Shown here: positions 1 through 64,000 of the stretch, piece by piece
Numbering within the stretch: the first letter of the stretch is position 1
Layout of the letters: each line of letters opens with the position of its first letter
The notes under the pieces: generated by a model
What the model saw: only the letters and a program-made list of their open reading frames with translations
Told to the model about the DNA's origin: nothing
Databases searched by the model: none
Position numbers and translations under genes: made by a program
Source of the DNA: Escherichia phage vB_EcoA_4HA11
Reading direction: 5' to 3' (one strand)
Sequence record: MN445184
Length of the DNA stretch: 64,000 nucleotides

Positions 1-202
1 ATGGAATGTGTTGTCATTGATATTCTCAAGAGCAGAAATAGCTTGTTCAAATACGTGTTCGTTGAGCGAAGTCTTTTCCAGCATAATAGACAACGCTTCA
101 ACCGAAGGACGAGCATTATATTCGCAAGTGTAATGGTCAATGAGACCGAATATAATTTTCTCGCCTTCGTTATCGAAATAATCGGCTTTCAAATACGGCT
201 GG
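1..202. repeat. Direct repeat copy A, identical to 318-519
   Basis: Compared base by base: 1-202 equals 318-519; identity ends at 203 (t) versus 520 (a). The plus-strand ORFs 1..237 and 249..551 share a 67-aa translation for the same reason. Confidence 0.9.
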
Positions 203-581
203 TGTTCATCTCATCTTTACGTTTCTCATCACCATAGATGTTGACGGCGTGTTTGATCGCATTATGAACAGCTTTCTGCCGCGCCCAACTTTCTGTTTCT
301 TTTACAAGCCATTCCTGATGGAATGTGTTGTCATTGATATTCTCAAGAGCAGAAATAGCTTGTTCAAATACGTGTTCGTTGAGCGAAGTCTTTTCCAGCA
401 TAATAGACAACGCTTCAACCGAAGGACGAGCATTATATTCGCAAGTGTAATGGTCAATGAGACCGAATATAATTTTCTCGCCTTCGTTATCGAAATAATC
501 GGCTTTCAAATACGGCTGGATCTTTCTTTGATATTCTTCGTTATAGATTAATTGGGAAAGCACGACAGATTCGAGTAACAT
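189..581 (-). CDS. 41: Replicative DNA helicase gp41-like (DnaB family), N-terminal ~131 aa only; frame broken at the 202/203 repeat junction
   Basis: ORF track 189..587; ATG at 581. MLLESVVLSQLIYNEEYQ...HQEWLVKETESWARQ matches the N-terminus of T4 gp41 as recalled. The ORF stops at 189 inside repeat copy A because the 317-bp offset is not a multiple of 3. The rest of a normal ~475-aa helicase is not in the window. Confidence 0.75.
   Translation of the reverse strand: MLLESVVLSQLIYNEEYQRKIQPYLKADYFDNEGEKIIFGLIDHYTCEYNARPSVEALSIMLEKTSLNEHVFEQAISALENINDNTFHQEWLVKETESWARQKAVHNAIKHAVNIYGDEKRKDEMNTSRI
318..519. repeat. Direct repeat copy B, in native helicase context
   Basis: Flanks on both sides (203-317 and 520-581) continue the gp41-like reading frame, so this copy is the native one. 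Confidence 0.9.
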
Positions 582-587
582 TGGCAA

Positions 588-917
588 CTACCCCACCAAA
601 ATTTTGTTGTAATCCTGAGCATTTTGCTGTATCAGATCAACTAAGATATCCCCAGACACCACAGTGAACAAGTCATTTTCTTTCAAATTAACAAATAACA
701 AACGCCATGGTTTCTTCAATATATCTGTTGTAAAGGATAACCGAGGCTCTCCATTATCTAAATGGACACCCACTTTCCCTATACGAAATTGAACACCGCG
801 GAACTTGCCTTCCGTTATTTCGATAATAGCTAACTGATCAGAACCAGGGTCGATGATTTTGTAATTAACGGGGGAGTCTCCTCCCCCTGCAATATTACTC
901 GGTTGTTTTGATGACAT
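588..917 (-). CDS. Hypothetical protein, at the position of T4 gene 40 between uvsX and 41
   Basis: 109-aa ORF, ATG start, 23-nt overlap with the uvsX end; identity rests on position only. Confidence 0.4.
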   Translation of the reverse strand: MSSKQPSNIAGGGDSPVNYKIIDPGSDQLAIIEITEGKFRGVQFRIGKVGVHLDNGEPRLSFTTDILKKPWRLLFVNLKENDLFTVVSGDILVDLIQQNAQDYNKILVG

Positions 918-1980
918 TATCGAGGCGCTCCAGCATATCTGCAGGCATAACCGAACTCTGAGAGATACCGAACATGTTGTTCACATCGTCAACAAAGTCT
1001 GGGTTTTCCAGCAACGGATACCAGAAGTCATCCCCCAGCTCTGCCTTACGATATTTCTTTTCTTTTTCTGGATCAAACCCGCCTTTGGCAGTACGTTGAT
1101 ACCAAGAACCACTCACCAAATCCACATACCCCAGCATGCGCGCAATTTCTAACATACCGGACCAACGGTCAATACCGCCTTCATACAACACAGTGACAGG
1201 GAACTTGGCTTTTTCACGGACAAAGCGGCCTTTCATAATGTTGACTGTAAACTGCCATCCCAAAAGGTCTTTGTCTTCTTTTACTTGAGAACGCGTGATG
1301 AACCACAATTGGTTAGAAGACAGGAACCCCTGTTTACCGCCTTTGATGTTCGGCTCGGCGTATTGGTTCCCGATTTCATCATAGTACGAGTTGATCCATA
1401 CCAAAACGAATTTCTTTTCAGTGACCAACGGGGTGATAACACGCCAAAAACTATTGAGAGCGCGAGCGCGGGTCATATCTTGTGTGTCTTTGCCCGCGAT
1501 GGCATCATCAACTTCTTTGGTAGACGGCAACTGGCTGATTGAGTCAATGAATACGATGATCTTGTCACCTTTCTGAGCATCATTCAGAAGCTGTGTCAGT
1601 TTGATCTTCGTCTTTTCAACGTTTTCAATCGGCAGATACAAGACACGGTCCATGTCAATACCCATAGATGTCCAGTAGTTTTCATTCGCACCGCCTTCTG
1701 AATCCGCGAAGATACAAATTGCATCAGGAAACTTATCCATGTAAGCCTTAACATCCACCAGCCCAAACATGGTTTTGAATGTACGAGAATCCCCCACCAA
1801 CTGTTTGATGCCTGATATCAGACCACCATCAATACGACCGGACCAGGCCAAATTCAGAATAGGAATACCCGTACTGCAAATAATGTCAGGCTTCAGCGCA
1901 TCGGTCTTTGACAGCACTTCGGCATTCGGGTCCAGTTTCTTTGCTGTCTTGAGCATGCGAGCCATCAATGAATCGGCCAT
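895..1980 (-). CDS. uvsX: UvsX recombinase (RecA-like)
   Basis: 361 aa. Blocks VLVWINSYYDEIG, GWQFTVNIMKGRFVREKAKF and GGIDRWSGMLEIARMLGYV resemble T4 UvsX; order uvsX-40-41 as in T4. Confidence 0.9.
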   Translation of the reverse strand: MADSLMARMLKTAKKLDPNAEVLSKTDALKPDIICSTGIPILNLAWSGRIDGGLISGIKQLVGDSRTFKTMFGLVDVKAYMDKFPDAICIFADSEGGANENYWTSMGIDMDRVLYLPIENVEKTKIKLTQLLNDAQKGDKIIVFIDSISQLPSTKEVDDAIAGKDTQDMTRARALNSFWRVITPLVTEKKFVLVWINSYYDEIGNQYAEPNIKGGKQGFLSSNQLWFITRSQVKEDKDLLGWQFTVNIMKGRFVREKAKFPVTVLYEGGIDRWSGMLEIARMLGYVDLVSGSWYQRTAKGGFDPEKEKKYRKAELGDDFWYPLLENPDFVDDVNNMFGISQSSVMPADMLERLDNVIKTTE

Positions 1981-2495
1981 TTCGTTTCCTCTTGCTTGTT
2001 GATCGTAATTAATAAATCGGTGCCCAAGACTTTCTTGGACAATATATTGATTGCTTCGTGAATCGCCATTATTGACGGGAGTTTTTCATCGTTAATTTCG
2101 GAACCCCCGCGTTCTGTTAAATACATATTACGCAGACGATTGTGCTGTGCCCTGTTGACACAAGAAACATTCAATGCGATATTCAGGATATACATCATTT
2201 GTTCAGTTGTAACATCCTTTGGAATAGCATGAACATAATATATCGCATCTTCAAAATAGATATGCTGCAATGACTCTGGAATTTCTTCCCCGCCAAAAGC
2301 AAAATCTTCAATGCGTTTAAAAAGTGTTTCCGGCTCTGGTGTTGTAATATGTTGTGTTACAGTAGCCGCACCATTTGGCCCTTTCTTGAAATTGGTCGCA
2401 ATAACGACATGACCGCCTGGTTTAATAAACTCAGCGAAGTTCTCTGCCATGTACGGGGCATGTTCCGCATAATATGATACGACGACTGTAAACAT
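1965..2495 (-). CDS. Hypothetical protein
   Basis: 176-aa ORF in the operon, start/stop overlaps with neighbours; no family recognised. Confidence 0.45.
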   Translation of the reverse strand: MFTVVVSYYAEHAPYMAENFAEFIKPGGHVVIATNFKKGPNGAATVTQHITTPEPETLFKRIEDFAFGGEEIPESLQHIYFEDAIYYVHAIPKDVTTEQMMYILNIALNVSCVNRAQHNRLRNMYLTERGGSEINDEKLPSIMAIHEAINILSKKVLGTDLLITINKQEETKWPIH

Positions 2496-3040
2496 TAGAA
2501 CTCCAGAGTCAGAGGGGTTTCGGCAGACTTGTCATAGTTCGCACCGCCAGCAGCACGTAGACGATTGCGATCGTTCTTGCGCTTGTGCGCCAGCATGTAG
2601 GTTTCGGCATCCAGTCCCAAATAACCACAAGCATACGCAAGGAAAGCAGCCAGCACATTGCGCTCTGGATGAGACATAAAATGCGTAAACAGATTTGTCA
2701 CATGGAGGAAATCTGGCTTTCTCTGAATAGGTTGGTCAGACACATAACCCGTCATGTCGTACATATCATGCGGCTCTGCTTCTTTTTGTATAACGGCACA
2801 CAGCATGAAGTGGACAACATCGACCAATTCATAGACTGCATTAACTTGGTGCCATTGCTGATCATTTCCATAGATCTTCCAACTGGTCGAAACTTCATCA
2901 AGAAATTCCGCCCACTCGCGGTAGATGGAATTCGCCACCGCTACATCGGTCCAATACTTCTTCCACTCTTCCCCAAAATAGGCCACGTTGGTGGCCTTTT
3001 GAAGTTCGAGCAGATTTTTGATATGCTCTGCTGTGATCAT
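2495..3040 (-). CDS. MazG-like all-alpha dNTP pyrophosphatase (gp56-like dCTPase/dUTPase candidate)
   Basis: 181 aa; acidic helical core WAEFLDEVSTSW...AVYELVDVVHFMLCA resembles T4 gp56 and MazG-type pyrophosphatases. Confidence 0.5.
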   Translation of the reverse strand: MITAEHIKNLLELQKATNVAYFGEEWKKYWTDVAVANSIYREWAEFLDEVSTSWKIYGNDQQWHQVNAVYELVDVVHFMLCAVIQKEAEPHDMYDMTGYVSDQPIQRKPDFLHVTNLFTHFMSHPERNVLAAFLAYACGYLGLDAETYMLAHKRKNDRNRLRAAGGANYDKSAETPLTLEF

Positions 3041-3603
3041 TTCCGATCCCTATAAAATTTGACGAATGGTTGCCAACCTTCAAATGGGTTAACAAATTCA
3101 TAATCAACTTCCATCTTATCAATGAAAGCCTCAATGTCATCCTCTATGATACCACCGCGATCCGCCTTTGAAATGCGGGTGATGGGACATTTAGTGCTCA
3201 GCGCCCATTCATATTCCTGAGGGGTGCGCAAATCACTCACGATATAATGAACGTGTGGGTTCTGCTCCACCAAAGGAAGTTGATATCGTTTAAAGAATGA
3301 CAGGAACAGGTCTGGTTGTACATAACGCAAGCCCGTATCGCTGCCCAGATGAAGCCAGATCTGCCGTGGGGTTAAGCCCTTGGGGTTATCAGGGTGTACG
3401 AATGGAACGTCCTTCACAGCATCCTCCACCTCCGCTGGTAGCCATGGGTAGATGAAATTGGCGACACGTCGCAGTTCATCTGAGAAAGACAGACGACGAA
3501 TATCCTTATCACCCTGAATATGATGAAAACTGATCAGGGACTCCAAACAGAAGTCCTTGCCGGAGCGCTTGCGCCCCGTGAAGAATTCAAGGTTCTGGTA
3601 CAT
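3037..3603 (-). CDS. Deoxynucleoside monophosphate kinase (gp1-like)
   Basis: N-terminal P-loop LEFFTGRKRSGKDF resembles T4 gp1 LIFLSGVKRSGKDT; ATG at 3603 overlaps the stop of the upstream gene (ATGA). Confidence 0.6.
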   Translation of the reverse strand: MYQNLEFFTGRKRSGKDFCLESLISFHHIQGDKDIRRLSFSDELRRVANFIYPWLPAEVEDAVKDVPFVHPDNPKGLTPRQIWLHLGSDTGLRYVQPDLFLSFFKRYQLPLVEQNPHVHYIVSDLRTPQEYEWALSTKCPITRISKADRGGIIEDDIEAFIDKMEVDYEFVNPFEGWQPFVKFYRDRK

Positions 3604-4643
3604 CATTCGCCATACCCCCACATAAATTTCTGATCAACAGGGGAATGCAGTAATGCAGTACGAAGACCGTCATCAGCGATACGGCGTTTGTCAATTTTGG
3701 TATCATTGAGGCGACACCACAGGCAATATGACATATCCATCATCAATCCCGTGTCTGCTTGATATCCTTTCAGATGTTCTCTGATTTTACCAAAATCACT
3801 GCCGATGTCACAGTGATGTAACACGCCGAGGAATAGATTACAAATATCTTTTTGCGACTTCACTTTTTCTGAAGAGAATTCCAGCAAAGAATTGTACATC
3901 CCAGAAGAAGTTTTGGTCTTCTTAGTGATACCCCCGAGTTGTTTCCGACTAACTTCATTGTTGTAATAATGAAGATTGTTAGAAAACAGTTTGTAATACC
4001 CAACTTCGACATTCAGCACTTTCGCCAGAACTTCTTGCAGGATAGAGAATTCAATGAAATTGATTGAACTCATGCCCCACAAGACATCTTGGCTGCGGTT
4101 AATGACAGTGATATTCAATCGCCCTTCTGTTATACTGAACAATAGAGCAAGATTACAGATCATGTCCTTGGTCTTGGCTTCTCCAGTTTCACTATGGGCG
4201 GCCAAACCTTCATCTGAGTCCAGCGCCGGATCATAGATGGTGAGATACGCCTGACGGGTGTTGGGATTATTACGCAGACGGCTGATGACACTATCCAACT
4301 GGCCATTATTGTACAGACGTGGGCCATACGCGCCTCGCCAGGTTACACCGTCATCAGAGAAGTTGGCGGCGCGGGGTAAGACTTTCGAAAGGAAACGGAT
4401 ATCATTACGTCCGGACAACACCCAGAATGTCTCACCGATGGCAGCAATTGCCGACGAGTTGCGGCCTTCAACGGAAAGCCAACGGTCACGTGGATCTGAT
4501 ACTGTAATTGTTACACCATCAATGAAACGAGTGCCGTCAGTGTTAATCTCTGCGTTGCCAGGATCTGACTCAATGCCGTGTTCACGGATGGCCAACACAG
4601 CCTTCTTCAGCATATCATTATTGTTTAAAGCAAAAATTTCCAT
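3603..4643 (-). CDS. Thymidylate-synthase-fold pyrimidine C5 transferase (thymidylate synthase or dUMP hydroxymethylase) with ~90-aa C-terminal extension
   Basis: 346 aa from ATG 4643. TS motifs ETFWVLSGRNDIRFL, VTWRGAYGPRLY, NPNTRQAYLTIYDP, catalytic-Cys region KDMICNLALLF, NRSQDVLWGMSSINFIEFS. Asn sits where TS has the uracil-recognising Asn and T4 dCMP hydroxymethylase has Asp. Confidence 0.75.
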   Translation of the reverse strand: MEIFALNNNDMLKKAVLAIREHGIESDPGNAEINTDGTRFIDGVTITVSDPRDRWLSVEGRNSSAIAAIGETFWVLSGRNDIRFLSKVLPRAANFSDDGVTWRGAYGPRLYNNGQLDSVISRLRNNPNTRQAYLTIYDPALDSDEGLAAHSETGEAKTKDMICNLALLFSITEGRLNITVINRSQDVLWGMSSINFIEFSILQEVLAKVLNVEVGYYKLFSNNLHYYNNEVSRKQLGGITKKTKTSSGMYNSLLEFSSEKVKSQKDICNLFLGVLHHCDIGSDFGKIREHLKGYQADTGLMMDMSYCLWCRLNDTKIDKRRIADDGLRTALLHSPVDQKFMWGYGE

Positions 4644-5317
4644 CAATCAATACTCCCAAAATCACGATTGAGAAACGCAAAAACAGCCTGCTCTATAGTC
4701 AGGCCATTGGACTTCATCATACCTGCGGGAACGGTAGGGAACAAGCCTTTATGCCGTTGGCGGTGGTCATGAACTCTCTCCCACTTTTCGACAACCAGGC
4801 TTTCATTGAAGTCTGCGCCGCCGTTGCGTGATTTCACACGGGAAACACAGGTTTCAAGCGGGGTGTCCATGAAGAGCACGACTAATTCGCGCGGTGGGCG
4901 CGTCAGGCGGGGAATCCATGAGCTGAGCAAAGTTGAAGGGATGATTCCTTCAAACAACACGTCATATTTCAGATATTCCGGCTGATCAGCAATGGACAAG
5001 GCGAACAACATCTGCTCGGTATCTTTCAGGGAATCAACACCTTTAGACTTAGACTTGTCATATTTACCAATACAGATAATGTTATAGGAAGGGCAAACTG
5101 TGAGCATGATCTTGCCATTGTAGGTCACGACATACGCCTGAGGATCATTCTCCGCCAGATAGGAAGGGACAGTGGACTTGCCGCTACCGTTGGAGCCTTT
5201 AACGTAATACAACTCTCCTCGTGCCGGATATTCCCCTTCGACAGCAGGTGGTTTTACAAATAGATGTACGGGGCGCTTCAACAACCCTTTGAGCGAATAC
5301 GACATGGTGTGCTCCAA
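4643..5317 (-). CDS. P-loop kinase (Walker A GSNGSGKST), substrate unknown
   Basis: 224 aa; YYVKGSNGSGKST Walker A; immediately upstream of and translationally coupled to the TS-fold gene. Confidence 0.5.
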   Translation of the reverse strand: MEHTMSYSLKGLLKRPVHLFVKPPAVEGEYPARGELYYVKGSNGSGKSTVPSYLAENDPQAYVVTYNGKIMLTVCPSYNIICIGKYDKSKSKGVDSLKDTEQMLFALSIADQPEYLKYDVLFEGIIPSTLLSSWIPRLTRPPRELVVLFMDTPLETCVSRVKSRNGGADFNESLVVEKWERVHDHRQRHKGLFPTVPAGMMKSNGLTIEQAVFAFLNRDFGSID

Positions 5318-5377
5318 TAAACAAAAGGAGCTGCTATTATAGCAGCCCCTTCATCTATTGAATGCTTCTGAATTAAA

Positions 5378-6337
5378 TTACGCAGCAGCTTTCGCTTCGG
5401 CCAACGCCTGTGGCAACCATTCATTGATTGCTTTCACCAGAGATTCGGCATCAGTTTCTTTGATTTTCTGGCGTTTGGTGAATGATTTACCATTCACATA
5501 CAGACTGAACCCCCAGCCGCCGGAAACGATCGGCGCCAGATCAACATAAGTATTGGTGCGGGCGTGTGGATTGGCTTCATCTGCCAGTTCGGTAACAGGG
5601 AACTGGAACCAGCGCATATCCGGATTCACATAGCTCAAATAAACCCCAGGCACAACCCCCGATTCAACCGCAGCCAGGATAGGACCATAATTGGATGCGC
5701 GAGCCGCTTCAACCATTTCTTCACGCTTGTTATGACGACGCTTGCGTTCTTCGGTAGAAGATGCAGGGCGCATTTCAGAAGATTTCTTGGCCAGAACCGC
5801 CTTCGCGTTCGCTAAAGCCTGATCATCCTTCGGATTTTCAACGTCGGCGATTGCTTCAGCAACGGTTGTGCCCAGCATACGACGGCGAACTTCTTCAGCA
5901 CGGGCTTGCGCTTCTTCGTCAAGAACTTCTTCGCCTTCAACTACCAGGGAAATGGAACCGTCTTTGTTGACTTCAAGAGAACCGTCTTCGACGGTCTGGG
6001 AATTTTGATCACCGACAGGTTGCCCAACCGTTTCTTCGGCGTCAATCACCGGATTTGATTCACCGTCGCCCTGTTTAACCCCCGCATCTTCGGTCGGTTT
6101 AACTTTTTCGGCTTCAGCGCGGTCAAGAGCTTCGAGAGTCTCTTCTTTCTCTTCCTGGCTCAGACCTTCAATGAGTTCAAAGCCGTTGGCTGACTGGAGG
6201 ACGCCTTCCATCATACGGCGTAACGTGACGTTGCCGATGATAAGGTCTGCACCTTTGATTTCTGCTTGAAGATCAGCAGCGGTTTTACCATCAATTTCAA
6301 ATTTCAGGCCGGACTCGATATGAAGAATATAGGACAT
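5378..6337 (-). CDS. Hypothetical protein with long acidic low-complexity linker
   Basis: 319 aa; first gene of the operon after a ~170-bp intergenic region; E/D-rich middle between two globular ends. Confidence 0.5.
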   Translation of the reverse strand: MSYILHIESGLKFEIDGKTAADLQAEIKGADLIIGNVTLRRMMEGVLQSANGFELIEGLSQEEKEETLEALDRAEAEKVKPTEDAGVKQGDGESNPVIDAEETVGQPVGDQNSQTVEDGSLEVNKDGSISLVVEGEEVLDEEAQARAEEVRRRMLGTTVAEAIADVENPKDDQALANAKAVLAKKSSEMRPASSTEERKRRHNKREEMVEAARASNYGPILAAVESGVVPGVYLSYVNPDMRWFQFPVTELADEANPHARTNTYVDLAPIVSGGWGFSLYVNGKSFTKRQKIKETDAESLVKAINEWLPQALAEAKAAA

Positions 6338-6510
6338 AATAAAAACCCTTTTGTGTAGTAACCTTCTTTGGCAGTCTAATGTTCAACTGTGCGTCTGGAA
6401 CATTAATATACTGCCTTTTTAGAAGATGTAAACCACTTTTTATTGAAAAGTTGGTTAACACTTCTGTGTTAGACAACGGAACGCTGTATCAGCGCGGACT
6501 GGCGTGAATA

Positions 6511-6798
6511 TTAACTTTGTATATCAATATTGAAAACTGTTTCAGGTGGCCACATGGCAGACAACTCGATCTGTGTGAACTTCGGTTGAACATACTGATC
6601 TAACACTTCATCCCAGAGAGCATGTTCTATGTTAGCAATCAACAATTCGTCGTCCACTATTTCGACGGAATGAACCACTATCCGGTGGTCATAAGTCAAA
6701 GCATCGCTCACATGATCATTTTCTGCTCTCAGGTGCTGCATTATGAAATATTCGATTACAGATTCCAGTACCGTGTTCAGACGAACATATTTCTTCAT
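6511..6798 (-). CDS. Hypothetical protein
   Basis: 95-aa ORF on the coding strand of the block. Confidence 0.4.
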   Translation of the reverse strand: MKKYVRLNTVLESVIEYFIMQHLRAENDHVSDALTYDHRIVVHSVEIVDDELLIANIEHALWDEVLDQYVQPKFTQIELSAMWPPETVFNIDIQS

Positions 6799-6815
6799 AC
6801 AGCCCCCTGCTTGTG

Positions 6816-7562
6816 CTACAGATAGAAATTAGGGATTTCGCCGGATTCACAACCAAACCCGTTAAAATTCTGCTCAACGTGTAAGCGAATTTTATTCACC
6901 ACTACCTGACGATGCTCTTCTTCCATACAACGTTCAATCAAAGAATACGCTGTGTATGACAGACTGTTGAACAATCTGGAAATAACAAGGCAATTCTCTT
7001 CATTGTAAACGACTTCAGTATGGATTGCGAAAGCGTGGTCTTCGTCGGTAAGAATTTTACAGCCTTTGACCACAAATGGTTTTTCAAAGAAATCACGAGC
7101 TGAATCAGTGCCAGATTCTGGCATCAAACGGAAATCACCTTCTTCGCCGAAAACTGCTTTCAGATTTTCTTTACTGAATTCCGCTTCCATCTGTATACGT
7201 TTGTCGGCAAGATATTTCGCCGCAAAGTAGAATTTACCCACTGCATCATTAGCAGCGCGGCGGTTCGTAGCGGCTTGGGTATAACCAGAAACGAAGTCTT
7301 CAATGAATTCCAATGCTTCTGGTTTGCCAAAACGAATTTCGTCGCCCAGATCCAAGCTGGCTTCAGAATCAAGTTCAATACCCATAACCTTAAGAAGATC
7401 CGTTTCATTCAGCCTGTGCTGATTGAACAATTGTTCCTTGGAATATCCCAACTGGCTACCGAGTTCATATCCGGTTTTACCACCCGAATCTTTATGGGTG
7501 CGATCATAACGAACGCAATTAGAACTGAATTCAATACCAAAAATACGATGTAGCTGTGACAT
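6816..7562 (-). CDS. Hypothetical protein
   Basis: 248-aa ORF; no family recognised. Confidence 0.5.
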   Translation of the reverse strand: MSQLHRIFGIEFSSNCVRYDRTHKDSGGKTGYELGSQLGYSKEQLFNQHRLNETDLLKVMGIELDSEASLDLGDEIRFGKPEALEFIEDFVSGYTQAATNRRAANDAVGKFYFAAKYLADKRIQMEAEFSKENLKAVFGEEGDFRLMPESGTDSARDFFEKPFVVKGCKILTDEDHAFAIHTEVVYNEENCLVISRLFNSLSYTAYSLIERCMEEEHRQVVVNKIRLHVEQNFNGFGCESGEIPNFYL

Positions 7563-7623
7563 ATCATAACCTCATGTTTATAGAAAGCCGTTCGCGAATT
7601 ATCACGTAGAACGACTTTTAGAA

Positions 7624-8328
7624 CTAACCATTTTTGTGTTTACGACGTGCGTCCTTCCAAACAGACATCTGACTCTGTTTCTGGAATCGAGCAGTACGCA
7701 TAAACAAAACGACCTCCCAATATTGCGGTTCAATTTCATAAAGTTGTGAACGAAATTGATCTGCGCGGTATAATTTGACACAATGATTGTACAAAGGGTG
7801 ATTCGCAAACCGCTTTAGCGCATCCCAGGTAAGTCTCAAACGTGTTTTAGAACGATATGCCCGTTCATTTCTCAATTTAATGAGATCTTCAAATACCAAC
7901 AATCTGAGTTTAGGCGGTAAATAATGGAGGTTTAGGCCATAAAGATAGGTCACACCACGTTCACCGAATTTCACCCCGTCCCCCTTCACAAAATTGAAGA
8001 AGAACACCAGAGGATACATATCCCAATACGGGAGTTCATCTTTAGTCAGCGCATCATATTTGAAATAATACATGCGACCAACAATATAACGCACACCCTG
8101 AACAGGACGTTTATTTTCAGCGAATGCTTTCATCATGTGATTCGGAGATAAGTTAGCATCTTTCGACACGCGCTCCATAAACCACACATGAGAACGACGG
8201 ATATTACGCTTCGCTTCCGGCCCAAAATGTTGACGATATTTGCGGATGTAACGCTTGACCAGTTCTGGGGCGTCCATCTCGGCGGGAAGCAACAACGGGT
8301 CTTCTTCACCCATAGCGTTCTTAGCCAT
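7624..8328 (-). CDS. Hypothetical protein
   Basis: 234-aa ORF, ATG start at 8328; diverges from the plus-strand late gene. Confidence 0.5.
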   Translation of the reverse strand: MAKNAMGEEDPLLLPAEMDAPELVKRYIRKYRQHFGPEAKRNIRRSHVWFMERVSKDANLSPNHMMKAFAENKRPVQGVRYIVGRMYYFKYDALTKDELPYWDMYPLVFFFNFVKGDGVKFGERGVTYLYGLNLHYLPPKLRLLVFEDLIKLRNERAYRSKTRLRLTWDALKRFANHPLYNHCVKLYRADQFRSQLYEIEPQYWEVVLFMRTARFQKQSQMSVWKDARRKHKNG

Positions 8329-8340
8329 TTGTCAACTCCT

Positions 8341-8348
8341 TATAAATA
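8341..8348 (+). promoter_or_regulatory. T4-type late promoter TATAAATA
   Basis: Exact TATAAATA ~35 nt upstream of GTG 8383, with GGAG between. Confidence 0.6.
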
Positions 8349-8382
8349 TCAACAGATATATTATTTAAATGGAGTCCTCATC

Positions 8383-9324
8383 GTGGAAGACTATCGCAAT
8401 TTTCTAACGCAACTGCTTCAACGGGGTATTTCCCGCAAGAACAGATTTCGTGTTACAATTCCGTTGCCGCCTGGGATATTTGATTCCAATGCAACACTAG
8501 CAAATGATGGGAACGCATATCCTTCATCTTCATTCGGCGATTTATTCAAACAAAGCGCCCGTATTGTAAACGCATTCTTTGGAGGGACAAACCAAACATC
8601 CCGTTCCCTGCAAATGATGTGTATGGTCGCATCTTTACCTGGTACAGGGATTGACACTACTCCCATGACCAACAACGGCAACCACATTAAAATGCCGAAC
8701 AACAAGACGAACATTGATCTGGAGTTGTCGTTCCTCCTCGCCAACGATTATTATGAAAAGTCGGTCATGGACAAATGGAAGAATCTGATATTCGACCCAT
8801 ACACAACCAAGATGGGTTATTATGAAGATTTCGTGACCGATATTTGTATAGAACAAATGGATACAGAAGATCAGGTTGTTCATCGCGTTTATGTGACTGA
8901 GGCTCACCCCATCAACTTCAGTTCTATAGATCTGGATAAAAGCGCCGCCGATCAATTTAATCAGTACAACATTTCCTTTTCTTATAACAAAGTATTATCG
9001 GAGACTGAATATGAAACGCGCAGCCTCGCCAGCGATTTTCTTCCTTTGGGTATTACTGATGCTCTTGCTTCCGGAGACTGGGAAACCGCTGCGTCAAAAG
9101 CCGGACAGCTGTATAAAAAGATCAAAGAAGGAAACTTCACAGGTGAAGCCCTGCTGGCTTATAAGCAACTCGATCAGCTTGTAAACAATCTGGCTGGTAT
9201 CAGCTTGGCTGATTTCGAAAGGATCTCTATCGGCATCCAGAGGGATATATTAGGCAATGATAACCTGACGGCGTCTGAGAAGAGTAGTCTGTTGGGATTG
9301 TTACAGGATGTTGTCAAAAACTAA
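8383..9324 (+). CDS. Late protein, probably virion structural (313 aa)
   Basis: ORF track 8188..9324. Start placed at in-frame GTG 8383, preceded by GGAG and the late promoter; the 8188 ATG would put the promoter inside the gene and overlap the divergent gene. Confidence 0.5.
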   Translation: MEDYRNFLTQLLQRGISRKNRFRVTIPLPPGIFDSNATLANDGNAYPSSSFGDLFKQSARIVNAFFGGTNQTSRSLQMMCMVASLPGTGIDTTPMTNNGNHIKMPNNKTNIDLELSFLLANDYYEKSVMDKWKNLIFDPYTTKMGYYEDFVTDICIEQMDTEDQVVHRVYVTEAHPINFSSIDLDKSAADQFNQYNISFSYNKVLSETEYETRSLASDFLPLGITDALASGDWETAASKAGQLYKKIKEGNFTGEALLAYKQLDQLVNNLAGISLADFERISIGIQRDILGNDNLTASEKSSLLGLLQDVVKN

Positions 9325-9344
9325 AAAGCCCCCGAAGGGGCTTT
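9325..9344. terminator. Bidirectional hairpin terminator between the late gene and gp32
   Basis: AAAGCCCC-CGAA-GGGGCTTT, 8-bp stem, T-run on the minus strand. Confidence 0.6.
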
Positions 9345-9351
9345 AGTGAAA

Positions 9352-10383
9352 TTAGTCTTGCTTCAGGAACTGCTCGAACTCATCAATGGAAGCCGTCTGT
9401 TTCGCATCGGCACCACCATTATTGGCTGGAACAGATTGCTGTGCATTAGAAGGCTGAGATTGTTGTTGGTTCAGACTTTCCTGCGCTGTTGGGCGCTGGG
9501 GTTCCTGAGACTGGGTAGGCGCATGTGCCATAGTAGAAGCACCACCTTCAACCAGAGGCTGATTATCAGGGATGGCCAGAACTTTGCGCAAACGTTTTTC
9601 CAGATCTTCGTACGATTTGAAGTTGGCTGGATTAAAGAACTCAAACAGACTGTGTTCTTTTTCCCAGATCTCTTCAATGTATTCGTCGGTTCCCAGCGGT
9701 GCTGGATTATCCCACTTCACGTTGGTGAAGTTGGCAACCAGGCCTTTCCAGTTTCCGAACTCTTTCTCTTCGCCGTACAGATTCAGAATCAGATTCGCGC
9801 CTTCCCACATATCGAACGGGTCGAATTTCGGGTCGGTTGAGAACTTAGGATTCTGAGCCGAATCCAGGATTTTCTTGACGGCATTACCGAACTCAAGCAA
9901 GAAGACCTTGCCGTTGTTTTCCGGATTGTTGCCATCTTTGATCACCAGGATGTTGGCGTAGTATTTGGTGTCCGGCAGACGCTTTTTGAGAACTGTTTTC
10001 AGCTTTTCATCATTCGTTTCTTTCTGTTGTGCCCACAGAGGACGGTCATGGTCACGAACAGGATCATCGTTACCGAAAGTCTGCGGAGAGTTTTCGATAT
10101 ACCAACCACCAGCGCCCTGGAATGCGTGTTTCATGATCATGGCACACGGAGTTAACACAGCATCTTCAGGGATGGTGCCTTCTTCTTTAGCCTTCATGTC
10201 CACCAAAGGGATCGACAGGAAACGAATGATGTTTTCAGAAGTACCCTTGTCATTCCAGGTCCACTTCCAGATGCGTGGGTCACGACCGCCACCAACACGC
10301 TGGCCTTGCTGAGCGAGTCGCTGTTGCATAGCTTCGGCTTGTTGGCCACGAGATTGTTTAAGACGATCAAATAAATTACCCAT
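9352..10383 (-). CDS. 32: Single-stranded DNA-binding protein gp32
   Basis: 343 aa; YYANILVIKDGNNPENNGKVF and WEGANLILNL match the T4 gp32 core; Q-rich acidic C-terminus. Confidence 0.9.
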   Translation of the reverse strand: MGNLFDRLKQSRGQQAEAMQQRLAQQGQRVGGGRDPRIWKWTWNDKGTSENIIRFLSIPLVDMKAKEEGTIPEDAVLTPCAMIMKHAFQGAGGWYIENSPQTFGNDDPVRDHDRPLWAQQKETNDEKLKTVLKKRLPDTKYYANILVIKDGNNPENNGKVFLLEFGNAVKKILDSAQNPKFSTDPKFDPFDMWEGANLILNLYGEEKEFGNWKGLVANFTNVKWDNPAPLGTDEYIEEIWEKEHSLFEFFNPANFKSYEDLEKRLRKVLAIPDNQPLVEGGASTMAHAPTQSQEPQRPTAQESLNQQQSQPSNAQQSVPANNGGADAKQTASIDEFEQFLKQD

Positions 10384-10479
10384 TTTAATATTCCTCTATA
10401 ATCCGCCCCTTCGGGCTATTCTGTAAATGTATTTGTCAATTATTCCGACGGTGTAATTATACTGCGTTTTGCTATTGAG

Positions 10480-10719
10480 TTAACCCGCAATCATTTGTTT
10501 TGCTGGGTCTATTTCAATAATGTCGTACACATCCGAGAAGGTTTTGTGTCCTTCCAAGAATGTATGGTATTCGATGACATAGGATTTACCTTCCGGCGTC
10601 GTGTAACGTACACGATCCATATCATCAGCATGTTCATTGAGGCTACCGTGACGCCAGCGGATAGAACCTGGCAGATACTCTTGCGCCTTCAACATTTTAT
10701 AGATTTGCTCTTTGCTCAT
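10480..10719 (-). CDS. Hypothetical small protein
   Basis: 79-aa ORF. Confidence 0.4.
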   Translation of the reverse strand: MSKEQIYKMLKAQEYLPGSIRWRHGSLNEHADDMDRVRYTTPEGKSYVIEYHTFLEGHKTFSDVYDIIEIDPAKQMIAG

Positions 10720-10728
10720 GTTACAACC

Positions 10729-10971
10729 TTAAATGAGTTTTTTAGATTTCAATTCACCCTTCAACAACCGAGCATCAGAACATTCAGCTGTTAGCCTTGA
10801 CAGAAGAGGAGGCGTGATCAATTTTTTGACCTTTGCTTCTTCGATGTCATACTCTTCACAAACACTGGCCATCGTTTCAAGGATTGATTCCTTGCGTTGG
10901 CTTGCTCTCATCAACACCAATTCGGAAAAAGAATCTGGTGTGAGCACTTGTGCTATTTGTTGATCAGACAT
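10729..10971 (-). CDS. Hypothetical small protein
   Basis: ORF track 10729..11058; start placed at internal ATG (MSDQQIAQVL) that overlaps the stop of the upstream zinc-ribbon gene. Confidence 0.4.
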   Translation of the reverse strand: MSDQQIAQVLTPDSFSELVLMRASQRKESILETMASVCEEYDIEEAKVKKLITPPLLSRLTAECSDARLLKGELKSKKLI

Positions 10972-11209
10972 CGATTGTATTCCCCTTCCCTGATTGCTTC
11001 TTAATATGACGCAAAACGTCTTTGAAGCCATCAGGCGCGGACTGAGGACCACGAACACCAGATACGATCTTTGGTGCTCCGATAATCATTTTTATTTCGC
11101 CGCCACATTCAGAACATGGCTCTAATTCAGGCGTGTGACGTTCAGCACAAGATTTTCGAGCACTAAACGAATTTCCACAACCTGTACAGGCATAATCATA
11201 AAACGGCAT
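10964..11209 (-). CDS. FmdB-family zinc-ribbon protein
   Basis: ORF track 10964..11305; internal start MPFYDYACTGCGNSF...CSECGG is the classic FmdB CxxC...CxxC ribbon. Confidence 0.5.
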   Translation of the reverse strand: MPFYDYACTGCGNSFSARKSCAERHTPELEPCSECGGEIKMIIGAPKIVSGVRGPQSAPDGFKDVLRHIKKQSGKGNTIDV

Positions 11210-11492
11210 GAATCGCCTCCAATACGTGTCGTAGAAATATAATAACTGCTCCCACCAGCGTAGAAAACAGGACAATCCTGCTTGCTTTATCACGCAGCAA
11301 AACATATTCGGCCAACATATCAGATTGATTTGCAGCTCTTACATTGACGTCACTATGTGGTGAAACCGCATAGAAAGATACCATGGCACTTAATGAATGA
11401 AGGAATGTCAAGAATCCCTTAATCCAAACAAACGCCGTCATCAACAGCAAGGCGAAAAGCAGTATATCTGCCAGCAGCCAGTAGTTAATCAT
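11196..11492 (-). CDS. Small membrane protein
   Basis: 98 aa with two or three hydrophobic helices (LLADILLFALLLMTAFVWI, IVLFSTLVGAVIIFL). Confidence 0.4.
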   Translation of the reverse strand: MINYWLLADILLFALLLMTAFVWIKGFLTFLHSLSAMVSFYAVSPHSDVNVRAANQSDMLAEYVLLRDKASRIVLFSTLVGAVIIFLRHVLEAIHAVL

Positions 11493-12096
11493 TTCTTACA
11501 CCTCTATTGAAATCAGGATAATTTTCTATGAAGTAAGGACCAGAAACCATATTTGCAAACGAATCCACGAGGTCATCGATTGGCTTTGGATCCTTCACAT
11601 CCAACATGTCCATTATACCGCGCATCTTAACGTTGAACAGCTTCTCAAAGTGATCTATCATGACCAATTTGTCGGCATTTCCTTTACCACAAAAATGTTT
11701 CTTAACAAAAGACGGGGTAACAATCTGAAATTCCATATTGTTACGGCGCATCGCTTGTTTCAATAGAGATGTGTTCTCGGCGGTTTGGCATATGTTGTTG
11801 GAGTTTTTTGAATTCCCCATAGCATAGCCTTCTAGGGTGATGAAATCCGGCTTCTCTGTAAGAAGTACGGCTTCAGCCCATTTGGAAATGTTATAAAACC
11901 GTTCTTCGGGGGATTCATATTTGGGTTGACGTAAAATAAGAATATTGTGTCGCACTTGACGACAGTGCTTCTCAACGGTATGATGTGCATAGAAATGAAG
12001 ATGATCAAAATCCAGAGGATCTTTGTCGTCCCAGAAGCACATGGCTGGACAGCCGTAAGAATAGTCGATTCCGCAAAATTTCATAAAAATACCCAT
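11485..12096 (-). CDS. Hypothetical protein, possible RNase H-fold (RuvC-like) nuclease
   Basis: 203 aa; N-terminal MKFCGIDYS resembles the RuvC GIDPG start, with downstream acidic residues; weak. Confidence 0.35.
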   Translation of the reverse strand: MGIFMKFCGIDYSYGCPAMCFWDDKDPLDFDHLHFYAHHTVEKHCRQVRHNILILRQPKYESPEERFYNISKWAEAVLLTEKPDFITLEGYAMGNSKNSNNICQTAENTSLLKQAMRRNNMEFQIVTPSFVKKHFCGKGNADKLVMIDHFEKLFNVKMRGIMDMLDVKDPKPIDDLVDSFANMVSGPYFIENYPDFNRGVRND

Positions 12097-12133
12097 AACG
12101 AAGTTTCATTGTGTTATGGGTATTTAGACCGGA

Positions 12134-12619
12134 TTATCTGGTGACGATTTTGCTTTCCGGTAAAATCAGGCGAGGTTTGGAGTCCATTTCTTCTTGCATC
12201 TGACGTATCTGTTGCAGTAATGCAGAAGTGTCCACATGACGTTTGATCCCCCGCGCTTCATCACCATATGACACATGGCCGTTGGCGTCCACATAATGCG
12301 CGGTGCAAACCATCAAAACATAACCCAACTCACCAACGGCAACCGTTAAATCAACCACTTCGGAAGCCAAAGATTCTCCGTCAACACTGAGATTGGGTGA
12401 ATAATGGATTTTACCATCAGCCATAAATTCGCTATTCAGCATAATCATGCCAGCGATCGTTTGTACAACGGGGTTCCCCTGATCATCAGCAACGAAACCG
12501 TCGAATGCGCCTTCAAACCCTGGCGCAATTTCTCCCTTTTCATTTGTGATCACAGCGCGAAGGCGTTGAAGGATGACGTCTTGTACCTGCTGAATATCAG
12601 CGCGTTCTACGTTTGGCAT
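12134..12619 (-). CDS. Hypothetical protein
   Basis: ORF track 12134..12688; internal ATG (MPNVERAD) avoids overlap with the upstream ORF. Confidence 0.45.
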   Translation of the reverse strand: MPNVERADIQQVQDVILQRLRAVITNEKGEIAPGFEGAFDGFVADDQGNPVVQTIAGMIMLNSEFMADGKIHYSPNLSVDGESLASEVVDLTVAVGELGYVLMVCTAHYVDANGHVSYGDEARGIKRHVDTSALLQQIRQMQEEMDSKPRLILPESKIVTR

Positions 12620-13121
12620 TATTGTTCTCCAGTTCATAATCCCGTTCTTTAACATATTCATAAAGACGAGAAGTAATTCGGTCGGCATTGCCTGTGGTAT
12701 TCTTCACAACCCAACCGCTCGTAAGGACATCCATTTTATATCCACAATCATTATCTTGAAAATAACTTTTAATTGATTCAAGCCGACGACGTTTATGAAA
12801 ATATGGTATTAATTCGCCAATGATGACACAATCGGGATAATGCTTATCCAGAGTGTTTATGTCTCGTTGCACCCAAACCGGAATAACATCATCATCTTCA
12901 ATTGGGCTGTACGTTGGATCAACGATAATCACATTGAATCCATAATTCAATAAATCTTTAACTCCCAGCCACCCGAATTTCATATCGGACACGGTCATGG
13001 CGACATTCTTTATCCCCAATTTATTTGCAAAATCTGTGAGTAATACAAAAAAGTCCGTGTTTGCATCCGGATAATTAATTGCGAGTTGCTCCCCCACTTT
13101 ACTGAAACAGAACGCGTGCAT
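12597..13121 (-). CDS. Hypothetical protein
   Basis: 174-aa ORF, ATG at 13121. Confidence 0.45.
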   Translation of the reverse strand: MHAFCFSKVGEQLAINYPDANTDFFVLLTDFANKLGIKNVAMTVSDMKFGWLGVKDLLNYGFNVIIVDPTYSPIEDDDVIPVWVQRDINTLDKHYPDCVIIGELIPYFHKRRRLESIKSYFQDNDCGYKMDVLTSGWVVKNTTGNADRITSRLYEYVKERDYELENNNAKRRTR

Positions 13122-13134
13122 TTTCAGTCCTCGT

Positions 13135-13142
13135 TATAAATA
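13135..13142 (+). promoter_or_regulatory. T4-type late promoter TATAAATA
   Basis: Exact TATAAATA ~29 nt upstream of ATG 13171, with GTGGAG between. Confidence 0.6.
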
Positions 13143-13170
13143 CAATTACAATATACCGTGGAGATACATT

Positions 13171-13977
13171 ATGAATTTACCATCATTGCCCAAAACTGAG
13201 AGAACACATAAAAGTGATTTCTGGCCGACTGTGATCAAATACCGCGCCTTTACAGCAGGGCAACAGACCATGTTACTTCAGGTTGCTGATCCGAACACTC
13301 CTATGAGTGAGCGCGTGGCAACATTGGAGCAACTATTTGACAGTTGTGTTGATGCTGGCGTTCCCTTTAGTAAACTGCCAATCGGTGTTACTGAAGAAGT
13401 ATTTTTAAAGATGCGCTGTATATCTATCGGCGAGGTCATGAAGATACGTTACAAATGTAATAACAAAGTTCAAGCCGAAACCAATGAAGGTGGTGAAGAA
13501 CCAGTTTCTGGCCTTAAAGATTGTGGTCAAGAGCTTGTGTTACCGATCCCGCTCAATCAGGTAAAATGCGTGTCCCCAGAAGGCTTCAGGGAGACGTTTG
13601 ATCTACCAGGTGGTTATCATATAAAGATGCGCCAGCCGTCCTTCTCGGATGCCTCAGTGCTTAATGAAGCATCCTCTGTTGAACAAATGATTGCCACCTT
13701 TATCGATTGTCTGTATGACGACGATGGTCAGGTTTGGAAGGTGGAAAATCCGGCTGAACCTGGTATCGATCCAGAAGTTGCTAAAGAACGCCAACGCATT
13801 AAGGATGAATTTGTCAAATGGGTCGGGGACAATATTGAATCTGAGATTGTTCAGGACATTTCGAATGATTTCTTTAAAAAGATTCCGCGTATTCGTTACG
13901 CGACAAAAATTAAATGCCCTTCGTGTGGGAAAGAACACGAAGTCAAATTTAACAGTGTCACCGAGATTTTCATTTAA
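13171..13977 (+). CDS. Late protein, probably baseplate or virion-associated, with C-terminal CxxC
   Basis: 268 aa; late promoter and SD; followed by a hairpin terminator and then gp5/gp25. Confidence 0.55.
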   Translation: MNLPSLPKTERTHKSDFWPTVIKYRAFTAGQQTMLLQVADPNTPMSERVATLEQLFDSCVDAGVPFSKLPIGVTEEVFLKMRCISIGEVMKIRYKCNNKVQAETNEGGEEPVSGLKDCGQELVLPIPLNQVKCVSPEGFRETFDLPGGYHIKMRQPSFSDASVLNEASSVEQMIATFIDCLYDDDGQVWKVENPAEPGIDPEVAKERQRIKDEFVKWVGDNIESEIVQDISNDFFKKIPRIRYATKIKCPSCGKEHEVKFNSVTEIFI

Positions 13978-14126
13978 TTTTTGAAATTGATTTACTCTCC
14001 TATTTTGTGATGTGTGACGAATTAAAGGCACACGGCTATAGCATATTTGAAATCAGTGAATCGATGCCGTGGCATCTTGATTTGCTTACCGAGACACTGA
14101 AAATTAGATTGTCTAAGAAATCTTCC

Positions 14127-14154
14127 AACCCCACGTAATGTGGGGTTTTCTTTG
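14127..14154 (+). terminator. Rho-independent terminator
   Basis: AACCCCAC-GTAAT-GTGGGGTT followed by TTCTTTG. Confidence 0.6.
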
Positions 14155-14454
14155 CTTACCTGTATTACCGTTTAAGAAAGGATTGTTTAACCCGAAATTG
14201 CTATAACACCATTGTTCCTGATGTGAATGTTGTGTAAATCTGTTTTGAATTTGTTTTGAAACAAAAATAATGCTTTTCTACGCATGTTCTGAGGTGTACA
14301 GTATTTTCCTCGCCTTTATGCCTCCATGGCATTGGAATGGGACTGCCTGTCAAGGCGGTGTTACGAGCTTCAGCGAGTAGGAACGAAAAGAATAAAGGTT
14401 GAACGGAAGCAGAGCTTCCTATAATATATTATTCGACAGATTTCAAATCCCCGC

Positions 14455-14462
14455 CATAAATA
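14455..14462 (+). promoter_or_regulatory. Probable late promoter variant CATAAATA
   Basis: 7 of 8 match to TATAAATA, ~22 nt upstream of the gp5-like ATG. Confidence 0.35.
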
Positions 14463-14483
14463 TCACATGATTCTAATTGACTA

Positions 14484-16109
14484 ATGGGTTTCAATATGTT
14501 AGACAACTTGCGTTGGTTTTACGGGCGCGTTGAAGACGTGAATGATCCCGATCAAAACGGGCGCGTCGCAGTACGCATCTATGGGGTACACACGGAGGAT
14601 ACCACTCTCCTGCCTACAGAATTATTGCCTTGGGGTAAAATGCTTATGCCAGCATCTAACGCCTCCTCGGCAGGTTTAGGCTGGTCTCCGACGGGTATCA
14701 CTGTCGGCTCTGACGTTATGGGGTTTGCTTTGGATGAAGCATATCAGAACATCCGTATTGCATGGGTATGGCCAGCAGCAACACCAACAGATGGGTCAGA
14801 TACAAACCCATTGGCGCTGGGTCAGGTCGTTCAATCTATAGAAAGACAGAAGTATAATGCCGTCGAGAATGTTCCTGTTAAGATTGAGGATGAACCACAA
14901 CCGGATCCACAACCACCAGTAGACGGATATGATCCTGAGAAGTGGATGACCGTGGCTCGTGGGGAATTGGGTGTCAAAGAATATTCTGGTAAGTTCAATA
15001 ACAACCCAAGGATATTGGAATATCATAAGACAACTTCCCTGGGGGCGTCAGAAGATGAAGTTAGTTGGTGTGCGTCGTTTGTCGGATGGGTTCTGATACA
15101 GGCCGGATATACATCAACACGTTCTGCTTTGGCTCGTTCATATTTACAATGGGGGTCTCCTCTGTCAGAACCACGTTACGGCGCTGTTGTAGTGTTCCGG
15201 CGCGGGAACAACCCGACATTCGGTCACGTTGCATTCGTTCAGAAATTTGACGCCAACTACGTTTGGTGTATCGGGGGAAACCAATCCGATTCTGTGAAGG
15301 TGAGCCGTTTTAGCCGCTCATCCGTGTTGGGTTATCGTTGGCCAGGTCCAGCAACTACAGCTTCAGCAGCTCCGGCACAACAAAACGGTAAATGGTCTGA
15401 ACCTATTCCAGATCGTACCCCGAAAGTCCAAGAAACACCGCCTCCTTCTGGTCGTGTTCAGGATATTGACAACACAGGAGAGGTATCGGTTCCTTCGGCT
15501 GGAGGGTCTCGTTATCCATACAACAATGTTATGGCTTCTCGAGCTGGGCATATTATGGAGGTCGATGACACTCCAGGCGGGGAACGTTTGCATTGGATGC
15601 ACTCTTCTGGGTCTTACAAGCAAATGCTTCCTGACGGTGATGTTGTTAATAAATCAGTCAAAGATCATTATGACCTGACGATGTTCGACAAACGTTATTA
15701 TGTGGGGGGTGATCATAACCTGACAATTGGTGGGACTGAAGTACAGCGCAAGAAAGGAGAAGTTTACCACTTACACTCTTCTAACTATTCCAATGTGGTC
15801 GCTGGAACAGCGTTGATGAAATTTTCCCAATTGGCTGAGATACAGGCACAGAACGTGTTGCGTCTCATCTGTGAAATGTTGGAAGTTTCCAATACTTTGA
15901 AAGTGCCTAAAATACTGGCTAGTGAAATAGTTTGTGATAAGTTGTCGGTGGCGCAGACTATTGAAGGCAACATCAAATATGCTGAAGGCGCTGGCCGCGC
16001 CGCCTCACGTGCGGGGGCAACTCCTGTAACAACTACAGGCCCAGGTCCAATTGATATAAAACCGGAGTTAGAGGATAACGGCGGCAATTTTGGTGGTAAA
16101 GGCGCATGA
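14484..16109 (+). CDS. 5: Baseplate hub/central spike protein gp5-like with CHAP (NlpC/P60-type) peptidase domain
   Basis: 541 aa. N-terminal LRWFYGRVEDVNDPDQNGRVAVRIYGVHT resembles the gp5 OB domain; central WCASFVGWVL...GHVAFV is a Cys/His CHAP signature. Confidence 0.7.
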   Translation: MGFNMLDNLRWFYGRVEDVNDPDQNGRVAVRIYGVHTEDTTLLPTELLPWGKMLMPASNASSAGLGWSPTGITVGSDVMGFALDEAYQNIRIAWVWPAATPTDGSDTNPLALGQVVQSIERQKYNAVENVPVKIEDEPQPDPQPPVDGYDPEKWMTVARGELGVKEYSGKFNNNPRILEYHKTTSLGASEDEVSWCASFVGWVLIQAGYTSTRSALARSYLQWGSPLSEPRYGAVVVFRRGNNPTFGHVAFVQKFDANYVWCIGGNQSDSVKVSRFSRSSVLGYRWPGPATTASAAPAQQNGKWSEPIPDRTPKVQETPPPSGRVQDIDNTGEVSVPSAGGSRYPYNNVMASRAGHIMEVDDTPGGERLHWMHSSGSYKQMLPDGDVVNKSVKDHYDLTMFDKRYYVGGDHNLTIGGTEVQRKKGEVYHLHSSNYSNVVAGTALMKFSQLAEIQAQNVLRLICEMLEVSNTLKVPKILASEIVCDKLSVAQTIEGNIKYAEGAGRAASRAGATPVTTTGPGPIDIKPELEDNGGNFGGKGA

Positions 16110-16173
16110 TTACACTGGTGAGGGCAGATAATGCCCTCTCGTGCTGGAGAGGCAATATCCAAAGGGGTTTAAC

Positions 16174-16554
16174 ATGAAAGAGTACAAGGACATTGACCTG
16201 AAGTTTGGCATGCATCCGGTCACCAAAGATGTCACTAAGAAAACAGGCATTTATGCTGTACTACAATCTGTGCGTAATATAGTGATGGCGACGGTAGGTG
16301 ATTGGCCGACGTATCCGAGTATTGGGGCGGGGTTGTATACCATGCTGGGAGAAAATACAAATCCCACGATACAGGTCGACGTGAAGAACAAAGTTGAAGA
16401 TGCCATTGCTCTTTTTGAGCCAAGAGCTGAATTGCAATCTGTTGATGTATCATTGTCGGACGATTATCATTCTCTGGGCGTAACCATCACGTTCTATGTG
16501 GTCAACAACCCAGAGCCGATAACAGACACCATATGGTTGAAACGGACAAATTGA
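16174..16554 (+). CDS. 25: Baseplate wedge protein gp25-like
   Basis: ORF track 16141..16554; ATG 16174 with AAGGGG SD. GDWPTYPSIGAGLY...VEDAIALFEPRAEL...LGVTITFYVVNNPE parallels T4 gp25. Confidence 0.7.
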   Translation: MKEYKDIDLKFGMHPVTKDVTKKTGIYAVLQSVRNIVMATVGDWPTYPSIGAGLYTMLGENTNPTIQVDVKNKVEDAIALFEPRAELQSVDVSLSDDYHSLGVTITFYVVNNPEPITDTIWLKRTN

Positions 16555-16893
16555 TTAAAGAACGTCCGTGGCAGAGCATTTTGTCACCAACTCAAAATGA
16601 GTTAATAAACGATATAATATTTTCCCACCCGTTCTGTGGACTATGGTGGTTGGTTTCAGATTAACCACCATACCGTCCAGATTACCTGTCAACACAAATG
16701 TCAGACGGATGCGTAAGACGTTGGTGCCTTCAGAACGCATTATTTGGCAGTCATGGCTATATCCTATTTGCTTTCCCTTTAGAACCAGAGGGATACGGAC
16801 ATTTTCCTTTAACAGAATATCCAAATTTTCAAATAATGGACCTTCCTTTTTGTGAACAGAGTACACTGTTTCTAATATCGGGAATTTGTACAT
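16555..16893 (-). CDS. Hypothetical protein
   Basis: 112-aa ORF convergent with gp25. Confidence 0.35.
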   Translation of the reverse strand: MYKFPILETVYSVHKKEGPLFENLDILLKENVRIPLVLKGKQIGYSHDCQIMRSEGTNVLRIRLTFVLTGNLDGMVVNLKPTTIVHRTGGKILYRLLTHFELVTKCSATDVL

Positions 16894-16894
16894 A

Positions 16895-17356
16895 TCACGG
16901 CACCAAAGTAATGACGATCATATTGAGTACTGTATCAACCGCGACACCAGAATCTTCTTCATGGATAGTTGATGCACGTAAATGAATGTCAGAAATATAA
17001 TTGTCTATATGCATCGACGTCAAATAAGGACGGTGTTGATACACAGGACGGTTGACCTGAACATATTCACGCAGAATGCTGAATGAAAAGTCTTCACATT
17101 GAGTGGTGTCAATGCGCAAAAATCTTTGAGCATGGCAGGTCTTTAACTCGGTCACTTTCCCCAAATAATGGAGGTCTCCGGATGAACCGATGCGGAACAT
17201 CACGTCTACTTCAGATTTGAAAATTTCGCGTTCAATAAGAGTCGCTGGTGCCCAACAAACTTCTTCCTTGTCTTCTGGGAATAACGTATCGATCACTTCA
17301 GGCAATTGGATGTAACCGAAGTTGTGACGAGGGTTGGTGAGTAATTTGTTGGACAT
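16895..17356 (-). CDS. Hypothetical protein
   Basis: 153-aa ORF. Confidence 0.45.
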   Translation of the reverse strand: MSNKLLTNPRHNFGYIQLPEVIDTLFPEDKEEVCWAPATLIEREIFKSEVDVMFRIGSSGDLHYLGKVTELKTCHAQRFLRIDTTQCEDFSFSILREYVQVNRPVYQHRPYLTSMHIDNYISDIHLRASTIHEEDSGVAVDTVLNMIVITLVP

Positions 17357-17357
17357 G

Positions 17358-17612
17358 TTATGCTCCTATTACGTGCTGTTTGGCTTGTTCATAGGCTGTG
17401 CGGAGTTCAAGATAAGAATCTGCCAACAACGGTGATTTGTCGTTTTTCCGATTCATGATTATTTGGTGGTTAACGACAGCACGGCGTAATCTGAGTTCTG
17501 CCACCCAGAATGCTTTTTGTTTTGCGTGTCCTGGACGGGCGCGTAGGTCGTGATAATGCATAGAAGCATGATATATTTCAGAGTTGGTCATGATATAGTT
17601 CCTGCTATTCAA
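17358..17612 (-). CDS. Hypothetical protein
   Basis: 84-aa ORF. Confidence 0.4.
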   Translation of the reverse strand: MNSRNYIMTNSEIYHASMHYHDLRARPGHAKQKAFWVAELRLRRAVVNHQIIMNRKNDKSPLLADSYLELRTAYEQAKQHVIGA

Positions 17613-17668
17613 TTTGTGGCGTTTGCCAATAAATTACTGGGAAGTATAGGCGGAAAGGTTTCAAAAGT

Positions 17669-17691
17669 AAAGCCCCTCATTGAGGGGCTTT
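17669..17691 (-). terminator. Hairpin terminator downstream of the glutaredoxin-like gene
   Basis: AAGCCCCTC-ATTG-AGGGGCTT with a T-run on the minus strand. Confidence 0.5.
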
Positions 17692-17697
17692 GAAAGA

Positions 17698-17922
17698 TCA
17701 GCGTTTCAAACTTGCGGCGAGTCCAGTAACGTCGGTCACGGTTTGATCAGCCAGGACAATCACGGGCATAGACATGCGCTGTTTACCAGTGATTTTCTGT
17801 AATTCTTCCAGCTTGTAATCTTTATCAAGTTTCAGAATCTTATGTTCAATACCGCGAATGCGACAGATGTTTTCAGCTTGTAAACATTGCGCACAACCTT
17901 GTTTGGAATAAATCGTAATCAT
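17698..17922 (-). CDS. Glutaredoxin-like protein (NrdH/NrdC-type redoxin for ribonucleotide reductase)
   Basis: 74 aa; YSKQGCAQC active-site motif; directly downstream of nrdB. Confidence 0.65.
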   Translation of the reverse strand: MITIYSKQGCAQCLQAENICRIRGIEHKILKLDKDYKLEELQKITGKQRMSMPVIVLADQTVTDVTGLAASLKR

Positions 17923-17931
17923 TTCTCACCT

Positions 17932-19035
17932 TTAGGCAAATTTCAGACCGTCGGAGACTGATCCAGTAAGGACACCAGTCAGATAATCAGGGGCTTCCGC
18001 TTCCTGTAATGCATATTGCATTGTTTTATTATCTAGCCACTCATTTATCCATGGCACCGGATTGTCTTTACGGGCTTGTCCTGGATATGGGTGGCCAATA
18101 GCTCCCATACGGTGTGTTGCCAACCAGTCCACCATTTGATGAAGGATATTTGCATTCAGTCCCAGCATTGAGCCGTCTTTGAACAGATAATTCGCCCATT
18201 CTTTTTCTTGGTTGACAACGTCGACATACATCTGGGTCATTTCGCCGCGCAGTTCTTCTCTAATAATGGCAAAATCAGGGTCCATCAGTGGCAGACGGTT
18301 CAGGAAAGTCTGGGTCAGGATGAGGTGATCTTGCTCATCACGAGCAATCTGACGGATGATTTTAGCGTTGCCTTCCATTTTGTTGAGGAATTGCATGAAT
18401 GCCCAAGAACACGCAAATGAAACATAGAAACGGACGCCTTCGAGGGAGTTGGCGGCAAACAGAGCACGCCAGAATGCACGCTTGGCGTTCATGATGTCTT
18501 CACGGGTGAACGCGCGTCCAGCCATACGCATCCCGCTGTAACGCACCATGTCGTCGTAGTATACGCTGATCTGTCCGGCGCAATCGACGATCTCCTGAAC
18601 GTCCAGAACATGGTCAAAAACGATACCAGGATCATTCACTGTGTTACGAAGGATATGCGTGTAAGATAGTGAGTGGATGGCTTCTTGGCGCGTCCACTCC
18701 AGAATAGCAAATTGCGCTTCTGGTGTTGATGCCCATGGGCCAAACGCTTCGAACGGAGCAGCACCCTGGATAGAATCCAGCATGGTCTGTCGTTTCAGGT
18801 TGCTGAAGTAGATGTGTTGTTCCGCAGCGGATAGAGTGGCAAAGTCTGCTTTGTCTTTGGTGACATCCACTTCTTCCGGACGCCAGAATTGGCTGAGGCC
18901 TTTTTCATACCATTTTTGAACAAAAGGCCAAGCCACTTTGTCATAACGCTGGATACTTACAGGGTCGCCAAAGAATGGCAGTCCTGTATTATTTGAAGAT
19001 GGATCGAATACTGAGAATTGCTTTTGTTCGTTCAT
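17932..19035 (-). CDS. nrdB: Ribonucleotide reductase small subunit
   Basis: 367 aa; diiron/tyrosyl-radical family hallmarks (EAIHSLSY, FYVSFACSWAF, RDEQDH). Confidence 0.9.
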   Translation of the reverse strand: MNEQKQFSVFDPSSNNTGLPFFGDPVSIQRYDKVAWPFVQKWYEKGLSQFWRPEEVDVTKDKADFATLSAAEQHIYFSNLKRQTMLDSIQGAAPFEAFGPWASTPEAQFAILEWTRQEAIHSLSYTHILRNTVNDPGIVFDHVLDVQEIVDCAGQISVYYDDMVRYSGMRMAGRAFTREDIMNAKRAFWRALFAANSLEGVRFYVSFACSWAFMQFLNKMEGNAKIIRQIARDEQDHLILTQTFLNRLPLMDPDFAIIREELRGEMTQMYVDVVNQEKEWANYLFKDGSMLGLNANILHQMVDWLATHRMGAIGHPYPGQARKDNPVPWINEWLDNKTMQYALQEAEAPDYLTGVLTGSVSDGLKFA

Positions 19036-19105
19036 GTTTCTTTCCTGATGAATAAGGGGTGACGAATCACCCCTGATATTAAACGTTTGTGTTGTATAGA
19101 CCTAA

Positions 19106-21382
19106 TCAAACAACACAGGTATCACAAATTTCTTCAACTTGTTTCAACTCTTCATCTTCCTTGGAGTCTTTGTTGGTGTTGTAATACAGAGTTTTACCAC
19201 CCCACATGTAGAAAGACAGAATATCCTGCATCATAAGAGAGCGCGGGATCTTGCCTTCTGGATATTTCTCTGGGTCATACCATGTGTTGGTGCTGATAGA
19301 TTGATCTACCCAACGTTGTATGACCGCAGCCGTCTTCAGGTATTCAATACAATCCAGATTCCATTTCAGGTCATATAGAGGACCAAGGGTTTCTACATCC
19401 GGAACGATCTGTTTATAGACGCCGTCCTTGCTGCCTTTGATGCTGATGAGACCTTTTGGTGGCTCTATACCGTTCGTTGCGTTCAGCACCTGAGAGGAGC
19501 TTTCAGTTGGTGCTACGGCTAACAACGTGGCGTTACGGATCCCATACTCGGATAGGTTCTGCTTAAGACCTTCCCAGTCAAGACCATAGGCTTGCCCAAC
19601 AGGCTTTTTGCCATTGGGTAGGATGTCCAGCGGGAGAGGCTGAAGGTCGGCTGTTACAAATCCGGAATCATGGATAGTTGATTTCTTACAAGATCCGAAA
19701 CGCATGGCCAGACGGTTGGACGCTTTGACCAAGTAGAAATGAAGATGCGCCATCCACTTGTCTAGAAGTTCTAATCCGATAGGCGATCCATAACCCGTGA
19801 AATTCTTGGCCAGGAAATGTGCGACGTTGACGATACCGATACCCAGAGGACGATATTCTTCTACGGCCAAACGGGCTTGGCGAGCTGGGTAGTCCTGATA
19901 TTCCAACAACATATCCAAAGCTGAAACCAGAACGAAAGCAACATCTTCCATTTCTGTTGGATCTTCAAATGCCGTCAGGTTAAATGATGCGAGTGTACAC
20001 AGGGCAATGCGACCATCTTCATCATCATACTGTTGGAACTCACGAGTCGGGAGCGCGATTTCTAAACACAGATTAGAGCTATAAATCGTGTCCAAATTGA
20101 ACGGACTATACTCGTTCATGTGATCAACGAATGCGATGTAGATCCGTCCAGTGTCAGAACGCTGGTCTAGTAGCATTTGGAACACTTCTTCAGCTTGCAG
20201 CTTTTTGGAACGACAAAATCCGGCGTCGGCGGCCTTGATCATATTGTCGTACATTTCGCGGAATTTATTGACGTCTGCGAAAAATGCTTCATACATTTCG
20301 CGGTTGTCTTTTGGATCAAACAGGTATAGAGGCTGTTTGTTCACCAGGCGCTCGAACATGACGCGGTTAATCTGAATCCCATAGTCGATACGACGTTCAC
20401 GGTTCTCTTCCAATCCACGGTTGTTTTTGAGAACAACGACATCATCAAATTGATAATGCCAGATGGGAACATAGCATGTTGCCGATCCACCACGGATACC
20501 GCCTTGAGAGCAAGACTTCAGGGCACCAGTCAAATACTTGATGAATGGAACCAGACCTGTATGGACCATTTCTCCTTTACGGATAGGGCTACCGATGCCA
20601 CGAATTGCCCCAACATCGAATCCGATGCCAGCACGTTTGGAAACATAATCCACGATGCTTTTCGCAGTGGCATTAATTGAGTCCAATGTGTCACCAGTTT
20701 TGATCAATACACAAGAGCTGAACTGTCGGGTCGGGGTGCGGACGCCGGACATAATAGGTGTTGGAAGACTGAATTTGCCTGTACTGGCGTATTCATAGAA
20801 CTTCTTCACCATTGTCAGTCTGCTTTCTTTATCCCACGCTGAGAATAATGCCATAGCGATTGCCATGTACATGACTTGAGGGGTTTCATAATACACTTTG
20901 CTGTCAGAAGAACGATCACGCAAAAGATATTTTTGAGTCAGCTGGCCCATTGCTGCCCAAGTGAAATTCTTGTCGCGTTTGTGGTTGATGACTGTGTTAA
21001 GTTCTTCGAATTCTTCTTTAGAGTAAAGTTCGAGGAATTCGCGGTCATAAACACCCAGCTTGGTGTTCTTTGCAAAGATATCCAGCAAATGAGGTGGCTT
21101 GTACTGACCATAGACAACCTTGCGCAGGTCATACGACTTCAGGCGGGCAGCAACATATTGATAGTTGGGTTTATCAACAGAAATTAAGGTGGCCGCAGCT
21201 TGGATAATGATATCCTGAATGCGTTCGGTTTTCATGTTATCGGTGAATTGGATCTTCGATGCAGCTTCCACCTCAGACACCGATACTCCTTCAAGGCCGT
21301 CACATGCTCGTTCAATAACGGTATGGAGTTTTTCAATGTCAAAGGGGACAGAAGATCCGTCCCGCTTTATGATGTTAATCAT
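19106..21382 (-). CDS. nrdA: Ribonucleotide reductase large subunit
   Basis: ORF track 19106..21433; ATG at 21382 (MINIIKRDGS, ATP-cone start) with GAGGA SD; class I RNR length and motifs. Confidence 0.9.
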   Translation of the reverse strand: MINIIKRDGSSVPFDIEKLHTVIERACDGLEGVSVSEVEAASKIQFTDNMKTERIQDIIIQAAATLISVDKPNYQYVAARLKSYDLRKVVYGQYKPPHLLDIFAKNTKLGVYDREFLELYSKEEFEELNTVINHKRDKNFTWAAMGQLTQKYLLRDRSSDSKVYYETPQVMYMAIAMALFSAWDKESRLTMVKKFYEYASTGKFSLPTPIMSGVRTPTRQFSSCVLIKTGDTLDSINATAKSIVDYVSKRAGIGFDVGAIRGIGSPIRKGEMVHTGLVPFIKYLTGALKSCSQGGIRGGSATCYVPIWHYQFDDVVVLKNNRGLEENRERRIDYGIQINRVMFERLVNKQPLYLFDPKDNREMYEAFFADVNKFREMYDNMIKAADAGFCRSKKLQAEEVFQMLLDQRSDTGRIYIAFVDHMNEYSPFNLDTIYSSNLCLEIALPTREFQQYDDEDGRIALCTLASFNLTAFEDPTEMEDVAFVLVSALDMLLEYQDYPARQARLAVEEYRPLGIGIVNVAHFLAKNFTGYGSPIGLELLDKWMAHLHFYLVKASNRLAMRFGSCKKSTIHDSGFVTADLQPLPLDILPNGKKPVGQAYGLDWEGLKQNLSEYGIRNATLLAVAPTESSSQVLNATNGIEPPKGLISIKGSKDGVYKQIVPDVETLGPLYDLKWNLDCIEYLKTAAVIQRWVDQSISTNTWYDPEKYPEGKIPRSLMMQDILSFYMWGGKTLYYNTNKDSKEDEELKQVEEICDTCVV

Positions 21383-21466
21383 AGCGATCCTCGGTTTGTG
21401 TTTATGCAGGCTGTTATTATACGCCGCCTCCATGGATTGAAGGCGGCGGGGAAGTTCGTGTGGTAT

Positions 21467-22306
21467 TTAAATGTTGTACAGGTCGTTAATTTCTAACATC
21501 AGGCGGGTGAAGTTGCCGCGACCATTACGATCAGACTTATCGAATTCGATGATGCTGAATGGTTGAACCCACTCTGGATATTCATCCCCGATTTCTACAC
21601 CGTCAATTTGCAAGGAACCTGTTTCCAGCTTGTTGTTGAAGTCTTTAAAGGAATCCACATACGTCTGTAACGCACTATCACGCAGTCGCTTGTTAGACTG
21701 TTTGATATCTCCATTCACGAAGATGTACGAAGAATCTGAAGCACGGGTCAGTAAGTTCTTCAGCTGCTCCATATCGCATTCCTGCGCCTCTTCGATAATC
21801 AGGAAACAATCATCGAAAGTCATCCCTTTTACAGTTTCAAGGTCTTGAATTTCTATGATGCGTTTCTCCCACAGATAGTTGAAGAAACCGTCGGAACCCG
21901 TATCTGTTTTGAGAACCTTTTTGAATGTCTGTATGAGCGGCATCAAATAAGGCATCAGCTTTTCATATGTGTCACCAGGCCGGAACCCTGCTGTGGTGCC
22001 AGTTGGAAGGGGAGAACGCGTGATGATAATCTTGTTGATGGTTTTGTCAATCAGATGTTTTGCTGCAGCAGATGCACCACAATAGGATTTGCCTGTACCT
22101 GCCGGACCGATAGCGATAGTGAGATGTTCATTGAGTGCGGATTGATATGCGAGGTTCTGATTTTCTGAGAGGCCATTGAACGGAGCAATTTTGAAATCGC
22201 CTTTGGAAAACTTCATCCAGTCTTCTTCCTTCTGGATGGTGTCTTTCTTACGAGCAGATTTTGTCTTCGCTGGCTTCATGGATACAACTTTAGACGCAGA
22301 TTGCAT
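21467..22306 (-). CDS. phoH: PhoH-like ATPase
   Basis: ORF track 21467..22342; ATG at 22306 with AGGAAGG SD; Walker A GPAGTGKSY. Confidence 0.8.
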   Translation of the reverse strand: MQSASKVVSMKPAKTKSARKKDTIQKEEDWMKFSKGDFKIAPFNGLSENQNLAYQSALNEHLTIAIGPAGTGKSYCGASAAAKHLIDKTINKIIITRSPLPTGTTAGFRPGDTYEKLMPYLMPLIQTFKKVLKTDTGSDGFFNYLWEKRIIEIQDLETVKGMTFDDCFLIIEEAQECDMEQLKNLLTRASDSSYIFVNGDIKQSNKRLRDSALQTYVDSFKDFNNKLETGSLQIDGVEIGDEYPEWVQPFSIIEFDKSDRNGRGNFTRLMLEINDLYNI

Positions 22307-22390
22307 GTTGAACCTTCCTATATCTACAGGGGTTGTCGACACCTTTAATTAAGCGACACGCCCAGCATACCTGTATATCAGATAAAGAAA

Positions 22391-22407
22391 AAGGCCGTTT
22401 CCGGCCT
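22391..22407 (-). terminator. Hairpin terminator downstream of the endolysin gene
   Basis: AAGGCCG-TTTC-CGGCCTT followed by TTTTTCTTT on the minus strand. Confidence 0.6.
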
Positions 22408-22413
22408 TGAGAA

Positions 22414-23208
22414 TTAGCAGAAACTCTTGTATGCTGCCGCCAGTTTAGTATCATACTGGTTTTTCGCATATGCCGGACCATTGTACCGACGAGCAAACTC
22501 GGCCCAATTCTTATTCTTCAGGGCTTTCCACATATTGGCGTCAGCTTTGATGAATTTCACAAATGCCAGAAGATGAGCGCGTTCACCAGTCAGGAAATCA
22601 GTGAACATCTCTTTGGCATTTGAATAGCCACAGATTTGGCAGTTGAACCCCATGATCTGGAATAGGCCGTAGGAAGCACTCTCGTAAGCGCAGTCCTCGT
22701 CAAGGGCGATTGCACCCTGAAGGCGTTCCAACTCCGCGTCTCCGCCGATATACCCGCCAGAATTGGGGTTAACCAATGTTGGGTAGAGTTGGTACAGAGC
22801 ATTGGCTCTTGCTTGCCCGAATTTGGCCGTCACCTTTTTGTACATGATGTGGCGCTCAAACAGAGTTTTGATCTTGCCAGTTTTGGTAAAACCCGTGCCA
22901 CGGGATTCTACCTGATTCACAGCTTTCATACTGGCCAGCTCAACACCAAGTTCACGTGCTGCGTCAACCAAGTCCGCTTCGGTCAGATGTTCCTGGTGAG
23001 CGTCTCCAGCGTTGCGGATAGCATAGAAGGTCTTTGGCCCAGCAATACCATCAATAACCAATCCAGCACCTGCCTGAACGGATTTGACGGCATTCTCTGT
23101 TGCCTTACCAAATATGCCATCGGCTGTAAGAGAGAAACCGATTTTGTTGAGGCTTTGTTGAAGTGCTTTGACTTCAGAACCTCGGTTGCCAAGTTTTAGA
23201 ATGGCCAT
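22414..23208 (-). CDS. Endolysin: peptidoglycan-binding domain plus N-acetylmuramidase-like domain
   Basis: ORF track 22414..23226; ATG 23208 with GGAGG SD. N-terminal GSEVKALQQSLNKIGF...DGIFGKATENAV is a PG-binding repeat; C-terminal YGLFQIMGFN...NWAEFARRYNGP resembles phage muramidases. Confidence 0.7.
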   Translation of the reverse strand: MAILKLGNRGSEVKALQQSLNKIGFSLTADGIFGKATENAVKSVQAGAGLVIDGIAGPKTFYAIRNAGDAHQEHLTEADLVDAARELGVELASMKAVNQVESRGTGFTKTGKIKTLFERHIMYKKVTAKFGQARANALYQLYPTLVNPNSGGYIGGDAELERLQGAIALDEDCAYESASYGLFQIMGFNCQICGYSNAKEMFTDFLTGERAHLLAFVKFIKADANMWKALKNKNWAEFARRYNGPAYAKNQYDTKLAAAYKSFC

Positions 23209-23277
23209 AAGAAAATACCTCCGCAATGTATGCGAAGGTATTTAAAGTGAAAGTCGAACTTGAGGATTTAGTGTCGA

Positions 23278-23466
23278 TTATCTGACTACGACGATAGGCA
23301 TGATTTCTTTGAAGGAAGTCCTAACTTCGGAATCATACCCATATTTTTCAAATATTTTCAACATCGCTTGTTCCAGTTCCTCTTGGAACTGAGGAAAGTG
23401 CGCGTTGGGAATTCGGTCGGCAACCCATAGAGCGCCAGGAGAGGCTTGGATAATTGCTCTACTCAT
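23278..23466 (-). CDS. Hypothetical small protein
   Basis: 62-aa ORF. Confidence 0.35.
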   Translation of the reverse strand: MSRAIIQASPGALWVADRIPNAHFPQFQEELEQAMLKIFEKYGYDSEVRTSFKEIMPIVVVR

Positions 23467-23516
23467 GTCTCATTCTCCTACCAAAACTTTGAAAGGGGGA
23501 GGTTTCCCCCTTGCGG

Positions 23517-24005
23517 TTAAGCCAGTTTGTTCACCAGAGTTTCTACTGCGTCGGCGCTCAGTTTACCCATTTTGACATACTGGGATTTCGCTTCACCGCC
23601 AGCGGCTTTCACGATATCGCTGTTGTCATAACCCTTTTTCGGGAATACCATCACGGAGAAGGTTCCGTTGTTCAGCGGGTTCAGCTGAATGCGACCTTTA
23701 CCGACTACGATGGTGCCGTAAGTTTCGGTGTTCGCTTCGACAACGTGGATGTCATGGCCCAGGTCTTTCAGCATGCCAACCTTGTCAGCAGTCTTGGCAA
23801 CCACGGCTTTGTCTACGACAACCTGCTCTACCAGGGTGAAGCCGTTGGTCGCTTTCACTTTGCCGTTCAGCAGATTCATGAAGGAAGTTTTGCCACCAGT
23901 GAAGCCAGCTGCCTGAGCGATGCGGAACATTTCAACTTTTGCAACTTCGGTGTTCAGTTCAAAAGAGATGGTGCCGTTGGTGATCAGAGTTTTGGTAGTA
24001 GCCAT
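23517..24005 (-). CDS. Hypothetical protein, probably highly expressed
   Basis: ORF track 23517..24041; ATG 24005 (MATTKTLITNG) with GAGGA SD at -8; own upstream region with a terminator before it. Confidence 0.5.
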   Translation of the reverse strand: MATTKTLITNGTISFELNTEVAKVEMFRIAQAAGFTGGKTSFMNLLNGKVKATNGFTLVEQVVVDKAVVAKTADKVGMLKDLGHDIHVVEANTETYGTIVVGKGRIQLNPLNNGTFSVMVFPKKGYDNSDIVKAAGGEAKSQYVKMGKLSADAVETLVNKLA

Positions 24006-24155
24006 GATGTAATTCCTCATAATGTAGTTGGGTCGTTTCACTTTTCATTCGGCGGGGTGTTGTGTACCGCCCTATGTGAACTATAATAGTGCATGATTAT
24101 TGAAGAGTAAAGTCTTTTTCAATAAATTTTTAAATTATTTTTGAAGTATTTTAAA

Positions 24156-24176
24156 AGGCCTCGTAGAATGAGGCCT
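24156..24176 (-). terminator. Hairpin terminator
   Basis: AGGCCTC-GTAGAAT-GAGGCCT with TTTTAAAA on the minus strand. Confidence 0.5.
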
Positions 24177-24204
24177 AGAGAGAAGGTTTTTGAGTTAAAA
24201 AGTT

Positions 24205-24414
24205 TTAGGTCGGCTTCTTTTTCAAATACTGGCGAGCCAAATCCATTTGTTCTTCAGTGATAGGACAACCGCCGAAGTCCACCATTCCATTCCTCCAACC
24301 ATGGATGAAACTCTTAGATTCTAAGCCAGATAGGACATATCCTTCACGGGCTTGCATATACCCGCGAAGAATCTCTTCATCGTCCATACTATTCAGTTCT
24401 TTCAAATCCATCAT
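24205..24414 (-). CDS. Hypothetical small protein
   Basis: 69 aa; ATGA overlap with the primase stop. Confidence 0.4.
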   Translation of the reverse strand: MMDLKELNSMDDEEILRGYMQAREGYVLSGLESKSFIHGWRNGMVDFGGCPITEEQMDLARQYLKKKPT

Positions 24415-25475
24415 ATCTTCCTCAAGTCAGAAAATCGTAAGGACGCCGACAGTCCCTGATATACGTTCTTGGCTATGATCTGAAGCAGATCACGTATCGG
24501 GATATTTCCCTTGTCGGGGCGAACCATATCATTGATATCCTTCCACGGTATTTCCGGTGGAAACAGAACGACTTTGACTCCGCTGTCTATCATCTTCTGT
24601 ATACCGTCACAAACTTGTTTGTTCCTGTATTGGTTATCGGGGATATAGATGTCTCCCTTAGCACTTAATAAGTCGGCATCGGCAGTCGCAAGACAATTGG
24701 GTAGAAACAAGCTATCAATTGGACCTTCTACTACCAACTTTGTTTTGTTCCAAATGATGCGCTCTTCCCCGTAGATCTTAGTATCTTCGTTCTTAGGCTT
24801 GACAGTGGCATACCGTAATACCCCATCAGGAAGGTTATCGCCGAATGCGCGCCCCTGAACTATCTTCATGCGCCCGTCTTGGGTCCAGAATGGGATTACC
24901 AGCCGCTCATCTTCGGGTATCTTCTTCTGCTTCTCAACATCCGTTTCGAAACTCAGAAGATCTTGACGAAAATTTCTGCTGTAATACAACAAAGATAACG
25001 TGCTCTCCGGCATTCCCCTGCCTTCAACGTAACGACGGGCGATATGATCACGGTCAAGAAGATCAAGGCGTATCATATTCCCAAGGTGCTCTTCATCTCG
25101 TTTGGCGACCTGAGAACCGATACGCGCTGTCTGGGTCAGGCGCTGTAATGGTTTGAGTTTTTGTAACGGGCGGGAACTGGTATCCCCCATGATTCTGAAT
25201 TTTTCAAGGTTGTATTCATTATACAGACGCTCGTCAAACTTCTTCAACCAGAATTCAAACGCCCAACCGCTCATTTCATTACAGTTGTGGCACTTGAAAC
25301 GAAACACATCGTCATCACGATCATAAAAGAAGTGACCACGACGCTTGTTGGCACTCTTCTTAGAATCCCCACATAATGGGCAACGAAATTTGGCGACAGC
25401 GCCAACACGTTCCCAACTGAATTTATCAAGTCGGGGGGCGAGAAAATTGATGTATTGTTCGTCCAAGAATTTCAT
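24411..25475 (-). CDS. 61: DNA primase gp61
   Basis: 354 aa; zinc ribbon FRCPLCGDSKKS...CHNCNE; Toprim region KIYGEERII...LVVEGPIDSLF matches T4 gp61 VLEGPIDSLF. Confidence 0.9.
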   Translation of the reverse strand: MKFLDEQYINFLAPRLDKFSWERVGAVAKFRCPLCGDSKKSANKRRGHFFYDRDDDVFRFKCHNCNEMSGWAFEFWLKKFDERLYNEYNLEKFRIMGDTSSRPLQKLKPLQRLTQTARIGSQVAKRDEEHLGNMIRLDLLDRDHIARRYVEGRGMPESTLSLLYYSRNFRQDLLSFETDVEKQKKIPEDERLVIPFWTQDGRMKIVQGRAFGDNLPDGVLRYATVKPKNEDTKIYGEERIIWNKTKLVVEGPIDSLFLPNCLATADADLLSAKGDIYIPDNQYRNKQVCDGIQKMIDSGVKVVLFPPEIPWKDINDMVRPDKGNIPIRDLLQIIAKNVYQGLSASLRFSDLRKI

Positions 25476-26092
25476 TAGATATTTGGCCTCTGGAACACTT
25501 CTGTCACATTATAATCCACCCCGCGACTTTGAGCTATGCAAAGCTGTCGCCAAGCCCCATACAGAATATTTTGTTCCGCAACCTGATTGCGTTCAAAGTG
25601 GGCGAATTCTTCCAGCATCTGTTTGTACCCTAATAGATAAGGAGGGATATCTGTATGTCTTCTTTTGCCCAAAGATTTAGACAAATATGATGCATAATGT
25701 TCCGGTGAAGACAAAGAGGAATATTGCATATTCGGAACGTGAACGGGCTTCAAAGATTTTCTAGGGGTGAAGTACAACAAACCCCACTTGGGAGGGAGGT
25801 CTTCAATTTTAATAACATCTGCTGGGCAAACATAGAAACGATATGCTCCCATGCCTATGGAAGGATTCATGCGATGAGGTTTCTTTTTGTCTGTCAGGAA
25901 GTCGGCGCGGGAGACTTTAACTTCCATTAATATAGAACAACCTCCAGGTCTGAACCCGATGGCGTCAGGGGATTCACGATTATCGAATGAATTTGGTTCT
26001 ACGAACACAGCACCACAATTCATTTGTTTGTGTAGAAATTTTGCAGCGATTTGACAACCTTCTGAGTGAGAAGGTATAAAGATTTTGCCCAT
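25475..26092 (-). CDS. Hypothetical protein, possible PD-(D/E)xK nuclease fold
   Basis: 205 aa; DAIGFRPGGCSILMEVKVS looks like a D...E-x-K core; weak. Confidence 0.4.
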   Translation of the reverse strand: MGKIFIPSHSEGCQIAAKFLHKQMNCGAVFVEPNSFDNRESPDAIGFRPGGCSILMEVKVSRADFLTDKKKPHRMNPSIGMGAYRFYVCPADVIKIEDLPPKWGLLYFTPRKSLKPVHVPNMQYSSLSSPEHYASYLSKSLGKRRHTDIPPYLLGYKQMLEEFAHFERNQVAEQNILYGAWRQLCIAQSRGVDYNVTEVFQRPNI

Positions 26093-26155
26093 TGTTATCT
26101 GTATCCTATTGATGACGAATGGGCAAAATTATAACCTGATGATGATCCTATTGAG

Positions 26156-26509
26156 TTAGGACAATTGCTTCAGTTTGTAAATCGTTTGATAGCACAAAGT
26201 TTTGATTTCGTCAAGCGTGTTTTGTAAATGGCTATCACACTGATTGTAGATCCCATTAACGTCGATGACCACGCTGTTGATATACGATATCGGTTCAGGA
26301 TTGTATAATTTGATGTTCTCGAATCCTGGAATGTATATACCACCCGCACCAATATACGCTTCCGTAAAGGTGTCTAGCAAGTCCTCCAGTTCCCCGTAGA
26401 ACTCCCCGAGTGCCTTGTGCTTGGCATAGGACGTTGTAACGAAGTGGAGGGCATGAGAGTGGGCTATAGCAAGCAGTCCACGGTTGATGAATATACTCGC
26501 ATTGACCAT
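26156..26509 (-). CDS. Hypothetical protein
   Basis: 117-aa ORF. Confidence 0.4.
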   Translation of the reverse strand: MVNASIFINRGLLAIAHSHALHFVTTSYAKHKALGEFYGELEDLLDTFTEAYIGAGGIYIPGFENIKLYNPEPISYINSVVIDVNGIYNQCDSHLQNTLDEIKTLCYQTIYKLKQLS

Positions 26510-26558
26510 GATATTTACCCCTAAAAAGAAAATCCCCCTGTATTTAGGGGGATTGTAA

Positions 26559-26801
26559 TCACGGCTTGACCAGAGTCATCTTGACGGTTTCACCCGTGTC
26601 GGTGTCTGTCAGGGTCATGATGTCTTGCGCGTTCACGGACTTCACTTTCCCCTGCCGCTTATCACCGTTGCGATTGTAGTAATCGATCAGCTCGCCTTTG
26701 GTTGGACGACCAACATCCGTGATGTCGTACATGCCCTGCTGCCCAAGGCGGCGATGGTCAACCTTTGCTTCCTTCAAGAGGAAGTCCTGGAATCCTTTCA
26801 T
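26559..26801 (-). CDS. Hypothetical protein
   Basis: 80-aa ORF. Confidence 0.4.
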   Translation of the reverse strand: MKGFQDFLLKEAKVDHRRLGQQGMYDITDVGRPTKGELIDYYNRNGDKRQGKVKSVNAQDIMTLTDTDTGETVKMTLVKP

Positions 26802-26810
26802 ACAACCTCC

Positions 26811-27380
26811 TTAGACAGGTTTAACGCCAATATATTTGGCAATGTCCGCAGCTAGGGTTTTCCCCTTACTGATGTCATGCTGTTTGCCAGCGACTGTGAC
26901 AATTACATATGGATCGTCTTCTCCGCCGAAGTCGATTGCGACAGGTTTTCCAATACCAGGAATACCGGAATATTCAAACTCTGTACGACCGCTTTTACGA
27001 GATTTGCCAACGCCCAGCGCTTTACCGATCATCTTATCCATGTTCGCCAATTCTTGGGCATAGGATTCTGTGACCTGACCTTTGCTGGCATCTTTCCCAA
27101 AGAAGAACTCAAAACCGTCATGAACGGCAACAACATCTTTGCCCACAGAAACCGCATGAACCTGGTCCGGTGTGAGTTTTACTTTGGTGGTGTTGCCGTT
27201 AGTCAATTCCAGATTATAGATGTCGGCCTGATTATCTGGAGTGATCTGGGTCACGGTGGCACCAGTACACCATTGGGTTCCGTCGGCCTGTTTGGTGATG
27301 GTTACACCTTTGCCTTGTATGCCGCCATGAGTTTGCGGTTGTTGAGCTTGTTCTTTAAAATATTCGATAAACGGTTTCAT
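26811..27380 (-). CDS. Hypothetical protein
   Basis: 189 aa; AGGAG SD 8 nt before ATG 27380. Confidence 0.45.
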   Translation of the reverse strand: MKPFIEYFKEQAQQPQTHGGIQGKGVTITKQADGTQWCTGATVTQITPDNQADIYNLELTNGNTTKVKLTPDQVHAVSVGKDVVAVHDGFEFFFGKDASKGQVTESYAQELANMDKMIGKALGVGKSRKSGRTEFEYSGIPGIGKPVAIDFGGEDDPYVIVTVAGKQHDISKGKTLAADIAKYIGVKPV

Positions 27381-27431
27381 CGTGGATCTCCTAAGGATTT
27401 TGATGTATTTAGCCCCCGAAGGGGCTATGAC

Positions 27432-29819
27432 TTATTTCAGACTAATCTGAAGATTACCACCCAGTGATTGTTCATATTCACTGTATGCACTATCACCATT
27501 ACTCATAGCCCATTCGTCGGATTGGCGAGCGCGTTCAAGAGTCATGAGATTTGGCTCGGTAGGATTATAGCCTTTAGATTTCGCGTCGTTGTATACCGTT
27601 TGCAGGTATTGGTTGGCACGGTTGATCTGATCCTTGAATTCACGATATGCTCCTTCGGTCGTATTGCGACGGAAAGTGATATCCCAAGCAACATTCAGAA
27701 CTGTACCATTACTGGCTGTGTATACCTGCCAATCCAGATCTCGTCCATTAGGAGCGCTGTCACGAATGGATTCGGCATAGGTGGCCAGATCACCTGCATT
27801 CTTACCTCCAGCAGCCTGATCTTTAGCCCGAGCCAAAGCATCAATGACTGCCGTGCGGTTCCTGGACTGTGCCAAATCTTTGTCTTGGAACATAATCGCG
27901 CCAAATTTACTGACAGTGATGTCATTCAGGAACAGATTGTTAGGGTTATAGTTTGATGAACTGAGATGGCTCAGTTGCGAAGCCGCGTCTTTCAGGCGTC
28001 GAGAAATCTCATCCAATGCATCTTGCACTGATTTGACAGACAACGAAATATCATATCCATTGCTGTCTACCACATTTCGACCATTTTCAGTCAACATGGT
28101 GGTGATGTTGGCTTTATTTCGATCAAAATCGTAAGTTACGTTGGTAACGAATCTTGCGGCTTGCAACTTGCTACCAGCAGGGAACTGGAAATCCCACGCT
28201 ACAGAGAAGCCATGAACGGTTTCACCAAAAAATTTAGCGTTGCTTGGTACTTTGATGTTTGCAGTGATCACTGCATTTTCACTGGAATTGGTGTTGATTT
28301 CACCAAAGATAGTACGCTCGTCGGAAGATTGAACCAACAGAGTATCTTTTCCACGCCAATCATAGCGGACTTTGAATGTTGTACGAGGAAACTCTTTCAT
28401 CAGATCAAGTTTGACCGCCTTGCCCAAGGTAAACCGATTCAGCAGAGCGTCAGCGATCTTCAATGTGAAAGAACCACAATCAACGTAAGAATATCCCTGA
28501 GAACGGGAAATTTTTTGAATCGGATATGGGGCACCATTGATAGGAACCACACGGCATTCTACTTCTCCCGCAAATTGAGAATCGGCTGCACGGGAGATTG
28601 CGCCCACTATTTCATAAGCGGCGTTTTTCACGTCTCCTTCCAGCATAAGTTGGTAATGACCAGACAAATCTGATACTACTTCTACAGAAAGTTTTCCGTT
28701 GACAATTCCCCAGAAATAAACCTGAATGTCCAGACCACCCGAAGTACGATATTTGCCCGCGCCGATTCGTGTTAGTTTTTCACCTGCATACATACCGACC
28801 TGTTGTGGAGCATATGTGTCTACAATCCCCAGAAGGCGAGCAATATAACCCTGATTTCGTAAGTCATCCACAGATCCTGTTTTTGGCAAAGTCTGCATGT
28901 CTATTTTTCCAGAATCTCCCGTCATCTCTTTCCAGAAGATGGACGACTGCTTGGTGAAATCATTCAGAATATTCACAGGGATCTGCGGTAATCCCAGTTG
29001 GCGTACAATAGCGTCTGGGGATTGAGCGCGGATCCGTTTCTCGTTCATGATACTACCAGCATACACACCAGGTTCATTCGCGTGAGGTGCGATATTGGCG
29101 GTAATAGTCCGCCCACGTTCTTTACCAGACCAGACCAGCATAGGCTGAGTATGATCAGCCTTGGTCAGAATCCAGCGAGAATCGGCATTTATGGCTTGGC
29201 TCAAATCATCCATGTCACCTTGTAGTGCGGCGTCACGAGCAGCCTGGTCAGGAACGTCGCCGACTTTGTCTGGGTCGTCCCAAGTCACGCCTTTCATTTT
29301 CGGACCATCGAATACCTGAGCAGGATCCTTACCTTTACGCACAACCCATACGAATGCACGATCAGGGATAGGGGTATACGTCAGGTCCATGACATTGAGC
29401 TTCTGCTTCAGGCCGGACTGACGGATGATCTTCGGCAGGAGGGTAACACCACGTTCCAATGCTTTCTTGGAGAAGTTAATTGCAAAGCCGTCAATGGTTT
29501 TCCCCAAAGGCGTCGCCATGAATTGCTTTGTTGCTTCGATCATGGATGCGATGACACGCATTGGGTTTTTGAAACGACCGATTGCGTCTGGATAGGTCGA
29601 ACCACGTTTCTGGCCTATGAAGACCTGACGAACGTTCTTGCCCAGCCCCTGCGGGGTATAAAATTGGATGCGGAATTCTTTTTCGTCTTCATCAACAAAT
29701 GTGAAGAAAATGTCACCAGCGTTCTTCTTACCGAATGTCAATTCATACGGGGATGAGTTAAACGCTTCGTCTAATTGTTTAGACTCTTCAAGAAAGTTCA
29801 AGAAAGATGGGATGGCCAT
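27432..29819 (-). CDS. Large hypothetical protein (795 aa)
   Basis: Long uninterrupted ORF; no catalytic motif recognised. Confidence 0.55.
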   Translation of the reverse strand: MAIPSFLNFLEESKQLDEAFNSSPYELTFGKKNAGDIFFTFVDEDEKEFRIQFYTPQGLGKNVRQVFIGQKRGSTYPDAIGRFKNPMRVIASMIEATKQFMATPLGKTIDGFAINFSKKALERGVTLLPKIIRQSGLKQKLNVMDLTYTPIPDRAFVWVVRKGKDPAQVFDGPKMKGVTWDDPDKVGDVPDQAARDAALQGDMDDLSQAINADSRWILTKADHTQPMLVWSGKERGRTITANIAPHANEPGVYAGSIMNEKRIRAQSPDAIVRQLGLPQIPVNILNDFTKQSSIFWKEMTGDSGKIDMQTLPKTGSVDDLRNQGYIARLLGIVDTYAPQQVGMYAGEKLTRIGAGKYRTSGGLDIQVYFWGIVNGKLSVEVVSDLSGHYQLMLEGDVKNAAYEIVGAISRAADSQFAGEVECRVVPINGAPYPIQKISRSQGYSYVDCGSFTLKIADALLNRFTLGKAVKLDLMKEFPRTTFKVRYDWRGKDTLLVQSSDERTIFGEINTNSSENAVITANIKVPSNAKFFGETVHGFSVAWDFQFPAGSKLQAARFVTNVTYDFDRNKANITTMLTENGRNVVDSNGYDISLSVKSVQDALDEISRRLKDAASQLSHLSSSNYNPNNLFLNDITVSKFGAIMFQDKDLAQSRNRTAVIDALARAKDQAAGGKNAGDLATYAESIRDSAPNGRDLDWQVYTASNGTVLNVAWDITFRRNTTEGAYREFKDQINRANQYLQTVYNDAKSKGYNPTEPNLMTLERARQSDEWAMSNGDSAYSEYEQSLGGNLQISLK

Positions 29820-29897
29820 TGTAATTCTCCTGATTATAAAATCGGTGCGGTTTCCCTTAATTAGCGAAAAGAAAGGGATGCTAACACCCCTTTATTC

Positions 29898-30194
29898 TTA
29901 ACGACGGAACGGGCGAGACGCGTTTTGGCGATTGTTGTAATTCTTATCAAATTGTGCCAACGCCGCCGGACTCCATTCGCGTTCCCATTCTTTGTCAACT
30001 TCGGTTTGGTTGGCAGGTTCAATCATTTCAACAGTAGGAAAATCGCGTTTCATAATTTCACGCAATTGTTCAGAAGGGGCGGTTTGGGCGTGGACTAATT
30101 CTTCACCGTCGTAAACTTTGGCCATCAACCATTTGCTGCCGTAACGGATATATGCGTCGAGGATGATTTTCATAATGTAGTTCCTGCTTTTCAA
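29898..30194 (-). CDS. Hypothetical protein
   Basis: 98-aa ORF. Confidence 0.4.
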   Translation of the reverse strand: MKSRNYIMKIILDAYIRYGSKWLMAKVYDGEELVHAQTAPSEQLREIMKRDFPTVEMIEPANQTEVDKEWEREWSPAALAQFDKNYNNRQNASRPFRR

Positions 30195-30277
30195 GTTGGT
30201 GTCGTACTGCTTATGTTTAGAATTATACGTGGGTTATTGAAGAAGTAAAGGGGCTTTTGCCCCTTTTATTGAATATT

Positions 30278-30916
30278 TTAAGGTGTTGGATTGACAACGG
30301 GAATATGGAACCTGATTCCAGAGACAATGTCCTTCAGCTGAGGCTTCCAGCCGTCCACCAGGCGGGACAACGCGTTAGAACCAGGATAGACAATAATGAT
30401 ATCGCTTCCGGTTACATTATGTTGAGGGAATTGTGACATGTATTGCTCCATCGTCACCCCTGGGTCTATCAACACAGGACCGACATCCGAAGATGCATAT
30501 GTTGCCCCCAAACCGTCGACGCCCCATGCTAGTATTCCATAATCAGGAATATTCGCTTCAGAAGTTATGGTGAATCCGAAGATACGATTCAGCGCAGAAA
30601 AATCATACACGCTGTGAGCACTGTCATATGTCAGATAACCCTTTGACAGCATATCGGCGAATATCGCGTCTGTGTCACCAGTTGCCGGAGTCGGTATGGT
30701 AAACAATAACTCACCAGCAGGAGGGGATGGATACGTGCCGAGTGCATAAAGGCACCAAGCGTCGATGCATTTCTTGATGAATGCTTCCGGCGCGACATAA
30801 TCCGCAAGGCGCATTGTACCGGAATATTCTGAAGTAATGATCCCTTCCTTCGCGCCCTGAATAGCCAGAAACACCATTATGTGTTCATATCCGGTCTGAG
30901 ATGGAGTGATATTCAT
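30278..30916 (-). CDS. Hypothetical protein
   Basis: 212-aa ORF, start abuts the upstream gene stop. Confidence 0.45.
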   Translation of the reverse strand: MNITPSQTGYEHIMVFLAIQGAKEGIITSEYSGTMRLADYVAPEAFIKKCIDAWCLYALGTYPSPPAGELLFTIPTPATGDTDAIFADMLSKGYLTYDSAHSVYDFSALNRIFGFTITSEANIPDYGILAWGVDGLGATYASSDVGPVLIDPGVTMEQYMSQFPQHNVTGSDIIIVYPGSNALSRLVDGWKPQLKDIVSGIRFHIPVVNPTP

Positions 30917-31533
30917 TATCTGGTCCTCTTGAGTTTCTCAATCGTGCGCTTATTCATGGCGATCACTCCTGGGTCGACCTTTGGGTTTATTGCCATGCTT
31001 TTGAAAGACACACATCGTTGAAGATATTTAGCCTTCTTCACGACGTCGGCTGCATAAGAATTGGATTTCTGGTTACGATTGAACCCAGCATTGTAAGAGG
31101 AAAGGGATTTGCGGATGTTTTGGTTGTGATATTCTAGCCAGAAATTCATTTCATCAAGGGCAGCATTGGCAGCATATTCTTGATTGACCAGTAATTTGAT
31201 CGCGACATTGGCGTAACACTTCTGTGTTTTGCATCCCTCCCGTTTCCCGACGGTTTGGACGCGATTTTGAAATGCCCCCATATTAGCCGATTTGAGGTTA
31301 TTCCGCATGGATACAACATCTTCTCCGGCGCGGCTTTCCCTCCATGATATTGCGGCGAGGGTGAAACCAAGGTCTTGTTGTTTTCCCACGTGATAGGCTG
31401 TGGCCATGGTTGAAAGTTGTTGATCAGAAAACTCATAATCACATTGGGTGGTACTTTGGGAAGCGTGCACACTCCCGCTGGCAATGGTAAAGGTCACGGA
31501 CAAGGCCATGGCCTTCAACGTTGTCATCGTCAT
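30916..31533 (-). CDS. Secreted lytic transglycosylase-like protein (SLT domain with signal peptide)
   Basis: 205 aa; N-terminal MTMTTLKAMALSVTFTIASGSVHA signal peptide; AISWRESRAG (catalytic Glu-Ser), NMGAFQ and SSYNAG are SLT-family motifs. Confidence 0.55.
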   Translation of the reverse strand: MTMTTLKAMALSVTFTIASGSVHASQSTTQCDYEFSDQQLSTMATAYHVGKQQDLGFTLAAISWRESRAGEDVVSMRNNLKSANMGAFQNRVQTVGKREGCKTQKCYANVAIKLLVNQEYAANAALDEMNFWLEYHNQNIRKSLSSYNAGFNRNQKSNSYAADVVKKAKYLQRCVSFKSMAINPKVDPGVIAMNKRTIEKLKRTR

Positions 31534-31629
31534 GATGGCGTTCCTTATGTGTTTGTCGACTTGCAGCTCGCTGGAGCCTCCTGACAGGGTTAAAAGATAA
31601 AGGGCACGTGATATTTAGTGCCCTTCACC

Positions 31630-31914
31630 TTATTCGTAGATCAGATGGTATGATTCCTCGATGCATTCCAACCAACCGTAGACAAATTCCATAGGATCAT
31701 CCCAAGCTGTATTGGAAGCAATAGTGAAATTCCCGTCCAAGATTTGCATGTCAGTATATTTGTTGAAACCTAACACGGCATCAACGACTATTAAGCCACC
31801 TTGCTCTAGATAACGCTTTGGGGTCAACGTCACCTGATAATGTTTGTTTCGCTGATTCCATAACTCGACAGCGATATCACAAGCAATCTGAATTTCATCT
31901 TTCTCTTCTGACAT
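31630..31914 (-). CDS. Hypothetical protein
   Basis: 94-aa ORF. Confidence 0.4.
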   Translation of the reverse strand: MSEEKDEIQIACDIAVELWNQRNKHYQVTLTPKRYLEQGGLIVVDAVLGFNKYTDMQILDGNFTIASNTAWDDPMEFVYGWLECIEESYHLIYE

Positions 31915-32224
31915 ATGTTTGTCTCAAATATTCAGTAAAAGATTTACCCAACTTACGGAATAGTTTAATACGACCGATCACTTTGACATAAACATCTCCA
32001 TGACATGGGCGCGGCTTACACCAGCATCCCAAGGTCTTTCCATCTAATTCAAGGAGTTCATCTTCGGTGATATCCCCTTCAATCAGGCGCACATACAAGT
32101 CGTCTTCAAACAACTCAATACAGTTTCCCCGCCCGTGGTCTTTGACCTCGAACGGGTTTCCCCATTTGCCAGGACGGCCAATGTAGACGTCGTGTGGTTC
32201 CTTCTTGAAGTGGACGACTTTCAT
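31895..32224 (-). CDS. DUF4326-like protein
   Basis: 109 aa; PGKWGNPF...GCWCKP...CHGD pattern recalled from the DUF4326 family. Confidence 0.45.
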   Translation of the reverse strand: MKVVHFKKEPHDVYIGRPGKWGNPFEVKDHGRGNCIELFEDDLYVRLIEGDITEDELLELDGKTLGCWCKPRPCHGDVYVKVIGRIKLFRKLGKSFTEYLRQTYVRRER

Positions 32225-32379
32225 ATGATTGTATCAGCTAACCAGTATGCTGCCCAAACGCTTACACCACCGTACATAAAACCATAGATAATTTCTCCAG
32301 AGTTTATGTGGCGTAAACACATATTCACAGAACAAATTGTGATTAAAATCAAAAATACCAAACAAATAGTAGCCATCAT
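32221..32379 (-). CDS. Small membrane protein (52 aa), below ORF-track size cut-off
   Basis: Translated by hand: MMATICLVFLILITICSVNMCLRHINSGEIIYGFMYGGVSVWAAYWLADTII. ATG overlaps the TGA of the upstream gene; its own TGA overlaps the ATG of the downstream gene; two hydrophobic helices. Confidence 0.4.
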   Translation of the reverse strand: MMATICLVFLILITICSVNMCLRHINSGEIIYGFMYGGVSVWAAYWLADTII

Positions 32380-32690
32380 GACATATCCTCATAATTAGAT
32401 AGATTGATCAAGAAGGACAGGTTCCGGTCATATATGAGGTCAATGGCCTTGCGGCTACCCACAGCCTCACATGTCCAATAACTGTAATTCCCTGCGATCT
32501 TCAATGCTAGTCGGACGACATGACGCCTCATATTGTACTGAGCCAACTGATATCGGGCGCGTGTCTTCTTGCGCCAGCATTGATTCTCCGCTTTGTACTT
32601 GTAGAGGATCATCAGGCGAACGGCTTTGTACAGGCGCTTTTCAGCGCCCTTGGATTTCTTTGATACACGAATCAGGCTACCCATGATCAA
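32376..32690 (-). CDS. Hypothetical basic protein
   Basis: 104 aa, K/R-rich; immediately downstream of gp46. Confidence 0.4.
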   Translation of the reverse strand: MIMGSLIRVSKKSKGAEKRLYKAVRLMILYKYKAENQCWRKKTRARYQLAQYNMRRHVVRLALKIAGNYSYWTCEAVGSRKAIDLIYDRNLSFLINLSNYEDMS

Positions 32691-35020
32691 TCCTTCTTAA
32701 TCACTTCGGTCATGCCATTACGCAGACCATAACGAATGTTATGTTGGAAATATTCTTGGAACTCCTGTTCACGCTGACTGATGACAAACAGATTGTTCCC
32801 ACCAAATTTATGTTTCAGCATCTCAACCGATTCTTGTACGCCACGCTCGCTCATGTTCTCAAGGATTTCATCTAACACAAACAGGTTACATTGCACCGAC
32901 GCCTTGAGGTTGGCCACGTCCCGTAGGGCTAATGTCACAGCCAGATTGAGTCGGCTGCGTTGTCCTGTAGACAGGGAGAATATGCTTTGCCCTTTACGAC
33001 CTGCAGCGCTCATGGTGATTTCAAATGTATCATCAACAGCAATATCCAAGAACATATTGAGTGCTTCAAGATACTCGTTTATTTTACTATTGAGGAAAGG
33101 CAAATACAGGCTGATAATTCGAGCCTTGGTCTGATCATCTTTTAGGAAGAACAGAAGATGGTTCAGGTCTTGCAATTTCTCATCCAACTCTACGCGCCGC
33201 GCATTCAGATCTTCCATTAATGCCGTGATGCGAGCGATCTCTCCTTCCAGGGCTTCAGTTGGTGTCGGCTTAACCGCCAATTTACGCTCTAAATCGGCAA
33301 TGGATGCCTCTAGAGGGGCACGGCGTGATTTCAGGCTGGTGAGTTTATCAGCCGTGTCGTTGATACTCTTAGAGAGCTGCTCACGCGCTTGACGGATTGA
33401 CGTCGTGATATCTTCGTAACGGGTGTCTACGGCCTTGAGGACGTCGTTAATTTTGGACTGTTGTTCCCGCTGTAAAGATGTTTTCTCAACAGCAGCGACA
33501 TCATAGAATCCTTGGATGTCGCGTTTTAATGTAGCGATCGCCGATTCCGCTTCTCGGATTTCATTGCGCAAAGCATCCAGTTCTTTGTCAATAACCGAAA
33601 TCTGAGAAGATAATTCTGAATCTCTGACATTGTAATTCTCAATCAGGGAATTCACTTCTTCTAGGGCTGTATCAACCTGAAGAATCTTGTCAGTCAGTTC
33701 ACTGATTTGTGGATAATATTGACTTTCAATGCGTGATTTGGTATCGTCCGACACTAATTGCGTACACGTAGGGCAAGTGCCCATATCGTGGAAACGTTTG
33801 ATGGCAGATTCATGTCCTTCCATTTCTGTTACGAATTTGATACGGAAGTTCTCACCCTGCTGACGCCGCGCTAATGCTTTGTTCAGTTCATCCAGGTTAG
33901 CATTCCGTTGGCTGACCAGATCATTTTTACGTTCCGCGACTACCGCCATTCTCTCCCGAATTTCTTGTAATGAACGTTCGCCATCAGACACCTCGATACG
34001 TTCATAGTCTTCAGCCTTGGTATCAGCATCATCCTGAACTGCTTGGATTTTGGCCGCATACTCTTCATTGATGGAATCGATATCCACCTTCATTTCAGCG
34101 TTCAGGCGATTACGGACTTCTGATAATTCAGTTTCTAATTTAGAATCTTGGGCACGGAATTCCGTCAGTTCGTCTTGAGAAGCACCAATATCTGAATTCA
34201 AACTATTCAGACGTTCCTTCTCTTGGACAAGGATATCAGCAGATTGTTGCTGGATCATCGCATTGGAATTATTGATCTGTTCCAACTGCGCTTGCTGGCC
34301 TTTTAAATTTACATCATGAAAGGCGTAATCATTGGTGACCGTCGTGAGTTCATTCGTTACTGTCTTGATAGATGCTTTTACATCTTCATTCATCAGACTG
34401 AAGAACCCCAAATCCCAGATTGTCTCTACCATAGCGCGACGGTCGGCAGTGTACATTTCCGTGAATGGGATGAACTTCTCTTTGCCCAGAACCAGGGAGT
34501 TCTCAAACATCTTCTGGTCCACGCCAATCAGGTTCACAATATATTTGTTCATGTCGGCTTTGGCCGCATCATTCACGACCTTCTTCCACTCACCGTCTAC
34601 CATCTGATAGACTTCTACGAAATCAGGTTTGATACCACGACGGACTTTCCATTCACTTCCTCGAGTGGAGAACTCAACTTCACCCACGCATTCCTTTTTG
34701 TTTTGGGAATTGACTAATCCGGCTTTCTTTTCTTTCTTGCTGTATGTGTCATTATACAGAACGAAGAACAGCAGCCAGACAAGCATGGTGGATTTACCAG
34801 CGCCATTGTCATCGGATGTAACCAAGGTTGCCGAATTGCGTTGGTAATCAATTTCCATGAATTCATTACCGATAGAACGGAAGTTTTTAGCGCGACCGCG
34901 ATGGAAAGTCAGTTTGTGGGTAATTTCCCCACGGATTTCAAATGGTGCTTCAACAGAAACAGGAGTGTCCGCTTCTTTCAGAAGGGAACCGAATTTAGAC
35001 AGTAGATCTACATTGCTCAT
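32687..35020 (-). CDS. 46: Recombination endonuclease subunit gp46 (Rad50/SbcC-like ATPase)
   Basis: 777 aa; Walker A DDNGAGKSTML, long coiled-coil middle, C-terminal signature/Walker B region LFVLDE; follows gp47 as in T4. Confidence 0.85.
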   Translation of the reverse strand: MSNVDLLSKFGSLLKEADTPVSVEAPFEIRGEITHKLTFHRGRAKNFRSIGNEFMEIDYQRNSATLVTSDDNGAGKSTMLVWLLFFVLYNDTYSKKEKKAGLVNSQNKKECVGEVEFSTRGSEWKVRRGIKPDFVEVYQMVDGEWKKVVNDAAKADMNKYIVNLIGVDQKMFENSLVLGKEKFIPFTEMYTADRRAMVETIWDLGFFSLMNEDVKASIKTVTNELTTVTNDYAFHDVNLKGQQAQLEQINNSNAMIQQQSADILVQEKERLNSLNSDIGASQDELTEFRAQDSKLETELSEVRNRLNAEMKVDIDSINEEYAAKIQAVQDDADTKAEDYERIEVSDGERSLQEIRERMAVVAERKNDLVSQRNANLDELNKALARRQQGENFRIKFVTEMEGHESAIKRFHDMGTCPTCTQLVSDDTKSRIESQYYPQISELTDKILQVDTALEEVNSLIENYNVRDSELSSQISVIDKELDALRNEIREAESAIATLKRDIQGFYDVAAVEKTSLQREQQSKINDVLKAVDTRYEDITTSIRQAREQLSKSINDTADKLTSLKSRRAPLEASIADLERKLAVKPTPTEALEGEIARITALMEDLNARRVELDEKLQDLNHLLFFLKDDQTKARIISLYLPFLNSKINEYLEALNMFLDIAVDDTFEITMSAAGRKGQSIFSLSTGQRSRLNLAVTLALRDVANLKASVQCNLFVLDEILENMSERGVQESVEMLKHKFGGNNLFVISQREQEFQEYFQHNIRYGLRNGMTEVIKKD

Positions 35021-35022
35021 TA

Positions 35023-36138
35023 TTATGCATCCAATGTGTTCAGGCGTTGTTGGGCAGCATTATAGAATTGTTCTGCTAATTTGCAAACATTTTCAGGGCG
35101 CTGGATATTATTGGCGGCGCGGATATCTTTCTTCAAGACTTCCACCGCATCAGTAGCCACCATCTCTTCAGTGACTTCTACCTTCTCGGAAGCAACAGTA
35201 ATCGTCCGATCGATGAAGTTGTAATCGATGCATTTACAGCGCTTCAATGCGTCACAGAACTTTTCATAATGCTTGGCATTGTCACGGTTCTGTACAATCA
35301 CCTTAACGATTTGCCCTTCAATACCCAAAACATTGTTTAACCAATCGGGGTCGATCCAATTACCTTCAGTATCAGAAGACATTTGGGTGTAGTCGTATTC
35401 CACGAACCGGAACAACGTTTGTTGTTCGTTGTTGGGGATAAACAATTCCCCGCCATTCATGTCGTCTACATAGAATCCTCGGTTCGTCCCGTCTTTGTGG
35501 TCTTCCCAGGTAAGGTGATAAGGAGTCCCAATATACTGAATGTTACCTTCCATCGAACGGGTATGGAAATGTCCGGTATCCACGCGCTCGAATTTCGAAA
35601 GGAGCGCCAAGTCGATCTGACCTTTATCACATACAGAGGACTGGTACATTTTGAACCCTGCCAACTCCAGATGCGCAAAACAGTACTTGGCGTCTGTATC
35701 TTGTATCGCTTTAATGGACGCATCATAGTTCTCTTTGTTAATCCACGGCAGTAGGAGGGTCTTGACACCTTCAATCATTACTTCAGTTGGTTCGCTGTAA
35801 TAATGATAAACATCCGGTGCCAATTCATTAAGATAAGAAGGCCAGTTAATACGATTGGACTCTTCTAACGTGATATCATGGTTGCCGACGATGCCATTCC
35901 ATTTAATACCTGCTTTGCGCAGCGCTGGCGTCAATTCATCTTTCAACCAATCTTTATCGCGACCATACATGAATTTGCGAACATCAAACGTATCACCAAA
36001 TTGCCAAACTTCTTTAATATCGGCGTCAACCAATTCTGGAATAAAATAATTGATGAGATAATTCTTTATGAATTCTCGAACGTAACGGGAACCATTACGG
36101 CTCCCAATATGTAAATCGCCAATTTTAGCAATCGCCAT
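35023..36138 (-). CDS. 47: Recombination endonuclease subunit gp47 (Mre11/SbcD-like phosphoesterase)
   Basis: 371 aa; calcineurin-like phosphoesterase motifs IGDLHIG, GDTFD, GNHD, GHFH. Confidence 0.85.
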   Translation of the reverse strand: MAIAKIGDLHIGSRNGSRYVREFIKNYLINYFIPELVDADIKEVWQFGDTFDVRKFMYGRDKDWLKDELTPALRKAGIKWNGIVGNHDITLEESNRINWPSYLNELAPDVYHYYSEPTEVMIEGVKTLLLPWINKENYDASIKAIQDTDAKYCFAHLELAGFKMYQSSVCDKGQIDLALLSKFERVDTGHFHTRSMEGNIQYIGTPYHLTWEDHKDGTNRGFYVDDMNGGELFIPNNEQQTLFRFVEYDYTQMSSDTEGNWIDPDWLNNVLGIEGQIVKVIVQNRDNAKHYEKFCDALKRCKCIDYNFIDRTITVASEKVEVTEEMVATDAVEVLKKDIRAANNIQRPENVCKLAEQFYNAAQQRLNTLDA

Positions 36139-36931
36139 TATTTTGTTGCTCCCGTTCTAATGCTCGTTTCTTTGCTTCTTCCCAATCTGGTTCCATAGAA
36201 CATATTTCGTCTTCCAGATTGAATTGAGTAGAGCCGAAGTCATAGTCTGAATTATCTTCGGCGTCGGCGGTAATGGTATTTTCACTCTTTGTGAGACATT
36301 GAAGTATACCGCGAGGAATTTTCTTATTCTTTTCCTCTTCTTTGATGGCGATTTGCTTTTGGCGTTCCTTTTCGCGCTGGGCTTCTTTCTTAGTTTCAAA
36401 ATTTCCGATACGCTCACGAAAGTCCATTGTTATACCAGTGCTGTCTACGAATGTCTGTTGCTGGAAGTCTGGGTCATCTGATAATGCAGCGAAACCACCT
36501 GCTTCTTCAAATGAACGCAACTTGATATAATTGTGTTCTTCTTCACTGGTGAGTTTCTTGGCGAATGAACGATCGGCGCACATCGTTACCCAAGAGAAGA
36601 AATTGATTTTTCCTTTCTTGCCGATATGACTGACGTCAAATGTATGGAGGTAACGAAGGATGTTGACAACGGCCTCACTGACCATGTCTTCGCGGTATGG
36701 ATAATCACGATAGTTGTAGCGCATACTCATGTTCTTAATAATCATCTGAACATTCATGGCCACATAATTGGGGATTCTTGGTAGGGGTGTTCCTTCGGCC
36801 AAAGCCTTTTTGCGAGCCGGAATCCAATCTCTCAATATTCCAACAACACGGTCATTATCTTCGTCTGTGAAATATTTGGTGACGTTATCACCCCTGTCTA
36901 CAAAATTCATACCCATCGTGATAATCCTCAA
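36125..36931 (-). CDS. 55: Late-transcription sigma factor gp55-like, with C-terminal extension
   Basis: 268 aa; RYNYRDYPY...ILRYLHTFD...NFFSWVTMCADRSFAKKL parallels T4 gp55 RFNFSGY...IKGLHNFDE...AYITQACFNAFVQRIKKE; sits upstream of 47-46 as in T4. Confidence 0.65.
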   Translation of the reverse strand: MRIITMGMNFVDRGDNVTKYFTDEDNDRVVGILRDWIPARKKALAEGTPLPRIPNYVAMNVQMIIKNMSMRYNYRDYPYREDMVSEAVVNILRYLHTFDVSHIGKKGKINFFSWVTMCADRSFAKKLTSEEEHNYIKLRSFEEAGGFAALSDDPDFQQQTFVDSTGITMDFRERIGNFETKKEAQREKERQKQIAIKEEEKNKKIPRGILQCLTKSENTITADAEDNSDYDFGSTQFNLEDEICSMEPDWEEAKKRALEREQQNNGDC

Positions 36932-37455
36932 ATACCAATGAATTCATTGAAAGAACCAACGACTTTCTTGACCGAGAAACGGTTATTTTCAAGAACCATT
37001 GAACTATCTTCTTTGGCTCTAACGCTCCACTGATCCGCAATTTCGTTGCCCATCGTTCCTGCATGACCTTTCACCCATTTTAATTCAAGTTCACAAATTG
37101 AACAAACTTTGTCATAATAATCGAACAACTCGAGCAGAAGTTCTGTGTTCTTAGGCGGCATTCCTTCATATTCCCATTTACGACGCCACTCCAAAACGCT
37201 ATTGATAACATATTGGCTGTCGGATATAATGCGGGCTGGGGGAATGCAGCGTTCACCACAATTAGAGAATTTCCATAGGATCTTCATTGCGTTTATAACC
37301 CCGAGTAACTCAGCTATATTGTTCGTTGACGGCGGGGGTAAATACCCATAAAACACTTTCCATTGCTCTCCAGTGATTGGACTGATGGCAAATGCCCAAC
37401 CAGCGGCTCGTGTCTTCTGAGGGGACGATGCCCCGTCAGTGTATATTTCAATCAT
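36928..37455 (-). CDS. Ribonuclease HI
   Basis: ORF track 36928..37470; ATG 37455 (MIEIYTDGAS). RNase HI motifs IYTDGAS, NNIAEL, KWVKGHAG, GNEIAD. Confidence 0.75.
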   Translation of the reverse strand: MIEIYTDGASSPQKTRAAGWAFAISPITGEQWKVFYGYLPPPSTNNIAELLGVINAMKILWKFSNCGERCIPPARIISDSQYVINSVLEWRRKWEYEGMPPKNTELLLELFDYYDKVCSICELELKWVKGHAGTMGNEIADQWSVRAKEDSSMVLENNRFSVKKVVGSFNEFIGI

Positions 37456-37497
37456 GTATAAGTATCCCAAACTGGTTTTATCGATGAGGAACGAATC

Positions 37498-38265
37498 ATG
37501 TCAGAACGCGCATATCGTTTCAGTCTGACCGCCCCAGAAATTGAGCGTTTGCTCTTGTCCATAAACGACTCCATCCAAAAGCTGGACATCGTATATGACT
37601 ACACGGCGGGTGGGACTGAAGGTCAGGTCGCAGCTGCGTCAGCTGTCAAAAACATGTGGCTAAAACTTAATGAGATGGTCACAGGTGAAGGTCTTAAAGA
37701 CGCAATCAATGCAGCTAACGACAGCAACGTATTCACCGATTATTATAAGTCTATTTTAGATCGCGAAACTTGGAAATTTATTGGTTCTCCGGCAGATTTA
37801 TTAGCAAGGGACGATATAGACACTTCCAATTTTGAAGGCGGTGAAGTAATCCTCCTACAAAAGAACGCTTCGGGCAACCCAGAATTCCAATACTGGAAAA
37901 GAACTCCTGTGGCAGGAGGTGATCCAATATTTGGTTGGGAATCTGTTTATGAAGGAAACTCCAACGACTCTTCTATTGATATTCCGGTTGTTGGGACCAG
38001 CATACTGAAGACAATCCCAAAAGCATTGTTTCATATGGTCGAATTCCGAGTACACGCTCGAGAGTCTACCCTCGGTCATTGGCAGGACACTGATGGCAAA
38101 ATCGGTTATCGTGGTGAAGATCTGATTTATAGCCTGTATAATCATGTTCAAACCAAACCGATCGCAAATATATCTTTCAGCCAAGATGTGGACAATATGA
38201 TTATCACGATAACGACACTTGAACCAAATATCAAGTGCCATTTATCGTTTATTGCGGGTTATTAA
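37498..38265 (+). CDS. Hypothetical protein (plus-strand islet)
   Basis: 255-aa ORF with GAGGA SD; no exact late promoter found upstream. Confidence 0.45.
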   Translation: MSERAYRFSLTAPEIERLLLSINDSIQKLDIVYDYTAGGTEGQVAAASAVKNMWLKLNEMVTGEGLKDAINAANDSNVFTDYYKSILDRETWKFIGSPADLLARDDIDTSNFEGGEVILLQKNASGNPEFQYWKRTPVAGGDPIFGWESVYEGNSNDSSIDIPVVGTSILKTIPKALFHMVEFRVHARESTLGHWQDTDGKIGYRGEDLIYSLYNHVQTKPIANISFSQDVDNMIITITTLEPNIKCHLSFIAGY

Positions 38266-39983
38266 ACCTCAAACACTGCATCGGTGAACCAGGTTGGGAA
38301 GAATTCTGGGTTGCGCATCATAAGAGATTCAAAAGATGAATCAATGATGTATGTCGCAGCCCAGTCATCAACACCCCTGACCGAACGCCCACACATTTGA
38401 ACAATGCGCAGTACTGCATTGCGGAAATATGCCGACGGATCCACTGAATTGATATGTGCTATCAGTGGATCGCCCAGATAATCATAAGGGACTTTGATCA
38501 GTATTTGGAAACGGCTGTAATCCCCTTTGAAATCATAACCTTCTTCCATAGCCGGACTGGCAATGACGCATGGGGACTTTGTTCTAAAAGCATTTTCCAT
38601 AATATCCATCAACGCCTTTCGGGTACGCGGAACATGGATAAAATTCTGATATTTGCTGAATTTTTGTATTGCCAAGGCGCGATCATAACTCACTGTATGG
38701 ATAATGCCGGACTGACCTGGGTGGAACGCGATTATTTCATCAATATATTCCGTCAACCTTTTCATTTCATAGTCGCCCATATTGTTAGTCATCTTCACTA
38801 TGGGCATATAGTTGACTTTTCTGTTTTCAATTGGGATAGGATTGCCGATCTGAATGGAATGATAATCCCCCTGTCGAATACCCAATGAACGAGCATACGA
38901 ATCTATACCACAGATCGTTGCTGACATATGAACGTGATAATCGGCTTTTCGGAATAACCCGAATTCACTTACATCAGAAGGCATAACGGGTTTAAACCGA
39001 ATAAAGTCATCTCCCTTTTCCTGTACGATAAAGGTGCTGGCCTTTGTCTGAGACATAATACCACAATAATCACTCAAGTTATGCAAGACATCTATAATGT
39101 CTGCGAGTTTCATCACTTGGCTTTCACTCAGGCGGTCATCTTCAACCAATTCTTCAAGAACTTCCAACAAAGACTCCACTTTAAGATGGAGGTCTTCAAA
39201 CATCGAATGCATTTCACCAGACAAAGAATACAACTTGCCCAAGACATAGTCCTTGGTGCGTTCTACGATATCGGCAATGATAGAGACTATCTCCTTCCCT
39301 TCGGGGATAGTTCGCAGTCCGTCCACAGCCTTTGTATTGTATTCCATTATCGTGTGCTCTAGGAGCGTAGAGGGCATCTTATGACACTCGTCTAAGATCA
39401 GCATATCGGAACGGTTTTCAGGCTTCATACAGATGGTGGTGCACATCTCAATCATCATAGCTGCATTAGTGCAACGCAATGACGAAATATCAGTCCATAA
39501 ATTGCGCGCCTGTACATAAGGACAACGGCGTTTGCTACAATGCCCGTCGCGGCATGCTATACGGCATTGGACAGCGTTGTAATACACATCTGGGTGTACG
39601 TGGCAACGATAGTTCTTCTTGCCTTTCAGGATGTCTATCGCCACCGCCTTTTCAGCAGCATACTGATCTTGTAGACCTTTGGTAGGCGTACTGATAGACG
39701 TGCGGAATTGTCCATAAGGATCGGCCTGTAAAACCAAATGACGAATCACTTTATGAATTGTTGTCCCAATCAAAGATTTCCCCACGCCAGTTGGGGCTTC
39801 AATGATTACGTGTTTGACCTTTTTGTTGATAAGCGCATCTATGGCTTCGACGATGCATTCCATCTGGCCTGGGTTCGCTTTGTCATATGGGAATTCATCT
39901 TTGGTAAGGCGTTGTATTTCTTCCACAGGAACCTTACGGCCTATGGCGTCAATCGCCTTTCGGTGTTGATTAAATGCTGTCAC
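38262..39983 (-). CDS. SF2 DNA helicase, Rad3/XPD/DinG-like with Fe-S cysteine cluster
   Basis: 573 aa; Walker A APTGVGKS, DEAH-type box ILDECH, four Cys between them (CHVH...CRIACRDGHC...C). Confidence 0.65.
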   Translation of the reverse strand: MTAFNQHRKAIDAIGRKVPVEEIQRLTKDEFPYDKANPGQMECIVEAIDALINKKVKHVIIEAPTGVGKSLIGTTIHKVIRHLVLQADPYGQFRTSISTPTKGLQDQYAAEKAVAIDILKGKKNYRCHVHPDVYYNAVQCRIACRDGHCSKRRCPYVQARNLWTDISSLRCTNAAMMIEMCTTICMKPENRSDMLILDECHKMPSTLLEHTIMEYNTKAVDGLRTIPEGKEIVSIIADIVERTKDYVLGKLYSLSGEMHSMFEDLHLKVESLLEVLEELVEDDRLSESQVMKLADIIDVLHNLSDYCGIMSQTKASTFIVQEKGDDFIRFKPVMPSDVSEFGLFRKADYHVHMSATICGIDSYARSLGIRQGDYHSIQIGNPIPIENRKVNYMPIVKMTNNMGDYEMKRLTEYIDEIIAFHPGQSGIIHTVSYDRALAIQKFSKYQNFIHVPRTRKALMDIMENAFRTKSPCVIASPAMEEGYDFKGDYSRFQILIKVPYDYLGDPLIAHINSVDPSAYFRNAVLRIVQMCGRSVRGVDDWAATYIIDSSFESLMMRNPEFFPTWFTDAVFEV

Positions 39984-40035
39984 GTTGTTCCTCCTTTGGA
40001 TTCTGTTATAGTTTACCCGAATCCCAACAACGAAA

Positions 40036-40059
40036 AAGCCGAGGCATTAACCTCGGCTT
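40036..40059 (-). terminator. Hairpin terminator downstream of the HU-like gene
   Basis: AAGCCGAGG-CATTAA-CCTCGGCTT followed by TTTTTCG on the minus strand. Confidence 0.6.
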
Positions 40060-40118
40060 CTCCTTTTAGCCTTGCGCCGCTGCACTGCAGACATGCGCTG
40101 GGCCGACGCCTGGTGTGA

Positions 40119-40397
40119 TTACTGGCCGTTGGCAGCAGCTTTCAGACCTTCACCGACTTTGAATTTAACTACATTTTTCGCTTCGATCTGGATCTGTTGT
40201 CCGTTCAGCGGGTTGCGGCCAGTGCGCGCTTCCTGATGTTTAACTTCGAACGCGCCGAAGCCTACGAATTGGACAGATTGGCCAGCCGCGACTGCAGTTT
40301 TCACGCCATTGATAAAAGATGCAACGATTTTCTCAGCTTCGCCTTTGGTCATACCCTGGGTTTGAGCGATGTGGGCGATAAAATCAGTACGGTTCAT
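40119..40397 (-). CDS. HU/IHF-family DNA-binding protein
   Basis: ORF track 40119..40433; ATG 40397 (MNRTDFIAHIAQ) with GGAG SD; GFGAFEVK...RTGRNP arm motif. Confidence 0.7.
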   Translation of the reverse strand: MNRTDFIAHIAQTQGMTKGEAEKIVASFINGVKTAVAAGQSVQFVGFGAFEVKHQEARTGRNPLNGQQIQIEAKNVVKFKVGEGLKAAANGQ

Positions 40398-40480
40398 TCG
40401 GATTACTCCAGTTGGTTGTTTACGATGTTTCACTACAAGAGGACTACAGCTTACCTAACAAATATTATTGAATAAAGCGT

Positions 40481-41275
40481 TTATTTGCCGACGTTCAGCA
40501 TTTTACCTGAGCCGGATCCGTCAACGATTAGAGTACATTTCCCACTGTTGGCGCAAGATTGCAACACCATGTTATATTCGTGTTGTAAATATTCAGGTGT
40601 CAGAGATGTCGTCAGTTTCTGATTCGCCTTGGCTTCTTGGTCGCGAATTTCAACGTTCTTTCTTGCTGTATCCAAACGTTTGTCGGCCATGACATTATCA
40701 CGGATAGATTGCTCAATCGAAGGATCTGTCAGCGCCTTTTTCACCAACACACGTGTGATTGTGAACATGCCAGGCGCAGCAGTTTCCAATTGCTGCTGGG
40801 TGCGTTCCTTGATCATCTTTTCTAACTCAGCCCGTTGGGTGTGAATTGTCATAGAATCCAAAGAGGAAACGGCGTCCATCGTTGAGGATGCTGCGGCGGT
40901 TTTAACCAGGTTGAATCCCACCGCTATCGTGCCGTCACCGAGTTCAGCGCTCTGACCTGCAAATTTGGTATGGAACCAAGGAACCTTCGCGACGTTCGGT
41001 GTGTAATAAACGTCCACATCCAGATCTTCCAAGGTCAGGTTGTCTTTGGCCTTTGGCGTCATTTTCGTCAGACTCACGACGGCTTCTTTAGTCGTATAGA
41101 CATCTACACTTGAAACGAAACTGGTGTAGATACCTGCGGTTACAGGGTTCATGTCCACTTCACCCCATTGGGTTCGAACACCGACGTTTCCTTCATCGAT
41201 AACACCGCCGCAGCCCGAAAGAAGGCTTGCCGCTAGGACCATAATTGCGCCAAATACCAGTTTCTTGAACATCAA
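40481..41275 (-). CDS. SPFH/band-7 domain lipoprotein
   Basis: 264 aa; signal peptide with lipobox LLSGC; SPFH-like core VGVRTQWGEV...TKMTPKAKDNLTLEDLDVDVYYT and a coiled-coil tail. Confidence 0.55.
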   Translation of the reverse strand: MMFKKLVFGAIMVLAASLLSGCGGVIDEGNVGVRTQWGEVDMNPVTAGIYTSFVSSVDVYTTKEAVVSLTKMTPKAKDNLTLEDLDVDVYYTPNVAKVPWFHTKFAGQSAELGDGTIAVGFNLVKTAAASSTMDAVSSLDSMTIHTQRAELEKMIKERTQQQLETAAPGMFTITRVLVKKALTDPSIEQSIRDNVMADKRLDTARKNVEIRDQEAKANQKLTTSLTPEYLQHEYNMVLQSCANSGKCTLIVDGSGSGKMLNVGK

Positions 41276-41490
41276 TGTACTCCTTCAAAAATGTAAATAT
41301 AAGCACCCAATGTGAGTGCAGTTATTGTAACCGAAGAAATCAGCAGTAGGAAAGTTACTCTCACCCGTTTGCGCCAACGTTTACTTCGGTAGATTTTAGT
41401 CTCTTTCAAGTATTTGAAAAAGAAAAATAAAATGAATGTTGAAATTACGAATATGAACAGATAACGGATTAACCCGATCATATTTCCCAC
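41272..41490 (-). CDS. Small membrane protein, upstream partner of the SPFH lipoprotein
   Basis: 72 aa, two TM helices separated by a basic loop (RSKRWRKRVR); ATGA overlap with the SPFH gene. Confidence 0.45.
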   Translation of the reverse strand: MGNMIGLIRYLFIFVISTFILFFFFKYLKETKIYRSKRWRKRVRVTFLLLISSVTITALTLGAYIYIFEGVH

Positions 41491-41798
41491 CCTGTGCTAC
41501 GCAGATGATCAAAATAATCGTTGAGTTCGTCAATATCTTCGATATCAACCCAACGATCATCCAGTCCCATATCATTTAGATCTTCTTCAGTCAGATCATG
41601 TTGATAAATCTGAATGCCCGAAACATTACAATAATCCGGCTTGATATTGTTGTTGAACTGGAACAAATCATAATCAGCCAGAGTATTCTTCAGGCGCTGC
41701 GCTTCTTCAAATGTTGGAACCTCAACATGAAAAGCGATCCCAGGAACCTGGGGAATATGCCAAACACGAAATTTAAGTTCAAATGGTTTATTCGACAT
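41478..41798 (-). CDS. Hypothetical protein
   Basis: 106-aa ORF. Confidence 0.4.
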   Translation of the reverse strand: MSNKPFELKFRVWHIPQVPGIAFHVEVPTFEEAQRLKNTLADYDLFQFNNNIKPDYCNVSGIQIYQHDLTEEDLNDMGLDDRWVDIEDIDELNDYFDHLRSTGWEI

Positions 41799-42117
41799 GG
41801 GGTTCTCCCTGAGACAGTATGGTTTTCATCTGTTCACGCGTGATAATTGTTTCAACAAGATTCTCGTCAATCATCATTTCGTTTAACAGTTCACAACCCA
41901 GCACGTGTGGTCGTGCCATATACGGCATGGCGTTGAGTTTTTCTTCTATGTCAAGAACGCGCTTGACGGTCAGACCCATAGAAGAAAAGGGAACAGGATA
42001 AAAGAATGAAATAATCTGGTTATCCATCCCGTTTGAAAATCTTACCAACAATACATCACACCATACGCCGGACATATTACACCTCCAGACGGTTACAATG
42101 AGAAAGCGCGTTATCAA
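41788..42117 (-). CDS. Hypothetical protein
   Basis: 109-aa ORF; the true start may be an internal Met. Confidence 0.4.
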   Translation of the reverse strand: MITRFLIVTVWRCNMSGVWCDVLLVRFSNGMDNQIISFFYPVPFSSMGLTVKRVLDIEEKLNAMPYMARPHVLGCELLNEMMIDENLVETIITREQMKTILSQGEPHVE

Positions 42118-42745
42118 TCTGTTCCCGAGACAGATATTCCAACGGGTTGCGAGAATACGCTTCTAACAGCAGCAGTTGGAGCACAGCGCGATTACGAGTT
42201 TCACTCTCCATCATGATACCGTTCATATGTGGTGAACGGGCTGTCCATACAACATACTGACCTAAATCGTCGTTGGCAGTCAGGCTAATGCGAAACTGAT
42301 TGCACAATTTGTCGATTAACACATAATCATGTGTGAACGTCCCTTCAGTTTTCCAGCTTGATTTCTTCACCTGAAGAGCTTCACCACGAGTTCTGAATTC
42401 TAACGTCACTCCATGAGTTTCATTGTCGAAATGAACAACTCTCTGAGTTTCATTTATTAGAGTCCGGTTCATATTATATGCGAAGAAACGGGCGTCGATC
42501 TCCCTATTGCTCATGGAATTAAAATCGATCGGCCAAAATCGTGCACGCATAATCGCGCCTTCTGGCAATACAATTAGTCCATTTTCACGGGAGACATAGC
42601 AAAGACGTTTAACTGCAGGGTCAGGATGTTCCACACAATAAACGGAAATTCCAGTGGGAAGGATAGCGTGGGCGACAACACCAGATCTTTCAAAATATAA
42701 ATTACCCTGGTCAGCCCCGATGATAATACGGCTCTTGTTGTTCAT
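42077..42745 (-). CDS. Hypothetical protein
   Basis: 222-aa ORF. Confidence 0.45.
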   Translation of the reverse strand: MNNKSRIIIGADQGNLYFERSGVVAHAILPTGISVYCVEHPDPAVKRLCYVSRENGLIVLPEGAIMRARFWPIDFNSMSNREIDARFFAYNMNRTLINETQRVVHFDNETHGVTLEFRTRGEALQVKKSSWKTEGTFTHDYVLIDKLCNQFRISLTANDDLGQYVVWTARSPHMNGIMMESETRNRAVLQLLLLEAYSRNPLEYLSREQIDNALSHCNRLEV

Positions 42746-42801
42746 AATATAGATCTCTCAAATAAAGGCGGTTTAATAATAACCGCCCTTGTATTATAGA
42801 A

Positions 42802-43605
42802 TTATTTTATATCACCGACATACATGTTCAAACTTTCATCCCATTCTAAACGAACACGAATAGTGCCAGAATCGTTTGGGAAAGACAATTTGTCGCACAT
42901 ATGACGATTTGCATATGTTCCGCTCTTATTAACAGGATAATCTTTACCTTCACCGATTGCGAATCGTTTGAAGTTCCGACTCACCATCATATTGATGTTA
43001 GTCCACTGCAATTGTTCCCGTAGGGTTTTGCACAATATAATCTTCCCATTAGACCGGAAAGACACGAATAAATCATTTGGTGAAGAAAATCGTCTTTCTT
43101 GCGGACATAACTGCCTGATTGAAATAAATTCAGATTCTTCTTTATTCTCAACCGGAGACTTCACGGGTTCTTCTTTTCGTTTTTCTGCATATTGCTCAAC
43201 AGCCTTTTGGCTGACAGGCGGCAGATCAATAGAAGGGGAGATGACTGCTGGCTTAATGACTGGTGAAGTACGAGCAGCAACAAGTTTTTCCTGAGCTTCC
43301 AGAATTCTCTCTTGGCGAGATTTTGGTCGAGTATCAACCTTGGAGCTGAAATCACAAACCGTAACCCAGTCACCCTGGTCGTTGCGCTTGGCAACCAGAG
43401 TTAATTTGTAAATGATGCCCTGTAGCTTGCTTTCACGCATAGTGTCTGCAAACCAGAAAGCACACCCTTGCTCAAATTTTTCAGCGAAGACCACGCGACC
43501 ACCATCATGGATCAGAATAACCTTTGCTTTGCTAGGTGCGAACATTTTATTCTTTTCAACGATCGCCTCAGCGATCTTTTTGGTAATGATCATCACGAAA
43601 TACAC
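42802..43605 (-). CDS. Hypothetical protein
   Basis: 267-aa ORF. Confidence 0.45.
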   Translation of the reverse strand: MYFVMIITKKIAEAIVEKNKMFAPSKAKVILIHDGGRVVFAEKFEQGCAFWFADTMRESKLQGIIYKLTLVAKRNDQGDWVTVCDFSSKVDTRPKSRQERILEAQEKLVAARTSPVIKPAVISPSIDLPPVSQKAVEQYAEKRKEEPVKSPVENKEESEFISIRQLCPQERRFSSPNDLFVSFRSNGKIILCKTLREQLQWTNINMMVSRNFKRFAIGEGKDYPVNKSGTYANRHMCDKLSFPNDSGTIRVRLEWDESLNMYVGDIK

Positions 43606-43642
43606 CTTTCAGTTCAATGGGGAATAAAATTTTAACCTGAAA

Positions 43643-43963
43643 CTATCTTTGATTTCCAACGAAATTAGTTGCAATTTCACGGCACATAGTCAAATCTTTA
43701 ATAGTCTGTTTGCTGTTGTCTGCAGCAGATTCCATCATGGGTAAATCAAGCGCATTCTCTATCTGGTCCACACTATAGAGATCAAGGCGTTTCAATTCAC
43801 CTTCATAATCAGATAAAAGGATTGATGTGTCCTTATCATCCGGATGAAATTGTTGATATGTAGACAACCAAGCAGCACAAATATTCAACTTACTGGCCTG
43901 AGCTGCCAATACTTGGGAAGACATGAAAGCGTACAGGAATAACAATAAGATTTTGATTTTCAT
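43643..43963 (-). CDS. Small secreted protein
   Basis: 106 aa; signal peptide MKIKILLLFLYAFMSSQVLAAQA. Confidence 0.45.
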   Translation of the reverse strand: MKIKILLLFLYAFMSSQVLAAQASKLNICAAWLSTYQQFHPDDKDTSILLSDYEGELKRLDLYSVDQIENALDLPMMESAADNSKQTIKDLTMCREIATNFVGNQR

Positions 43964-44649
43964 CTTTCGTTCTCCTTCATCATATTATCGCAGTCAATTC
44001 TTGTTTGCTTGAGTTCACGCGAAAGCCTTGGGTCGTCTAGATTGACAGACAAATTAGTGGAAAGATCTTTCAAACCATTCTGAACACGGTCTTCATAATA
44101 ATGATCATTTTCCACTAGCCATGCTCTCAGGCCAAGGGCGCGAGTCCGCCATTCCTTTTTCAAACGTTGATCTGATTCTTGATCAGCACTATATTCAAAT
44201 ACTCGGATACATTGGTTGCCATCATTGATGAGATCCAGCTGACGTCGGCCAACCTGCACACCTTTTTGTAATGCTGGAGAAGGAAGAGAACGGCACTGTC
44301 TTACGGTCATTCGTCCTTGTGTGCCCATACGACCAGTCATAATAAGATCGCCAGCCTCCATGCCTCCTCGGTTAAATTCTTTGTCGTTCATATATCCTTT
44401 CAGGTTGAACGCGCCTTGCTTATATCGATTAAACTCAATACCAGCATTTACAACGGCATCTGTGACATTACCTGTGGCCCAGAGTTCAGCAAAGTTCTCT
44501 ATGGAACCAGTTTTGTCTATAGCGACGGCTTGGGAGAACCCAGCACAGTAGGAAAGATCAGACCACAGTTTTTCACCCGTGGAATTCAGCTTGGCGGTGG
44601 CAGGAAGTGCCAGACCAGCCAGCACAACCCCGATGATTAAACGTTTCAT
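43960..44649 (-). CDS. Secreted protein
   Basis: ORF track 43960..44814; ATG 44649 (MKRLIIGVVLAGLALPATA signal peptide) preceded by AAGGAGA SD. Confidence 0.5.
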   Translation of the reverse strand: MKRLIIGVVLAGLALPATAKLNSTGEKLWSDLSYCAGFSQAVAIDKTGSIENFAELWATGNVTDAVVNAGIEFNRYKQGAFNLKGYMNDKEFNRGGMEAGDLIMTGRMGTQGRMTVRQCRSLPSPALQKGVQVGRRQLDLINDGNQCIRVFEYSADQESDQRLKKEWRTRALGLRAWLVENDHYYEDRVQNGLKDLSTNLSVNLDDPRLSRELKQTRIDCDNMMKENER

Positions 44650-44728
44650 GGTGATTCTCCTTATTTCATTGGATAAAATGATAGGGCTGTCACCATGTTG
44701 AGTAAAGGGTTTCAATAAACTATCGTAT

Positions 44729-45178
44729 TCAGAAACGGGTATCGCTGACCGTTCTGTATCGCACACCCTGAAACTGTTTAGCGAGTTTAACAAATTCCAT
44801 CGCTGGCAAATCAACTTTGTAGACCTTCATGCGCTGTTTGCCGTCCATGTTCAACGCAGCGACAAATCGGTGAGAACCGTCAACAACGTAATTGTCAGAA
44901 GATACCCAAACTCGACCCATAGGTTTCTTATTTCTGATCTGCTTCATGATCTTCCAGACCTTCATTTTATTGATTTCGTTCTGGGTAAGACGAAGCATTT
45001 TGATGGGCACTTGCGCAGCATCTATAGACACGCCGTTGTCTTCAAGATATTTGTGAAAATCTTCTTGTTTGTCGGCATCGATTTGCGGCATAGAAGAACG
45101 AGAAAGCCCGAGGTTCCCAACAGGGATCCTCAGGCCATTTATGATATTCATCCAGTCAATAAAGGATGTAAGGAACAT
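44729..45178 (-). CDS. ParB/Srx-like nuclease-domain protein
   Basis: 149 aa; YVVDGSHRFVAA resembles the ParB N-terminal domain motif; weak. Confidence 0.4.
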   Translation of the reverse strand: MFLTSFIDWMNIINGLRIPVGNLGLSRSSMPQIDADKQEDFHKYLEDNGVSIDAAQVPIKMLRLTQNEINKMKVWKIMKQIRNKKPMGRVWVSSDNYVVDGSHRFVAALNMDGKQRMKVYKVDLPAMEFVKLAKQFQGVRYRTVSDTRF

Positions 45179-45210
45179 GACACACCTCGGGATATAGGGT
45201 TATCCCTTAG

Positions 45211-45369
45211 TTAGTTCATCCACCTATCTTTTCTTCTCGATTCTTGTCGTTCCCTCCGCTTATGTTCAAACCGGAATAACAGATAGAAGAAATTACCACC
45301 CAATACGAAGATGACTCCGATTATCACCAGGATACCCTTTACAATTTCCCAAATTAATTCATTATCCAA
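45211..45369 (-). CDS. Possible small single-pass membrane protein (52 aa, TTG start)
   Basis: Hand translation LDNELIWEIVKGILVIIGVIFVLGGNFFYLLFRFEHKRRERQESRRKDRWMN; GAGGTG 5 nt upstream of the TTG; non-ATG start, so tentative. Confidence 0.25.
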   Translation of the reverse strand: MDNELIWEIVKGILVIIGVIFVLGGNFFYLLFRFEHKRRERQESRRKDRWMN

Positions 45370-45371
45370 AG

Positions 45372-45656
45372 TTACACCTCATCTTTATTAATTCCATCGA
45401 TTAAGACACGAGCGGAATCAAAATCTTCCCCGCTAGTATTCAGCATCTTAGTCAAATCATCAATTTCGTGAACTGGGCCAAGATCAGATTCTCGCAAAAT
45501 GAAACCCAGAATCCCATTCAACGCGGAAGTGATATCTCCCTTGTCGATATCATTTTTGATCACCATAAGTTTTACAACAGAATTAGTCTGACGGGAATCC
45601 AGATTTAATTTGTTTGACACCATGATGTTCAATTTGTTACGGATTATTCTTTGCAT
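45372..45656 (-). CDS. Hypothetical protein
   Basis: 94-aa ORF. Confidence 0.4.
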   Translation of the reverse strand: MQRIIRNKLNIMVSNKLNLDSRQTNSVVKLMVIKNDIDKGDITSALNGILGFILRESDLGPVHEIDDLTKMLNTSGEDFDSARVLIDGINKDEV

Positions 45657-45668
45657 AATATAGCCTCT

Positions 45669-46124
45669 TCAAAATTGGAATGTTTGTTTCATAACGTTCA
45701 CCATGTAGGATGGATCTACTGGTGTTCTGTTATACGTGATCTTGCCCATGCCATTCAGACGTTCGACAATGCGCTCGGCATTCTCTTCTACTGCTGCCTG
45801 GGTCGGTTGGTAATCGTTCAAATAGATCGCGAGTTCCTGTCGATTGTCGGACGTCACCTGATTGCGGAGCGAAGGATAGTTGACAACATACCCACGAGAA
45901 ATCAGTTCGGCAACAAGCTGATCGTAACGCTCGATCAAATAAATGAGTTTGTCGCGGAAGAACAGCACATGACCTTCGTTGAGTTTGTACTGCTTTGGAG
46001 CGCCCTTGAGATTACGGCGTTTTCCATTCACCACGTTGAGGACAACAGGCGCAAGTTCTTTATACTCGGCAAGGAGGTGTTGGTCGCAAAGAGATTCAAC
46101 GGGAATAACATTGATGCGAGTCAT
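45669..46124 (-). CDS. denV: Pyrimidine-dimer DNA glycosylase (endonuclease V)
   Basis: ORF track 45669..46172; ATG 46124. MTRINVIPVESLCDQHLLAEYKELAPV...NGKRR closely parallels T4 DenV [27 protein letters not shown]. Confidence 0.85.
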   Translation of the reverse strand: MTRINVIPVESLCDQHLLAEYKELAPVVLNVVNGKRRNLKGAPKQYKLNEGHVLFFRDKLIYLIERYDQLVAELISRGYVVNYPSLRNQVTSDNRQELAIYLNDYQPTQAAVEENAERIVERLNGMGKITYNRTPVDPSYMVNVMKQTFQF

Positions 46125-46183
46125 GGTATAGTTCCTGCATTTCAAATCGACGGGGTAATCATACCCCGCCATAATTTATAGAA

Positions 46184-46423
46184 TTAATTGATATGCTTCA
46201 AAAGAGCGAAAAGAATATTCGCCTTGGCTTTAACCTTACCGACGACACCCGTTTCGGCATCAACCTCTTCAGCAACCCATACTTTTCCTTTCTTGCTAAT
46301 GATAACATCTCGGCGCGAAGCATAGACTTCCTTGGTCATGTACACACGGCGGAATCCTTTAGCGCGGAGCAAGCCCCAATTGCGGTCTATTTCTACTGCC
46401 GTTTCTACTTTCTTGTTTGACAT
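46184..46423 (-). CDS. Hypothetical protein
   Basis: 79-aa ORF. Confidence 0.4.
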   Translation of the reverse strand: MSNKKVETAVEIDRNWGLLRAKGFRRVYMTKEVYASRRDVIISKKGKVWVAEEVDAETGVVGKVKAKANILFALLKHIN

Positions 46424-46517
46424 GTTATAATCAACCTATTCAATTTCTGACCAACCCCACGTTAGCCAGTTATTGAATAATACGGCAAATGTTTATTCAA
46501 GTAAAGCCCTTGAAAGT

Positions 46518-46544
46518 AAAAATCCCCAATAATATTGGGGATTT
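46518..46544 (-). terminator. Hairpin terminator downstream of the ACP-like gene
   Basis: AAATCCCCAAT-AAT-ATTGGGGATTT followed by TTTTAC on the minus strand. Confidence 0.55.
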
Positions 46545-46553
46545 CATGGATTA

Positions 46554-46871
46554 TTATTTGCAGAGAACAACGACGAGTTCAGCTAACTCTCCGAGGGTAG
46601 GATCATCTCCATGTTTACCCACCCACTCGTCACTAATTTCTACATCGTACTCTTCTTCGATTTCCATGACCAGCTCAATCATGTCAAGATCGTCACCACC
46701 GAGGTCATTCTTAACCCGTAACGGCGCTAATGCATCGATATTATCATCAATGTTATCAAACTTTTCCTTGTGATCCCCGTTGCGCCAAGTTTCCATGTTC
46801 AGGTTGTCACAAGCGTACTGAGCCAGAACACGCATTACTTCAACATAAGTTGGTTTGTTTGACATAAGCAT
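46554..46871 (-). CDS. Acyl-carrier-protein-like protein with Asp replacing the phosphopantetheinylated Ser
   Basis: 105 aa; DLGGDDLDMIELVMEIEEEYDVEISDE aligns with the ACP core [27 protein letters not shown]; the Ser position is Asp. Confidence 0.6.
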   Translation of the reverse strand: MLMSNKPTYVEVMRVLAQYACDNLNMETWRNGDHKEKFDNIDDNIDALAPLRVKNDLGGDDLDMIELVMEIEEEYDVEISDEWVGKHGDDPTLGELAELVVVLCK

Positions 46872-46908
46872 ATCTCAAAATGAAGGCGGGTTTCCCCGCC
46901 AGTTGAAT

Positions 46909-49296
46909 TTAGATTTTGACTTCTTTTTCAGCCAGTTCGGCAGTGACGGTGTATTTCACCCCATCAACTTCCACATCCATAGTGGATTCTTCCAAATCCA
47001 GGTCGGTAAACCAACCATGGCCTGCAACAATCCCATAAACTACCTTGGACAGCGTTTTGTTCAGGGCGCGGACTTCGTTGATAGCTGCTTTTGCTGCGTC
47101 TCCGATCCAACTTTCGATCAGCTTTTTCTGAGTCTCTTCCGGTACGCTGGTGATCATCGGTGATTTAACGAATGCATTGTATTCAGCCAGGGCATTAGCG
47201 ATCAGCTGATCAGCGACATTCAGTTTTTTACCGTCCGTCTGTTTTTTGATAACAGACGCGATGCTCGGCAGTGAAGATGCGCCTTTGATTTTCACATTCA
47301 ATTCACGACTCATATAGACATCGGTTGATTCTACAGAAGAAGTCTTCGGTGAAAATCCATAGTCGCGAATGCCGTTTGCTGACAGGAAATCAGCCGCTTC
47401 TTTGCCATATTTTGAAGCCAGACCAGTAGCGTTGCCTTTACCAACCAGTTCATCACGGTAGAATTTCAGAACTTTTTGCTTTGCCTTCAATGCTTCACGG
47501 CGCACATTGTCTGCAAAGAATTCAGCAGCACTGATATTCTTTGTCATGGCGCGGTTAACCATTGGGACACTTTCCAGATTTACAATGAAGACTTCCGGCC
47601 CACCAAACACATGAACACCCATGGCAGTCAAATCCTGTGCCACCTTAGCCCGAACAATCGGAGAATCTGCAGTGATAGGCATTGTTTTCAGGTTGATGAT
47701 ACCATCCTTGACAATAGTGTAATTGCGATAACGCCAGGTTCCCAGCTCTTCAGGAAGTTCATATTTCTTCTGTACAAACTCAGGCACAACAACCGTTCCG
47801 TGTTGAACTGTCTGCACACTGATGTTAGGACGTTCTGAATTGTAGACCAAATTGCTGATCGGGACAATCCCTTTATCATCTGCTGGATTGAATTCGGGGG
47901 TCCAATCTTCGTGCTCGGCCAGTTTGAGCGCCAGGGCTTTACGCTCTTCTTTAGAAGTCGCATTCGCAATCTCTTCGGCCAACTTGTCTTCGGTGTCATC
48001 AACTTTCTGTACAGTACCGCGCCCAATGCTCTTGTAAGAGAATAGCGGATGCTTGGTGACGATAGAGACATCGGCTTCGGCCAGGTAGGTCAAAACATCA
48101 ACAATGGTCGTTGCATCTTCAGCCGGAACCATATTATAATCGATGCCATCAACTCCTCGCAGAGATTCGTCTACGATAGCCTGAGTCAGATCGACTTTGA
48201 TGTTGGAATAGTCCTGCTTGGTGAAACAGTTGCTGTACTGTTTGATGAAGTGGACGTCACCCGTCTTCTTCAGCGCGGCCCAGACCAGATCGGCGTCCAT
48301 GGTATACACGCCGTAAAATGCCAGCACGTATGCCGCTTGGATGTCTGCCAGATTATCCAGCTGGTCGATCATGTTGGGGTTTACAACCCACAGCTGAGAA
48401 ACGCTTTCAGGGATGCTGACGTGGCCAATAGGGTGCTCTTCATCAGGATGCACAGCTAAAACAGTCGCCACGCCATTTTCAACATAAATGGCATGGGTAT
48501 AAACCAGAGGAACATCGACTACAACTTTCGGTGAAGAAGTTTTCAGCACGTTTTCCAATTCGGTCTGATATTCATTCTGGCCTTCGGCGAATACGTGGGT
48601 CGCACCAGAACGTTCTGCCATTAGCGCCAGCAGTTCGCGATTACAATACCAACCGTATTCGATGAAGGTAATGTTATCAAACGCTTTGGGCAGTACTTCA
48701 GCGGCATCCAGGATTTCATTAGAACGCCAGCAGTTGTCATATCCGTCGGTCATGAATGCCAGGTTGTTAACATAACCAGGTTTATTCAGGCTAATGGCAG
48801 TTTCCGCAGCCAGTTTCAGCGGCTCAACAAAACCAGTACAACCAGAAGGCTTCAGGAAACGGTCAATTAGATTATTGATCTCACTGAGGTCGGTTGCACT
48901 GTTAATCTGACGTCCGGCAAATACCGTTCCGAAATCACCGCGAGATGAAAAGTAAAGGATGCTCACAGTATCTTCCGGTTTCACCAGGGAAGGCAGGTTC
49001 TCCTTCAGATGCTTACGGACTTCTGGAAGTGAACGATACATGGAACCGGAGATATCCACAACGATTACATGGTTAGACGGCGCGACGGTCGCAACCGCAT
49101 TCTTAAATGTTAATGATTCAATCATCGTTTTGACCTTTTTGGGCTTTGGAGTGTGTTTGGAGTTCGCGTCGGCGTTCTCCAGCATAGTTTCAATGAAATC
49201 CCGGTTGTTTTCCATTTGGGCGACCAGAACATCACTGGGACGGAATGAATTGTCAAGACAATCAAGTCCGGCGCGTTTTAATTTGTTGTCGGTCAT
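46909..49296 (-). CDS. Large von Willebrand factor A (vWA) domain protein
   Basis: ORF track 46909..49323 (TTG); ATG at 49296. HVIVVDISGSMYRS is a MIDAS-type DxSxS motif, with FMTDGYD downstream. Confidence 0.6.
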   Translation of the reverse strand: MTDNKLKRAGLDCLDNSFRPSDVLVAQMENNRDFIETMLENADANSKHTPKPKKVKTMIESLTFKNAVATVAPSNHVIVVDISGSMYRSLPEVRKHLKENLPSLVKPEDTVSILYFSSRGDFGTVFAGRQINSATDLSEINNLIDRFLKPSGCTGFVEPLKLAAETAISLNKPGYVNNLAFMTDGYDNCWRSNEILDAAEVLPKAFDNITFIEYGWYCNRELLALMAERSGATHVFAEGQNEYQTELENVLKTSSPKVVVDVPLVYTHAIYVENGVATVLAVHPDEEHPIGHVSIPESVSQLWVVNPNMIDQLDNLADIQAAYVLAFYGVYTMDADLVWAALKKTGDVHFIKQYSNCFTKQDYSNIKVDLTQAIVDESLRGVDGIDYNMVPAEDATTIVDVLTYLAEADVSIVTKHPLFSYKSIGRGTVQKVDDTEDKLAEEIANATSKEERKALALKLAEHEDWTPEFNPADDKGIVPISNLVYNSERPNISVQTVQHGTVVVPEFVQKKYELPEELGTWRYRNYTIVKDGIINLKTMPITADSPIVRAKVAQDLTAMGVHVFGGPEVFIVNLESVPMVNRAMTKNISAAEFFADNVRREALKAKQKVLKFYRDELVGKGNATGLASKYGKEAADFLSANGIRDYGFSPKTSSVESTDVYMSRELNVKIKGASSLPSIASVIKKQTDGKKLNVADQLIANALAEYNAFVKSPMITSVPEETQKKLIESWIGDAAKAAINEVRALNKTLSKVVYGIVAGHGWFTDLDLEESTMDVEVDGVKYTVTAELAEKEVKI

Positions 49297-49385
49297 CAGG
49301 CTCTCGTGAGTTATATTTCCCAACTATTTCAACATGGGACTATTATATTACGACAGGCGGTATTGATGCCAATTAATATAATAAA

Positions 49386-49413
49386 AATGCCCGATTGAAT
49401 ATAACCGGGCATT
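49386..49413 (-). terminator. Hairpin terminator
   Basis: AATGCCCG-loop-CGGGCATT with TTTTTAT on the minus strand. Confidence 0.55.
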
Positions 49414-49446
49414 ATATTATTGACAGGTTGAAATATTATTCAGAGC

Positions 49447-50319
49447 TTATTTAAAGGAGTCTACAATGGATTTGAAAATATAATCTTTGGAGCGTTGTTG
49501 TACCGGGAGTTCTCCATACGGAACCATGCAAGGGTGTTGCTTGGTCTGAGGGTCTTTGACTGGGCCATACACCCATCCCTCAGCCTCCTTCTCCGCCATC
49601 CAGCTCTCATGCGATTCGCTGGGCTTACGATCACCAGTGAGATGGAAGATAACACCTTTGCAAGCGCTCTCACGCTGCCAGGCCGGAGATTGTTCCCAAG
49701 GCAGTTGAGAGTCGTCACCAACAGACTTGCAGTATGCGCGGTTGGCTTCATGACAAATCTTGGCGATGCGCAGAACCAATGGCGAATAAGTGAGATCGAG
49801 TTTGGAGTTGGCGCGCAGGAAATCACTAACAGCCTTACGAGATTTGGCGTTGTGAGAGTCAACAACAAGTTCCATGTCATCCGGCCCACAAACGAAAGAC
49901 GCCAAGAAGCGCTCGCCATTTTCCGCTCTGAACATCACGTCCTGAATCATCACATTGAAGCCGAGGTGATAGGCCGGGCAGAGGGCGCTACGTTCAACAG
50001 CGTATTGATCGATCCGGATCTCTGCCGTTTCCGTGGCTTTGGCCAACAGATCTTGTTCAACAAGCGCCCGGTACGCCTCCAGCTGCCACAGCTGGTCGAA
50101 GGTGTTATTGTAGGAAATCTCTTTGCCCAGGGCTTCATCGAAGTTGGCCGGGTCTATGGATGTGCTGGGCTTGGTGCCGTGAACGACGAAGCCGTTATCC
50201 ATCTTGAAATGACAAGTGATAGCCCGGTGACCGCCGACTTCGCGGTCTTCGTAAATCACCTCAGCGATATGTGACTTCAGGACTTCAGGAGTGAGTTTGA
50301 TGCCAGTACGAGTTGTCAT
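49447..50319 (-). CDS. Gp49-like N-terminal domain plus RyR-repeat protein
   Basis: 290 aa; N-terminal GIKLTPEVL...ITCHFKMDNGFVVHG; C-terminal WMAEKEAEGWVYGPVKDPQTKQHPCMVPYGELP matches the RyR-domain signature as recalled. Confidence 0.5.
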   Translation of the reverse strand: MTTRTGIKLTPEVLKSHIAEVIYEDREVGGHRAITCHFKMDNGFVVHGTKPSTSIDPANFDEALGKEISYNNTFDQLWQLEAYRALVEQDLLAKATETAEIRIDQYAVERSALCPAYHLGFNVMIQDVMFRAENGERFLASFVCGPDDMELVVDSHNAKSRKAVSDFLRANSKLDLTYSPLVLRIAKICHEANRAYCKSVGDDSQLPWEQSPAWQRESACKGVIFHLTGDRKPSESHESWMAEKEAEGWVYGPVKDPQTKQHPCMVPYGELPVQQRSKDYIFKSIVDSFK

Positions 50320-50327
50320 GTGTTATC

Positions 50328-50702
50328 CTATGATATTTGTTTACAGACCTCCACTACTTTACGGCACATGACGATATCGAACAAGCCGATATGGCAATCG
50401 CGCTTCTTGATCCCCAGATTATGAGCCAGCCAGCTGTAAGCATCACTCCTGCTCCTCTGCCCACTTTTCCAGATAGGGTCAAACGACCTATGAGCTTCCT
50501 GCTTAGCAGCACGGAGAGCGGCATTCGCCATCCTTCCCAGAGGTTGTCTACCATCCCCATGGGTATGGCAACCCACACGAGCGTCGCATGGCGAGCATCC
50601 CCAGAACTTCAGTTTGTGTAGATCTGGGCGATGAGGGTAGAGTACATCACCACTGACGTATTTGGCAGGAAGACCGCAATAATCACAAATAACTTGTTTC
50701 AT
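50328..50702 (-). CDS. Cys/His-rich zinc-binding protein
   Basis: 124 aa; ICDYCG...GCSPCDARVGCHTH. Confidence 0.4.
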   Translation of the reverse strand: MKQVICDYCGLPAKYVSGDVLYPHRPDLHKLKFWGCSPCDARVGCHTHGDGRQPLGRMANAALRAAKQEAHRSFDPIWKSGQRSRSDAYSWLAHNLGIKKRDCHIGLFDIVMCRKVVEVCKQIS

Positions 50703-50719
50703 ATTCTTTACCTAAAAGA

Positions 50720-50740
50720 AACCCCGCACACGGCGGGGTT
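50720..50740 (-). terminator. Hairpin terminator
   Basis: AACCCCGC-ACACG-GCGGGGTT followed by TCTTTT on the minus strand. Confidence 0.55.
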
Positions 50741-50761
50741 GCTCAGGCCGGAGCCGACAGA

Positions 50762-51133
50762 TTATTTCAGGAGTTTTTCCAGTTCTTCAACAGAGAGACC
50801 TTCCAGTTCCTGCTGTTTCTTACGCTGGATCAGTTCCATGATCGCCTGGTTATTCGCTTTACGTTCGGCGGCGGTTGCGCTTTCGTCACGTTCTTTCAGT
50901 TTAACACCGATGATCGCTTTCACGATATCGAAACGCAGTTGTAACTGAGAGTCGACTGCGCTTTTCACGCCGATGAAATCTTCTTCATCGCTGGCGGCTT
51001 CCTTCACCTGACGGCTGAGGTCTTTCGCCAGTTCGTTTAGGGCATTCAGGTTCAGATCCCAAACCTGCTCAACAGACAGCAGACCTTTGTTAGAGTTGAA
51101 ACGCAGTTTTAAACGGGTTGCTTGATCAAACAT
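50762..51133 (-). CDS. Hypothetical protein
   Basis: 123-aa ORF, helical and charged. Confidence 0.4.
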   Translation of the reverse strand: MFDQATRLKLRFNSNKGLLSVEQVWDLNLNALNELAKDLSRQVKEAASDEEDFIGVKSAVDSQLQLRFDIVKAIIGVKLKERDESATAAERKANNQAIMELIQRKKQQELEGLSVEELEKLLK

Positions 51134-51170
51134 TTCATTGTTCCTTATTACGAATTTGTGGTCAAATCAA

Positions 51171-53189
51171 TTAGAAAATGACTTTTACAGTACGGTTAAA
51201 CGCGCCGGACACTTTGACGAACACGTGGTTGCGTTGCGTCGTCGAGAATCCCAGACCGGACAGTTGGTTTTCATTCGGCTGGACTTTCATTTTACTACCC
51301 AACATTTCAAAAACCTTACGATGTTTATCCAGTTCCGGCTTCAGATATTCGTTGTAGAAACCACGAGTACCTTCAGGATTAGCACAGCCTTCAAGAATGA
51401 AGAACACGTGCTTGTTGCCTGTCTGCTCGCCATCCCAATGGTTTGGTGAATTCAGGACCAGCTGTACTTTCTGGAAGGTCGCAGTCTTGATACCCCAAAC
51501 TTCTTTAGACTTATCAACATTAGCCAGTTCGGACTTAATGCCAACAACTTGTTTGTCTTTAACAGTCAGGATGACTGCAGTGATACGCCCCTGATCTTTC
51601 AGGCCAGGATGGCTGAAACGATGCGTTGCGCCTTTGTATTCTACTTCGACTTCAAACCCTTCGTCGATTTTTTCACGTTGATTGTAGTTGTGGATTTCGA
51701 AACGGTATTCACCATCGCGCAGCTTGCTTTCATCTGTAAAGATGATATTTTCCACCGGGGCGCGGTTTGGATCAATACCATCCATACCGTTCATATCGAT
51801 ATCCAGATGGGCACCTGTCATAGAGCGGCGATCACGGAAGTAAACGTGCTCCATGTTGTTGAACATATGCAGATCGAGGTCGTCGTTGTTGTGCCACGCC
51901 AAGGAAACGCGCAGATACCCGTCAACTTTACCACCAGCAGCCTTTACACGTTCTTTAATGGAATCGGTCACTTCACCGTTGTAAGACCAGGAGAAACCGT
52001 TGTTCCACTTGAACAGGTTAGGCGCATCTGGGTTCGCCGGAGCAACCAGGGACATCAGGTTGCTAGTATGAGAATTCTCTACAAGCACTTCCATTGAATG
52101 CGCTTTTGGCAGAACATTGCTCAGGAAATCATCAACGCTGATCTCTTCAACTTTTTCCAGGGATTTGGTCGGAGTTTTCACTTCGGCGGCCAGCTGTGCA
52201 AACGGATCCATCGCTTTCTGAGCGGCCAGATCTGCGAACAGAACGTTGTTGATTGTCAGATCATCGTAAACCGCATAACGACGCGCCAGTGAGTCTTCCA
52301 AACCCAGAGCAATAACTTCTTTCTGAGCGTTTTCGATCATGGATTTTGAAACCAGCGCTGTCGGACGTTTGTAGTTCGCCGGAGCAACTTTGGATTCAAA
52401 CGATTTAACAGCCTTTTCCAGTTCCACGCCTTCGCTGATATCTGTCAGCAGAGTGCCGATAACTGTGTTGCGGATGCCGTGTGGAACATGATTGTTTGAA
52501 CGGTATCCAGTATGCCACGCCCACAGAGAACGGGCTGATTCGGGGACTTGTTCATATGCCTTTTTGGTTTCAACAAATCCCTTCACTGCTGCTTTGTGTT
52601 CTGCGCCGCGATACAGAGAATTCTGGTCAATCAGTTCCAGAACGATTTCAGCTGATTCCAGAGTAATTTCACGCAGACCGCGTTCAAACAATTCAATAGC
52701 CTGGCGAATTTCACCTTTTTTCGAAGCGATTGCGTCCGGACGCAGAACATAGCTACCAAGTAATTGGGTATGGAAATGATTGTAAGTACGGATTTTGCCA
52801 TCTTCACCAGATTCGTGATTGTGAGACAGGCCGACTTTGGCAGAATCGTTAAAATAAACATCGACGATTGCGTGTTGTTTGACATACGCGGAAAGAGCCG
52901 CAGCCACCACGTCATATTCATTACCCAGATCAATGTTGTCCCAGATAGAAATTACGTTCAGTTCTGAATCGATGGTGACAACACCGCCGATGTTACGGAT
53001 GAATTGTTTACAGCAGGTGCAATCGTGTTCAGTACGTTCGCGGTACAGCGGGTTAGTACCAGCAGGGAAAGATGCCAGATACAGATCCCAAAGAGCATCT
53101 TTATCGATATTGGTCATGAACAGACCAGTTGCGGACATCGCCAGCACGTTGTTATTAACTGCCGTTGCGAAGGGTTTGAATTCTGCCAT
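51171..53189 (-). CDS. Large hypothetical protein (672 aa)
   Basis: Long ORF; no Walker or polymerase motifs seen; Cys cluster HDCTCCKQF near the N-terminus. Confidence 0.55.
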   Translation of the reverse strand: MAEFKPFATAVNNNVLAMSATGLFMTNIDKDALWDLYLASFPAGTNPLYRERTEHDCTCCKQFIRNIGGVVTIDSELNVISIWDNIDLGNEYDVVAAALSAYVKQHAIVDVYFNDSAKVGLSHNHESGEDGKIRTYNHFHTQLLGSYVLRPDAIASKKGEIRQAIELFERGLREITLESAEIVLELIDQNSLYRGAEHKAAVKGFVETKKAYEQVPESARSLWAWHTGYRSNNHVPHGIRNTVIGTLLTDISEGVELEKAVKSFESKVAPANYKRPTALVSKSMIENAQKEVIALGLEDSLARRYAVYDDLTINNVLFADLAAQKAMDPFAQLAAEVKTPTKSLEKVEEISVDDFLSNVLPKAHSMEVLVENSHTSNLMSLVAPANPDAPNLFKWNNGFSWSYNGEVTDSIKERVKAAGGKVDGYLRVSLAWHNNDDLDLHMFNNMEHVYFRDRRSMTGAHLDIDMNGMDGIDPNRAPVENIIFTDESKLRDGEYRFEIHNYNQREKIDEGFEVEVEYKGATHRFSHPGLKDQGRITAVILTVKDKQVVGIKSELANVDKSKEVWGIKTATFQKVQLVLNSPNHWDGEQTGNKHVFFILEGCANPEGTRGFYNEYLKPELDKHRKVFEMLGSKMKVQPNENQLSGLGFSTTQRNHVFVKVSGAFNRTVKVIF

Positions 53190-53285
53190 GGTATAGTCTT
53201 CCTGTTTCAGTTCAAAGTGAGCGCCCTTATCGGGGCGCGTCGTTAAAGTGAGGTCAATATACGCTGAAAAGATTTATTGAAAAGT

Positions 53286-53693
53286 TTAAACGGGAATCAT
53301 GTTTACTCGAATACTTCTGAACCGTTTCCCGTCATAACTGGTGTAACCAACAACCGTAACTGATCTTGTTCCCTTTGGATAACCCTTTGGAGTACTCACA
53401 ACGCGCACAGGGCGCTTGCTTTCTTTATCGTATTTCGAAATCAATTTCAAAAGATGTTTATCGATCTGGCTTAAACTATCACCATACACGGTATATTGAT
53501 ATTGCTCGCAATTACCCAACAAAATGATAAATTTATAAATTTTGTCGACCAAAGATCGACATTTTGGATCATCATAATGATGCCGACAGACTTGACATTC
53601 ATATTTCCCAGTATTCATGTTGAACAATTTTGTCGCCCGACTTGAACACGCTGGGCATACTTTCCATGAACGATGATGTTTTACGGGTTTCAT
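53286..53693 (-). CDS. Zinc-ribbon protein
   Basis: 135 aa; CPACSS...CQVCRHHYDDPKC. Confidence 0.45.
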   Translation of the reverse strand: MKPVKHHRSWKVCPACSSRATKLFNMNTGKYECQVCRHHYDDPKCRSLVDKIYKFIILLGNCEQYQYTVYGDSLSQIDKHLLKLISKYDKESKRPVRVVSTPKGYPKGTRSVTVVGYTSYDGKRFRSIRVNMIPV

Positions 53694-54916
53694 TTTTTCA
53701 TCTTCTCTAACAGATTAATAGAACGAACGGGAGTCTTCTGTAATGGCTGATTAACTTCACCACCATTATACCCCACCTTTCCTCGAGGTTTCTCCCCGCG
53801 CATCACCGCCTCAACGCAGCGGGTATATTTCTGAAGTTCACAGAACATGTTCTCCAACTGCATAACATTCATGCAACGGTCTTCCGGTTCTTCTGCCGAC
53901 CAAAATTCATTACGTTTATACCCGTACTGAGCGAACAATTGATCTTGATGATCACGAACCCAGAATATGCATTCTTCATGCGTCATGCCGTCCTTGTCCA
54001 AAAATAACAGATCGATACCAGCACGGCAACCTGGACCAGCGATAGTGAAGTGGTTTTCACTGAATGGATATTCATCGATGTATGTAAAATCAACCCAAAT
54101 CTGGTATGCCAAGAATGGTCCAAGCCCCTCAATGTCGTCATACATCGCCTGGTAAACAGAGTCGGGACGGCTAAATTCCCTGAGGCGATCAAAGTAATGA
54201 GGGTGTTTGTTGACGAATGCCTTCAAAGAGCGGATGACTCGCATCGGCATGTATGGTTCCCAGCCTTCTATTTTGTATTCACCAGGATTATCTTCGGCCA
54301 GCTTCTTGGCAACCTTGTAATCCATTTCATCTATAACACCGCCAACCCGATGGACTTTTACCTTCATGCCGCCAAAGCGTTGCTCCTTGTGGTTGACAAC
54401 TAGTTCAGGGAAAGCCAGGCATTGTTTCAGACCGCCTGTATTAAACGCATTGGTGAAAACTTTGCCACCTTTAGATTCGAATTCCTGAAGAACATCTCGA
54501 CACCATTCAAGATTTATGTTTCCGAATTCTTCGATCGTCCATGGACCACCCAAAGCCTGTATAGGTTCCCACATGTTGTACATTCGGAACAATACACAGT
54601 TGAACATTTTGTCAGATAGCGTGAGATCCTGATCGAGGATGATATTATTGATCAAATTTCGAGACTGCCTATCGTGCTCTCTCCGCACGTTACAAAACTT
54701 GACTTGGCGTAATACCGGATTATCCGTCCATGGCGCTGGAAGGCATTGCACGTCCTTCTTGACATGTATCGCATAACGATCCCTCATCCATTCATATGCC
54801 AGCTGGCGGTGGAATGAACTTAACATAGGATGGGCTGATTTGATTTTGGTTTCACGGACACCGCAATATGGGATGTCATGTGGTTTATCTTTCATGGTAT
54901 CCTCTCTAGAATACAA
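53690..54916 (-). CDS. Hypothetical protein (408 aa)
   Basis: Long ORF, ATGA overlap with the downstream zinc-ribbon gene; no family recognised. Confidence 0.55.
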   Translation of the reverse strand: MYSREDTMKDKPHDIPYCGVRETKIKSAHPMLSSFHRQLAYEWMRDRYAIHVKKDVQCLPAPWTDNPVLRQVKFCNVRREHDRQSRNLINNIILDQDLTLSDKMFNCVLFRMYNMWEPIQALGGPWTIEEFGNINLEWCRDVLQEFESKGGKVFTNAFNTGGLKQCLAFPELVVNHKEQRFGGMKVKVHRVGGVIDEMDYKVAKKLAEDNPGEYKIEGWEPYMPMRVIRSLKAFVNKHPHYFDRLREFSRPDSVYQAMYDDIEGLGPFLAYQIWVDFTYIDEYPFSENHFTIAGPGCRAGIDLLFLDKDGMTHEECIFWVRDHQDQLFAQYGYKRNEFWSAEEPEDRCMNVMQLENMFCELQKYTRCVEAVMRGEKPRGKVGYNGGEVNQPLQKTPVRSINLLEKMKK

Positions 54917-54917
54917 A

Positions 54918-54942
54918 AACAGAGGCCATTATAGCCTCTGTT
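54918..54942 (-). terminator. Hairpin terminator
   Basis: AACAGAGGC-CATTATA-GCCTCTGTT with TTTTTGTAT on the minus strand. Confidence 0.55.
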
Positions 54943-54964
54943 GTTTAGTGAATAACGGATTATA

Positions 54965-55828
54965 TTAATCGAAGCGAGAGAGGTGTGTCACAGTGTTTTG
55001 AACAGGTGCGCACGCGTATACACGAACATTAGCACCCCACACCCCACACAGCTTAGGCATATTGGTATCGTTAATGATATACGCTGGCACATAACTTTCA
55101 ATTTGGCCGTTAACATCTACGGGTCGAGAAGATTTTTCAACTGCCATAGAAAGAATTACTTCCAACGTTTTTGGAGATACCAACGCCACGCCGTTCATAT
55201 CATCAACAAATACCTGACCTTCTTCAATTGCCATGCTGGCAACGATGTCATTGATCTGACGGGAAGGGGTATTCGTCAGCATATCAGAGAAATCAGGCTC
55301 TTTGAACACAGCCATGTTTTTCAGGAATTTTCCTTTCGGATATTCTTTGCCATTCCACATCACAGTCTCATTCACTTTGATGCATGCCTGAGGGAATTCA
55401 CCTTCAACGCGTAACTGGCCATCTGGGAAACCGCGTGAATAATAATATTCCAGTGCCGGACCGACTTCATCTTCTGAGCGAATAAATTTGCTCATGTTAG
55501 AGGCAAACACACGTTGTAAACATTCATCACCATTAAAACCAGCGATATGGGCCACGCCGTCATTAACAGTTGTGATATCACCCTGAGCGTCCATGATGGC
55601 TTTCAGGATTTTATCCATATCAACATCATCGGTGTCTTCTTTTGGAGTTGCCACCAGCTCAAGTTTGATGTCATGATCGAAATAAGCCGCTTCCAGTAAT
55701 TCGCGGGTCTCTTCCAGAACCAGTTTGGCCTGATTGCGAATTTTACCGAAGTCAGGGGCTGTAATATATCCAGCCGCATTACCAAAAGCCAAATTCAATC
55801 TCACGTTTTTATTAAATGTAGTTGTCAT
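54965..55828 (-). CDS. Hypothetical protein with possible MazG-like N-terminal domain
   Basis: ORF track 54965..55915; internal start MTTTF used. AKLVLEETRELLEA is MazG/HisE-like; the rest is unrecognised. Confidence 0.35.
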   Translation of the reverse strand: MTTTFNKNVRLNLAFGNAAGYITAPDFGKIRNQAKLVLEETRELLEAAYFDHDIKLELVATPKEDTDDVDMDKILKAIMDAQGDITTVNDGVAHIAGFNGDECLQRVFASNMSKFIRSEDEVGPALEYYYSRGFPDGQLRVEGEFPQACIKVNETVMWNGKEYPKGKFLKNMAVFKEPDFSDMLTNTPSRQINDIVASMAIEEGQVFVDDMNGVALVSPKTLEVILSMAVEKSSRPVDVNGQIESYVPAYIINDTNMPKLCGVWGANVRVYACAPVQNTVTHLSRFD

Positions 55829-55844
55829 AATATAGCGACTCCAG

Positions 55845-56240
55845 TTATTCGCTTTTTGCCCGACTTGGGCGAATAGTGTATTTTGGAACCAATTTCCACT
55901 CAGAAACTTGGTCATGTTTTACAACTTTGATCCGAGACATGTCAGCCACTTCGGTTATTTGTTCCGGATGCAAGATCTTAACCATATTCCATTGCTCCAG
56001 AAGCCGTATAATCCGATTCATACGCAGGACATCTTCACGCGTAAAGCCGTTATAGTGCCCATCTAGCATGAACAAATGCTTGAAATGCACGATGTGATAT
56101 CTGCCAAATTTATGCAGGATATGACACGTTTGATACAAGGTGTTAGGCTCTTGACGAGTGTTAACCCCTATCCGACTCAGCGTTTCCTTGATACCCAGGA
56201 AAATCCCTGGTTTGTCTTGGTTCAATTGAACTTCAACCAT
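55845..56240 (-). CDS. regA: Translational repressor RegA
   Basis: ORF track 55845..56309. From the internal ATG at 56240, MVEVQLNQ...KETLSRIG...LYQTCHILHKFGRYHIVHFK...EWKLVPKYTI parallels T4 RegA; a longer form from 56309 is possible. Confidence 0.8.
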   Translation of the reverse strand: MVEVQLNQDKPGIFLGIKETLSRIGVNTRQEPNTLYQTCHILHKFGRYHIVHFKHLFMLDGHYNGFTREDVLRMNRIIRLLEQWNMVKILHPEQITEVADMSRIKVVKHDQVSEWKLVPKYTIRPSRAKSE

Positions 56241-56338
56241 ACAGTCAACAATGCTGGCCTCATCGTTGACAGCTGAAAGTTTTAAGATGTCCAGCGTATT
56301 ACGCGCCATGACTCATACCCCTTTAACAATTATTTGAA

Positions 56339-56761
56339 TTACTTAGCCTTGCGCGGTTTGGCTTTTTCGTTGCTGTTGGAACGTTCGACCTTCGCCTTGA
56401 TTTCAGCCAGGACTTCTTTCGGCAGGAATCGAACATATTCTGAAGCCTTTTCAGGACTGATGTAATAATACTCAGAAATCAATTTCACATCAGGATCCAT
56501 AGCTCCCTTCTTAGACCACTTGTCATAGCGACGTTTTGCCGGAATGCTATGAAACGCCAGGTTCCATTGCATCCAAGGAGTAATGGCATGGAAGCGGTTC
56601 ATTTGTTCGGCAACCACAAGCGTGTCTTTACTCTGAGCAAGGCCGCGCCGAGTCATGAAAGGATCAAAAGCCTTTCTGATTTCGGGGTCTTCGGTCATCA
56701 ACAGATTCTCTTTGGTGCTATTCAACGCACCGAGGTAATCGAACAGTGACGGAGCGGCCAT
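56339..56761 (-). CDS. 62: Clamp-loader small subunit gp62
   Basis: 140 aa between gp44 and regA as in T4; SIPAKRRYDKWSKK resembles T4 gp62 AVPRGKRYGKWAK. Confidence 0.6.
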   Translation of the reverse strand: MAAPSLFDYLGALNSTKENLLMTEDPEIRKAFDPFMTRRGLAQSKDTLVVAEQMNRFHAITPWMQWNLAFHSIPAKRRYDKWSKKGAMDPDVKLISEYYYISPEKASEYVRFLPKEVLAEIKAKVERSNSNEKAKPRKAK

Positions 56762-56765
56762 AATA

Positions 56766-57755
56766 TTACTTCCATTTGATGTTGAGCATGACGTTAGTCA
56801 AGAAGTAAACGCCGTGCAACCAGACGTCGCCGACGGAACGATGTTCGATCTGAGACTGACCACAGACGCATACCAGATCAGGGATTGACTCGTTTTGAAT
56901 CAAAGGAGTCTTTTCCTTGTTCTGGGGAACGCAGAAATGGAAGAAACGGGAATAAAAATCTTCAGTGATGTAGTTTTGGTTGTCGGTCACCCACTGCTTC
57001 ATCCCAGCCCAATCATTGGTTTTTAGGAAATCCACCAACGCTTGGAATTCCCCTGCTTTAACCTGTGCCAGAGCGCGTTCATCGATTTTACCAAACGTGG
57101 TGGCATTATCCTGAAGAGTTCCCATAATTTTGCGATTATCTGGGAAATATGATTTCACAATGGAAGCAATTACACCAGCTTCATACGGAATGCCTTCCTC
57201 TGTCAGGATAGTTGCGCAACGACGCATGAATTGAAGTTTAACTTCATCTGCTTCCTTTTCAGACCAGATAAAATCAATTTCGCGACAGCGGGAACGCAGA
57301 GGTTCGTTAACGCGCTGTTTCGCATTAGTCGTCAGGATGAAGGAGCAGTTTTTGGAGACTTTCTCTACGATGCCTTTCAGGGATTCCTGTGCCGCCATAG
57401 AAAGTCGCTCAACTTCATCAAGGATAACGACTTTACGGCCACCGAAAACACTGACGCCAGTTGCGTATTGAATAACACGGTCACGGATGACATCAATGCT
57501 GTTATCCAGTGACGCATTGATCATCAACGGTTTGATACAACCGATTTCGTTGCAAACAGCCAGAGCAGAAGTAGTCTTGCCCGTACCAGGCTGAGGGGAA
57601 TAGAACAGCATTGAGGGGATGTTTCCATTGCCTGATGTAACATAGCCATGGATTTTTGCACGGACGTCTGAAGGGAGGACGATCTCATCCAGATTGTCAG
57701 GGCGATATTTGTTTTCCCACGCGTATTGATCTGTGACGATAGTGATGTTAGACAT
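56766..57755 (-). CDS. 44: Clamp-loader large subunit gp44 (AAA+ ATPase)
   Basis: 329 aa; ENKYRP, Walker A SPQPGTGKTT, Walker B ILDE, SRC motif SRCREI. Confidence 0.85.
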   Translation of the reverse strand: MSNITIVTDQYAWENKYRPDNLDEIVLPSDVRAKIHGYVTSGNGNIPSMLFYSPQPGTGKTTSALAVCNEIGCIKPLMINASLDNSIDVIRDRVIQYATGVSVFGGRKVVILDEVERLSMAAQESLKGIVEKVSKNCSFILTTNAKQRVNEPLRSRCREIDFIWSEKEADEVKLQFMRRCATILTEEGIPYEAGVIASIVKSYFPDNRKIMGTLQDNATTFGKIDERALAQVKAGEFQALVDFLKTNDWAGMKQWVTDNQNYITEDFYSRFFHFCVPQNKEKTPLIQNESIPDLVCVCGQSQIEHRSVGDVWLHGVYFLTNVMLNIKWK

Positions 57756-57833
57756 TGCAGCCTCTTTAGATAAAACGTTTCAAAGGGCGGGGAAACCCCC
57801 GCCACCGATAATAAAGCGCCGAATCGTTATTGA

Positions 57834-58517
57834 TTAATCCAGCTGCATGCCGACGTAATAGTTGATGGTGCCGTCTGCGGATTGGAAGTTAACCAGTTGC
57901 ATTTCGGCACAGGCGCGGATCACGTAGTTGCCTTCGATCATTTTCAGGTTGACCACATCAACAGGCATAGCAAAATCACCCAGAGTTGTTTCACCCAACT
58001 CAACAGTGTAATCGTTGGAATTGTCGATAGTAGTGGTCGTGCCCACCAGACGAGTTTTACCGCCGCTGGCAACCAGACGTACAGTTTTGTGGCCCAGAGT
58101 AGAACAGGCGCGAGTCAGCTCTTTCATTTTTTCAGGAGTGACTGTTGCTTCAAATTCTACAGACGGAAGATCGATGCTGTCTGCCGGAACGACAGTCAGT
58201 TCTTTAGCGGAACGCCAGAATTGCAGTTGGGAGTTTTCACCTTTCAGCAAAATGTGGTCTTCCGACATTTCAATTTTACCGCCTTTAAAACTCGGCAGAC
58301 GCTGGATTGCCAGCAATTTGGTCAGATCCAGAATCGGGAATTCGAACGGGAAGTCTTCGTCAATGTCGGCAATAGCGATAACTGTACTGGAATCGTTAAC
58401 AGTGCGCAACTTTTTACCAGGTGCCAGAACGATAGAGGGGCAGATGGTTTCAAAGTTAGCCAGCAGTTGTAAAGTGCGTTCGGAGAGAGTGATCTCTTGC
58501 ATTAGTTGTATCCTCAA
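57834..58517 (-). CDS. 45: Sliding clamp gp45
   Basis: 227 aa; position upstream of 44-62-regA and overall pattern similar to T4 gp45; GAGGA SD. Confidence 0.8.
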   Translation of the reverse strand: MRIQLMQEITLSERTLQLLANFETICPSIVLAPGKKLRTVNDSSTVIAIADIDEDFPFEFPILDLTKLLAIQRLPSFKGGKIEMSEDHILLKGENSQLQFWRSAKELTVVPADSIDLPSVEFEATVTPEKMKELTRACSTLGHKTVRLVASGGKTRLVGTTTTIDNSNDYTVELGETTLGDFAMPVDVVNLKMIEGNYVIRACAEMQLVNFQSADGTINYYVGMQLD

Positions 58518-58840
58518 AATATAGTGGGGTTCAAGTCATATTTGACGCAAATTAGTATCGCGTGTTTGTAGTTATAGAACAAGTGATAAATTGCCCTACG
58601 CGCGATAAATAAATGCCTGACGGCATTTATAATATTCTGTTTTAATAAAACCTTTCTTTATCAGTCTACTCGCTTCGCTCGTGATAATACTCGTTGCTCG
58701 CAAAGCTCACAACTCGTATATTACGCACGGATTGTTCAACAAGAAAGCGATTTTTATTCAACAATTAAAATATTTTATTTGGTCTAAACAGAGCATGACA
58801 TTATTATGTAGCCAAGTTTGCTAACACGCGAGAAATACAT

Positions 58841-59206
58841 ATGAAGCAATTTGTTGGTTTATACGCAGTAGGGGAAGACCAAGAAGCAATTCTTTCCATA
58901 TCAGAACAACGTTCGTCATTAAAAGGCGTTTATTTACAAAGCCTTTTCTGTACATCGGGGTTTGTTGTGACACCGATGATGGTGATACCATTACTCCCAA
59001 ATAACAAAGGTCTGTATGTTGGCATTATTCAACAAGGCCAGGCGCGGGAAGTGAAAGTTGTTCCACTGCTGGCATCTAATGAAGAATTGTTTTCTCAGAT
59101 TCTTGAGCCGAAAGTGCTACAACAATGTATTGGCACGATCGACTGTTTATTTGGTTCCAACAAAGAAGGCGAGGCAACCCCCGCCTATGTGAACCAAGAT
59201 CTTTGA
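58841..59206 (+). CDS. Hypothetical protein
   Basis: 121-aa plus-strand ORF after a ~320-bp AT-rich divergent control region. Confidence 0.4.
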   Translation: MKQFVGLYAVGEDQEAILSISEQRSSLKGVYLQSLFCTSGFVVTPMMVIPLLPNNKGLYVGIIQQGQAREVKVVPLLASNEELFSQILEPKVLQQCIGTIDCLFGSNKEGEATPAYVNQDL

Positions 59207-59211
59207 AATAG

Positions 59212-60714
59212 TTAGAGCGCCACTTTTTTCATTTTAACAGGGTGGCGCTCCATAAGATAAAATTTATATCTCTCATGAGAATGCCTGAGAGCATGGTTGT
59301 AGGAACCGTTGTAGCGCAGGTTGTCTACCAGGTCCCAGATTCGCGCAACATCCTTAGAGGAATGCTGACGCATCAAACGCCCCAATGTCTGTATAACACG
59401 GATATAAGATTTGCTGGGATGGGCCAATATCAGATGATGGAGTTTTTTGATAGATACGCCCTGTTGCATAGTACCATATGATGCCAACAGTGTTATATCT
59501 TCCCCTTCTTCCATAGCAGCCTGAATCTGTTTACGAACTTCTGTCTTGACTTCCCCGTTGATGACGAATACGTTTTTCTTGACTGCCGATAGCATTTCAT
59601 AAACCAACATCATGTGTGCATCGATACGTTCGAACATGACCGCCACGTTCCCTTTCAAAGACAGAGCCATTCGGGCTATCAATTCATTGCGGCGTTCGTT
59701 AGCAATGAGAAATTCTATTTCCTTTTGATACTCAGCACCGTGCATTTCAATACAGTCTGCCATAGGATGTATGACTTCAATCATATTAACATTGATGTCT
59801 GCCGCATATCCTAGATCGATTAAATCGCGCGCTGTAATAATTTTATGATATGCGCCAAAGTGAGCAACGACTTGTAACCCTGCGACCTTTGTATTCGCCA
59901 GGGTTCCGGTTACTCCCAAACGTTGATCAGCGTTAATACAGTTGTTCAAGATGTAAGACAATTTATCTGATTTTGATGTATGTACTTCGTCGACGACGAT
60001 ATCTCCAAATTGATGGAACCACTCTTTGGGTTGGTTCTGGATACCTTGCCAAGTTGAAATAACTATGGGTTTGAAAATCTCTTTCGTTGCCCCTTCGTAT
60101 ATTGTCTGGACGTTCATCAATGGCTTCCATTCTGTCCCGTGGCTATATTCTTCGAAGTTGTCATACAACTGAGTCACCAAATGAATGGATGGTACAACGA
60201 TTAACGTCCTCAGATTACTTTCGAGGGCATCTCTGCGTTGCCTGTAGTAACGCGCCATGATGTACAAAATAAAGGATTTACCAGCACTCGTGGCAGCTTC
60301 GAGGACACATCTACTTTGCCGTATTGCTGTGGCAATAGAATCAAATTGATATTCGCGGACAAACGCTTTTTGATATTGTTTGTTTTCGTCTCGGTACACT
60401 GCATTCAATGTATCGATGAACGCATGAATTTCTTCATCCGGAATATCTTGAATATATTTTAAGGCCGGATCTAATTTGATGGTGTAACCGTTCATCTTAC
60501 AGAATTTGAACACCTCAAATAACAGGCCGATGTCGATAAGCCCAGAACTCTTTGTGAACAGCCGCACTACGCCGTCCCATTTACTGAACGGATTCGGTTG
60601 GAAATTAGGATCTTCAAATTTGAAGTAATCGTTGAGTTCTTCACGGATATAATCCTCGGTAAGGATCCGCATTCTAACTTCGTTCACTTTGACTATTTGG
60701 ATCTCAGACATCAC
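59212..60714 (-). CDS. uvsW: UvsW SF2 helicase
   Basis: 500 aa; Walker A ATSAGKS, DEVH box, KEWFHQFG, and C-terminal GVSIKKLHHLILAHPSKSYIRVIQTLGR all parallel T4 UvsW. Confidence 0.85.
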   Translation of the reverse strand: MMSEIQIVKVNEVRMRILTEDYIREELNDYFKFEDPNFQPNPFSKWDGVVRLFTKSSGLIDIGLLFEVFKFCKMNGYTIKLDPALKYIQDIPDEEIHAFIDTLNAVYRDENKQYQKAFVREYQFDSIATAIRQSRCVLEAATSAGKSFILYIMARYYRQRRDALESNLRTLIVVPSIHLVTQLYDNFEEYSHGTEWKPLMNVQTIYEGATKEIFKPIVISTWQGIQNQPKEWFHQFGDIVVDEVHTSKSDKLSYILNNCINADQRLGVTGTLANTKVAGLQVVAHFGAYHKIITARDLIDLGYAADINVNMIEVIHPMADCIEMHGAEYQKEIEFLIANERRNELIARMALSLKGNVAVMFERIDAHMMLVYEMLSAVKKNVFVINGEVKTEVRKQIQAAMEEGEDITLLASYGTMQQGVSIKKLHHLILAHPSKSYIRVIQTLGRLMRQHSSKDVARIWDLVDNLRYNGSYNHALRHSHERYKFYLMERHPVKMKKVAL

Positions 60715-60740
60715 TAATTTCCCCCAATATTATGGAGTAT

Positions 60741-61487
60741 TTAGCGATCCGCCCAGATTCCGTTCTGTTCTTTATCCATTTTGTGATACAGACGGACACG
60801 GTCAAACATTTTAGAAATAACGTCTTTGCGATCGAATTCGATTATGGTGGGAACAAGGGCATTTTCGTTGGATATAATATTGATTAAACGCTCTATCTTG
60901 ACATTAAACATTTGTTGAAACATGACGGAGTATAGACACAATTGAATACTATAATCTTCTATCATGCTTCGAGTTTTTAGGGTGTTAGATGTTTTGAAAT
61001 CGATTATGCTTGGAATTCCTTCGTAAACCCCGATGAGGTCAACACGACCAGCAAGACCCAGGACTTCGCTATATAATGGAATCTCTTGTGCATATATCTT
61101 GCTCATTTTGTTAAGGTAGGGGAAAACCTGTTTGAACATAAACACGTATTCCCCTGCAGCTTCCAGAACTTCCTTCATTGGTCTGTTTTTGAGATACAAC
61201 TCACAAGCCAAATGAAGTTTTTCCCCACGGTCTGCGCAACGATGTGTTTCTATATCAGCAGCTTCATGCCCCAACTTGTCCCGCCAGGCTTCTAACCATG
61301 TGTGGTCACCAGTACGCCCTAACATGGTCGTCACTGAAGTCAGTTTGACTCCAGTGGGAGAAACATAGTGACGACCATTTTCGGTAGTTACGCAAGTCAA
61401 TTCCTTAAAAGGCAAGGAATATTGCTGAAATGTATGATGACGATTTTCAAAGTCATTAAGTTTGCGCAAAGCCTGTAGAGAAACCAT
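60741..61487 (-). CDS. PD-(D/E)xK nuclease, RecB/Cas4-like
   Basis: ORF track 60741..61514; GRVDLIGVY...IIDFKTS...IQLCLYSVMF shows D, D-x-K and QxxxY motifs. Confidence 0.45.
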   Translation of the reverse strand: MVSLQALRKLNDFENRHHTFQQYSLPFKELTCVTTENGRHYVSPTGVKLTSVTTMLGRTGDHTWLEAWRDKLGHEAADIETHRCADRGEKLHLACELYLKNRPMKEVLEAAGEYVFMFKQVFPYLNKMSKIYAQEIPLYSEVLGLAGRVDLIGVYEGIPSIIDFKTSNTLKTRSMIEDYSIQLCLYSVMFQQMFNVKIERLINIISNENALVPTIIEFDRKDVISKMFDRVRLYHKMDKEQNGIWADR

Positions 61488-61942
61488 TACATCCCATCCA
61501 AATATTTTCGCCAATCAATAGCATTCTTCACTTCATATCCGAGTTTGTTCAAACGATCTAAGCAACTTTCGATGAACTTGACTTTGGCTTTCTGCTCTTG
61601 AAGCATGCTAGACAATTCGATATAATCATCATCTGCTTTTACCCAAACATCTATATCAGATTTCAGGGGTCGAACTTTTAATGGGCGTTCAACATAAACG
61701 TTGGGCGGCAATTCCCCTGCATAAAATCGGCGTAAATAGAGATCTATTTGGCGAAATTTGCCAGTTAGATACTCCAGATATCTTCCTTCACGAATATAAT
61801 GGCGTTGCACAGTCATCCACGAACGACCAATTTTCAATGACATTTGGTCTAAGTTCATGTCTTCAGGATTTACCGAAATAAGAGGTTCCAATTCTGCCAT
61901 TATATCTTCGGTTTTCATCGTTTCAAGTTTTGTTTCGCTCAT
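61487..61942 (-). CDS. uvsY: Recombination mediator UvsY
   Basis: 151 aa; RYLEYLTGKFRQIDLYLRRFYAGE...IDVWVKADDDYIELSS...IESCLDRLNKLGYEVKNAIDWRKY parallels T4 UvsY; adjacent to uvsW. Confidence 0.7.
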   Translation of the reverse strand: MSETKLETMKTEDIMAELEPLISVNPEDMNLDQMSLKIGRSWMTVQRHYIREGRYLEYLTGKFRQIDLYLRRFYAGELPPNVYVERPLKVRPLKSDIDVWVKADDDYIELSSMLQEQKAKVKFIESCLDRLNKLGYEVKNAIDWRKYLDGM

Positions 61943-61980
61943 GATTTATTCCCTGCTGTTTCAACTCTCTGTATTATAAC

Positions 61981-62478
61981 TTATTGTTTATCAATTTCGC
62001 GGGTGACGCGAGTCGGAGTCAGTTTCAAATATTTGAACGTGACAGTCGTGACCAGTTGGGGAACCGCAGCATCCACATCCACCAATACGTTGTCCAAAGC
62101 TGTGGGACGGGCTTCTTCCAACAACAATTGTAGACCAACAGGGCGATTCATGTTATCAAGAAGGTCGATGGTGATGTCACGGCTAACAGCTAAATCAGAT
62201 CCAGCATTAGACGCAATCCAATTGTAAATCTGTTCCCAGTTGTACCAACTCTCATCGATAACGAACGTAAATACGATGGGGTCATACGTGAGACGTTCTG
62301 AAGGTATGGAGTTGAGCACATCGCCAGGGGATGGTCCCTCGATACCTTCAGAATACACTCCAGGAATACTGAAGTCATGTATTGAACGAGTAAGCAATAT
62401 CAGGTCTCCGATAGTTAAGCGCCATTTATCGGAAGCCGCGAAATTAGGATTTTCGTTTTTGAATTGTACACCTGTCAT
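61981..62478 (-). CDS. Hypothetical protein
   Basis: 165-aa ORF downstream of uvsY. Confidence 0.45.
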   Translation of the reverse strand: MTGVQFKNENPNFAASDKWRLTIGDLILLTRSIHDFSIPGVYSEGIEGPSPGDVLNSIPSERLTYDPIVFTFVIDESWYNWEQIYNWIASNAGSDLAVSRDITIDLLDNMNRPVGLQLLLEEARPTALDNVLVDVDAAVPQLVTTVTFKYLKLTPTRVTREIDKQ

Positions 62479-62508
62479 GTTAGCACCTTTGCTGTGGAGA
62501 ACGTTTTA

Positions 62509-63162
62509 GTGTTCCTGATACGCGGATTCAGAAAATGGATCATGACGATGATAATGGTGCTTGCACTCACAAGTTGCCGTATCTTTGTCACGTCCGTCAT
62601 TTCTGTAACCGACCTCTGGGATCCTGAAATCAGAACCATACCTGTTAACATCTCAGCCGACATTGATAAATGCAATAAAAATATTCTGAATCAAGTAGTA
62701 TCTGATTTTCAGAACTTCCAGACTCTTCAAGCTGTTGGTTGTTTTGATGATAACAACCAGTCACTGAGACCATACTGGAAAACCACGATTCCCCTATTGA
62801 GGAAAGGTGACGAAGGAAAGATCCCATATCTATCCGCAAGTATTTATTACTCTCAGAATAATAGCATCATAGCGACTTTCAATCCTTCTTTCTTTGACAA
62901 ACTCAGAAGGAATACTCAAGCAAGGGACGTCGAAATCACCAGAGACGTTGCAATATCATTTCAGATAGTTAATAACACCAAATCTCCGATTCGAATTGCC
63001 ACTCAGGGTGTTTTCGTTAATGGATCTGCTGTGGGTAATGAAATGAACATCTATGAAATAAGACCAGGCGGTAAAGTATGGATTCGAATGAGTGATGTTG
63101 GGGTGAACTCCCTGGTGATGGAAGGTATCGAACCAGTGGGAGTTCTCCCCGCTAGACATTGA
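62509..63162 (+). CDS. Possible lipoprotein (plus-strand islet)
   Basis: ORF track 62464..63162 (TTG). A GTG at 62509 preceded by GGAG gives a signal-peptide-like FLIRGFRKWIMTMIMVLALTSC with lipobox-like LTSC; start uncertain. Confidence 0.35.
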   Translation: MFLIRGFRKWIMTMIMVLALTSCRIFVTSVISVTDLWDPEIRTIPVNISADIDKCNKNILNQVVSDFQNFQTLQAVGCFDDNNQSLRPYWKTTIPLLRKGDEGKIPYLSASIYYSQNNSIIATFNPSFFDKLRRNTQARDVEITRDVAISFQIVNNTKSPIRIATQGVFVNGSAVGNEMNIYEIRPGGKVWIRMSDVGVNSLVMEGIEPVGVLPARH

Positions 63163-63891
63163 TTATTTCAGGGACTCTTTTAATTCTGGAGTCCCTATTT
63201 TATCAATAACGCCTCCAGCACAGAGATCTTTAGCCCATTCTCCAAGAACATTCGCAAAAGAGAAGTTTAGACATTCTTTGATCATACTTTCAATATGAGC
63301 AAGTTCTGCAGCTATCCCATCGGTGATATCGTTTATAACTCCATTGACGGCGGTTATTGCCTCATTGATATGTCCTGTTACTTCAGCAGCCAATTGCTGT
63401 AGTTTTGCCATCCCTTCTGAGGCACCTTCCATAATCATGTCATACAATTCCGATATCTTGTTTGTTACGGTCTGTAGAGCACCTTCCATAGCATTCAGCC
63501 ATTGGCGTCCTAAATCCTGAACAACACCAAAAGCCTTGTTGATCAAATCACAATTGTTTGGCTCTCGTGATATACCCTTCAGACCTGATTTGTATGACAC
63601 GGAAGTACCGATGCGAGAATACGCGTCATTGATACTTTGGTCTCCATATGTGTTCAGTGTCGTTATCCCCGTGTTGGCGGCGCTATACATGGTGGTGGCT
63701 GCTGTGAGTTTTTCTGGTGTTAGTCCACCAGCAACCATAGCCGCCTGCATCTCCGGAGTCGCGTTGGCAGTTATCAATGGTATATTGGTACTACCACTGG
63801 TGATTAAATCCTGTGAGGGACCGGAGAGGGACGGAAGCGGGTTGCTAAATGCATTACCAGAGGAAAGGACATCGTAGATTTGTGCGTTCAT
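63163..63891 (-). CDS. Late protein, probably virion structural
   Basis: 242 aa; ATG 63891 preceded by a minus-strand late promoter; Ser/Thr/Gly-rich N-terminus. Confidence 0.5.
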   Translation of the reverse strand: MNAQIYDVLSSGNAFSNPLPSLSGPSQDLITSGSTNIPLITANATPEMQAAMVAGGLTPEKLTAATTMYSAANTGITTLNTYGDQSINDAYSRIGTSVSYKSGLKGISREPNNCDLINKAFGVVQDLGRQWLNAMEGALQTVTNKISELYDMIMEGASEGMAKLQQLAAEVTGHINEAITAVNGVINDITDGIAAELAHIESMIKECLNFSFANVLGEWAKDLCAGGVIDKIGTPELKESLK

Positions 63892-63914
63892 AAAATACCC
63901 CCAATTTTGGGGGT

Positions 63915-63922
63915 ATTTATAA
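63915..63922 (-). promoter_or_regulatory. T4-type late promoter TATAAATA (minus strand)
   Basis: Plus-strand TATTTATA is TATAAATA on the minus strand, ~24 nt upstream of ATG 63891. Confidence 0.55.
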
Positions 63923-64000
63923 TCATGGAAGATGATAGATAAAATTCTCGCAGAACTTTTTGGTGTATTTCTTTAGAAATATAAATTTAGGTTCGCGTGG

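What the first reader, a model, noticed from the sequence alone, without database searches (positions are those of the whole stretch)
14484..16109. gp5-like baseplate spike carries a CHAP peptidase instead of a lysozyme domain
The N-terminus resembles the gp5 OB domain, but the enzymatic insert has a Cys/His CHAP (NlpC/P60) signature (WCASFVGWVL ... GHVAFV) rather than the T4 lysozyme fold. This implies peptide-bond rather than glycan cleavage during cell-wall penetration. The gp25-like gene follows immediately, a P2-like rather than T4-like arrangement.
Basis: partly seen in the sequence, partly recalled or inferred. Interest (0 to 1): 0.4.

Follow-up and report, generated by a model that had tools for sequence, protein, structure and literature searches.

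The report
Phage tail spike with CHAP peptidase
This is the cell-puncturing tail spike protein of a Vi01-like Salmonella phage, which carries a cysteine peptidase (CHAP/NlpC-P60) cell-wall-cutting module where phage T4 has a lysozyme; the reading is correct, but it was published for this phage group in 2011 and is written into public annotations.

Summary
The ORF at 14484..16109 (+, 541 aa) is real and has the claimed architecture. It has a T4 gp5-type OB domain (Pfam Gp5_OB, E 6e-10). Its central CHAP / NlpC-P60 module matches NCBIfam TIGR02594 over the full profile (E 8.5e-39; Pfam CHAP E 3e-10). Its C-terminal segment is homologous to the start of the T4 gp5 beta-helix.

No lysozyme or other glycosidase signal was found by profile or by fold. 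C196 and H248 are invariant and align with the proven catalytic dyad of Tae3 and of NlpC/P60 endopeptidases. The CHAP module is the best-conserved part of the protein.

The window is a Kuttervirus (Ackermannviridae), 99.3% identical to Salmonella phages S118 and SeHz-1. Kutter et al. 2011 described this same domain swap for the CBA120 ortholog. The S118 RefSeq note already lists "gp5-like OB-fold; CHAP".

Among gp5-OB proteins generally, the enzyme module is interchangeable (M15 peptidases, amidases, several lysozyme types, CHAP).

The "P2-like" gene-order remark is half right. The order here is gp26-like, gp5-like, gp25-like, which is T4's 26→25 pair with gene 5 between.

Peptide- or amide-bond cleavage is inferred, not shown. 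The only uncharacterised piece is the distal ~105 residues of the spike.

Verdict: correct, ordinary, already known.

The parts
14484..16109 (+). Whole gene for the gp5-like central spike protein (541 aa; the alternative start at 14496 gives 537 aa as annotated in CBA120 and S118)
   Evidence: ORF listing. [quoted passage not shown] 98% identical to the Vi01 protein P0001. Relatives' annotation.
14496..14783 (+). N-terminal gp5-type OB domain (about residues 5-100), the part that in T4 docks onto the gp27 hub trimer
   Evidence: Pfam Gp5_OB, E 6.2e-10. phmmer and BLASTP align residues 7-87 with T4 gp5 residues 6-91. AF2 pLDDT is about 80-88 with beta strands.
14784..14942 (+). Linker 1 (residues 101-153), including the Pro-rich PQPDPQPP stretch
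   Evidence: pLDDT below 50 for residues 100-141. No profile match.
14943..15341 (+). CHAP / NlpC-P60 (TIGR02594) peptidoglycan amidase/peptidase module (residues 154-286)
   Evidence: TIGR02594, E 8.5e-39, full length. Pfam CHAP, E 3.3e-10. AF2 domain model with pLDDT 89.7 and pTM 0.86. Foldseek PDB hits MepS, Acd24020, LytE, LysK CHAPK and the phage 812 hub CHAP. Mean identity of 85% over 17 orthologs, the highest of any region.
15069..15071 (+). Codon of Cys196, the predicted catalytic nucleophile
   Evidence: Invariant in 19 divergent domain homologs. Aligned with Tae3 C23 and with the Cys of CwlO and the C. difficile autolysins. Tae3 dyad taken from bioRxiv 10.1101/2024.06.29.601107.
15225..15227 (+). 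Codon of His248, the predicted catalytic base
   Evidence: Invariant. Aligned with Tae3 H81 and with the HVG motif of NlpC/P60 enzymes.
15279..15284 (+). Codons of Asn266 and Gln267 (GGNQ motif), candidates for the third polar residue or oxyanion partner
   Evidence: Invariant in all homologs. The role is inferred only, because model geometry could not be measured.
15342..15503 (+). Linker 2 (residues 287-340), predicted disordered, with the family-conserved NGKWSEPIPDRTP stretch. It occupies the position of the T4 gp5 linker that holds the maturation cleavage site
   Evidence: pLDDT below 50 for residues 293-342. Conservation seen in the A1 and A2 consensus. The T4 cleavage site is from established knowledge and was not tested here.
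15504..15791 (+). Proximal needle segment (residues 341-436), homologous to T4 gp5 residues 384-477 (start of the trimeric beta-helix; YPYN...DDTPGGER motif)
   Evidence: phmmer domain E 1.4e-15 against T4 gp5 and 8.5e-16 against 9f4a. BLASTP. Nearly invariant columns Y344, P345, N347, G355, H356, E359, D361, D362, T363, P364.
15792..16106 (+). Distal spike part and C-terminal tail (residues 437-541). It is conserved within Ackermannviridae but has no recognisable relatives. It ends with the invariant L-x-D-x-G-G-N-F motif
   Evidence: No Pfam hit. No 8-residue periodicity, z 0.0 against 3.8 for T4 gp5C. No PDB relative with a family profile. 22 invariant columns.
13171..13977 (+). Upstream gene, a T4 gp26-like baseplate hub protein
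   Evidence: Pfam T4_baseplate PF12322, E 1e-51. PHROG 150 'baseplate hub', E 1.1e-63. S118 note 'T4 gp26-like'.
16141..16554 (+). Downstream gene, a gp25/gpW-like baseplate wedge protein (annotated start in relatives at 16174)
   Evidence: Pfam GPW_gp25, E 1.7e-8. PHROG 261, E 3.5e-33. phmmer against T4 gp25, E 1.8e-14.
14127..14157 (+). Terminator-like hairpin (9-bp stem, 5 G-C pairs, T-rich tail) after a 43-codon ORF (14007..14138). It may separate the gp26 transcript from the gp5-gp25 transcript
   Evidence: Consensus scan and sequence. The number of such sites in the region is not above chance, so this is weak evidence.
14455..14462 (+). CATAAATA, a one-mismatch match to the T4 late-promoter box, 22 nt upstream of the ATG at 14484 and 34 nt upstream of the ATG at 14496
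   Evidence: Sequence. Exact TATAAATA boxes sit about 29-35 nt upstream of two other + strand late genes, at 13135 before gp26-like and at 8341 before the tail-tube gene. The count is not above chance, so the function is inferred.

Best explanation
The gene encodes the central cell-puncturing spike of a Kuttervirus (Vi01/CBA120-like, Ackermannviridae) contractile tail. It is a T4 gp5 homolog with three parts. The N-terminal OB domain seats the trimer under the baseplate hub. The C-terminal region forms the trimeric needle. The lysozyme module between them has been exchanged for a papain-like Cys-His amidase/peptidase of the CHAP / NlpC-P60 superfamily (TIGR02594 subfamily).

The proposed mechanism is as follows. 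On sheath contraction the needle is driven through the outer membrane. The three CHAP modules then reach the periplasm and locally cut peptidoglycan stem peptides or cross-links, an amide bond rather than the glycan backbone. The nucleophile is Cys196 and the base is His248, oriented by Asn266 or Gln267. This opens a hole for the tail tube.

Shown here: the domain architecture, the fold class, conservation of the catalytic residues, and homology to T4 gp5 at both ends. Taken from the literature: orthologs are present in the virion. Inferred: trimer formation, docking on the hub, timing of action, and the bond cleaved.
For: - Architecture: Gp5_OB and CHAP both score above Pfam's gathering cut-offs. 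TIGR02594 matches full length at E 8.5e-39. T4 gp5 matches at E ~7e-30 in two flanking stretches only.
- Fold: the domain model has pLDDT 89.7, and its top PDB neighbours are all NlpC/P60 or CHAP peptidoglycan peptidases. Viral neighbours are TIGR02594, CHAP or endolysin proteins and the Serratia phage 3M gp5 at TM 0.94.
- Catalytic residues: W195, C196, H248, N266 and Q267 are invariant in 19 divergent homologs. C196 and H248 align with Tae3 C23 and H81.
- Selection: the CHAP region shows 85% mean identity across 17 orthologs, against 57-77% for the other regions, and the catalytic residues are kept in all of them.
- Virion location: the ViI ortholog was seen in virion proteomics (PMC3184105). 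'Tail associated lysozyme' was detected in the Sajous1 virion proteome (PMC10892097).
- Separate exit enzyme: a PG_binding_1 + N-acetylmuramidase endolysin lies at 22414..23226.
- Precedent: an active CHAP domain sits in the baseplate hub of phage 812 (PMC13433997).
Against: - No enzymatic assay exists for this protein or, as far as the searched literature shows, for any Ackermannviridae ortholog.
- The bond specificity cannot be assigned. The nearest solved sequence relative, Tae3 (E 1.6e-4), cleaves mDAP-D-Ala cross-links. The nearest fold relatives (LytE, CwlO, Acd24020) are gamma-D-Glu-mDAP endopeptidases. Some CHAP domains are MurNAc-L-Ala amidases.
- Geometry of the third triad residue could not be measured.
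- The full-length model is poor (pLDDT 59) because a monomer cannot form the trimeric needle.
- No gp27 or PAAR partner could be detected by single-sequence search.
Confidence: 0.85

Rival explanations
1. The CHAP-like module is catalytically dead and serves only as a structural or peptidoglycan-binding domain, like the CHAP-fold 'clip' domain of the phage 812 weld protein.
For: Inactive CHAP folds do exist in baseplates: the 812 clip domain lacks the Cys-His-Glu residues (PMC13433997). One distant homolog, P0039, has lost the Cys (WASAF). No activity data exist for this family of spikes.
Against: Cys196, His248, Asn266 and Gln267 are retained in the window protein, in all 17 orthologs and in 2 distant spike relatives. 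They are invariant in the 19-sequence domain alignment. The domain is the most conserved region of the protein.
Confidence: 0.05
2. The module is a glycan-cleaving enzyme (a lysozyme or transglycosylase) too diverged to be recognised, so the spike works chemically like T4 gp5.
For: Databases label it 'tail lysozyme' by transfer from T4. Kutter et al. loosely call it a 'lysozyme' in their Discussion.
Against: There is no lysozyme, GH or SLT profile match at E up to 0.1. The fold model matches only papain-like amidases. T4 gp5 residues 174-339 do not align with the middle of this protein.
Confidence: 0.01
3. The enzyme acts mainly at the end of infection, or in lysis from without, as a lysin rather than as an entry tool. 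Alternatively it targets a non-peptidoglycan amide such as the Braun lipoprotein-mDAP link.
For: TIGR02594 and CHAP domains occur in endolysins and in T6SS toxins. Substrate specificity is unknown.
Against: The domain is embedded between a hub-docking OB domain and a needle, and it is co-located with the baseplate genes gp26 and gp25. Orthologs are virion proteins. The genome has its own muramidase endolysin and an annotated spanin.
Confidence: 0.07

Closest known systems
CBA120 gp5 homolog (orf92) and Vi01 'gp5 tail-associated lysozyme' (Kuttervirus, Ackermannviridae), described by Kutter et al. 2011, Virol J 8:430
   Same: It is the same protein family: 98% identity to the Vi01 protein, and the surrounding DNA is 99.3% identical to S118. 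The paper reports the same architecture: no lysozyme, a CHAP/TIGR02594/NlpC-P60 domain at aa 150-282, and T4 gp5-like flanks at aa 3-109 and 334-437.
   Different: There is no material difference. The window protein is an allele of it. The choice of start codon gives 541 or 537 aa.
Bacteriophage T4 gp5 (PDB 1K28, 1WTH, 5IV5)
   Same: The N-terminal OB domain and the first ~95 residues of the C-terminal needle are homologous. An enzymatic module is inserted at the same topological position, between the OB domain and the needle. Baseplate genes sit alongside.
   Different: The module is a Cys-His papain-like amidase, not a T4 lysozyme. The distal needle lacks the octapeptide periodicity and the Gp5_C repeats. 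No gp5.4 PAAR or gp27 homolog is detectable by simple search. Gene 5 lies between the gp26 and gp25 homologs, not in a 53-5-...-6 cluster. T4's spike lysozyme is a paralog of its endolysin, whereas here the endolysin is an unrelated muramidase.
Staphylococcus phage 812 / K baseplate hub 'cleaver' CHAP domain (PDB 9EUM; TAME of phage K)
   Same: It is a CHAP-fold peptidoglycan hydrolase built into the central baseplate complex of a contractile tail. Its activity is demonstrated by zymogram. It is a fold match to the model here (rank 14).
   Different: It sits on the gp27-like hub protein, not on the gp5-like spike. The host is Gram-positive. The triad is Cys-His-Glu. Sequence and fold similarity are weak (TM 0.36, hmmsearch E 0.42).
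T6SS amidase effectors of the NlpC/P60-CHAP superfamily (Tae3, PDB 4HZ9; TIGR02594-domain effectors next to VgrG in Stenotrophomonas)
   Same: Tae3 is the best solved sequence relative of the central domain (E 1.6e-4), with the catalytic Cys and His aligned. TIGR02594 domains are delivered by another contractile injection machine. The target is periplasmic peptidoglycan.
   Different: These are free or VgrG-associated toxins with immunity proteins, used to kill cells rather than to open a local hole. Tae3 uses a Cys-His-Ser arrangement (PMC10318531), whereas Asn and Gln are the conserved candidates here.
Phage P2 gpV-gpW
   Same: The spike gene is immediately followed by the gp25/W wedge gene on the same strand.
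   Different: gpV has no enzymatic module and carries an Apex motif, which is not found here. P2 continues with J, I, H and G. Here the flanking gene is a T4 gp26-type hub protein, and the gp6-like gene lies elsewhere in the genome.

Membership tests
T4 gp5-type central spike protein | N-terminal gp5 OB domain (PF06714) | tested here: met
   E 6.2e-10, 39.9 bits against a cut-off of 25. Residues 7-87 align with T4 gp5 residues 6-91.
T4 gp5-type central spike protein | C-terminal needle region homologous to gp5C | tested here: met
   Residues 341-436 align with T4 gp5 residues 384-477 at domain E 1.4e-15.
T4 gp5-type central spike protein | Regular octapeptide triple beta-helix through to the C-terminus (Gp5_C repeats PF06715 / Gp5_trimer_C PF22178) | tested here: not met
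   No Pfam hit at E up to 5 on residues 341-541 or 430-541. Lag-8 hydrophobic autocorrelation gives z 0.0, against 3.8 for T4 gp5 residues 436-575.
T4 gp5-type central spike protein | T4-type lysozyme middle domain (PF00959) | tested here: not met
   No lysozyme profile match. The fold matches are NlpC/P60 and CHAP only. This is the known variation, not grounds for exclusion: of 93 gp5-OB proteins sampled, only 1 has PF00959.
T4 gp5-type central spike protein | Virion component, trimer on the tail axis bound to a gp27-like hub, with a PAAR cap | not testable with these tools
   Virion presence of orthologs is reported in the literature. No T4 gp27 or gp5.4 homolog was found by phmmer in the window or in 146 kb of S118. 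This is inconclusive because those families diverge fast.
CHAP / NlpC-P60 papain-like amidases (TIGR02594 subfamily) | Profile match above the curated cut-off | tested here: met
   TIGR02594 scores 132.9 bits against 70.55, covering profile positions 2-132 of 132. PF05257 scores 40.7 bits against 26.
CHAP / NlpC-P60 papain-like amidases (TIGR02594 subfamily) | Catalytic Cys at a helix N-terminus and a downstream catalytic His, both conserved | tested here: met
   C196 starts helix 195-206 and H248 lies in strand 247-255. Both are invariant. Both align with Tae3 C23/H81 and with the Cys and His of CwlO and LytE.
CHAP / NlpC-P60 papain-like amidases (TIGR02594 subfamily) | Papain-like alpha+beta fold | tested here: met
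   The AF2 model has pLDDT 89.7. Foldseek probability is 1.00 to MepS, Acd24020, LytE and LysK CHAPK, with target-normalised TM up to 0.69.
CHAP / NlpC-P60 papain-like amidases (TIGR02594 subfamily) | Third polar triad residue positioned on the His | tested here: inconclusive
   N266 and Q267 are invariant candidates.
CHAP / NlpC-P60 papain-like amidases (TIGR02594 subfamily) | Peptidoglycan amidase or endopeptidase activity | not testable with these tools
   Requires a zymogram or muropeptide analysis. No published assay for an Ackermannviridae ortholog was found.
P2-type spike-wedge operon (V-W-J-I) | Spike gene directly followed by the gp25/W gene | tested here: met
   The gp5-like gene ends at 16109 and the gp25-like gene starts at 16141 or 16174 on the same strand. 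P2 has V then W.
P2-type spike-wedge operon (V-W-J-I) | Continuation with the gp6/J and I wedge genes, and no T4-specific hub genes | tested here: not met
   The downstream genes are on the opposite strand. The gp6-like gene is about 85 kb away in S118. The upstream gene is T4 gp26-like. T4 has 26 and 25 abutting.

The most novel reading that the evidence does not exclude
The distal ~105 residues of the spike (residues 437-541) are conserved across Ackermannviridae, including an invariant C-terminal L-x-D-x-G-G-N-F motif. They show no T4-type octapeptide periodicity, no Pfam family and no solved relative, and no PAAR protein is detectable. The spike may therefore end in a different kind of tip from the T4 gp5C beta-helix with its PAAR cap. 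One possibility is a tip capped by the separately encoded, virion-borne Sf6-type 'tail needle knob' protein of these phages.
Probability: 0.2. Interest if true: 0.4.

Novelty: already known. Interest (0 to 1): 0.15.

Why it matters
The finding illustrates that the wall-cutting module of contractile-tail spikes is an interchangeable cassette. In a sample of 93 gp5-OB proteins, M15 peptidases, amidases, SleB-type hydrolases, several lysozyme types and CHAP all occur, and the T4-type lysozyme is rare.

For Vi01-like phages, which are used in Salmonella and E. coli O157 biocontrol, it means that entry and exit use chemically different enzymes: a spike peptidase and a muramidase endolysin. The TIGR02594 module is also a candidate Gram-negative-active virion-associated lysin.

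None of this is new knowledge. The architecture was published in 2011 and is in RefSeq notes. What remains open is the biochemistry (which bond is cut) and the structure of the spike tip.

Tried and rejected
- Glycoside-hydrolase reading: rejected. No profile or fold support.
- Rfam scan of the whole window, including the 500-nt gap upstream of the gene: nothing found.
- T4 late-promoter box TATAAATA: 3 copies in the window against 1.9 expected by chance, so not enriched. Two copies sit about 29-35 nt upstream of + strand late genes, and a one-mismatch copy precedes this gene. This is kept only as a weak lead.
- Terminator scan: the number of sites is not above chance.
- Search for gp27 and PAAR (gp5.4) partners by phmmer in the window and in 146 kb of S118: none found. 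PHROG and Pfam on the S118 gp48/gp53-adjacent 'tail protein' gave only 'tail protein', so hub identity could not be tested.
- Full-length AF2 monomer: poor (pLDDT 59), and uninformative for the needle.
- C-terminal family profile against the PDB: only chance hits to designed Top7 proteins, E 0.09.
- Literature searches for an Ackermannviridae baseplate cryo-EM structure or an activity assay of this spike: none found in the held library.
- Transferring bond specificity from Tae3 or from LytE/CwlO: rejected as unsafe at this distance.
Full report
**Observation.** The window holds an ATG-to-stop ORF at exactly 14484..16109 on the + strand, encoding 541 aa. A second in-frame ATG at 14496 is the start used in annotated relatives and gives 537 aa.

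**Identity of the genome.** The 4-kb neighbourhood is 99.3% identical to Salmonella phages SeHz-1, S115, S118 and Se-B. It matches 248 phage records over at least 80% of its length, nearly all Vi01-like phages of Salmonella, Escherichia, Klebsiella, Dickeya, Shigella and Serratia. S118 is classified as Ackermannviridae; Cvivirinae; Kuttervirus. [quoted passage not shown]

**Domain anatomy.** The protein divides into the following regions.
- *OB domain.* Pfam gives Gp5_OB at residues 39-98 (E 6.2e-10) and CHAP at residues 191-266 (E 3.3e-10), both above their gathering scores.
- *Central module.* NCBIfam TIGR02594, a subfamily of the NlpC/P60-CHAP superfamily, matches residues 154-286 over the whole profile (positions 2-132 of 132) at E 8.5e-39.
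- *T4 gp5 homology.* Against PDB sequences, T4 gp5 (1K28, 1WTH, 5IV5) and another T4-like spike (9F4A) match at E 7e-30 to 7e-33. The match is in two stretches only, residues 4-87 (OB domain) and 339-436 (T4 residues 384-477, the start of the beta-helix). The middle is not matched.

The enzymatic module therefore sits at the same topological position as the T4 lysozyme but is unrelated to it.

**Fold.**
- An AlphaFold2 model of residues 140-300, built with 28 homologs, is confident (pLDDT 89.7, pTM 0.86).
- Its PDB neighbours by Foldseek are, without exception in the top 26, papain-like peptidoglycan amidases or peptidases. They include MepS, the C. difficile autolysins Acd24020 and Acd33800, LytE, NlpC/P60 proteins, the CHAP domains of LysK, LysGH15 and PlyC, and the CHAP 'cleaver' of the phage 812 hub. 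No lysozyme appears. The E-values are modest (about 1e-3), but the probabilities are 1.00 and the result is unanimous.
- In the viral library the best match is the Serratia phage 3M gp5 (TM 0.94). It is followed by TIGR02594, CHAP and endolysin proteins.
- The full-length monomer model is poor (pLDDT 59), as expected for a protein whose needle folds only as a trimer. It does show well-formed OB and CHAP domains separated by disordered linkers at residues 100-141 and 293-342.

**Catalytic residues and conservation.**
- In a 19-sequence alignment of divergent domain homologs (down to 30% identity), the invariant columns are G163, W195, C196, H248, V249, G264, G265, N266, Q267 and V271 (renumbered to the full protein).
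- A profile of this alignment finds Tae3 (4HZ9) as the best solved relative (E 1.6e-4). It is followed by C. difficile NlpC/P60 hydrolases, CwlO and LytE. In these alignments C196 pairs with Tae3 C23 and H248 with Tae3 H81. Those two residues are the experimentally defined dyad (bioRxiv 10.1101/2024.06.29.601107).
- Across 17 Ackermannviridae orthologs the CHAP region is the best-conserved part of the protein. Its mean identity is 85%, against 71% for the OB domain, 77% for the proximal needle and 57-68% for the linkers and C-terminus. C, H, N and Q are kept in every ortholog.

This pattern argues for a functional enzyme.

**Bond cleaved.** This cannot be settled here. [quoted passage not shown] LytE and CwlO are DL-endopeptidases. 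Some CHAP domains are MurNAc-L-Ala amidases (general knowledge). It is an inference, not a demonstration.

**Context.**
- The gene is the middle of a three-gene + strand island:
  - a gp26-like hub protein (13171..13977; PF12322, E 1e-51);
  - the spike gene;
  - a gp25-like wedge protein (16141 or 16174 to 16554; PF04965, E 1.7e-8).
- The island is embedded among minus-strand replication and nucleotide-metabolism genes.
- Between the gp26-like gene and the spike gene lie 506 nt. They hold a 43-codon ORF, a terminator-like hairpin (14127-14147) and a CATAAATA box at 14455. These signals are not statistically above chance, and Rfam finds nothing there.
- Gene order comparison:
  - P2 has V-W-J-I-H-G.
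  - T4 has 26 and 25 abutting and co-directional, with gene 5 about 36 kb away in the cluster 53-5-5.1-...-5.4-6.
  - The arrangement here is best described as T4's 26→25 pair with gene 5 in between. It resembles P2 only in the spike-wedge adjacency.
- The phage's endolysin is a separate PG_binding_1 + N-acetylmuramidase protein at 22414..23226 (-). Entry and exit enzymes are therefore unrelated, unlike the gp5 and gpe lysozyme pair in T4.

**How unusual is it?**
- A HMMER scan of 1.84 billion representative proteins with the OB domain alone finds 2,661 clusters at E ≤ 1e-3.
- Pfam was run on 93 of the 150 best hits. The enzyme modules found were:
  - Phage_lysozyme2: 7
  - Peptidase_M15_3: 7
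  - Peptidase_M15_4: 3
  - Amidase_2: 3
  - Hydrolase_2: 3
  - CHAP: 3
  - Peptidase_M15_2: 2
  - GH19: 1
  - VanY: 1
  - T4-type Phage_lysozyme: 1
- Other OB + TIGR02594 spikes exist outside Ackermannviridae. One example is P0025, which adds a second, transglycosylase-like region. Others are the short OB + CHAP proteins P0027, P0061 and P0063.

Module exchange in gp5-type spikes is the rule, and CHAP is one of the options.

**Prior knowledge.**
- Kutter et al. 2011 (Virol J 8:430, PMC3184105) have a section titled 'Baseplate Lysozyme'. It states that the 537-aa CBA120 gp5 homolog lacks the usual lysozyme. It describes a putative CHAP domain of the TIGR02594 family / NlpC_P60 superfamily at aa 150-282, flanked by T4 gp5-like regions at 3-109 and 334-437. 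It also notes that the ViI ortholog was seen in virion proteomics.
- The S118 RefSeq note reads 'T4 gp5-like N-terminal OB-fold domain (IPR009590); CHAP ...'. Several GenBank records call the protein 'cell wall-associated hydrolase'.
- A 2024 proteomic study again detected the 'tail associated lysozyme' in virions of a Vi01-like phage (PMC10892097).
- A CHAP domain in the central baseplate complex of a myovirus has been proven active for phage 812/K, where it sits on the hub protein (PMC13433997).
- I found no activity assay or baseplate structure for an Ackermannviridae spike in the held library.

**What remains unexplained.**
- Homology to T4 gp5 ends at about residue 436.
- The remaining ~105 residues have no Pfam family. 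They show no 8-residue periodicity (z 0.0, against 3.8 for T4 gp5C). A family profile finds no solved relative.
- Nevertheless they contain 22 invariant columns across the family, including a terminal L-x-D-x-G-G-N-F motif. Orthologs from other Ackermannviridae genera add about 75 further residues.
- No PAAR or gp27 homolog was detectable by single-sequence search in the window or in 146 kb of S118.
- Outside the window, S118 encodes a stand-alone Sf6-type tail-needle knob protein (PF16532, E 1.9e-28). A protein annotated 'putative tail needle knob' was detected in the virion proteome of a Vi01-like phage. Whether it caps this spike is untested.

**Verdict.** The gene-order remark is half right. 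The finding is an accurate rediscovery of a published and annotated feature, so its interest is low.

Noticed in passing
window 15792..16106 (residues 437-541 of the spike protein): The distal spike region is conserved in Ackermannviridae (22 invariant columns, terminal L-x-D-x-G-G-N-F). It has no Pfam family, no T4-type 8-residue periodicity and no solved relative. Orthologs in other genera carry an extra ~75-aa C-terminal module.
   Followed up: partly
window 13978..14483: This is a 506-nt gap between the gp26-like and gp5-like genes. It holds a 43-codon ORF (14007..14138), a 9-bp-stem terminator-like hairpin (14127..14147 plus a T-rich tail) and a CATAAATA box (14455..14462). There is no Rfam match. 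CBA120 numbering skips orf91 here, so a small gene may be annotated in some relatives.
   Followed up: partly
window 8341..8348 and 13135..13142 (+): Exact T4 late-promoter boxes (TATAAATA) lie about 35 nt and 29 nt upstream of the two + strand structural genes, the tail-tube/gp54-like gene and the gp26-like gene. This fits the gp55/gp33-type late transcription encoded by these phages, although the box count in the window is not above chance.
   Followed up: partly
window 22414..23226 (-): The phage endolysin is a PG_binding_1 + N-acetylmuramidase (PF11860, E 4e-58) protein, unrelated to the spike enzyme. Compared with S118, the window appears to lack about 0.7 kb near here, possibly the HNH homing endonuclease gene that S118 carries next to nrdA.
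   Followed up: partly
L006:32068-32586 (S118, outside the window): This is a stand-alone 172-aa Sf6-type tail needle knob protein (PF16532, E 1.9e-28) in a myovirus genome. A 'putative tail needle knob' is reported in the virion proteome of a Vi01-like phage. Its place in the tail is unknown, and it could sit on the spike tip.
   Followed up: no
P0025 (metagenomic protein, 644 aa) and P0024 (627 aa): P0025 is a gp5-type spike with two wall-degrading regions in tandem between the OB domain and the needle: a transglycosylase-like stretch plus TIGR02594. P0024 is a non-spike protein with a phage lysozyme, LysM repeats and two TIGR02594 copies. Both show how freely this module is recombined.
   Followed up: no
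window 11485..12096 (-): A RuvC-like Holliday junction resolvase (PHROG 159, E 1.4e-54; Pfam RuvC, E 1e-4) lies just upstream of the baseplate island, in place of a T4 endonuclease VII-type enzyme.
   Followed up: no

Follow-up and report, generated by a model that had tools for sequence, protein, structure and literature searches.

Prohibitin, erlin, HflK/C, stomatin, QmcA and flotillin all form large membrane-attached cages (PMC12478178). Several of these SPFH cages (HflK/C, prohibitin, stomatin, flotillin and erlin) have recently been solved, and their contents and purpose are still debated. The HflK/HflC cage of FtsH (PDB 7vhp, 7wi3 and 9cz2) is built from SPFH1/2 domains, a long wall helix and a C-terminal segment; its bulk lies at the inner membrane on the side of the periplasm, and there is hardly any spacer at its N-terminal membrane anchor. 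In SPFH-NfeD operons such as QmcA-YbbJ (PDB 8z5g), stomatin PH1511/PH1510 and FloT-YuaF, a small membrane protein adjoins the SPFH scaffold and is expressed together with it. SPFH proteins have also been annotated in phages: in T4-like phages in 2006 (ORFs of 44RR, Aeh1 and RB43; PMC1524935), in Burkholderia phage CSP3 (orf75; PMC10269572), in Gibbsiella phage GIB1 (PMC13239085) and in Kuttervirus (orf126/gp200). The reports on these proteins, which have the SPFH annotation in common with the protein described here, do not mention a two-helix membrane partner (hairpin), a switch of membrane anchor or a function. In the literature that we searched, phage SPFH proteins appeared as annotations only, with no experimental function.

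The DNA analyzed here (the window) is a 64,000-nucleotide stretch of Escherichia phage vB_EcoA_4HA11 (MN445184). Over the 2 kb around the gene pair of interest, identity was 99.8% with Salmonella phages LPST94 and dinky, 98% with Escherichia phage CBA120 and 97.7% with Det7 (Ackermannviridae, Kuttervirus). The window belongs to the ViI/CBA120 group and, as a Kuttervirus (Ackermannviridae) genome, agrees with the lytic phage assumed by the initial annotation. Both open reading frames that this annotation had proposed were recovered at their positions on the minus strand, which is the direction of every gene around the pair and the strand to which all feature coordinates below refer. The gene for the predicted SPFH/band-7 prolipoprotein (40481..41272; 263 aa plus stop), assigned from ORF, Pfam, PHROG, AlphaFold and Foldseek evidence, starts with ATG; an alternative TTG one codon upstream, at 41275, would give 264 aa. 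Its counterpart in CBA120 is orf126, and that of the hairpin gene directly upstream (41272..41481; 69 aa; phrog_11680), assigned from ORF, PHROG, hydropathy and position, is orf127A. The Kuttervirus counterpart gp200 of Sajous1 has been detected by mass spectrometry (PMC10892097), which indicates that the protein is expressed.

The TGA of the hairpin gene shares one base with the ATG of the SPFH gene (TGATG), and the Shine-Dalgarno sequence AAGGAG of the SPFH gene, recognized in the junction sequence at 41280..41285, lies within the last hairpin codons with a spacing of 7 nt to the ATG. In phage Mutine, a ribosome-binding site is annotated at the equivalent position. The hairpin ATG in turn overlaps the stop of an upstream gp17-like gene (ATGA). 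The translational coupling to an upstream two-helix protein that had been suggested was therefore evident in the TGATG overlap. A scan for sigma-70 promoters found 16, which was not above the 12 ± 4 expected by chance; the T4-type late promoter TATAAATA was neither found near the module nor enriched, and the literature search returned nothing relevant on the Kuttervirus transcriptome.

The SPFH protein matched Pfam Band_7 (PF01145) with an E-value of 1.2e-12 and 48.7 bits (cut-off 23.6). The match spanned residues 24-209 of the protein and positions 2-169 of the 176-position profile (168/176 covered); together with the strands and helices of the model described below, this Pfam envelope delimits the SPFH1/SPFH2 domain at 40646..41203. 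The protein is also a member of phrog_200 'lipoprotein' (E=7e-58). When PDB chains were searched by sequence, neither the protein nor a 33-sequence profile gave a significant SPFH match; the profile reached HflC at E of approximately 0.5-0.8 at best, and with the N-terminus only. No NCBIfam HflK or HflC model matched the protein at E<=1.

An AlphaFold monomer model was then made from the 33-sequence alignment, and its mean pLDDT was 85.7. In the model, a beta-rich SPFH1/2 body is followed by helices at residues 184-223 and 226-242 and by a poorly ordered tail containing TLIVDG; from the model and Foldseek, the long coiled-coil-type helices (residues 184-242) and the C-terminal TLIVDG strand were placed at 40484..40723. 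Confidence was low in the last 20 residues (pLDDT 46-67), which is compatible with a segment that becomes ordered only in an oligomer. Foldseek aligned the model over its full length (230-286 columns, probability 1.00) with cage-forming SPFH protomers, including human prohibitin (E=3e-13), HflK/C (E=6e-12) and QmcA of the QmcA-YbbJ complex (E=1e-8), as well as erlin1/2, stomatin and flotillin. The alignment took in the equivalent of the wall helix of cage-forming SPFH proteins. This full-length match indicates that, as modeled, every part of a cage-type SPFH protomer is present, in the same order of SPFH1/2, long wall helix and C-terminal segment as in HflK/HflC. Profile and predicted fold thus agreed on the SPFH domain named in the initial annotation. 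The window protein may assemble into a ring or cage, as the solved SPFH complexes all do (PMC12478178).

The N-terminus of the SPFH protein, MFKKLVFGAIMVLAASLLSGC, fits the PROSITE pattern PS51257, which describes a basic n-region, a hydrophobic core and a lipobox [LVI][ASTVI][GAS]C with its Cys at position 15-35. The corresponding elements are K3/K4, the lipobox LSGC and Cys21 (signal peptide and lipobox, residues 1-21, 41210..41272). The protein is accordingly a predicted prolipoprotein, which would be cleaved and lipidated at Cys21. A homologue search returned 59 proteins, all with Band_7, and 48 of them kept the lipobox; it was retained in relatives down to approximately 37% identity, with variants including L[ST]GC, LTAC and LVGC. 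The earlier assignment of a lipobox was hence upheld by both the pattern and its conservation. Neither of the two findings that the initial annotation had named as refuting it, a lack of SPFH homology or of a lipoprotein signal, was obtained. The first SPFH strand ([IV][DE]xGxVGV) usually follows the lipid Cys after just 2-4 residues, so that the N-terminus, like that of HflK/HflC, would be held at the membrane with almost no spacer.

Homologue comparison also revealed a CX5-6C pair before the C-terminal strand in most lipobox-bearing relatives among the 59 (Cys240 and Cys246 in the window protein, 40535-40555). The CX5C pair is consistent with a disulfide that probably forms in the periplasm, and the signal peptide and the Cys pair together point to a periplasmic orientation, as for HflK/HflC. 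The most distant of the 59 homologues had an uncleaved N-terminal TM helix instead of the lipobox and lacked the Cys pair. The family is modest in size: an exhaustive profile search gave 1777 clusters (50% identity) at E<=1e-3 and 126 at E<=1e-30. Strict co-variation of CX5C and lipobox was considered and dropped, as it was true in the close clade and failed across the wider lipobox-bearing family, in which many more distant members have the lipobox and no Cys pair.

The hairpin protein has 72 aa when read from the GTG at 41490 and 69 aa from the ATG at 41481, which is the start annotated in CBA120 orf127A and the more probable one. The two helices of the initial annotation were thus retained, and its length of 72 aa holds for the GTG start only. 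Hydrophobic segments occupy approximately residues 4-22 and 42-60, and the loop between them, KYLKETKIYRSKRWRKRVR (residues 23-41; 41359..41415), contains 10 K/R in 19 residues. From this sequence and the positive-inside rule, the loop is predicted to be cytoplasmic and both short ends periplasmic. An acidic residue conserved after TM2 was set aside as a functional motif, because it coincides with the embedded Shine-Dalgarno GGAG and may merely reflect it.

Matches to the hairpin sequence itself were confined to Kuttervirus (156 records, all >=95% identical). Small two-TM ORFs were nevertheless found at the same position in more divergent phages. Erwinia phage Bue1, whose SPFH protein is 54% identical, has an unannotated 64-aa two-TM ORF with the same TGATG junction, and the window hairpin was the best tblastn match of the Bue1 hairpin (E=0.05). 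Two-TM ORFs of 57-66 aa lay directly upstream in three contigs carrying homologues, the B. gladioli and JGI contigs L004-L006; one of these ORFs was uncalled by the source, and the overlap in L006 is ATGA. Among diverse IMG/VR phage loci (SPFH 37-53% identical), 17/17 had the hairpin; in 16 of them it lay <= approximately 30 nt upstream of the SPFH gene, and in L029 this distance was 205 nt. Across phages, the hairpin length ranged from 55 to 70 aa. A small two-TM ORF abutting a long ORF is rare by chance: it occurred at approximately 1/123 (~1%) in related loci, and the other 64 long ORFs of the window included one such case. The hairpins align poorly, with a mean column identity of 30% and 0 invariant columns, and we infer their homology across phages from position, size and topology.

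Cellular relatives of the SPFH protein showed a different arrangement. They carry an N-terminal TM anchor, and in three contexts examined their neighbors were housekeeping genes (thiolase, arginase, pyruvate kinase, PhoU and GST). We sampled bacterial loci from Steroidobacteraceae, Zoogloea, Methyloversatilis, Burkholderiales, Ectothiorhodospiraceae and others; 62 had usable upstream sequence, and 60 of these had no hairpin even by a lenient test. One of the two positives proved to be part of a larger membrane protein, namely its tail; the second, from Massilia, was the sole lipobox-bearing bacterial locus and lay on a 113-kb contig resembling the ~110-kb phage contigs with the module. The phage clade thus combines lipobox and hairpin, to which the close clade adds the Cys pair, and the cellular clade has the TM anchor alone. 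More distant phage SPFH members, for example in Acinetobacter phage Ab15, were without the hairpin. The SPFH lipoprotein itself is already known: GenBank lists it as an 'SPFH domain band 7 family protein' or as a 'lipoprotein'. Its phage-specific pairing with the hairpin, the switch from TM to lipid anchor and the natural co-deletion described below appear to be new, as we found no earlier report of any of the three.

We investigated the distribution of the module by tblastn against 50,697 phage records. The SPFH protein was found in Kuttervirus, in four Erwinia phages and in a few distant matches, and in none of the Dickeya, Klebsiella, Shigella and Serratia members of Ackermannviridae. An in-frame deletion in three isolates of Kuttervirus (GG32, STP55 and SeHz-1) joins hairpin residues 1-17 to SPFH residues 198-263, giving the fusion MIGLIRYLFIFVITTFI followed by KRLDTARKN.... 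From these natural deletions and the absence from other Ackermannviridae genera, we concluded that the module is accessory and dispensable, which is evidence against a holin or spanin role.

The neighboring genes gave some hints of function. In Kuttervirus, the module is chained by overlapping stop and start codons to a P22 gp17-like gene (41478..41798; PF17420, Pfam GP17 E=1.2e-49), a family described by Pfam as 'superinfection exclusion gene product 17'. In Bue1 the gp17-like gene lies two genes downstream of the module, and elsewhere it is absent near the module; hence, it was rejected as a third component and is regarded as context. In one metagenomic lineage (L006/L007), the module directly follows rIIA-rIIB, and a Bax1-I/YccA-family gene is located 3.5 kb away. 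Elsewhere, genes for an RNase T-like exonuclease and for an RNA ligase recur beside the module, suggesting an early-gene setting. The gp17-like, rIIA/rIIB and Bax1-I/YccA-like neighbors weakly suggest a membrane-guarding theme. PADLOC returned nothing useful for the locus. These neighbor-based hints are not conserved across phages.

In summarizing these results, we propose a co-translated, phage-specific accessory module in which an HflK/C-like ring and the hairpin would act together on the inner membrane; this is our best explanation as a whole, held with middling confidence. The hairpin would be a 69-aa inner-membrane protein with periplasmic ends and a strongly basic cytoplasmic loop. The mature SPFH lipoprotein would be a complete protomer, held on the membrane surface in the periplasm by its tether of 2-4 residues. 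The phage clade would descend from N-terminally TM-anchored, HflC-like proteins of Proteobacteria, with the lipid anchor replacing the TM anchor and a separately encoded hairpin being the gene's constant companion in phages. On the periplasmic face of the inner membrane, the lipoprotein would form an oligomeric ring or dome resembling HflK/C, and the hairpin could serve as the transmembrane component of this ring, either as a palisade or as an enclosed client. Contact between the two is our conjecture, as the model comprises the SPFH monomer only. Ring and hairpin together might fence in an area of the host membrane during infection, in an accessory role such as envelope protection, exclusion of competing phages or of membrane-directed host defenses, or modulation of the FtsH type.

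Residue +2 after the lipid Cys was Gly in 31/44 homologues and Asp in one; with Gly and not Asp at this position there is no canonical Lol-avoidance signal, and therefore the outer membrane is predicted. However, outer-membrane lipoproteins whose disordered linker was removed or shortened are partly kept in the inner membrane (10.1101/2021.01.05.425367). The tether of the SPFH protein, at 2-4 residues, is far below the disordered linkers that favor Lol export, and its gene is tightly coupled to, and strictly co-occurs with, that of an inner-membrane hairpin having essentially no periplasmic domain. For these two reasons we favor residence in the inner membrane, on the side occupied by HflK/C. 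An SPFH scaffold on the outer membrane, with the hairpin separate in the inner membrane or merely aiding biogenesis, is rather unlikely on this evidence but is a serious alternative; it might, for example, stabilize the outer membrane, mask receptors like T5 Llp or Cor, or promote vesicles. Besides Gly at +2, it draws on phage lipoproteins known to act in exclusion at the outer membrane. The prophage-borne HflK/C-like protein PM0222 of P. multocida, found in outer-membrane vesicles (PMC9872710), would also fit. PM0222 is not detectably related to the window protein (tblastn at E<=1e-3 gave no Pasteurella or Mannheimia match to the SPFH protein), and we discarded it as an experimental precedent, keeping it as a loose analogy only. 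If the protein does reside on the inner membrane, the predicted side is that of HflK/C, and a phage ring could imitate or compete with HflK/C and alter the reach of FtsH, with the hairpin as a YccA-like client or inhibitor. HflK/C among the structural matches, the name HflC-like given by JGI to the cellular relatives, and the Bax1-I/YccA-family neighbor in a related metagenomic phage agree with such a mimic. Nevertheless, that neighbor occurs in one lineage only, and membership of the HflK/HflC family, which entails both sequence membership and two paralogous subunits, was not found: no NCBIfam model matched, the PDB profile search reached HflC only marginally, and there is a single SPFH gene rather than a K/C pair. 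The window protein further differs from HflK/HflC in having a lipid anchor for the TM helix and a separate two-TM hairpin. We regard the mimic as distinctly improbable.

The small size of the hairpin bears on two other proposals. The initial annotation had likened the pair to SPFH/NfeD-type scaffolds. The operon logic of this comparison stands, since a membrane protein is encoded in one operon with an SPFH gene, and QmcA of the QmcA-YbbJ complex was among the structural matches. The NfeD part does not: NfeD (PF01957) matched none of 17 hairpins (that of the window and 16 orthologous ones) at E<=1, no other Pfam family matched them consistently at this threshold, and two TM helices in 55-70 aa leave no room for the defining OB-fold. 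Unlike NfeD partners, the window hairpin has neither this domain nor a protease domain, and unlike QmcA-type SPFH domains, which are cytoplasmic, the SPFH protein is a predicted lipoprotein and likely periplasmic. A canonical SPFH-NfeD operon with a degenerate NfeD is thus very improbable. A small two-TM protein together with a lipoprotein would also be the composition of a lysis cassette, the hairpin being a class-II-like holin or antiholin and the lipoprotein a spanin-like outer-membrane component. The Mutine genome paper reports that holin and spanin were not reliably identifiable in this type of phage (PMC6509533), a homologue of phrog_3843 'Rz-like spanin' lies ~2.2 kb upstream in the same direction (43658-43963), and a LysM protein is inserted beside the hairpin in some isolates. 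However, class II holins have two TM segments, a charged cytoplasmic C-terminal tail and an endolysin neighbor, and are essential for lysis, whereas the hairpin carries its charge between the two helices, and TM2 is followed by only 4-6 residues, virtually no tail at all. Pfam searches of the 17 hairpins gave a single sub-threshold holin match (LydA, E=0.03, in 1/17) and no other holin family. No catalytic endolysin adjoins the hairpin; the LysM-only insert has no catalytic domain, and the recurrent neighbors are nucleic-acid enzymes, not lysis genes. Spanins, which lysis requires, consist of an i-spanin (one N-terminal TM and a periplasmic coiled coil) with a small outer-membrane lipoprotein, or of a lipoprotein with a C-terminal TM (u-spanin). 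With its two TM helices, and lacking a periplasmic domain that could extend to the outer membrane, the hairpin is not an i-spanin; nor is the lipoprotein a u-spanin, being a globular SPFH protein of 242 aa that lacks a C-terminal TM segment. Furthermore, GG32, STP55 and SeHz-1 are viable isolates that lost most of both genes, and the module is missing from other Ackermannviridae genera. These natural deletions largely refute a role in lysis, which is unlikely in any form and, as the holin/spanin cassette outlined here, hardly credible; the effect on lysis timing suggested in the initial annotation was weakened by the same observations.

A more specific version of our preferred model, the inner-membrane ring with its hairpin, is a two-part phage SPFH nanocompartment made early in infection from the lipid-anchored cage protein and a two-helix palisade or client encoded in trans. 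It would shield a patch of the inner membrane and could block the entry of superinfecting DNA or neutralize abortive-infection effectors that depolarize the membrane. We consider this version unlikely, though worth stating. The nanocompartment would share its functional territory with rII and Imm. If true, a viral function would be defined for an SPFH cage for the first time, in a minimal pair of cage and client that is genetically tractable. T4 Imm/Sp, T5 Llp, Cor and HK97 gp15, which are small inner-membrane or periplasmic/lipoproteins made by lytic phages and acting on the envelope, may be analogous in function; Pfam searches detected no sequence or family relation to them.

With one cage gene, a lipid anchor, an obligatory hairpin of 55-70 aa and natural deletion mutants, the phage SPFH module might be an unusually simple system for studying what a cage does to a membrane patch. 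The module is a widespread accessory in ViI-like phages used for biocontrol of Salmonella and E. coli O157, and what it does could matter for superinfection exclusion, for host range or for resistance to host defenses. In addition, the comparison touched on annotation: the hairpin gene had been missed in Bue1 and in the JGI contigs, and genes neighboring the module were sometimes mislabeled.

The SPFH lipoprotein gene and its two-helix membrane partner (the hairpin gene) were found to follow two further genes on the minus strand of the window. A gene for a P22 gp17-like protein (41478-41798, PF17420, E = 1.2e-49) overlaps both the hairpin gene and, on its upstream side, a DUF7425 gene (41788-42075, minus strand). 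These overlaps define a chain of overlapping frames in the order DUF7425, gp17-like, hairpin, and SPFH. The chain probably ends after the gene for an HU/IHF-like protein (40119-40433, minus strand; Pfam Bac_DNA_binding, E = 1e-29), the start of which is ambiguous: a GTG codon gives 104 residues in the window vs. 92 residues annotated in the related phage CBA120. After this gene, a GC-rich hairpin (40036-40059) lies between the HU and helicase genes. In the record of phage Mutine, a terminator is annotated at the equivalent site.

Some Kutterviruses carry an extra gene between the gp17-like and hairpin genes, joined to them by ATGA overlaps; none is present in the window. Its 102-residue product consists of a LysM domain only (Pfam LysM, E = 1e-11; Mutine, L008 1196-1504; GG32 and STP55, L103 and L104 2145-2453), and is named 'endolysin' in RefSeq although it lacks a catalytic domain. 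GG32, STP55, and SeHz-1 have a natural, in-frame deletion of the pair, in which SPFH residues 198-263 are joined to hairpin residues 1-17 (L103 and L104 2450-2701; SeHz-1, MN871502 52841-53038). The 83-residue remnant is named 'SPFH domain band 7 family protein' in the STP55 annotation.

The pair was also identified in other phages and contigs. For Erwinia phage Bue1, the RefSeq record (NC_048702) gives no annotation for the hairpin gene (L002 2804-2998), and a 650-nt 'empty' stretch there contains three plausible small ORFs. Two metagenomic phage contigs (L006 612-8270 and L007) share the gene order rIIA, rIIB, hairpin, SPFH lipoprotein, and a 242-residue N-terminally hydrophobic protein, with a Bax1-I/YccA-family protein (E = 5.5e-53) further on; this set is an unusual grouping of membrane-integrity genes. 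The hairpin ORF of L006 (3831-4004) was not called in the JGI contig. Seven other carriers are contigs of 107-114 kb (L004, L019, L020, L022, L026, L034, and L038), two of which lie within bacterial genome assemblies, those of B. gladioli (L004) and Massilia (L038). These contigs may represent complete genomes from a single group of Burkholderiales phages or phage-plasmids, ~110 kb in size.

Upstream of the pair and co-oriented with it, the window encodes homologues of two Bue1 proteins, gp093 (43658-43963, minus strand; tblastn E = 3e-13) and the secreted protein gp094 (44257-44553, minus strand). gp093 belongs to phrog_3843, 'Rz-like spanin', a label worth checking because the Mutine genome paper reports no reliably identifiable spanin (PMC6509533). 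Bue1 gp093 seems to carry a signal peptide that looks cleavable in place of a TM anchor, and no lipoprotein gene was seen adjoining it.

Two records of the phage collection, one labelled 'Pseudomonas' and the other OR844945.1 ('Enterococcus phage Efm 3-10', 7.9 kb), contain Kuttervirus sequence, most likely through contamination or mislabelling; the SPFH protein encoded in both is 100% identical to that of the window.

Follow-up and report, generated by a model that had tools for sequence, protein, structure and literature searches.

A phage-specific ACP-like protein with an acidic residue at the carrier serine site and its possible role as a decoy for host AcpP partners

AcpP is among the most connected and most abundant proteins of enterobacteria. 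Its partners dock on the residues D35, L37, D38, E41, M44, E47, E48 and D56, and the known PPTases attach the phosphopantetheine arm to a serine hydroxyl. Growth is stopped by overproduction of ACP, and apo-ACP inhibits PlsB (glycerol-3-phosphate acyltransferase) more strongly than holo-ACP does (PMC3896788), while the ATPase of MukB is stimulated equally by apo- and holo-AcpP (PMC8602292). SpoT binds holo-ACP only (PMC3896788), so that some partners would refuse a protein without the arm. The mACP of Plasmodium has no Ppant group; as a binding subunit it is essential (10.1101/2021.04.13.439690).

The window analysed in this work, 64,000 nucleotides of Escherichia phage vB_EcoA_4HA11 (MN445184), derives from a Kuttervirus (Ackermannviridae) and is 99.9% identical to Salmonella phage S117. 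It encodes a protein of the ACP type in which the serine carrying the arm is replaced by an aspartate.

The ACP-like gene and its serine site

The ACP-like gene is surrounded by replication and host-takeover genes, in a region of small early/accessory genes. Its features are the following.

46554..46865, minus strand: ACP-like (pseudo-ACP) gene, 103 aa, starting at the second ATG
46554..46871, minus strand: full ACP-like open reading frame, 105 aa from the ATG at 46871 (residue numbering follows the 105-aa form)
46647..46706, minus strand: helix II, the "recognition helix" DLGGDDLDMIELVMEIEEEY, residues 56-75, colinear with AcpP D31-F50
46689..46691, minus strand: GAT codon of Asp61, aligned with the phosphopantetheine-bearing Ser36 of AcpP and first residue of predicted helix II

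The reading frame of 105 amino acids described in the initial annotation is present, and the annotations of CBA120 and kage together with the alignment of the family indicate that the gene is likely to start at the second ATG (46865). The protein is acidic, with a pI of 4.1, a net charge of about -17 and 26 acidic residues. The PF00550 PP-binding profile matches the frame above its cut-off (E 3.9e-7; 30.7 bits vs 20.8), PF14573 matches below it (25.9 bits vs 32), and all NCBIfam ACP models, the top ones being FAS AcpP models, stay below their curated cut-offs (best 38.5 vs 71 bits). Among the phage families phrog_4154, "acyl carrier protein", matches with E 1.4e-56 and is placed by PHROGs in the category "moron, auxiliary metabolic gene and host takeover". 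Solved ACP structures of the PDB are also matched by the sequence (B. subtilis ACP, E 5.5e-8). The AF2 model is a four-helix carrier fold (pLDDT 87, pTM 0.79) with predicted helices at 9-23, 61-75, 81-86 and 93-103; the Foldseek PDB matches listed for it are ACPs only (TM 0.7-0.8, normalised to the target), and first among them is the ACP chain of the AcpS-ACP complex 1F80.

The ACP helix-2 motif that had been recognised initially is borne out by BLASTP against E. coli AcpP, where DLGGDDLDMIELVMEIEEEYDVEISDE pairs ungapped with the AcpP segment at 61% identity (E 1e-10). Across 21 aligned sequences D56, L57, G58, D60, L62, D63, E66, M69, E72 and E73 of helix II are invariant, and the core D-[DE]-L-D-x-I-E-x-x-M-x-x-E is retained even in relatives of 22-50% identity. 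The equivalents of all eight docking residues of AcpP (D35, L37, D38, E41, M44, E47, E48 and D56) are invariant in the phage family. Helices I and II are separated by a 25-residue insertion, and the elements PTYVEVM, W83 and GDDPT, which have no counterpart in AcpP, are conserved specifically in this family. The dN/dS of the gene, from 0.03 to 0.16, indicates strong purifying selection; outside helix II the protein diverges about twice as fast as its vWA neighbour described below.

Asp61 falls on Ser36 of AcpP in the BLASTP alignment, so that the serine to aspartate substitution noted initially is real. The equivalent site is D or E, and never S, in every family member read, including the relatives of 22-50% identity; these members are 19 clustered homologues, an ORF of Erwinia phage Bue1 that carries no annotation, three divergent members from metagenomes and all eight of the eight full-length representatives found among 1.84 billion proteins. 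D and E each recur across deep branches of the phage family, and none of the other one-step substitutions (N, G, A, V, H, Y) was found among the members read. The family has no alternative conserved serine, S4 and S80 being variable in divergent members. The close relative kage has been sequenced completely, and its annotation, in which about half of the genes are "hypothetical", lists no gene for a PPTase, FAS or PKS. A frame or sequencing error concealing a serine could be ruled out, since the motif aligns with AcpP in a single frame and without gaps, the codon reads GAT, and 270 phage records as well as metagenomic relatives show this residue class. On the opposite strand the ORF 46489-46773 is a Ser-rich shadow ORF which we judged to be spurious.

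Because the known PPTases need a serine hydroxyl and no other serine is conserved, the protein is presumably not phosphopantetheinylatable and would carry nothing. The earlier statement that it cannot carry acyl groups is well supported by the acidic residue throughout the family read, by the lack of another conserved serine and by the annotated gene content of kage. With no cargo possible, its function would be exerted through protein-protein binding. The host has an AcpS, to which the ACP-like protein offers no serine to modify.

The annotation "acyl carrier protein" is already carried by this family in about 270 phage genomes, and the missing carrier serine is unremarked in the literature that we found. 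Searches of this literature also yielded nothing on the function of the ACP-like gene, on the timing of its expression or of Kuttervirus transcripts, or on its toxicity. The labels "acyl carrier protein" and "auxiliary metabolic gene" need correcting, as they imply a role in lipid or polyketide metabolism that this protein presumably cannot play.

The vWA gene and the transcription unit

Upstream of the ACP-like gene, on the same strand, are found a gene for a vWA protein and a small ORF, with the following features.

46518..46544, minus strand: intrinsic-terminator-like hairpin AAATCCCCAAT-ATT-ATTGGGGATTT with U-run, right after the ACP-like stop codons
46885..46900, minus strand: GC hairpin GGCGGG-GAAA-CCCGCC followed by TTCATTTT (T-tract), between the vWA stop and the ACP-like start
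46909..49125, minus strand: vWA/MIDAS protein gene, 738 aa from the ATG at 49125 in the conserved gene model, stop at 46909-46911
49042..49056, minus strand: MIDAS motif D24-I-S26-G-S28, completed by T97 and D127 (738-aa numbering)
49126..49296, minus strand: small upstream ORF, 58 aa in S117 from the ATG at 49296, matching phrog_11447
49345..49372, minus strand: sigma-70-like promoter match TTGGCA-16-TAATAT upstream of the small ORF/vWA/ACP-like block (from a consensus scan only, not evidence of function)
49386-49413: terminator-like hairpin of the upstream gene, preceding the promoter match

Of the vWA protein of about 800 amino acids reported initially, the domain with its intact MIDAS stands and the length does not. 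The vWA domain is detected by PF00092 (E 1.4e-7) and has the vWA Rossmann-like fold; its MIDAS is complete, and in 70 homologues T97 and D127 do not vary and D24, S26 and S28 hardly do. The conserved gene encodes 738 aa, and the 804-aa ORF of the window is an in-frame fusion of the 58-aa ORF to the vWA gene due to a 2-nt "AC" insertion with respect to S117, located in a CAAACACAC stretch some 30-35 nt before the vWA ATG. In CBA120, LIMEstone1, S117, L008, L009 and L010 the small ORF and the vWA gene are separate, their ends overlapping by a few bases. The N-terminal part of about 290 aa is composed of the vWA domain and a beta-sandwich, and the C-terminal part of about 450 aa is without an informative match. 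Virions of LIMEstone1 contain the vWA protein (6 peptides, 11% coverage; PMC3296691). From known vWA/MIDAS beta-sandwich proteins (4fx5, ITIH1 and the ArnB/Sec23-24 type) the phage protein differs in its 738 aa, in a C-terminal part of about 450 residues with no informative structural match, and in being a minor virion component.

The two genes had been described as one transcription unit ending in a strong terminator. The hairpin and U-run at 46518-46544 suggest that a terminator does end the unit after the ACP-like stop; an equivalent is present 3' of the ACP-like gene in CBA120, LIMEstone1, L008, L009 and L010 and is not clear in Bue1. As for the unit itself, the ACP-like gene is the next one after the vWA gene, but the GC hairpin and T-tract at 46885-46900 lie in between, so that this is not a plain uninterrupted unit. 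Both sites combine a GC-containing hairpin with a U-run, the sequence features expected of an intrinsic terminator. Hairpins with differing stems occur at the same intergenic site in LIMEstone1, Bue1, L008, L009 and L010 according to individual folds, and the annotation of LIMEstone1 marks a terminator there. RNAalifold on a MAFFT alignment gave 2 compensatory pairs only for this intergenic hairpin, a low number explained by the poor alignment, the individual folds being the better evidence. Judging from its sequence the hairpin probably acts as a partial terminator or attenuator, or as a stabiliser of the RNA 3' end.

Possible functions of the pseudo-ACP

The explanation which we favour, tentatively, is that of a phage-specific pseudo-ACP which carries no cargo and acts through binding to proteins; the role of a decoy towards the AcpP partners of the host is the most plausible one. 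An abundant and unmodifiable decoy would be the most likely mode of action of such an ACP-like protein. It would dock via helix II on the basic AcpP-binding patches of at least one host AcpP partner, the candidates being those with a known activity of unmodified ACP, i.e. PlsB (by inhibition), the MukB neck and AcpS, and in the infected cell the docking would divert lipid or chromosome functions of the host or shut them down. At the serine site the carboxylate possibly stands in for the phosphodiester of Ser36 by its negative charge. The proposal in the initial annotation that the protein is a mimic binding host ACP partners appears plausible in the light of the invariant residues of the recognition helix, the occurrence of carboxylates only at the serine site and the published activity of unmodified ACP. 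To call it a mimic of "holo" ACP specifically exceeds the evidence, since the carboxylate would imitate the phosphodiester charge only, without the pantetheine arm, and a helix N-cap substitution is equally possible. The acidic residue in the first turn of helix II could indeed be a purely structural helix-cap substitute for serine rather than a phosphomimic, and the 25-residue insertion and the tryptophan-containing W-x-G-x-x-G-DDPT segment, unlike AcpP, may define a different, phage-specific partner. A more far-reaching version, which we consider rather doubtful, is that Ackermannviridae use a permanently unmodifiable and charge-mimicking decoy which jams the host ACP hub (e.g. PlsB, AcpS, MukBEF) for takeover, and that it is one of a wider, undescribed "acidic-for-serine" class of ACP domains, of which bacteria also make use, in the form of secreted lipoproteins and of modules at the C-terminus of STAND-NTPase conflict proteins.

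An alternative is a dedicated partnership with the vWA/MIDAS protein. In integrin I-domains a ligand Asp/Glu completes the metal coordination of the MIDAS, and the carboxylate at the exposed N-terminus of helix II could do the same here, the ACP-like protein being a chaperone, a plug or a co-packaged cofactor of a minor virion protein. The order small ORF, vWA, ACP-like is constant in all Ackermannviridae-type genomes and contigs examined, with Bue1 (51% vWA identity) and three contigs from metagenomes among them, the MIDAS is conserved in its intact form, the interchange of D and E suits a metal ligand, the vWA protein is associated with the virion in LIMEstone1, and in virions of Sajous1 one peptide has been reported for each of the two proteins. 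This synteny is limited to the Ackermannviridae, where gene order is conserved family-wide in any case; no ACP-like gene adjoins the full-length vWA homologues of Slopekvirus KP15, Pseudomonas phage pf16, Shewanella phage Thanatos-1 and Vibrio phage VmeM-32, so that in these four other phage groups co-occurrence gave no sign of functional coupling, and none beyond a shared ancestry of gene order was observed. The conserved terminator-like hairpin between the genes and the very different rates at which the two proteins evolve also speak against it, as does a term search of PMC3296691, by which the ACP-like protein is absent from the virion protein table of LIMEstone1. Moreover, with 26 acidic residues in the protein, residue 61 is not the only candidate for a MIDAS ligand. 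We regard this partnership as unlikely, and put no greater probability on the ACP fold serving as an acidic adaptor, i.e. as subunit or scaffold of another phage complex unrelated to host AcpP partners, with Asp/Glu as a helix-capping stand-in for an unneeded serine. A scaffold of this kind may be likened to the ACP that is a structural subunit of respiratory complex I. Ser-less ACP domains are found in secreted lipoproteins of Planctomycetota, Verrucomicrobiota and Acidobacteriota and at the C-termini of STAND-NTPase/TPR proteins of Streptomyces and Kitasatospora, and their recurrence in such unlike settings points to a generic binding module; further support comes from the family-specific PTYVEVM, W83 and GDDPT and from the precedent of the Plasmodium mACP with Isd11-Nfs1 (10.1101/2021.04.13.439690). 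The gene neighbourhood, however, yields no candidate phage partner except the vWA protein. Nor would a generic scaffold have an obvious need for the full AcpP-type docking set, most of which is missing from PKS/NRPS carrier domains.

The remaining possibilities have far less in their favour. Small acidic decoys are common in phages, and the pI of 4.1, the net charge of about -17 and the location among small early/accessory genes would fit an acidic DNA mimic or anti-restriction protein (Ocr/ArdA/gp5.9-like) built by chance on an ACP fold; this is very improbable, as conservation is centred on the exact AcpP helix II motif and not on an overall charge pattern, the predicted shape is a compact ACP bundle and not an elongated DNA-like one, and AcpP is just as acidic. 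It is hardly credible that the protein functions as a real carrier with some unconventional route of loading, or that a captured acpP is decaying here: most records say "acyl carrier protein" and the Pfam PP-binding threshold is passed, but the serine is lacking at the site and none is conserved elsewhere, the score of 38.5 vs 71 bits is far under all curated NCBIfam ACP cut-offs, and PPTase and acyl-handling enzymes are not among the annotated genes of the kage genome. A decaying remnant is excluded by the dN/dS of 0.03-0.16 and by conservation across about 270 genomes. A link with thymidine hypermodification was also considered, and ACP-like proteins occur also in PhiW-14 and pf16. Annotated kinase and thymidylate-synthase-like genes, which we take to belong to this pathway, are located about 40 kb from the ACP-like gene; we know of no carrier requirement in thymidine hypermodification.

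If the decoy explanation is true, an unconvertible look-alike of AcpP made by a phage would be a new mode of host takeover, and the pseudo-ACP would be a ready probe for those AcpP contacts that are independent of the prosthetic group. Ackermannviridae (CBA120, ViI, S117, LIMEstone) are in use for biocontrol and therapy, for which reason their conserved host-interaction genes matter.

Comparison with carrier proteins and Ser-less ACPs

Acidic-for-Ser ACP domains are found also in bacteria. Among the top 150 profile matches 40 have D or E at the serine site and only five have another non-Ser residue (T, T, G, C, A), a proportion which is not usable as proof of an acidic preference because the query profile rewards D/E in this column. 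That bacterial lipoproteins and STAND NTPases have the substitution too suggests that the ACP fold is employed more widely for purposes other than carrying.

With the type II FAS AcpP (PF00550; TIGR00517) the phage protein shares the four-helix fold, the pI, 61% identity over helix II-III and an acidic recognition helix with the equivalents of the whole docking set. It differs from AcpP in having Asp/Glu for Ser36, and hence presumably no prosthetic group, in the 25-residue insertion between helices I and II, in the C-terminal segment W-x-G-x-x-G-DDPT, in staying under every curated NCBIfam ACP cut-off and in coming from a lytic phage whose annotation lists neither FAS nor PPTase genes. The apo-AcpP of E. 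coli resembles it in being an ACP body without the arm, and is biologically active (PMC3896788, PMC8602292). Apo-AcpP is, however, a transient precursor converted by AcpS, whereas the phage protein would be permanently unconvertible and has a negative charge at the site. In the Plasmodium mACP the substitution at the attachment site is hydrophobic, not acidic. The mACP of Plasmodium falciparum is an ACP homologue which has lost the attachment site and is kept under selection for its role in binding proteins as a subunit (10.1101/2021.04.13.439690), and the phage protein likewise retains the ACP fold, has lost the attachment site and is encoded by a gene under selection; the former is eukaryotic and organellar, with a role in cellular housekeeping and Isd11-Nfs1 as partner, while the latter is viral.

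The pseudo-ACP gene and its predicted fold

The pseudo-ACP gene (46554-46871, minus strand) encodes 105 amino acids, or 103 from the second ATG, which is its most likely start. The initial annotation described an ACP helix-2 motif with a Ser-to-Asp exchange, and this reading was borne out far beyond chance by Pfam, PHROG, PDB, the AcpP alignment and the fold. Checked for alignment with ACPs in a profile search, the 105 amino acid protein passed the threshold of the PP-binding family PF00550 (E 3.9e-7; 30.7 against 20.8 bits), and phrog_4154, "acyl carrier protein", covered it from end to end (E 1.4e-56). The phmmer search against PDB sequences returned ACPs only, the top one being that of B. 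subtilis (E 5.5e-8). BLASTP against E. coli AcpP aligned DLGGDDLDMIELVMEIEEEYDVEISDEWVGK over 31 residues without gaps (61% identity, E 1e-10), which places Asp61 (codon GAT, 46689-46691) on Ser36, the phosphopantetheine site. The AlphaFold model, built from 20 homologues (pLDDT 87, pTM 0.79), has helix I at residues 9-23, three short inserted helices at 27-48, helix II at 61-75, beginning exactly at residue 61, helix III at 81-86 and helix IV at 93-103. All Foldseek PDB matches listed are acyl carrier proteins, the first being the ACP chain of the AcpS-ACP complex 1F80. In NCBIfam the best matches are the AcpP models of FAS, all far under the curated cut-off (top 38.5 against 71 bits). The protein has 26 D+E against 9 K+R and a pI of 4.1, an acidity equal to that of AcpP. 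Motif, fold and substitution are thus real; since the fold is that of an ACP and the attachment Ser is absent, the gene ought not to carry the label acyl carrier protein.

The gene family is already known and routinely annotated, and BFVD shows ACP-like proteins in many phages of unrelated kinds. The 2024 Ackermannviridae review mentions neither "acyl carrier" nor "vWA" nor "Willebrand", and within a limited search no searchable paper noted the missing Ser of the family. Judged from sequence, the pseudo-ACP is real, conserved and mis-annotated, and a possible role as host decoy makes a testable hypothesis.

The acidic residue in the phage family and in bacteria

By tblastn, 270 phage records contain the pseudo-ACP gene; practically all are Ackermannviridae, and a few bear odd host labels. 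The Ser site reads DLGGD[D/E]LD in 19/19 cluster representatives drawn from a collection of 5.8 billion proteins, and when 1.84 billion representatives were searched with a profile, eight family members of full length came up (the weakest at E 3e-11), every one with D or E. Erwinia phage vB_EamM-Bue1 (MG973030.1) carries a very divergent member, an unannotated 99 amino acid ORF (6310-6609 of the extracted locus L005) which lies within the 440-nt gap behind the vWA gene, in the position equivalent to that of the ACP-like gene of the window; its motif, HFAMDELDYIEFIMELEDD, has Glu at the Ser site though "DLG" is altered. In three divergent metagenomic contigs (L008, L009 and L010) the site is D, E and D, and no conserved Ser occurs elsewhere in the protein among aligned family members. 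The substitution is thus a property of the whole family. D and E switch between branches and no other single-step replacement of GAT/GAA was seen, a pattern that speaks for a carboxylate being selected and against a simple loss of Ser. An acidic residue at the N-terminus of a helix could also replace Ser for structural reasons alone. Pairwise dN/dS values of 0.03-0.16 indicate a gene that is functional and under purifying selection.

The core D-[DE]-L-D-x-I-E-x-x-M-x-x-E is invariant throughout the family, and among the more closely related members the counterparts of AcpP D35, L37, D38, E41, M44, E47, E48 and D56 are all invariant. Structural work on AcpP complexes has established these as the residues of the "recognition helix", through which AcpP docks onto basic patches of AcpS, Fab enzymes, Lpx enzymes and others.

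Among the top 150 profile hits the Ser column holds D/E in 40 and Ser in 98, a count biased by the query profile. A scan for D[DE]LDx[VI]E[ILV][VIT]M, in which a single genome stood for each bacterial species, detected 79 ACP-like loci with Asp or Glu for the carrier Ser. Lipoproteins or forms with a signal peptide are numerous among them, from Planctomycetota, Verrucomicrobiota and Acidobacteriota, and some loci encode C-terminal domains of nSTAND5-NTPase/TPR proteins of about 1,050 amino acids in Streptomyces and Kitasatospora (L039, L060, L061, L064). Other loci are fusions with cytochrome c and an FGE-sulfatase domain (L041), with GlcNAc 2-epimerase (L033) or with Zn-ribbon proteins (L045, L066). 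These varied settings point to a recurrent non-carrier module, of which a limited literature search found no description.

Genomic setting and the vWA neighbour

The 3.1-kb stretch around the pseudo-ACP gene shares 99.9% identity with Salmonella phage S117 and 98-99.5% with many further Kuttervirus genomes (Ackermannviridae; CBA120/ViI group), which are lytic myoviruses of about 157 kb. The region is part of a rightward gene block that contains replication and repair functions along with small accessory genes, and has the following features.

46518-46544, minus strand: hairpin and U-run after the ACP-like gene, conserved except in Bue1
46885-46900, minus strand: GC hairpin GGCGGG-GAAA-CCCGCC followed by TTCATTTT, between vWA stop and ACP-like start
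49126-49323, minus strand: fused small-ORF stretch with 2-nt insertion, from the alignment with S117
49447-50319 and 50328-50702, minus strand: 290 amino acid protein with N4 gp49/Sf6 gp66 and RyR domains, and DUF3268 zinc-finger protein

The last two genes, upstream of the small-ORF/vWA/ACP-like block, are conserved in relatives. Directly upstream of the block, contig L008 (2244-4759) carries a phosphoribosyltransferase gene and a NAPRTase-family gene of NAD salvage type, and LIMEstone1 has at the same spot a short gene annotated nadV (4844-5176 of L002); the site thus seems open to accessory genes. The 167 amino acid gene at 45669-46172 (minus strand) matches pyrimidine-dimer glycosylase (denV; PF03013, E 5e-13); its counterpart by position in CBA120 (8741-9247 of L001) is annotated "RNA polymerase ADP-ribosylase", and that in L010 (4029-4535) has a Mod_ADP_RT Pfam match, a discrepancy due either to mis-annotation or to gene replacement. 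The 149 amino acid protein at 44729-45178 (minus strand) matches ParB-N weakly (phrog_1033, E 0.0016). The gene in the corresponding position of LIMEstone1 bears the annotation of a confirmed structural protein, and Sajous1 virions yielded 11 peptides of a "ParB N-terminal domain" protein; the 149 amino acid protein may be another packaged one near the vWA gene.

The neighbour described as a vWA protein of some 800 amino acids does carry a vWA domain with MIDAS, complete and conserved (D24-x-S26-x-S28, T97, D127); its size was overestimated, the 804 amino acid ORF being a fusion and the conserved gene encoding 738 amino acids (AlphaFold model confident, pLDDT 89). Two extra bases ("AC") relative to S117, CAAACACAC against CAAACAC, some 30-35 nt upstream of the vWA ATG at 49125, bring a 58 amino acid ORF (start 49296) into frame with the vWA gene; they could be a true variant or an assembly error. 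All others examined (CBA120, LIMEstone1, S117, the close relative kage and three metagenomic contigs) keep the two ORFs separate, with an overlap of a few bases at their ends, and PHROGs divides the 804 amino acid ORF between two families. In LIMEstone1 the vWA protein is a minor virion protein (6 peptides, 11% coverage; PMC3296691), and for Sajous1 one peptide each is listed for the vWA and ACP-like proteins (PMC10892097).

The vWA family is widespread in large myoviruses (of the candidates scored, 306 proteins reach E <= 0.001; 504 phage records). No ACP-like gene follows the vWA homologue in Slopekvirus KP15, Pseudomonas phage pf16, Shewanella phage Thanatos-1 or Vibrio phage VmeM-32, and an IMG/VR scan with the ACP-like profile found only Ackermannviridae-type genomes of 152-162 kb. 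Over five genome pairs identity to the window copy is 84, 76, 73, 71 and 51% for the vWA protein and, in the same order, 61, 33, 50, 33 and 22% for the ACP-like protein, so the two differ in evolutionary rate. Since the pairing is family-specific and gene order in the family is generally conserved, it argues only weakly for functional coupling.

A single transcription unit ending in a strong terminator had been proposed. The hairpin and U-run at its end are present; the unit is interrupted by the terminator-like element between the two genes. LIMEstone1, Bue1, L008, L009 and L010 have at this intergenic site a GC hairpin of other stem sequence followed by a T-rich run, and the LIMEstone1 authors annotated a terminator there. 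Position and structure kept with differing stems suggest a conserved partial terminator or RNA-stability element setting the ratio of the vWA and ACP-like products. The hairpin leaves no space for a promoter ahead of the ACP-like start, so transcription of the gene presumably starts at the promoter-like site at 49345-49372 and reads through the hairpin; given read-through, the hairpin would be an attenuator or RNA-end stabiliser.

Possible modes of action

No PPTase, FAS or PKS genes are annotated in the complete genome of kage. From the ACP fold, the docking helix and the lost Ser we infer that the pseudo-ACP is unable to serve as a carrier and has to act through binding; that it is a true carrier or a relic is highly improbable, and a DNA mimic is scarcely more credible. 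Serving the vWA neighbour with its carboxylate as a MIDAS ligand would be mechanistically attractive and is supported by synteny alone; the terminator-like hairpin between the genes and the vWA homologues without an ACP-like partner weaken this reading, which we consider unlikely, as we do a scaffold for another phage complex.

The reading we favour, with a confidence somewhat short of even, is that the pseudo-ACP would be a decoy for host AcpP partners, because conservation falls exactly on the surface that AcpP itself uses and because ACP is known to be potent in its unmodified form. Apo-ACP surpasses holo-ACP as an inhibitor of glycerol-3-phosphate acyltransferase and brings growth to a halt (PMC3896788), and the MukB ATPase is stimulated equally by apo- and holo-AcpP (PMC8602292). 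The earlier idea of a holo-ACP mimic holds for the charge of the phosphodiester, which Asp or Glu could imitate, but not for the pantetheine arm, and SpoT does not bind apo-ACP (PMC3896788). The decoy reading also has a precedent in the mACP of Plasmodium, which lacks the attachment Ser, as the phage pseudo-ACP does, and is retained purely as a binding subunit (10.1101/2021.04.13.439690).
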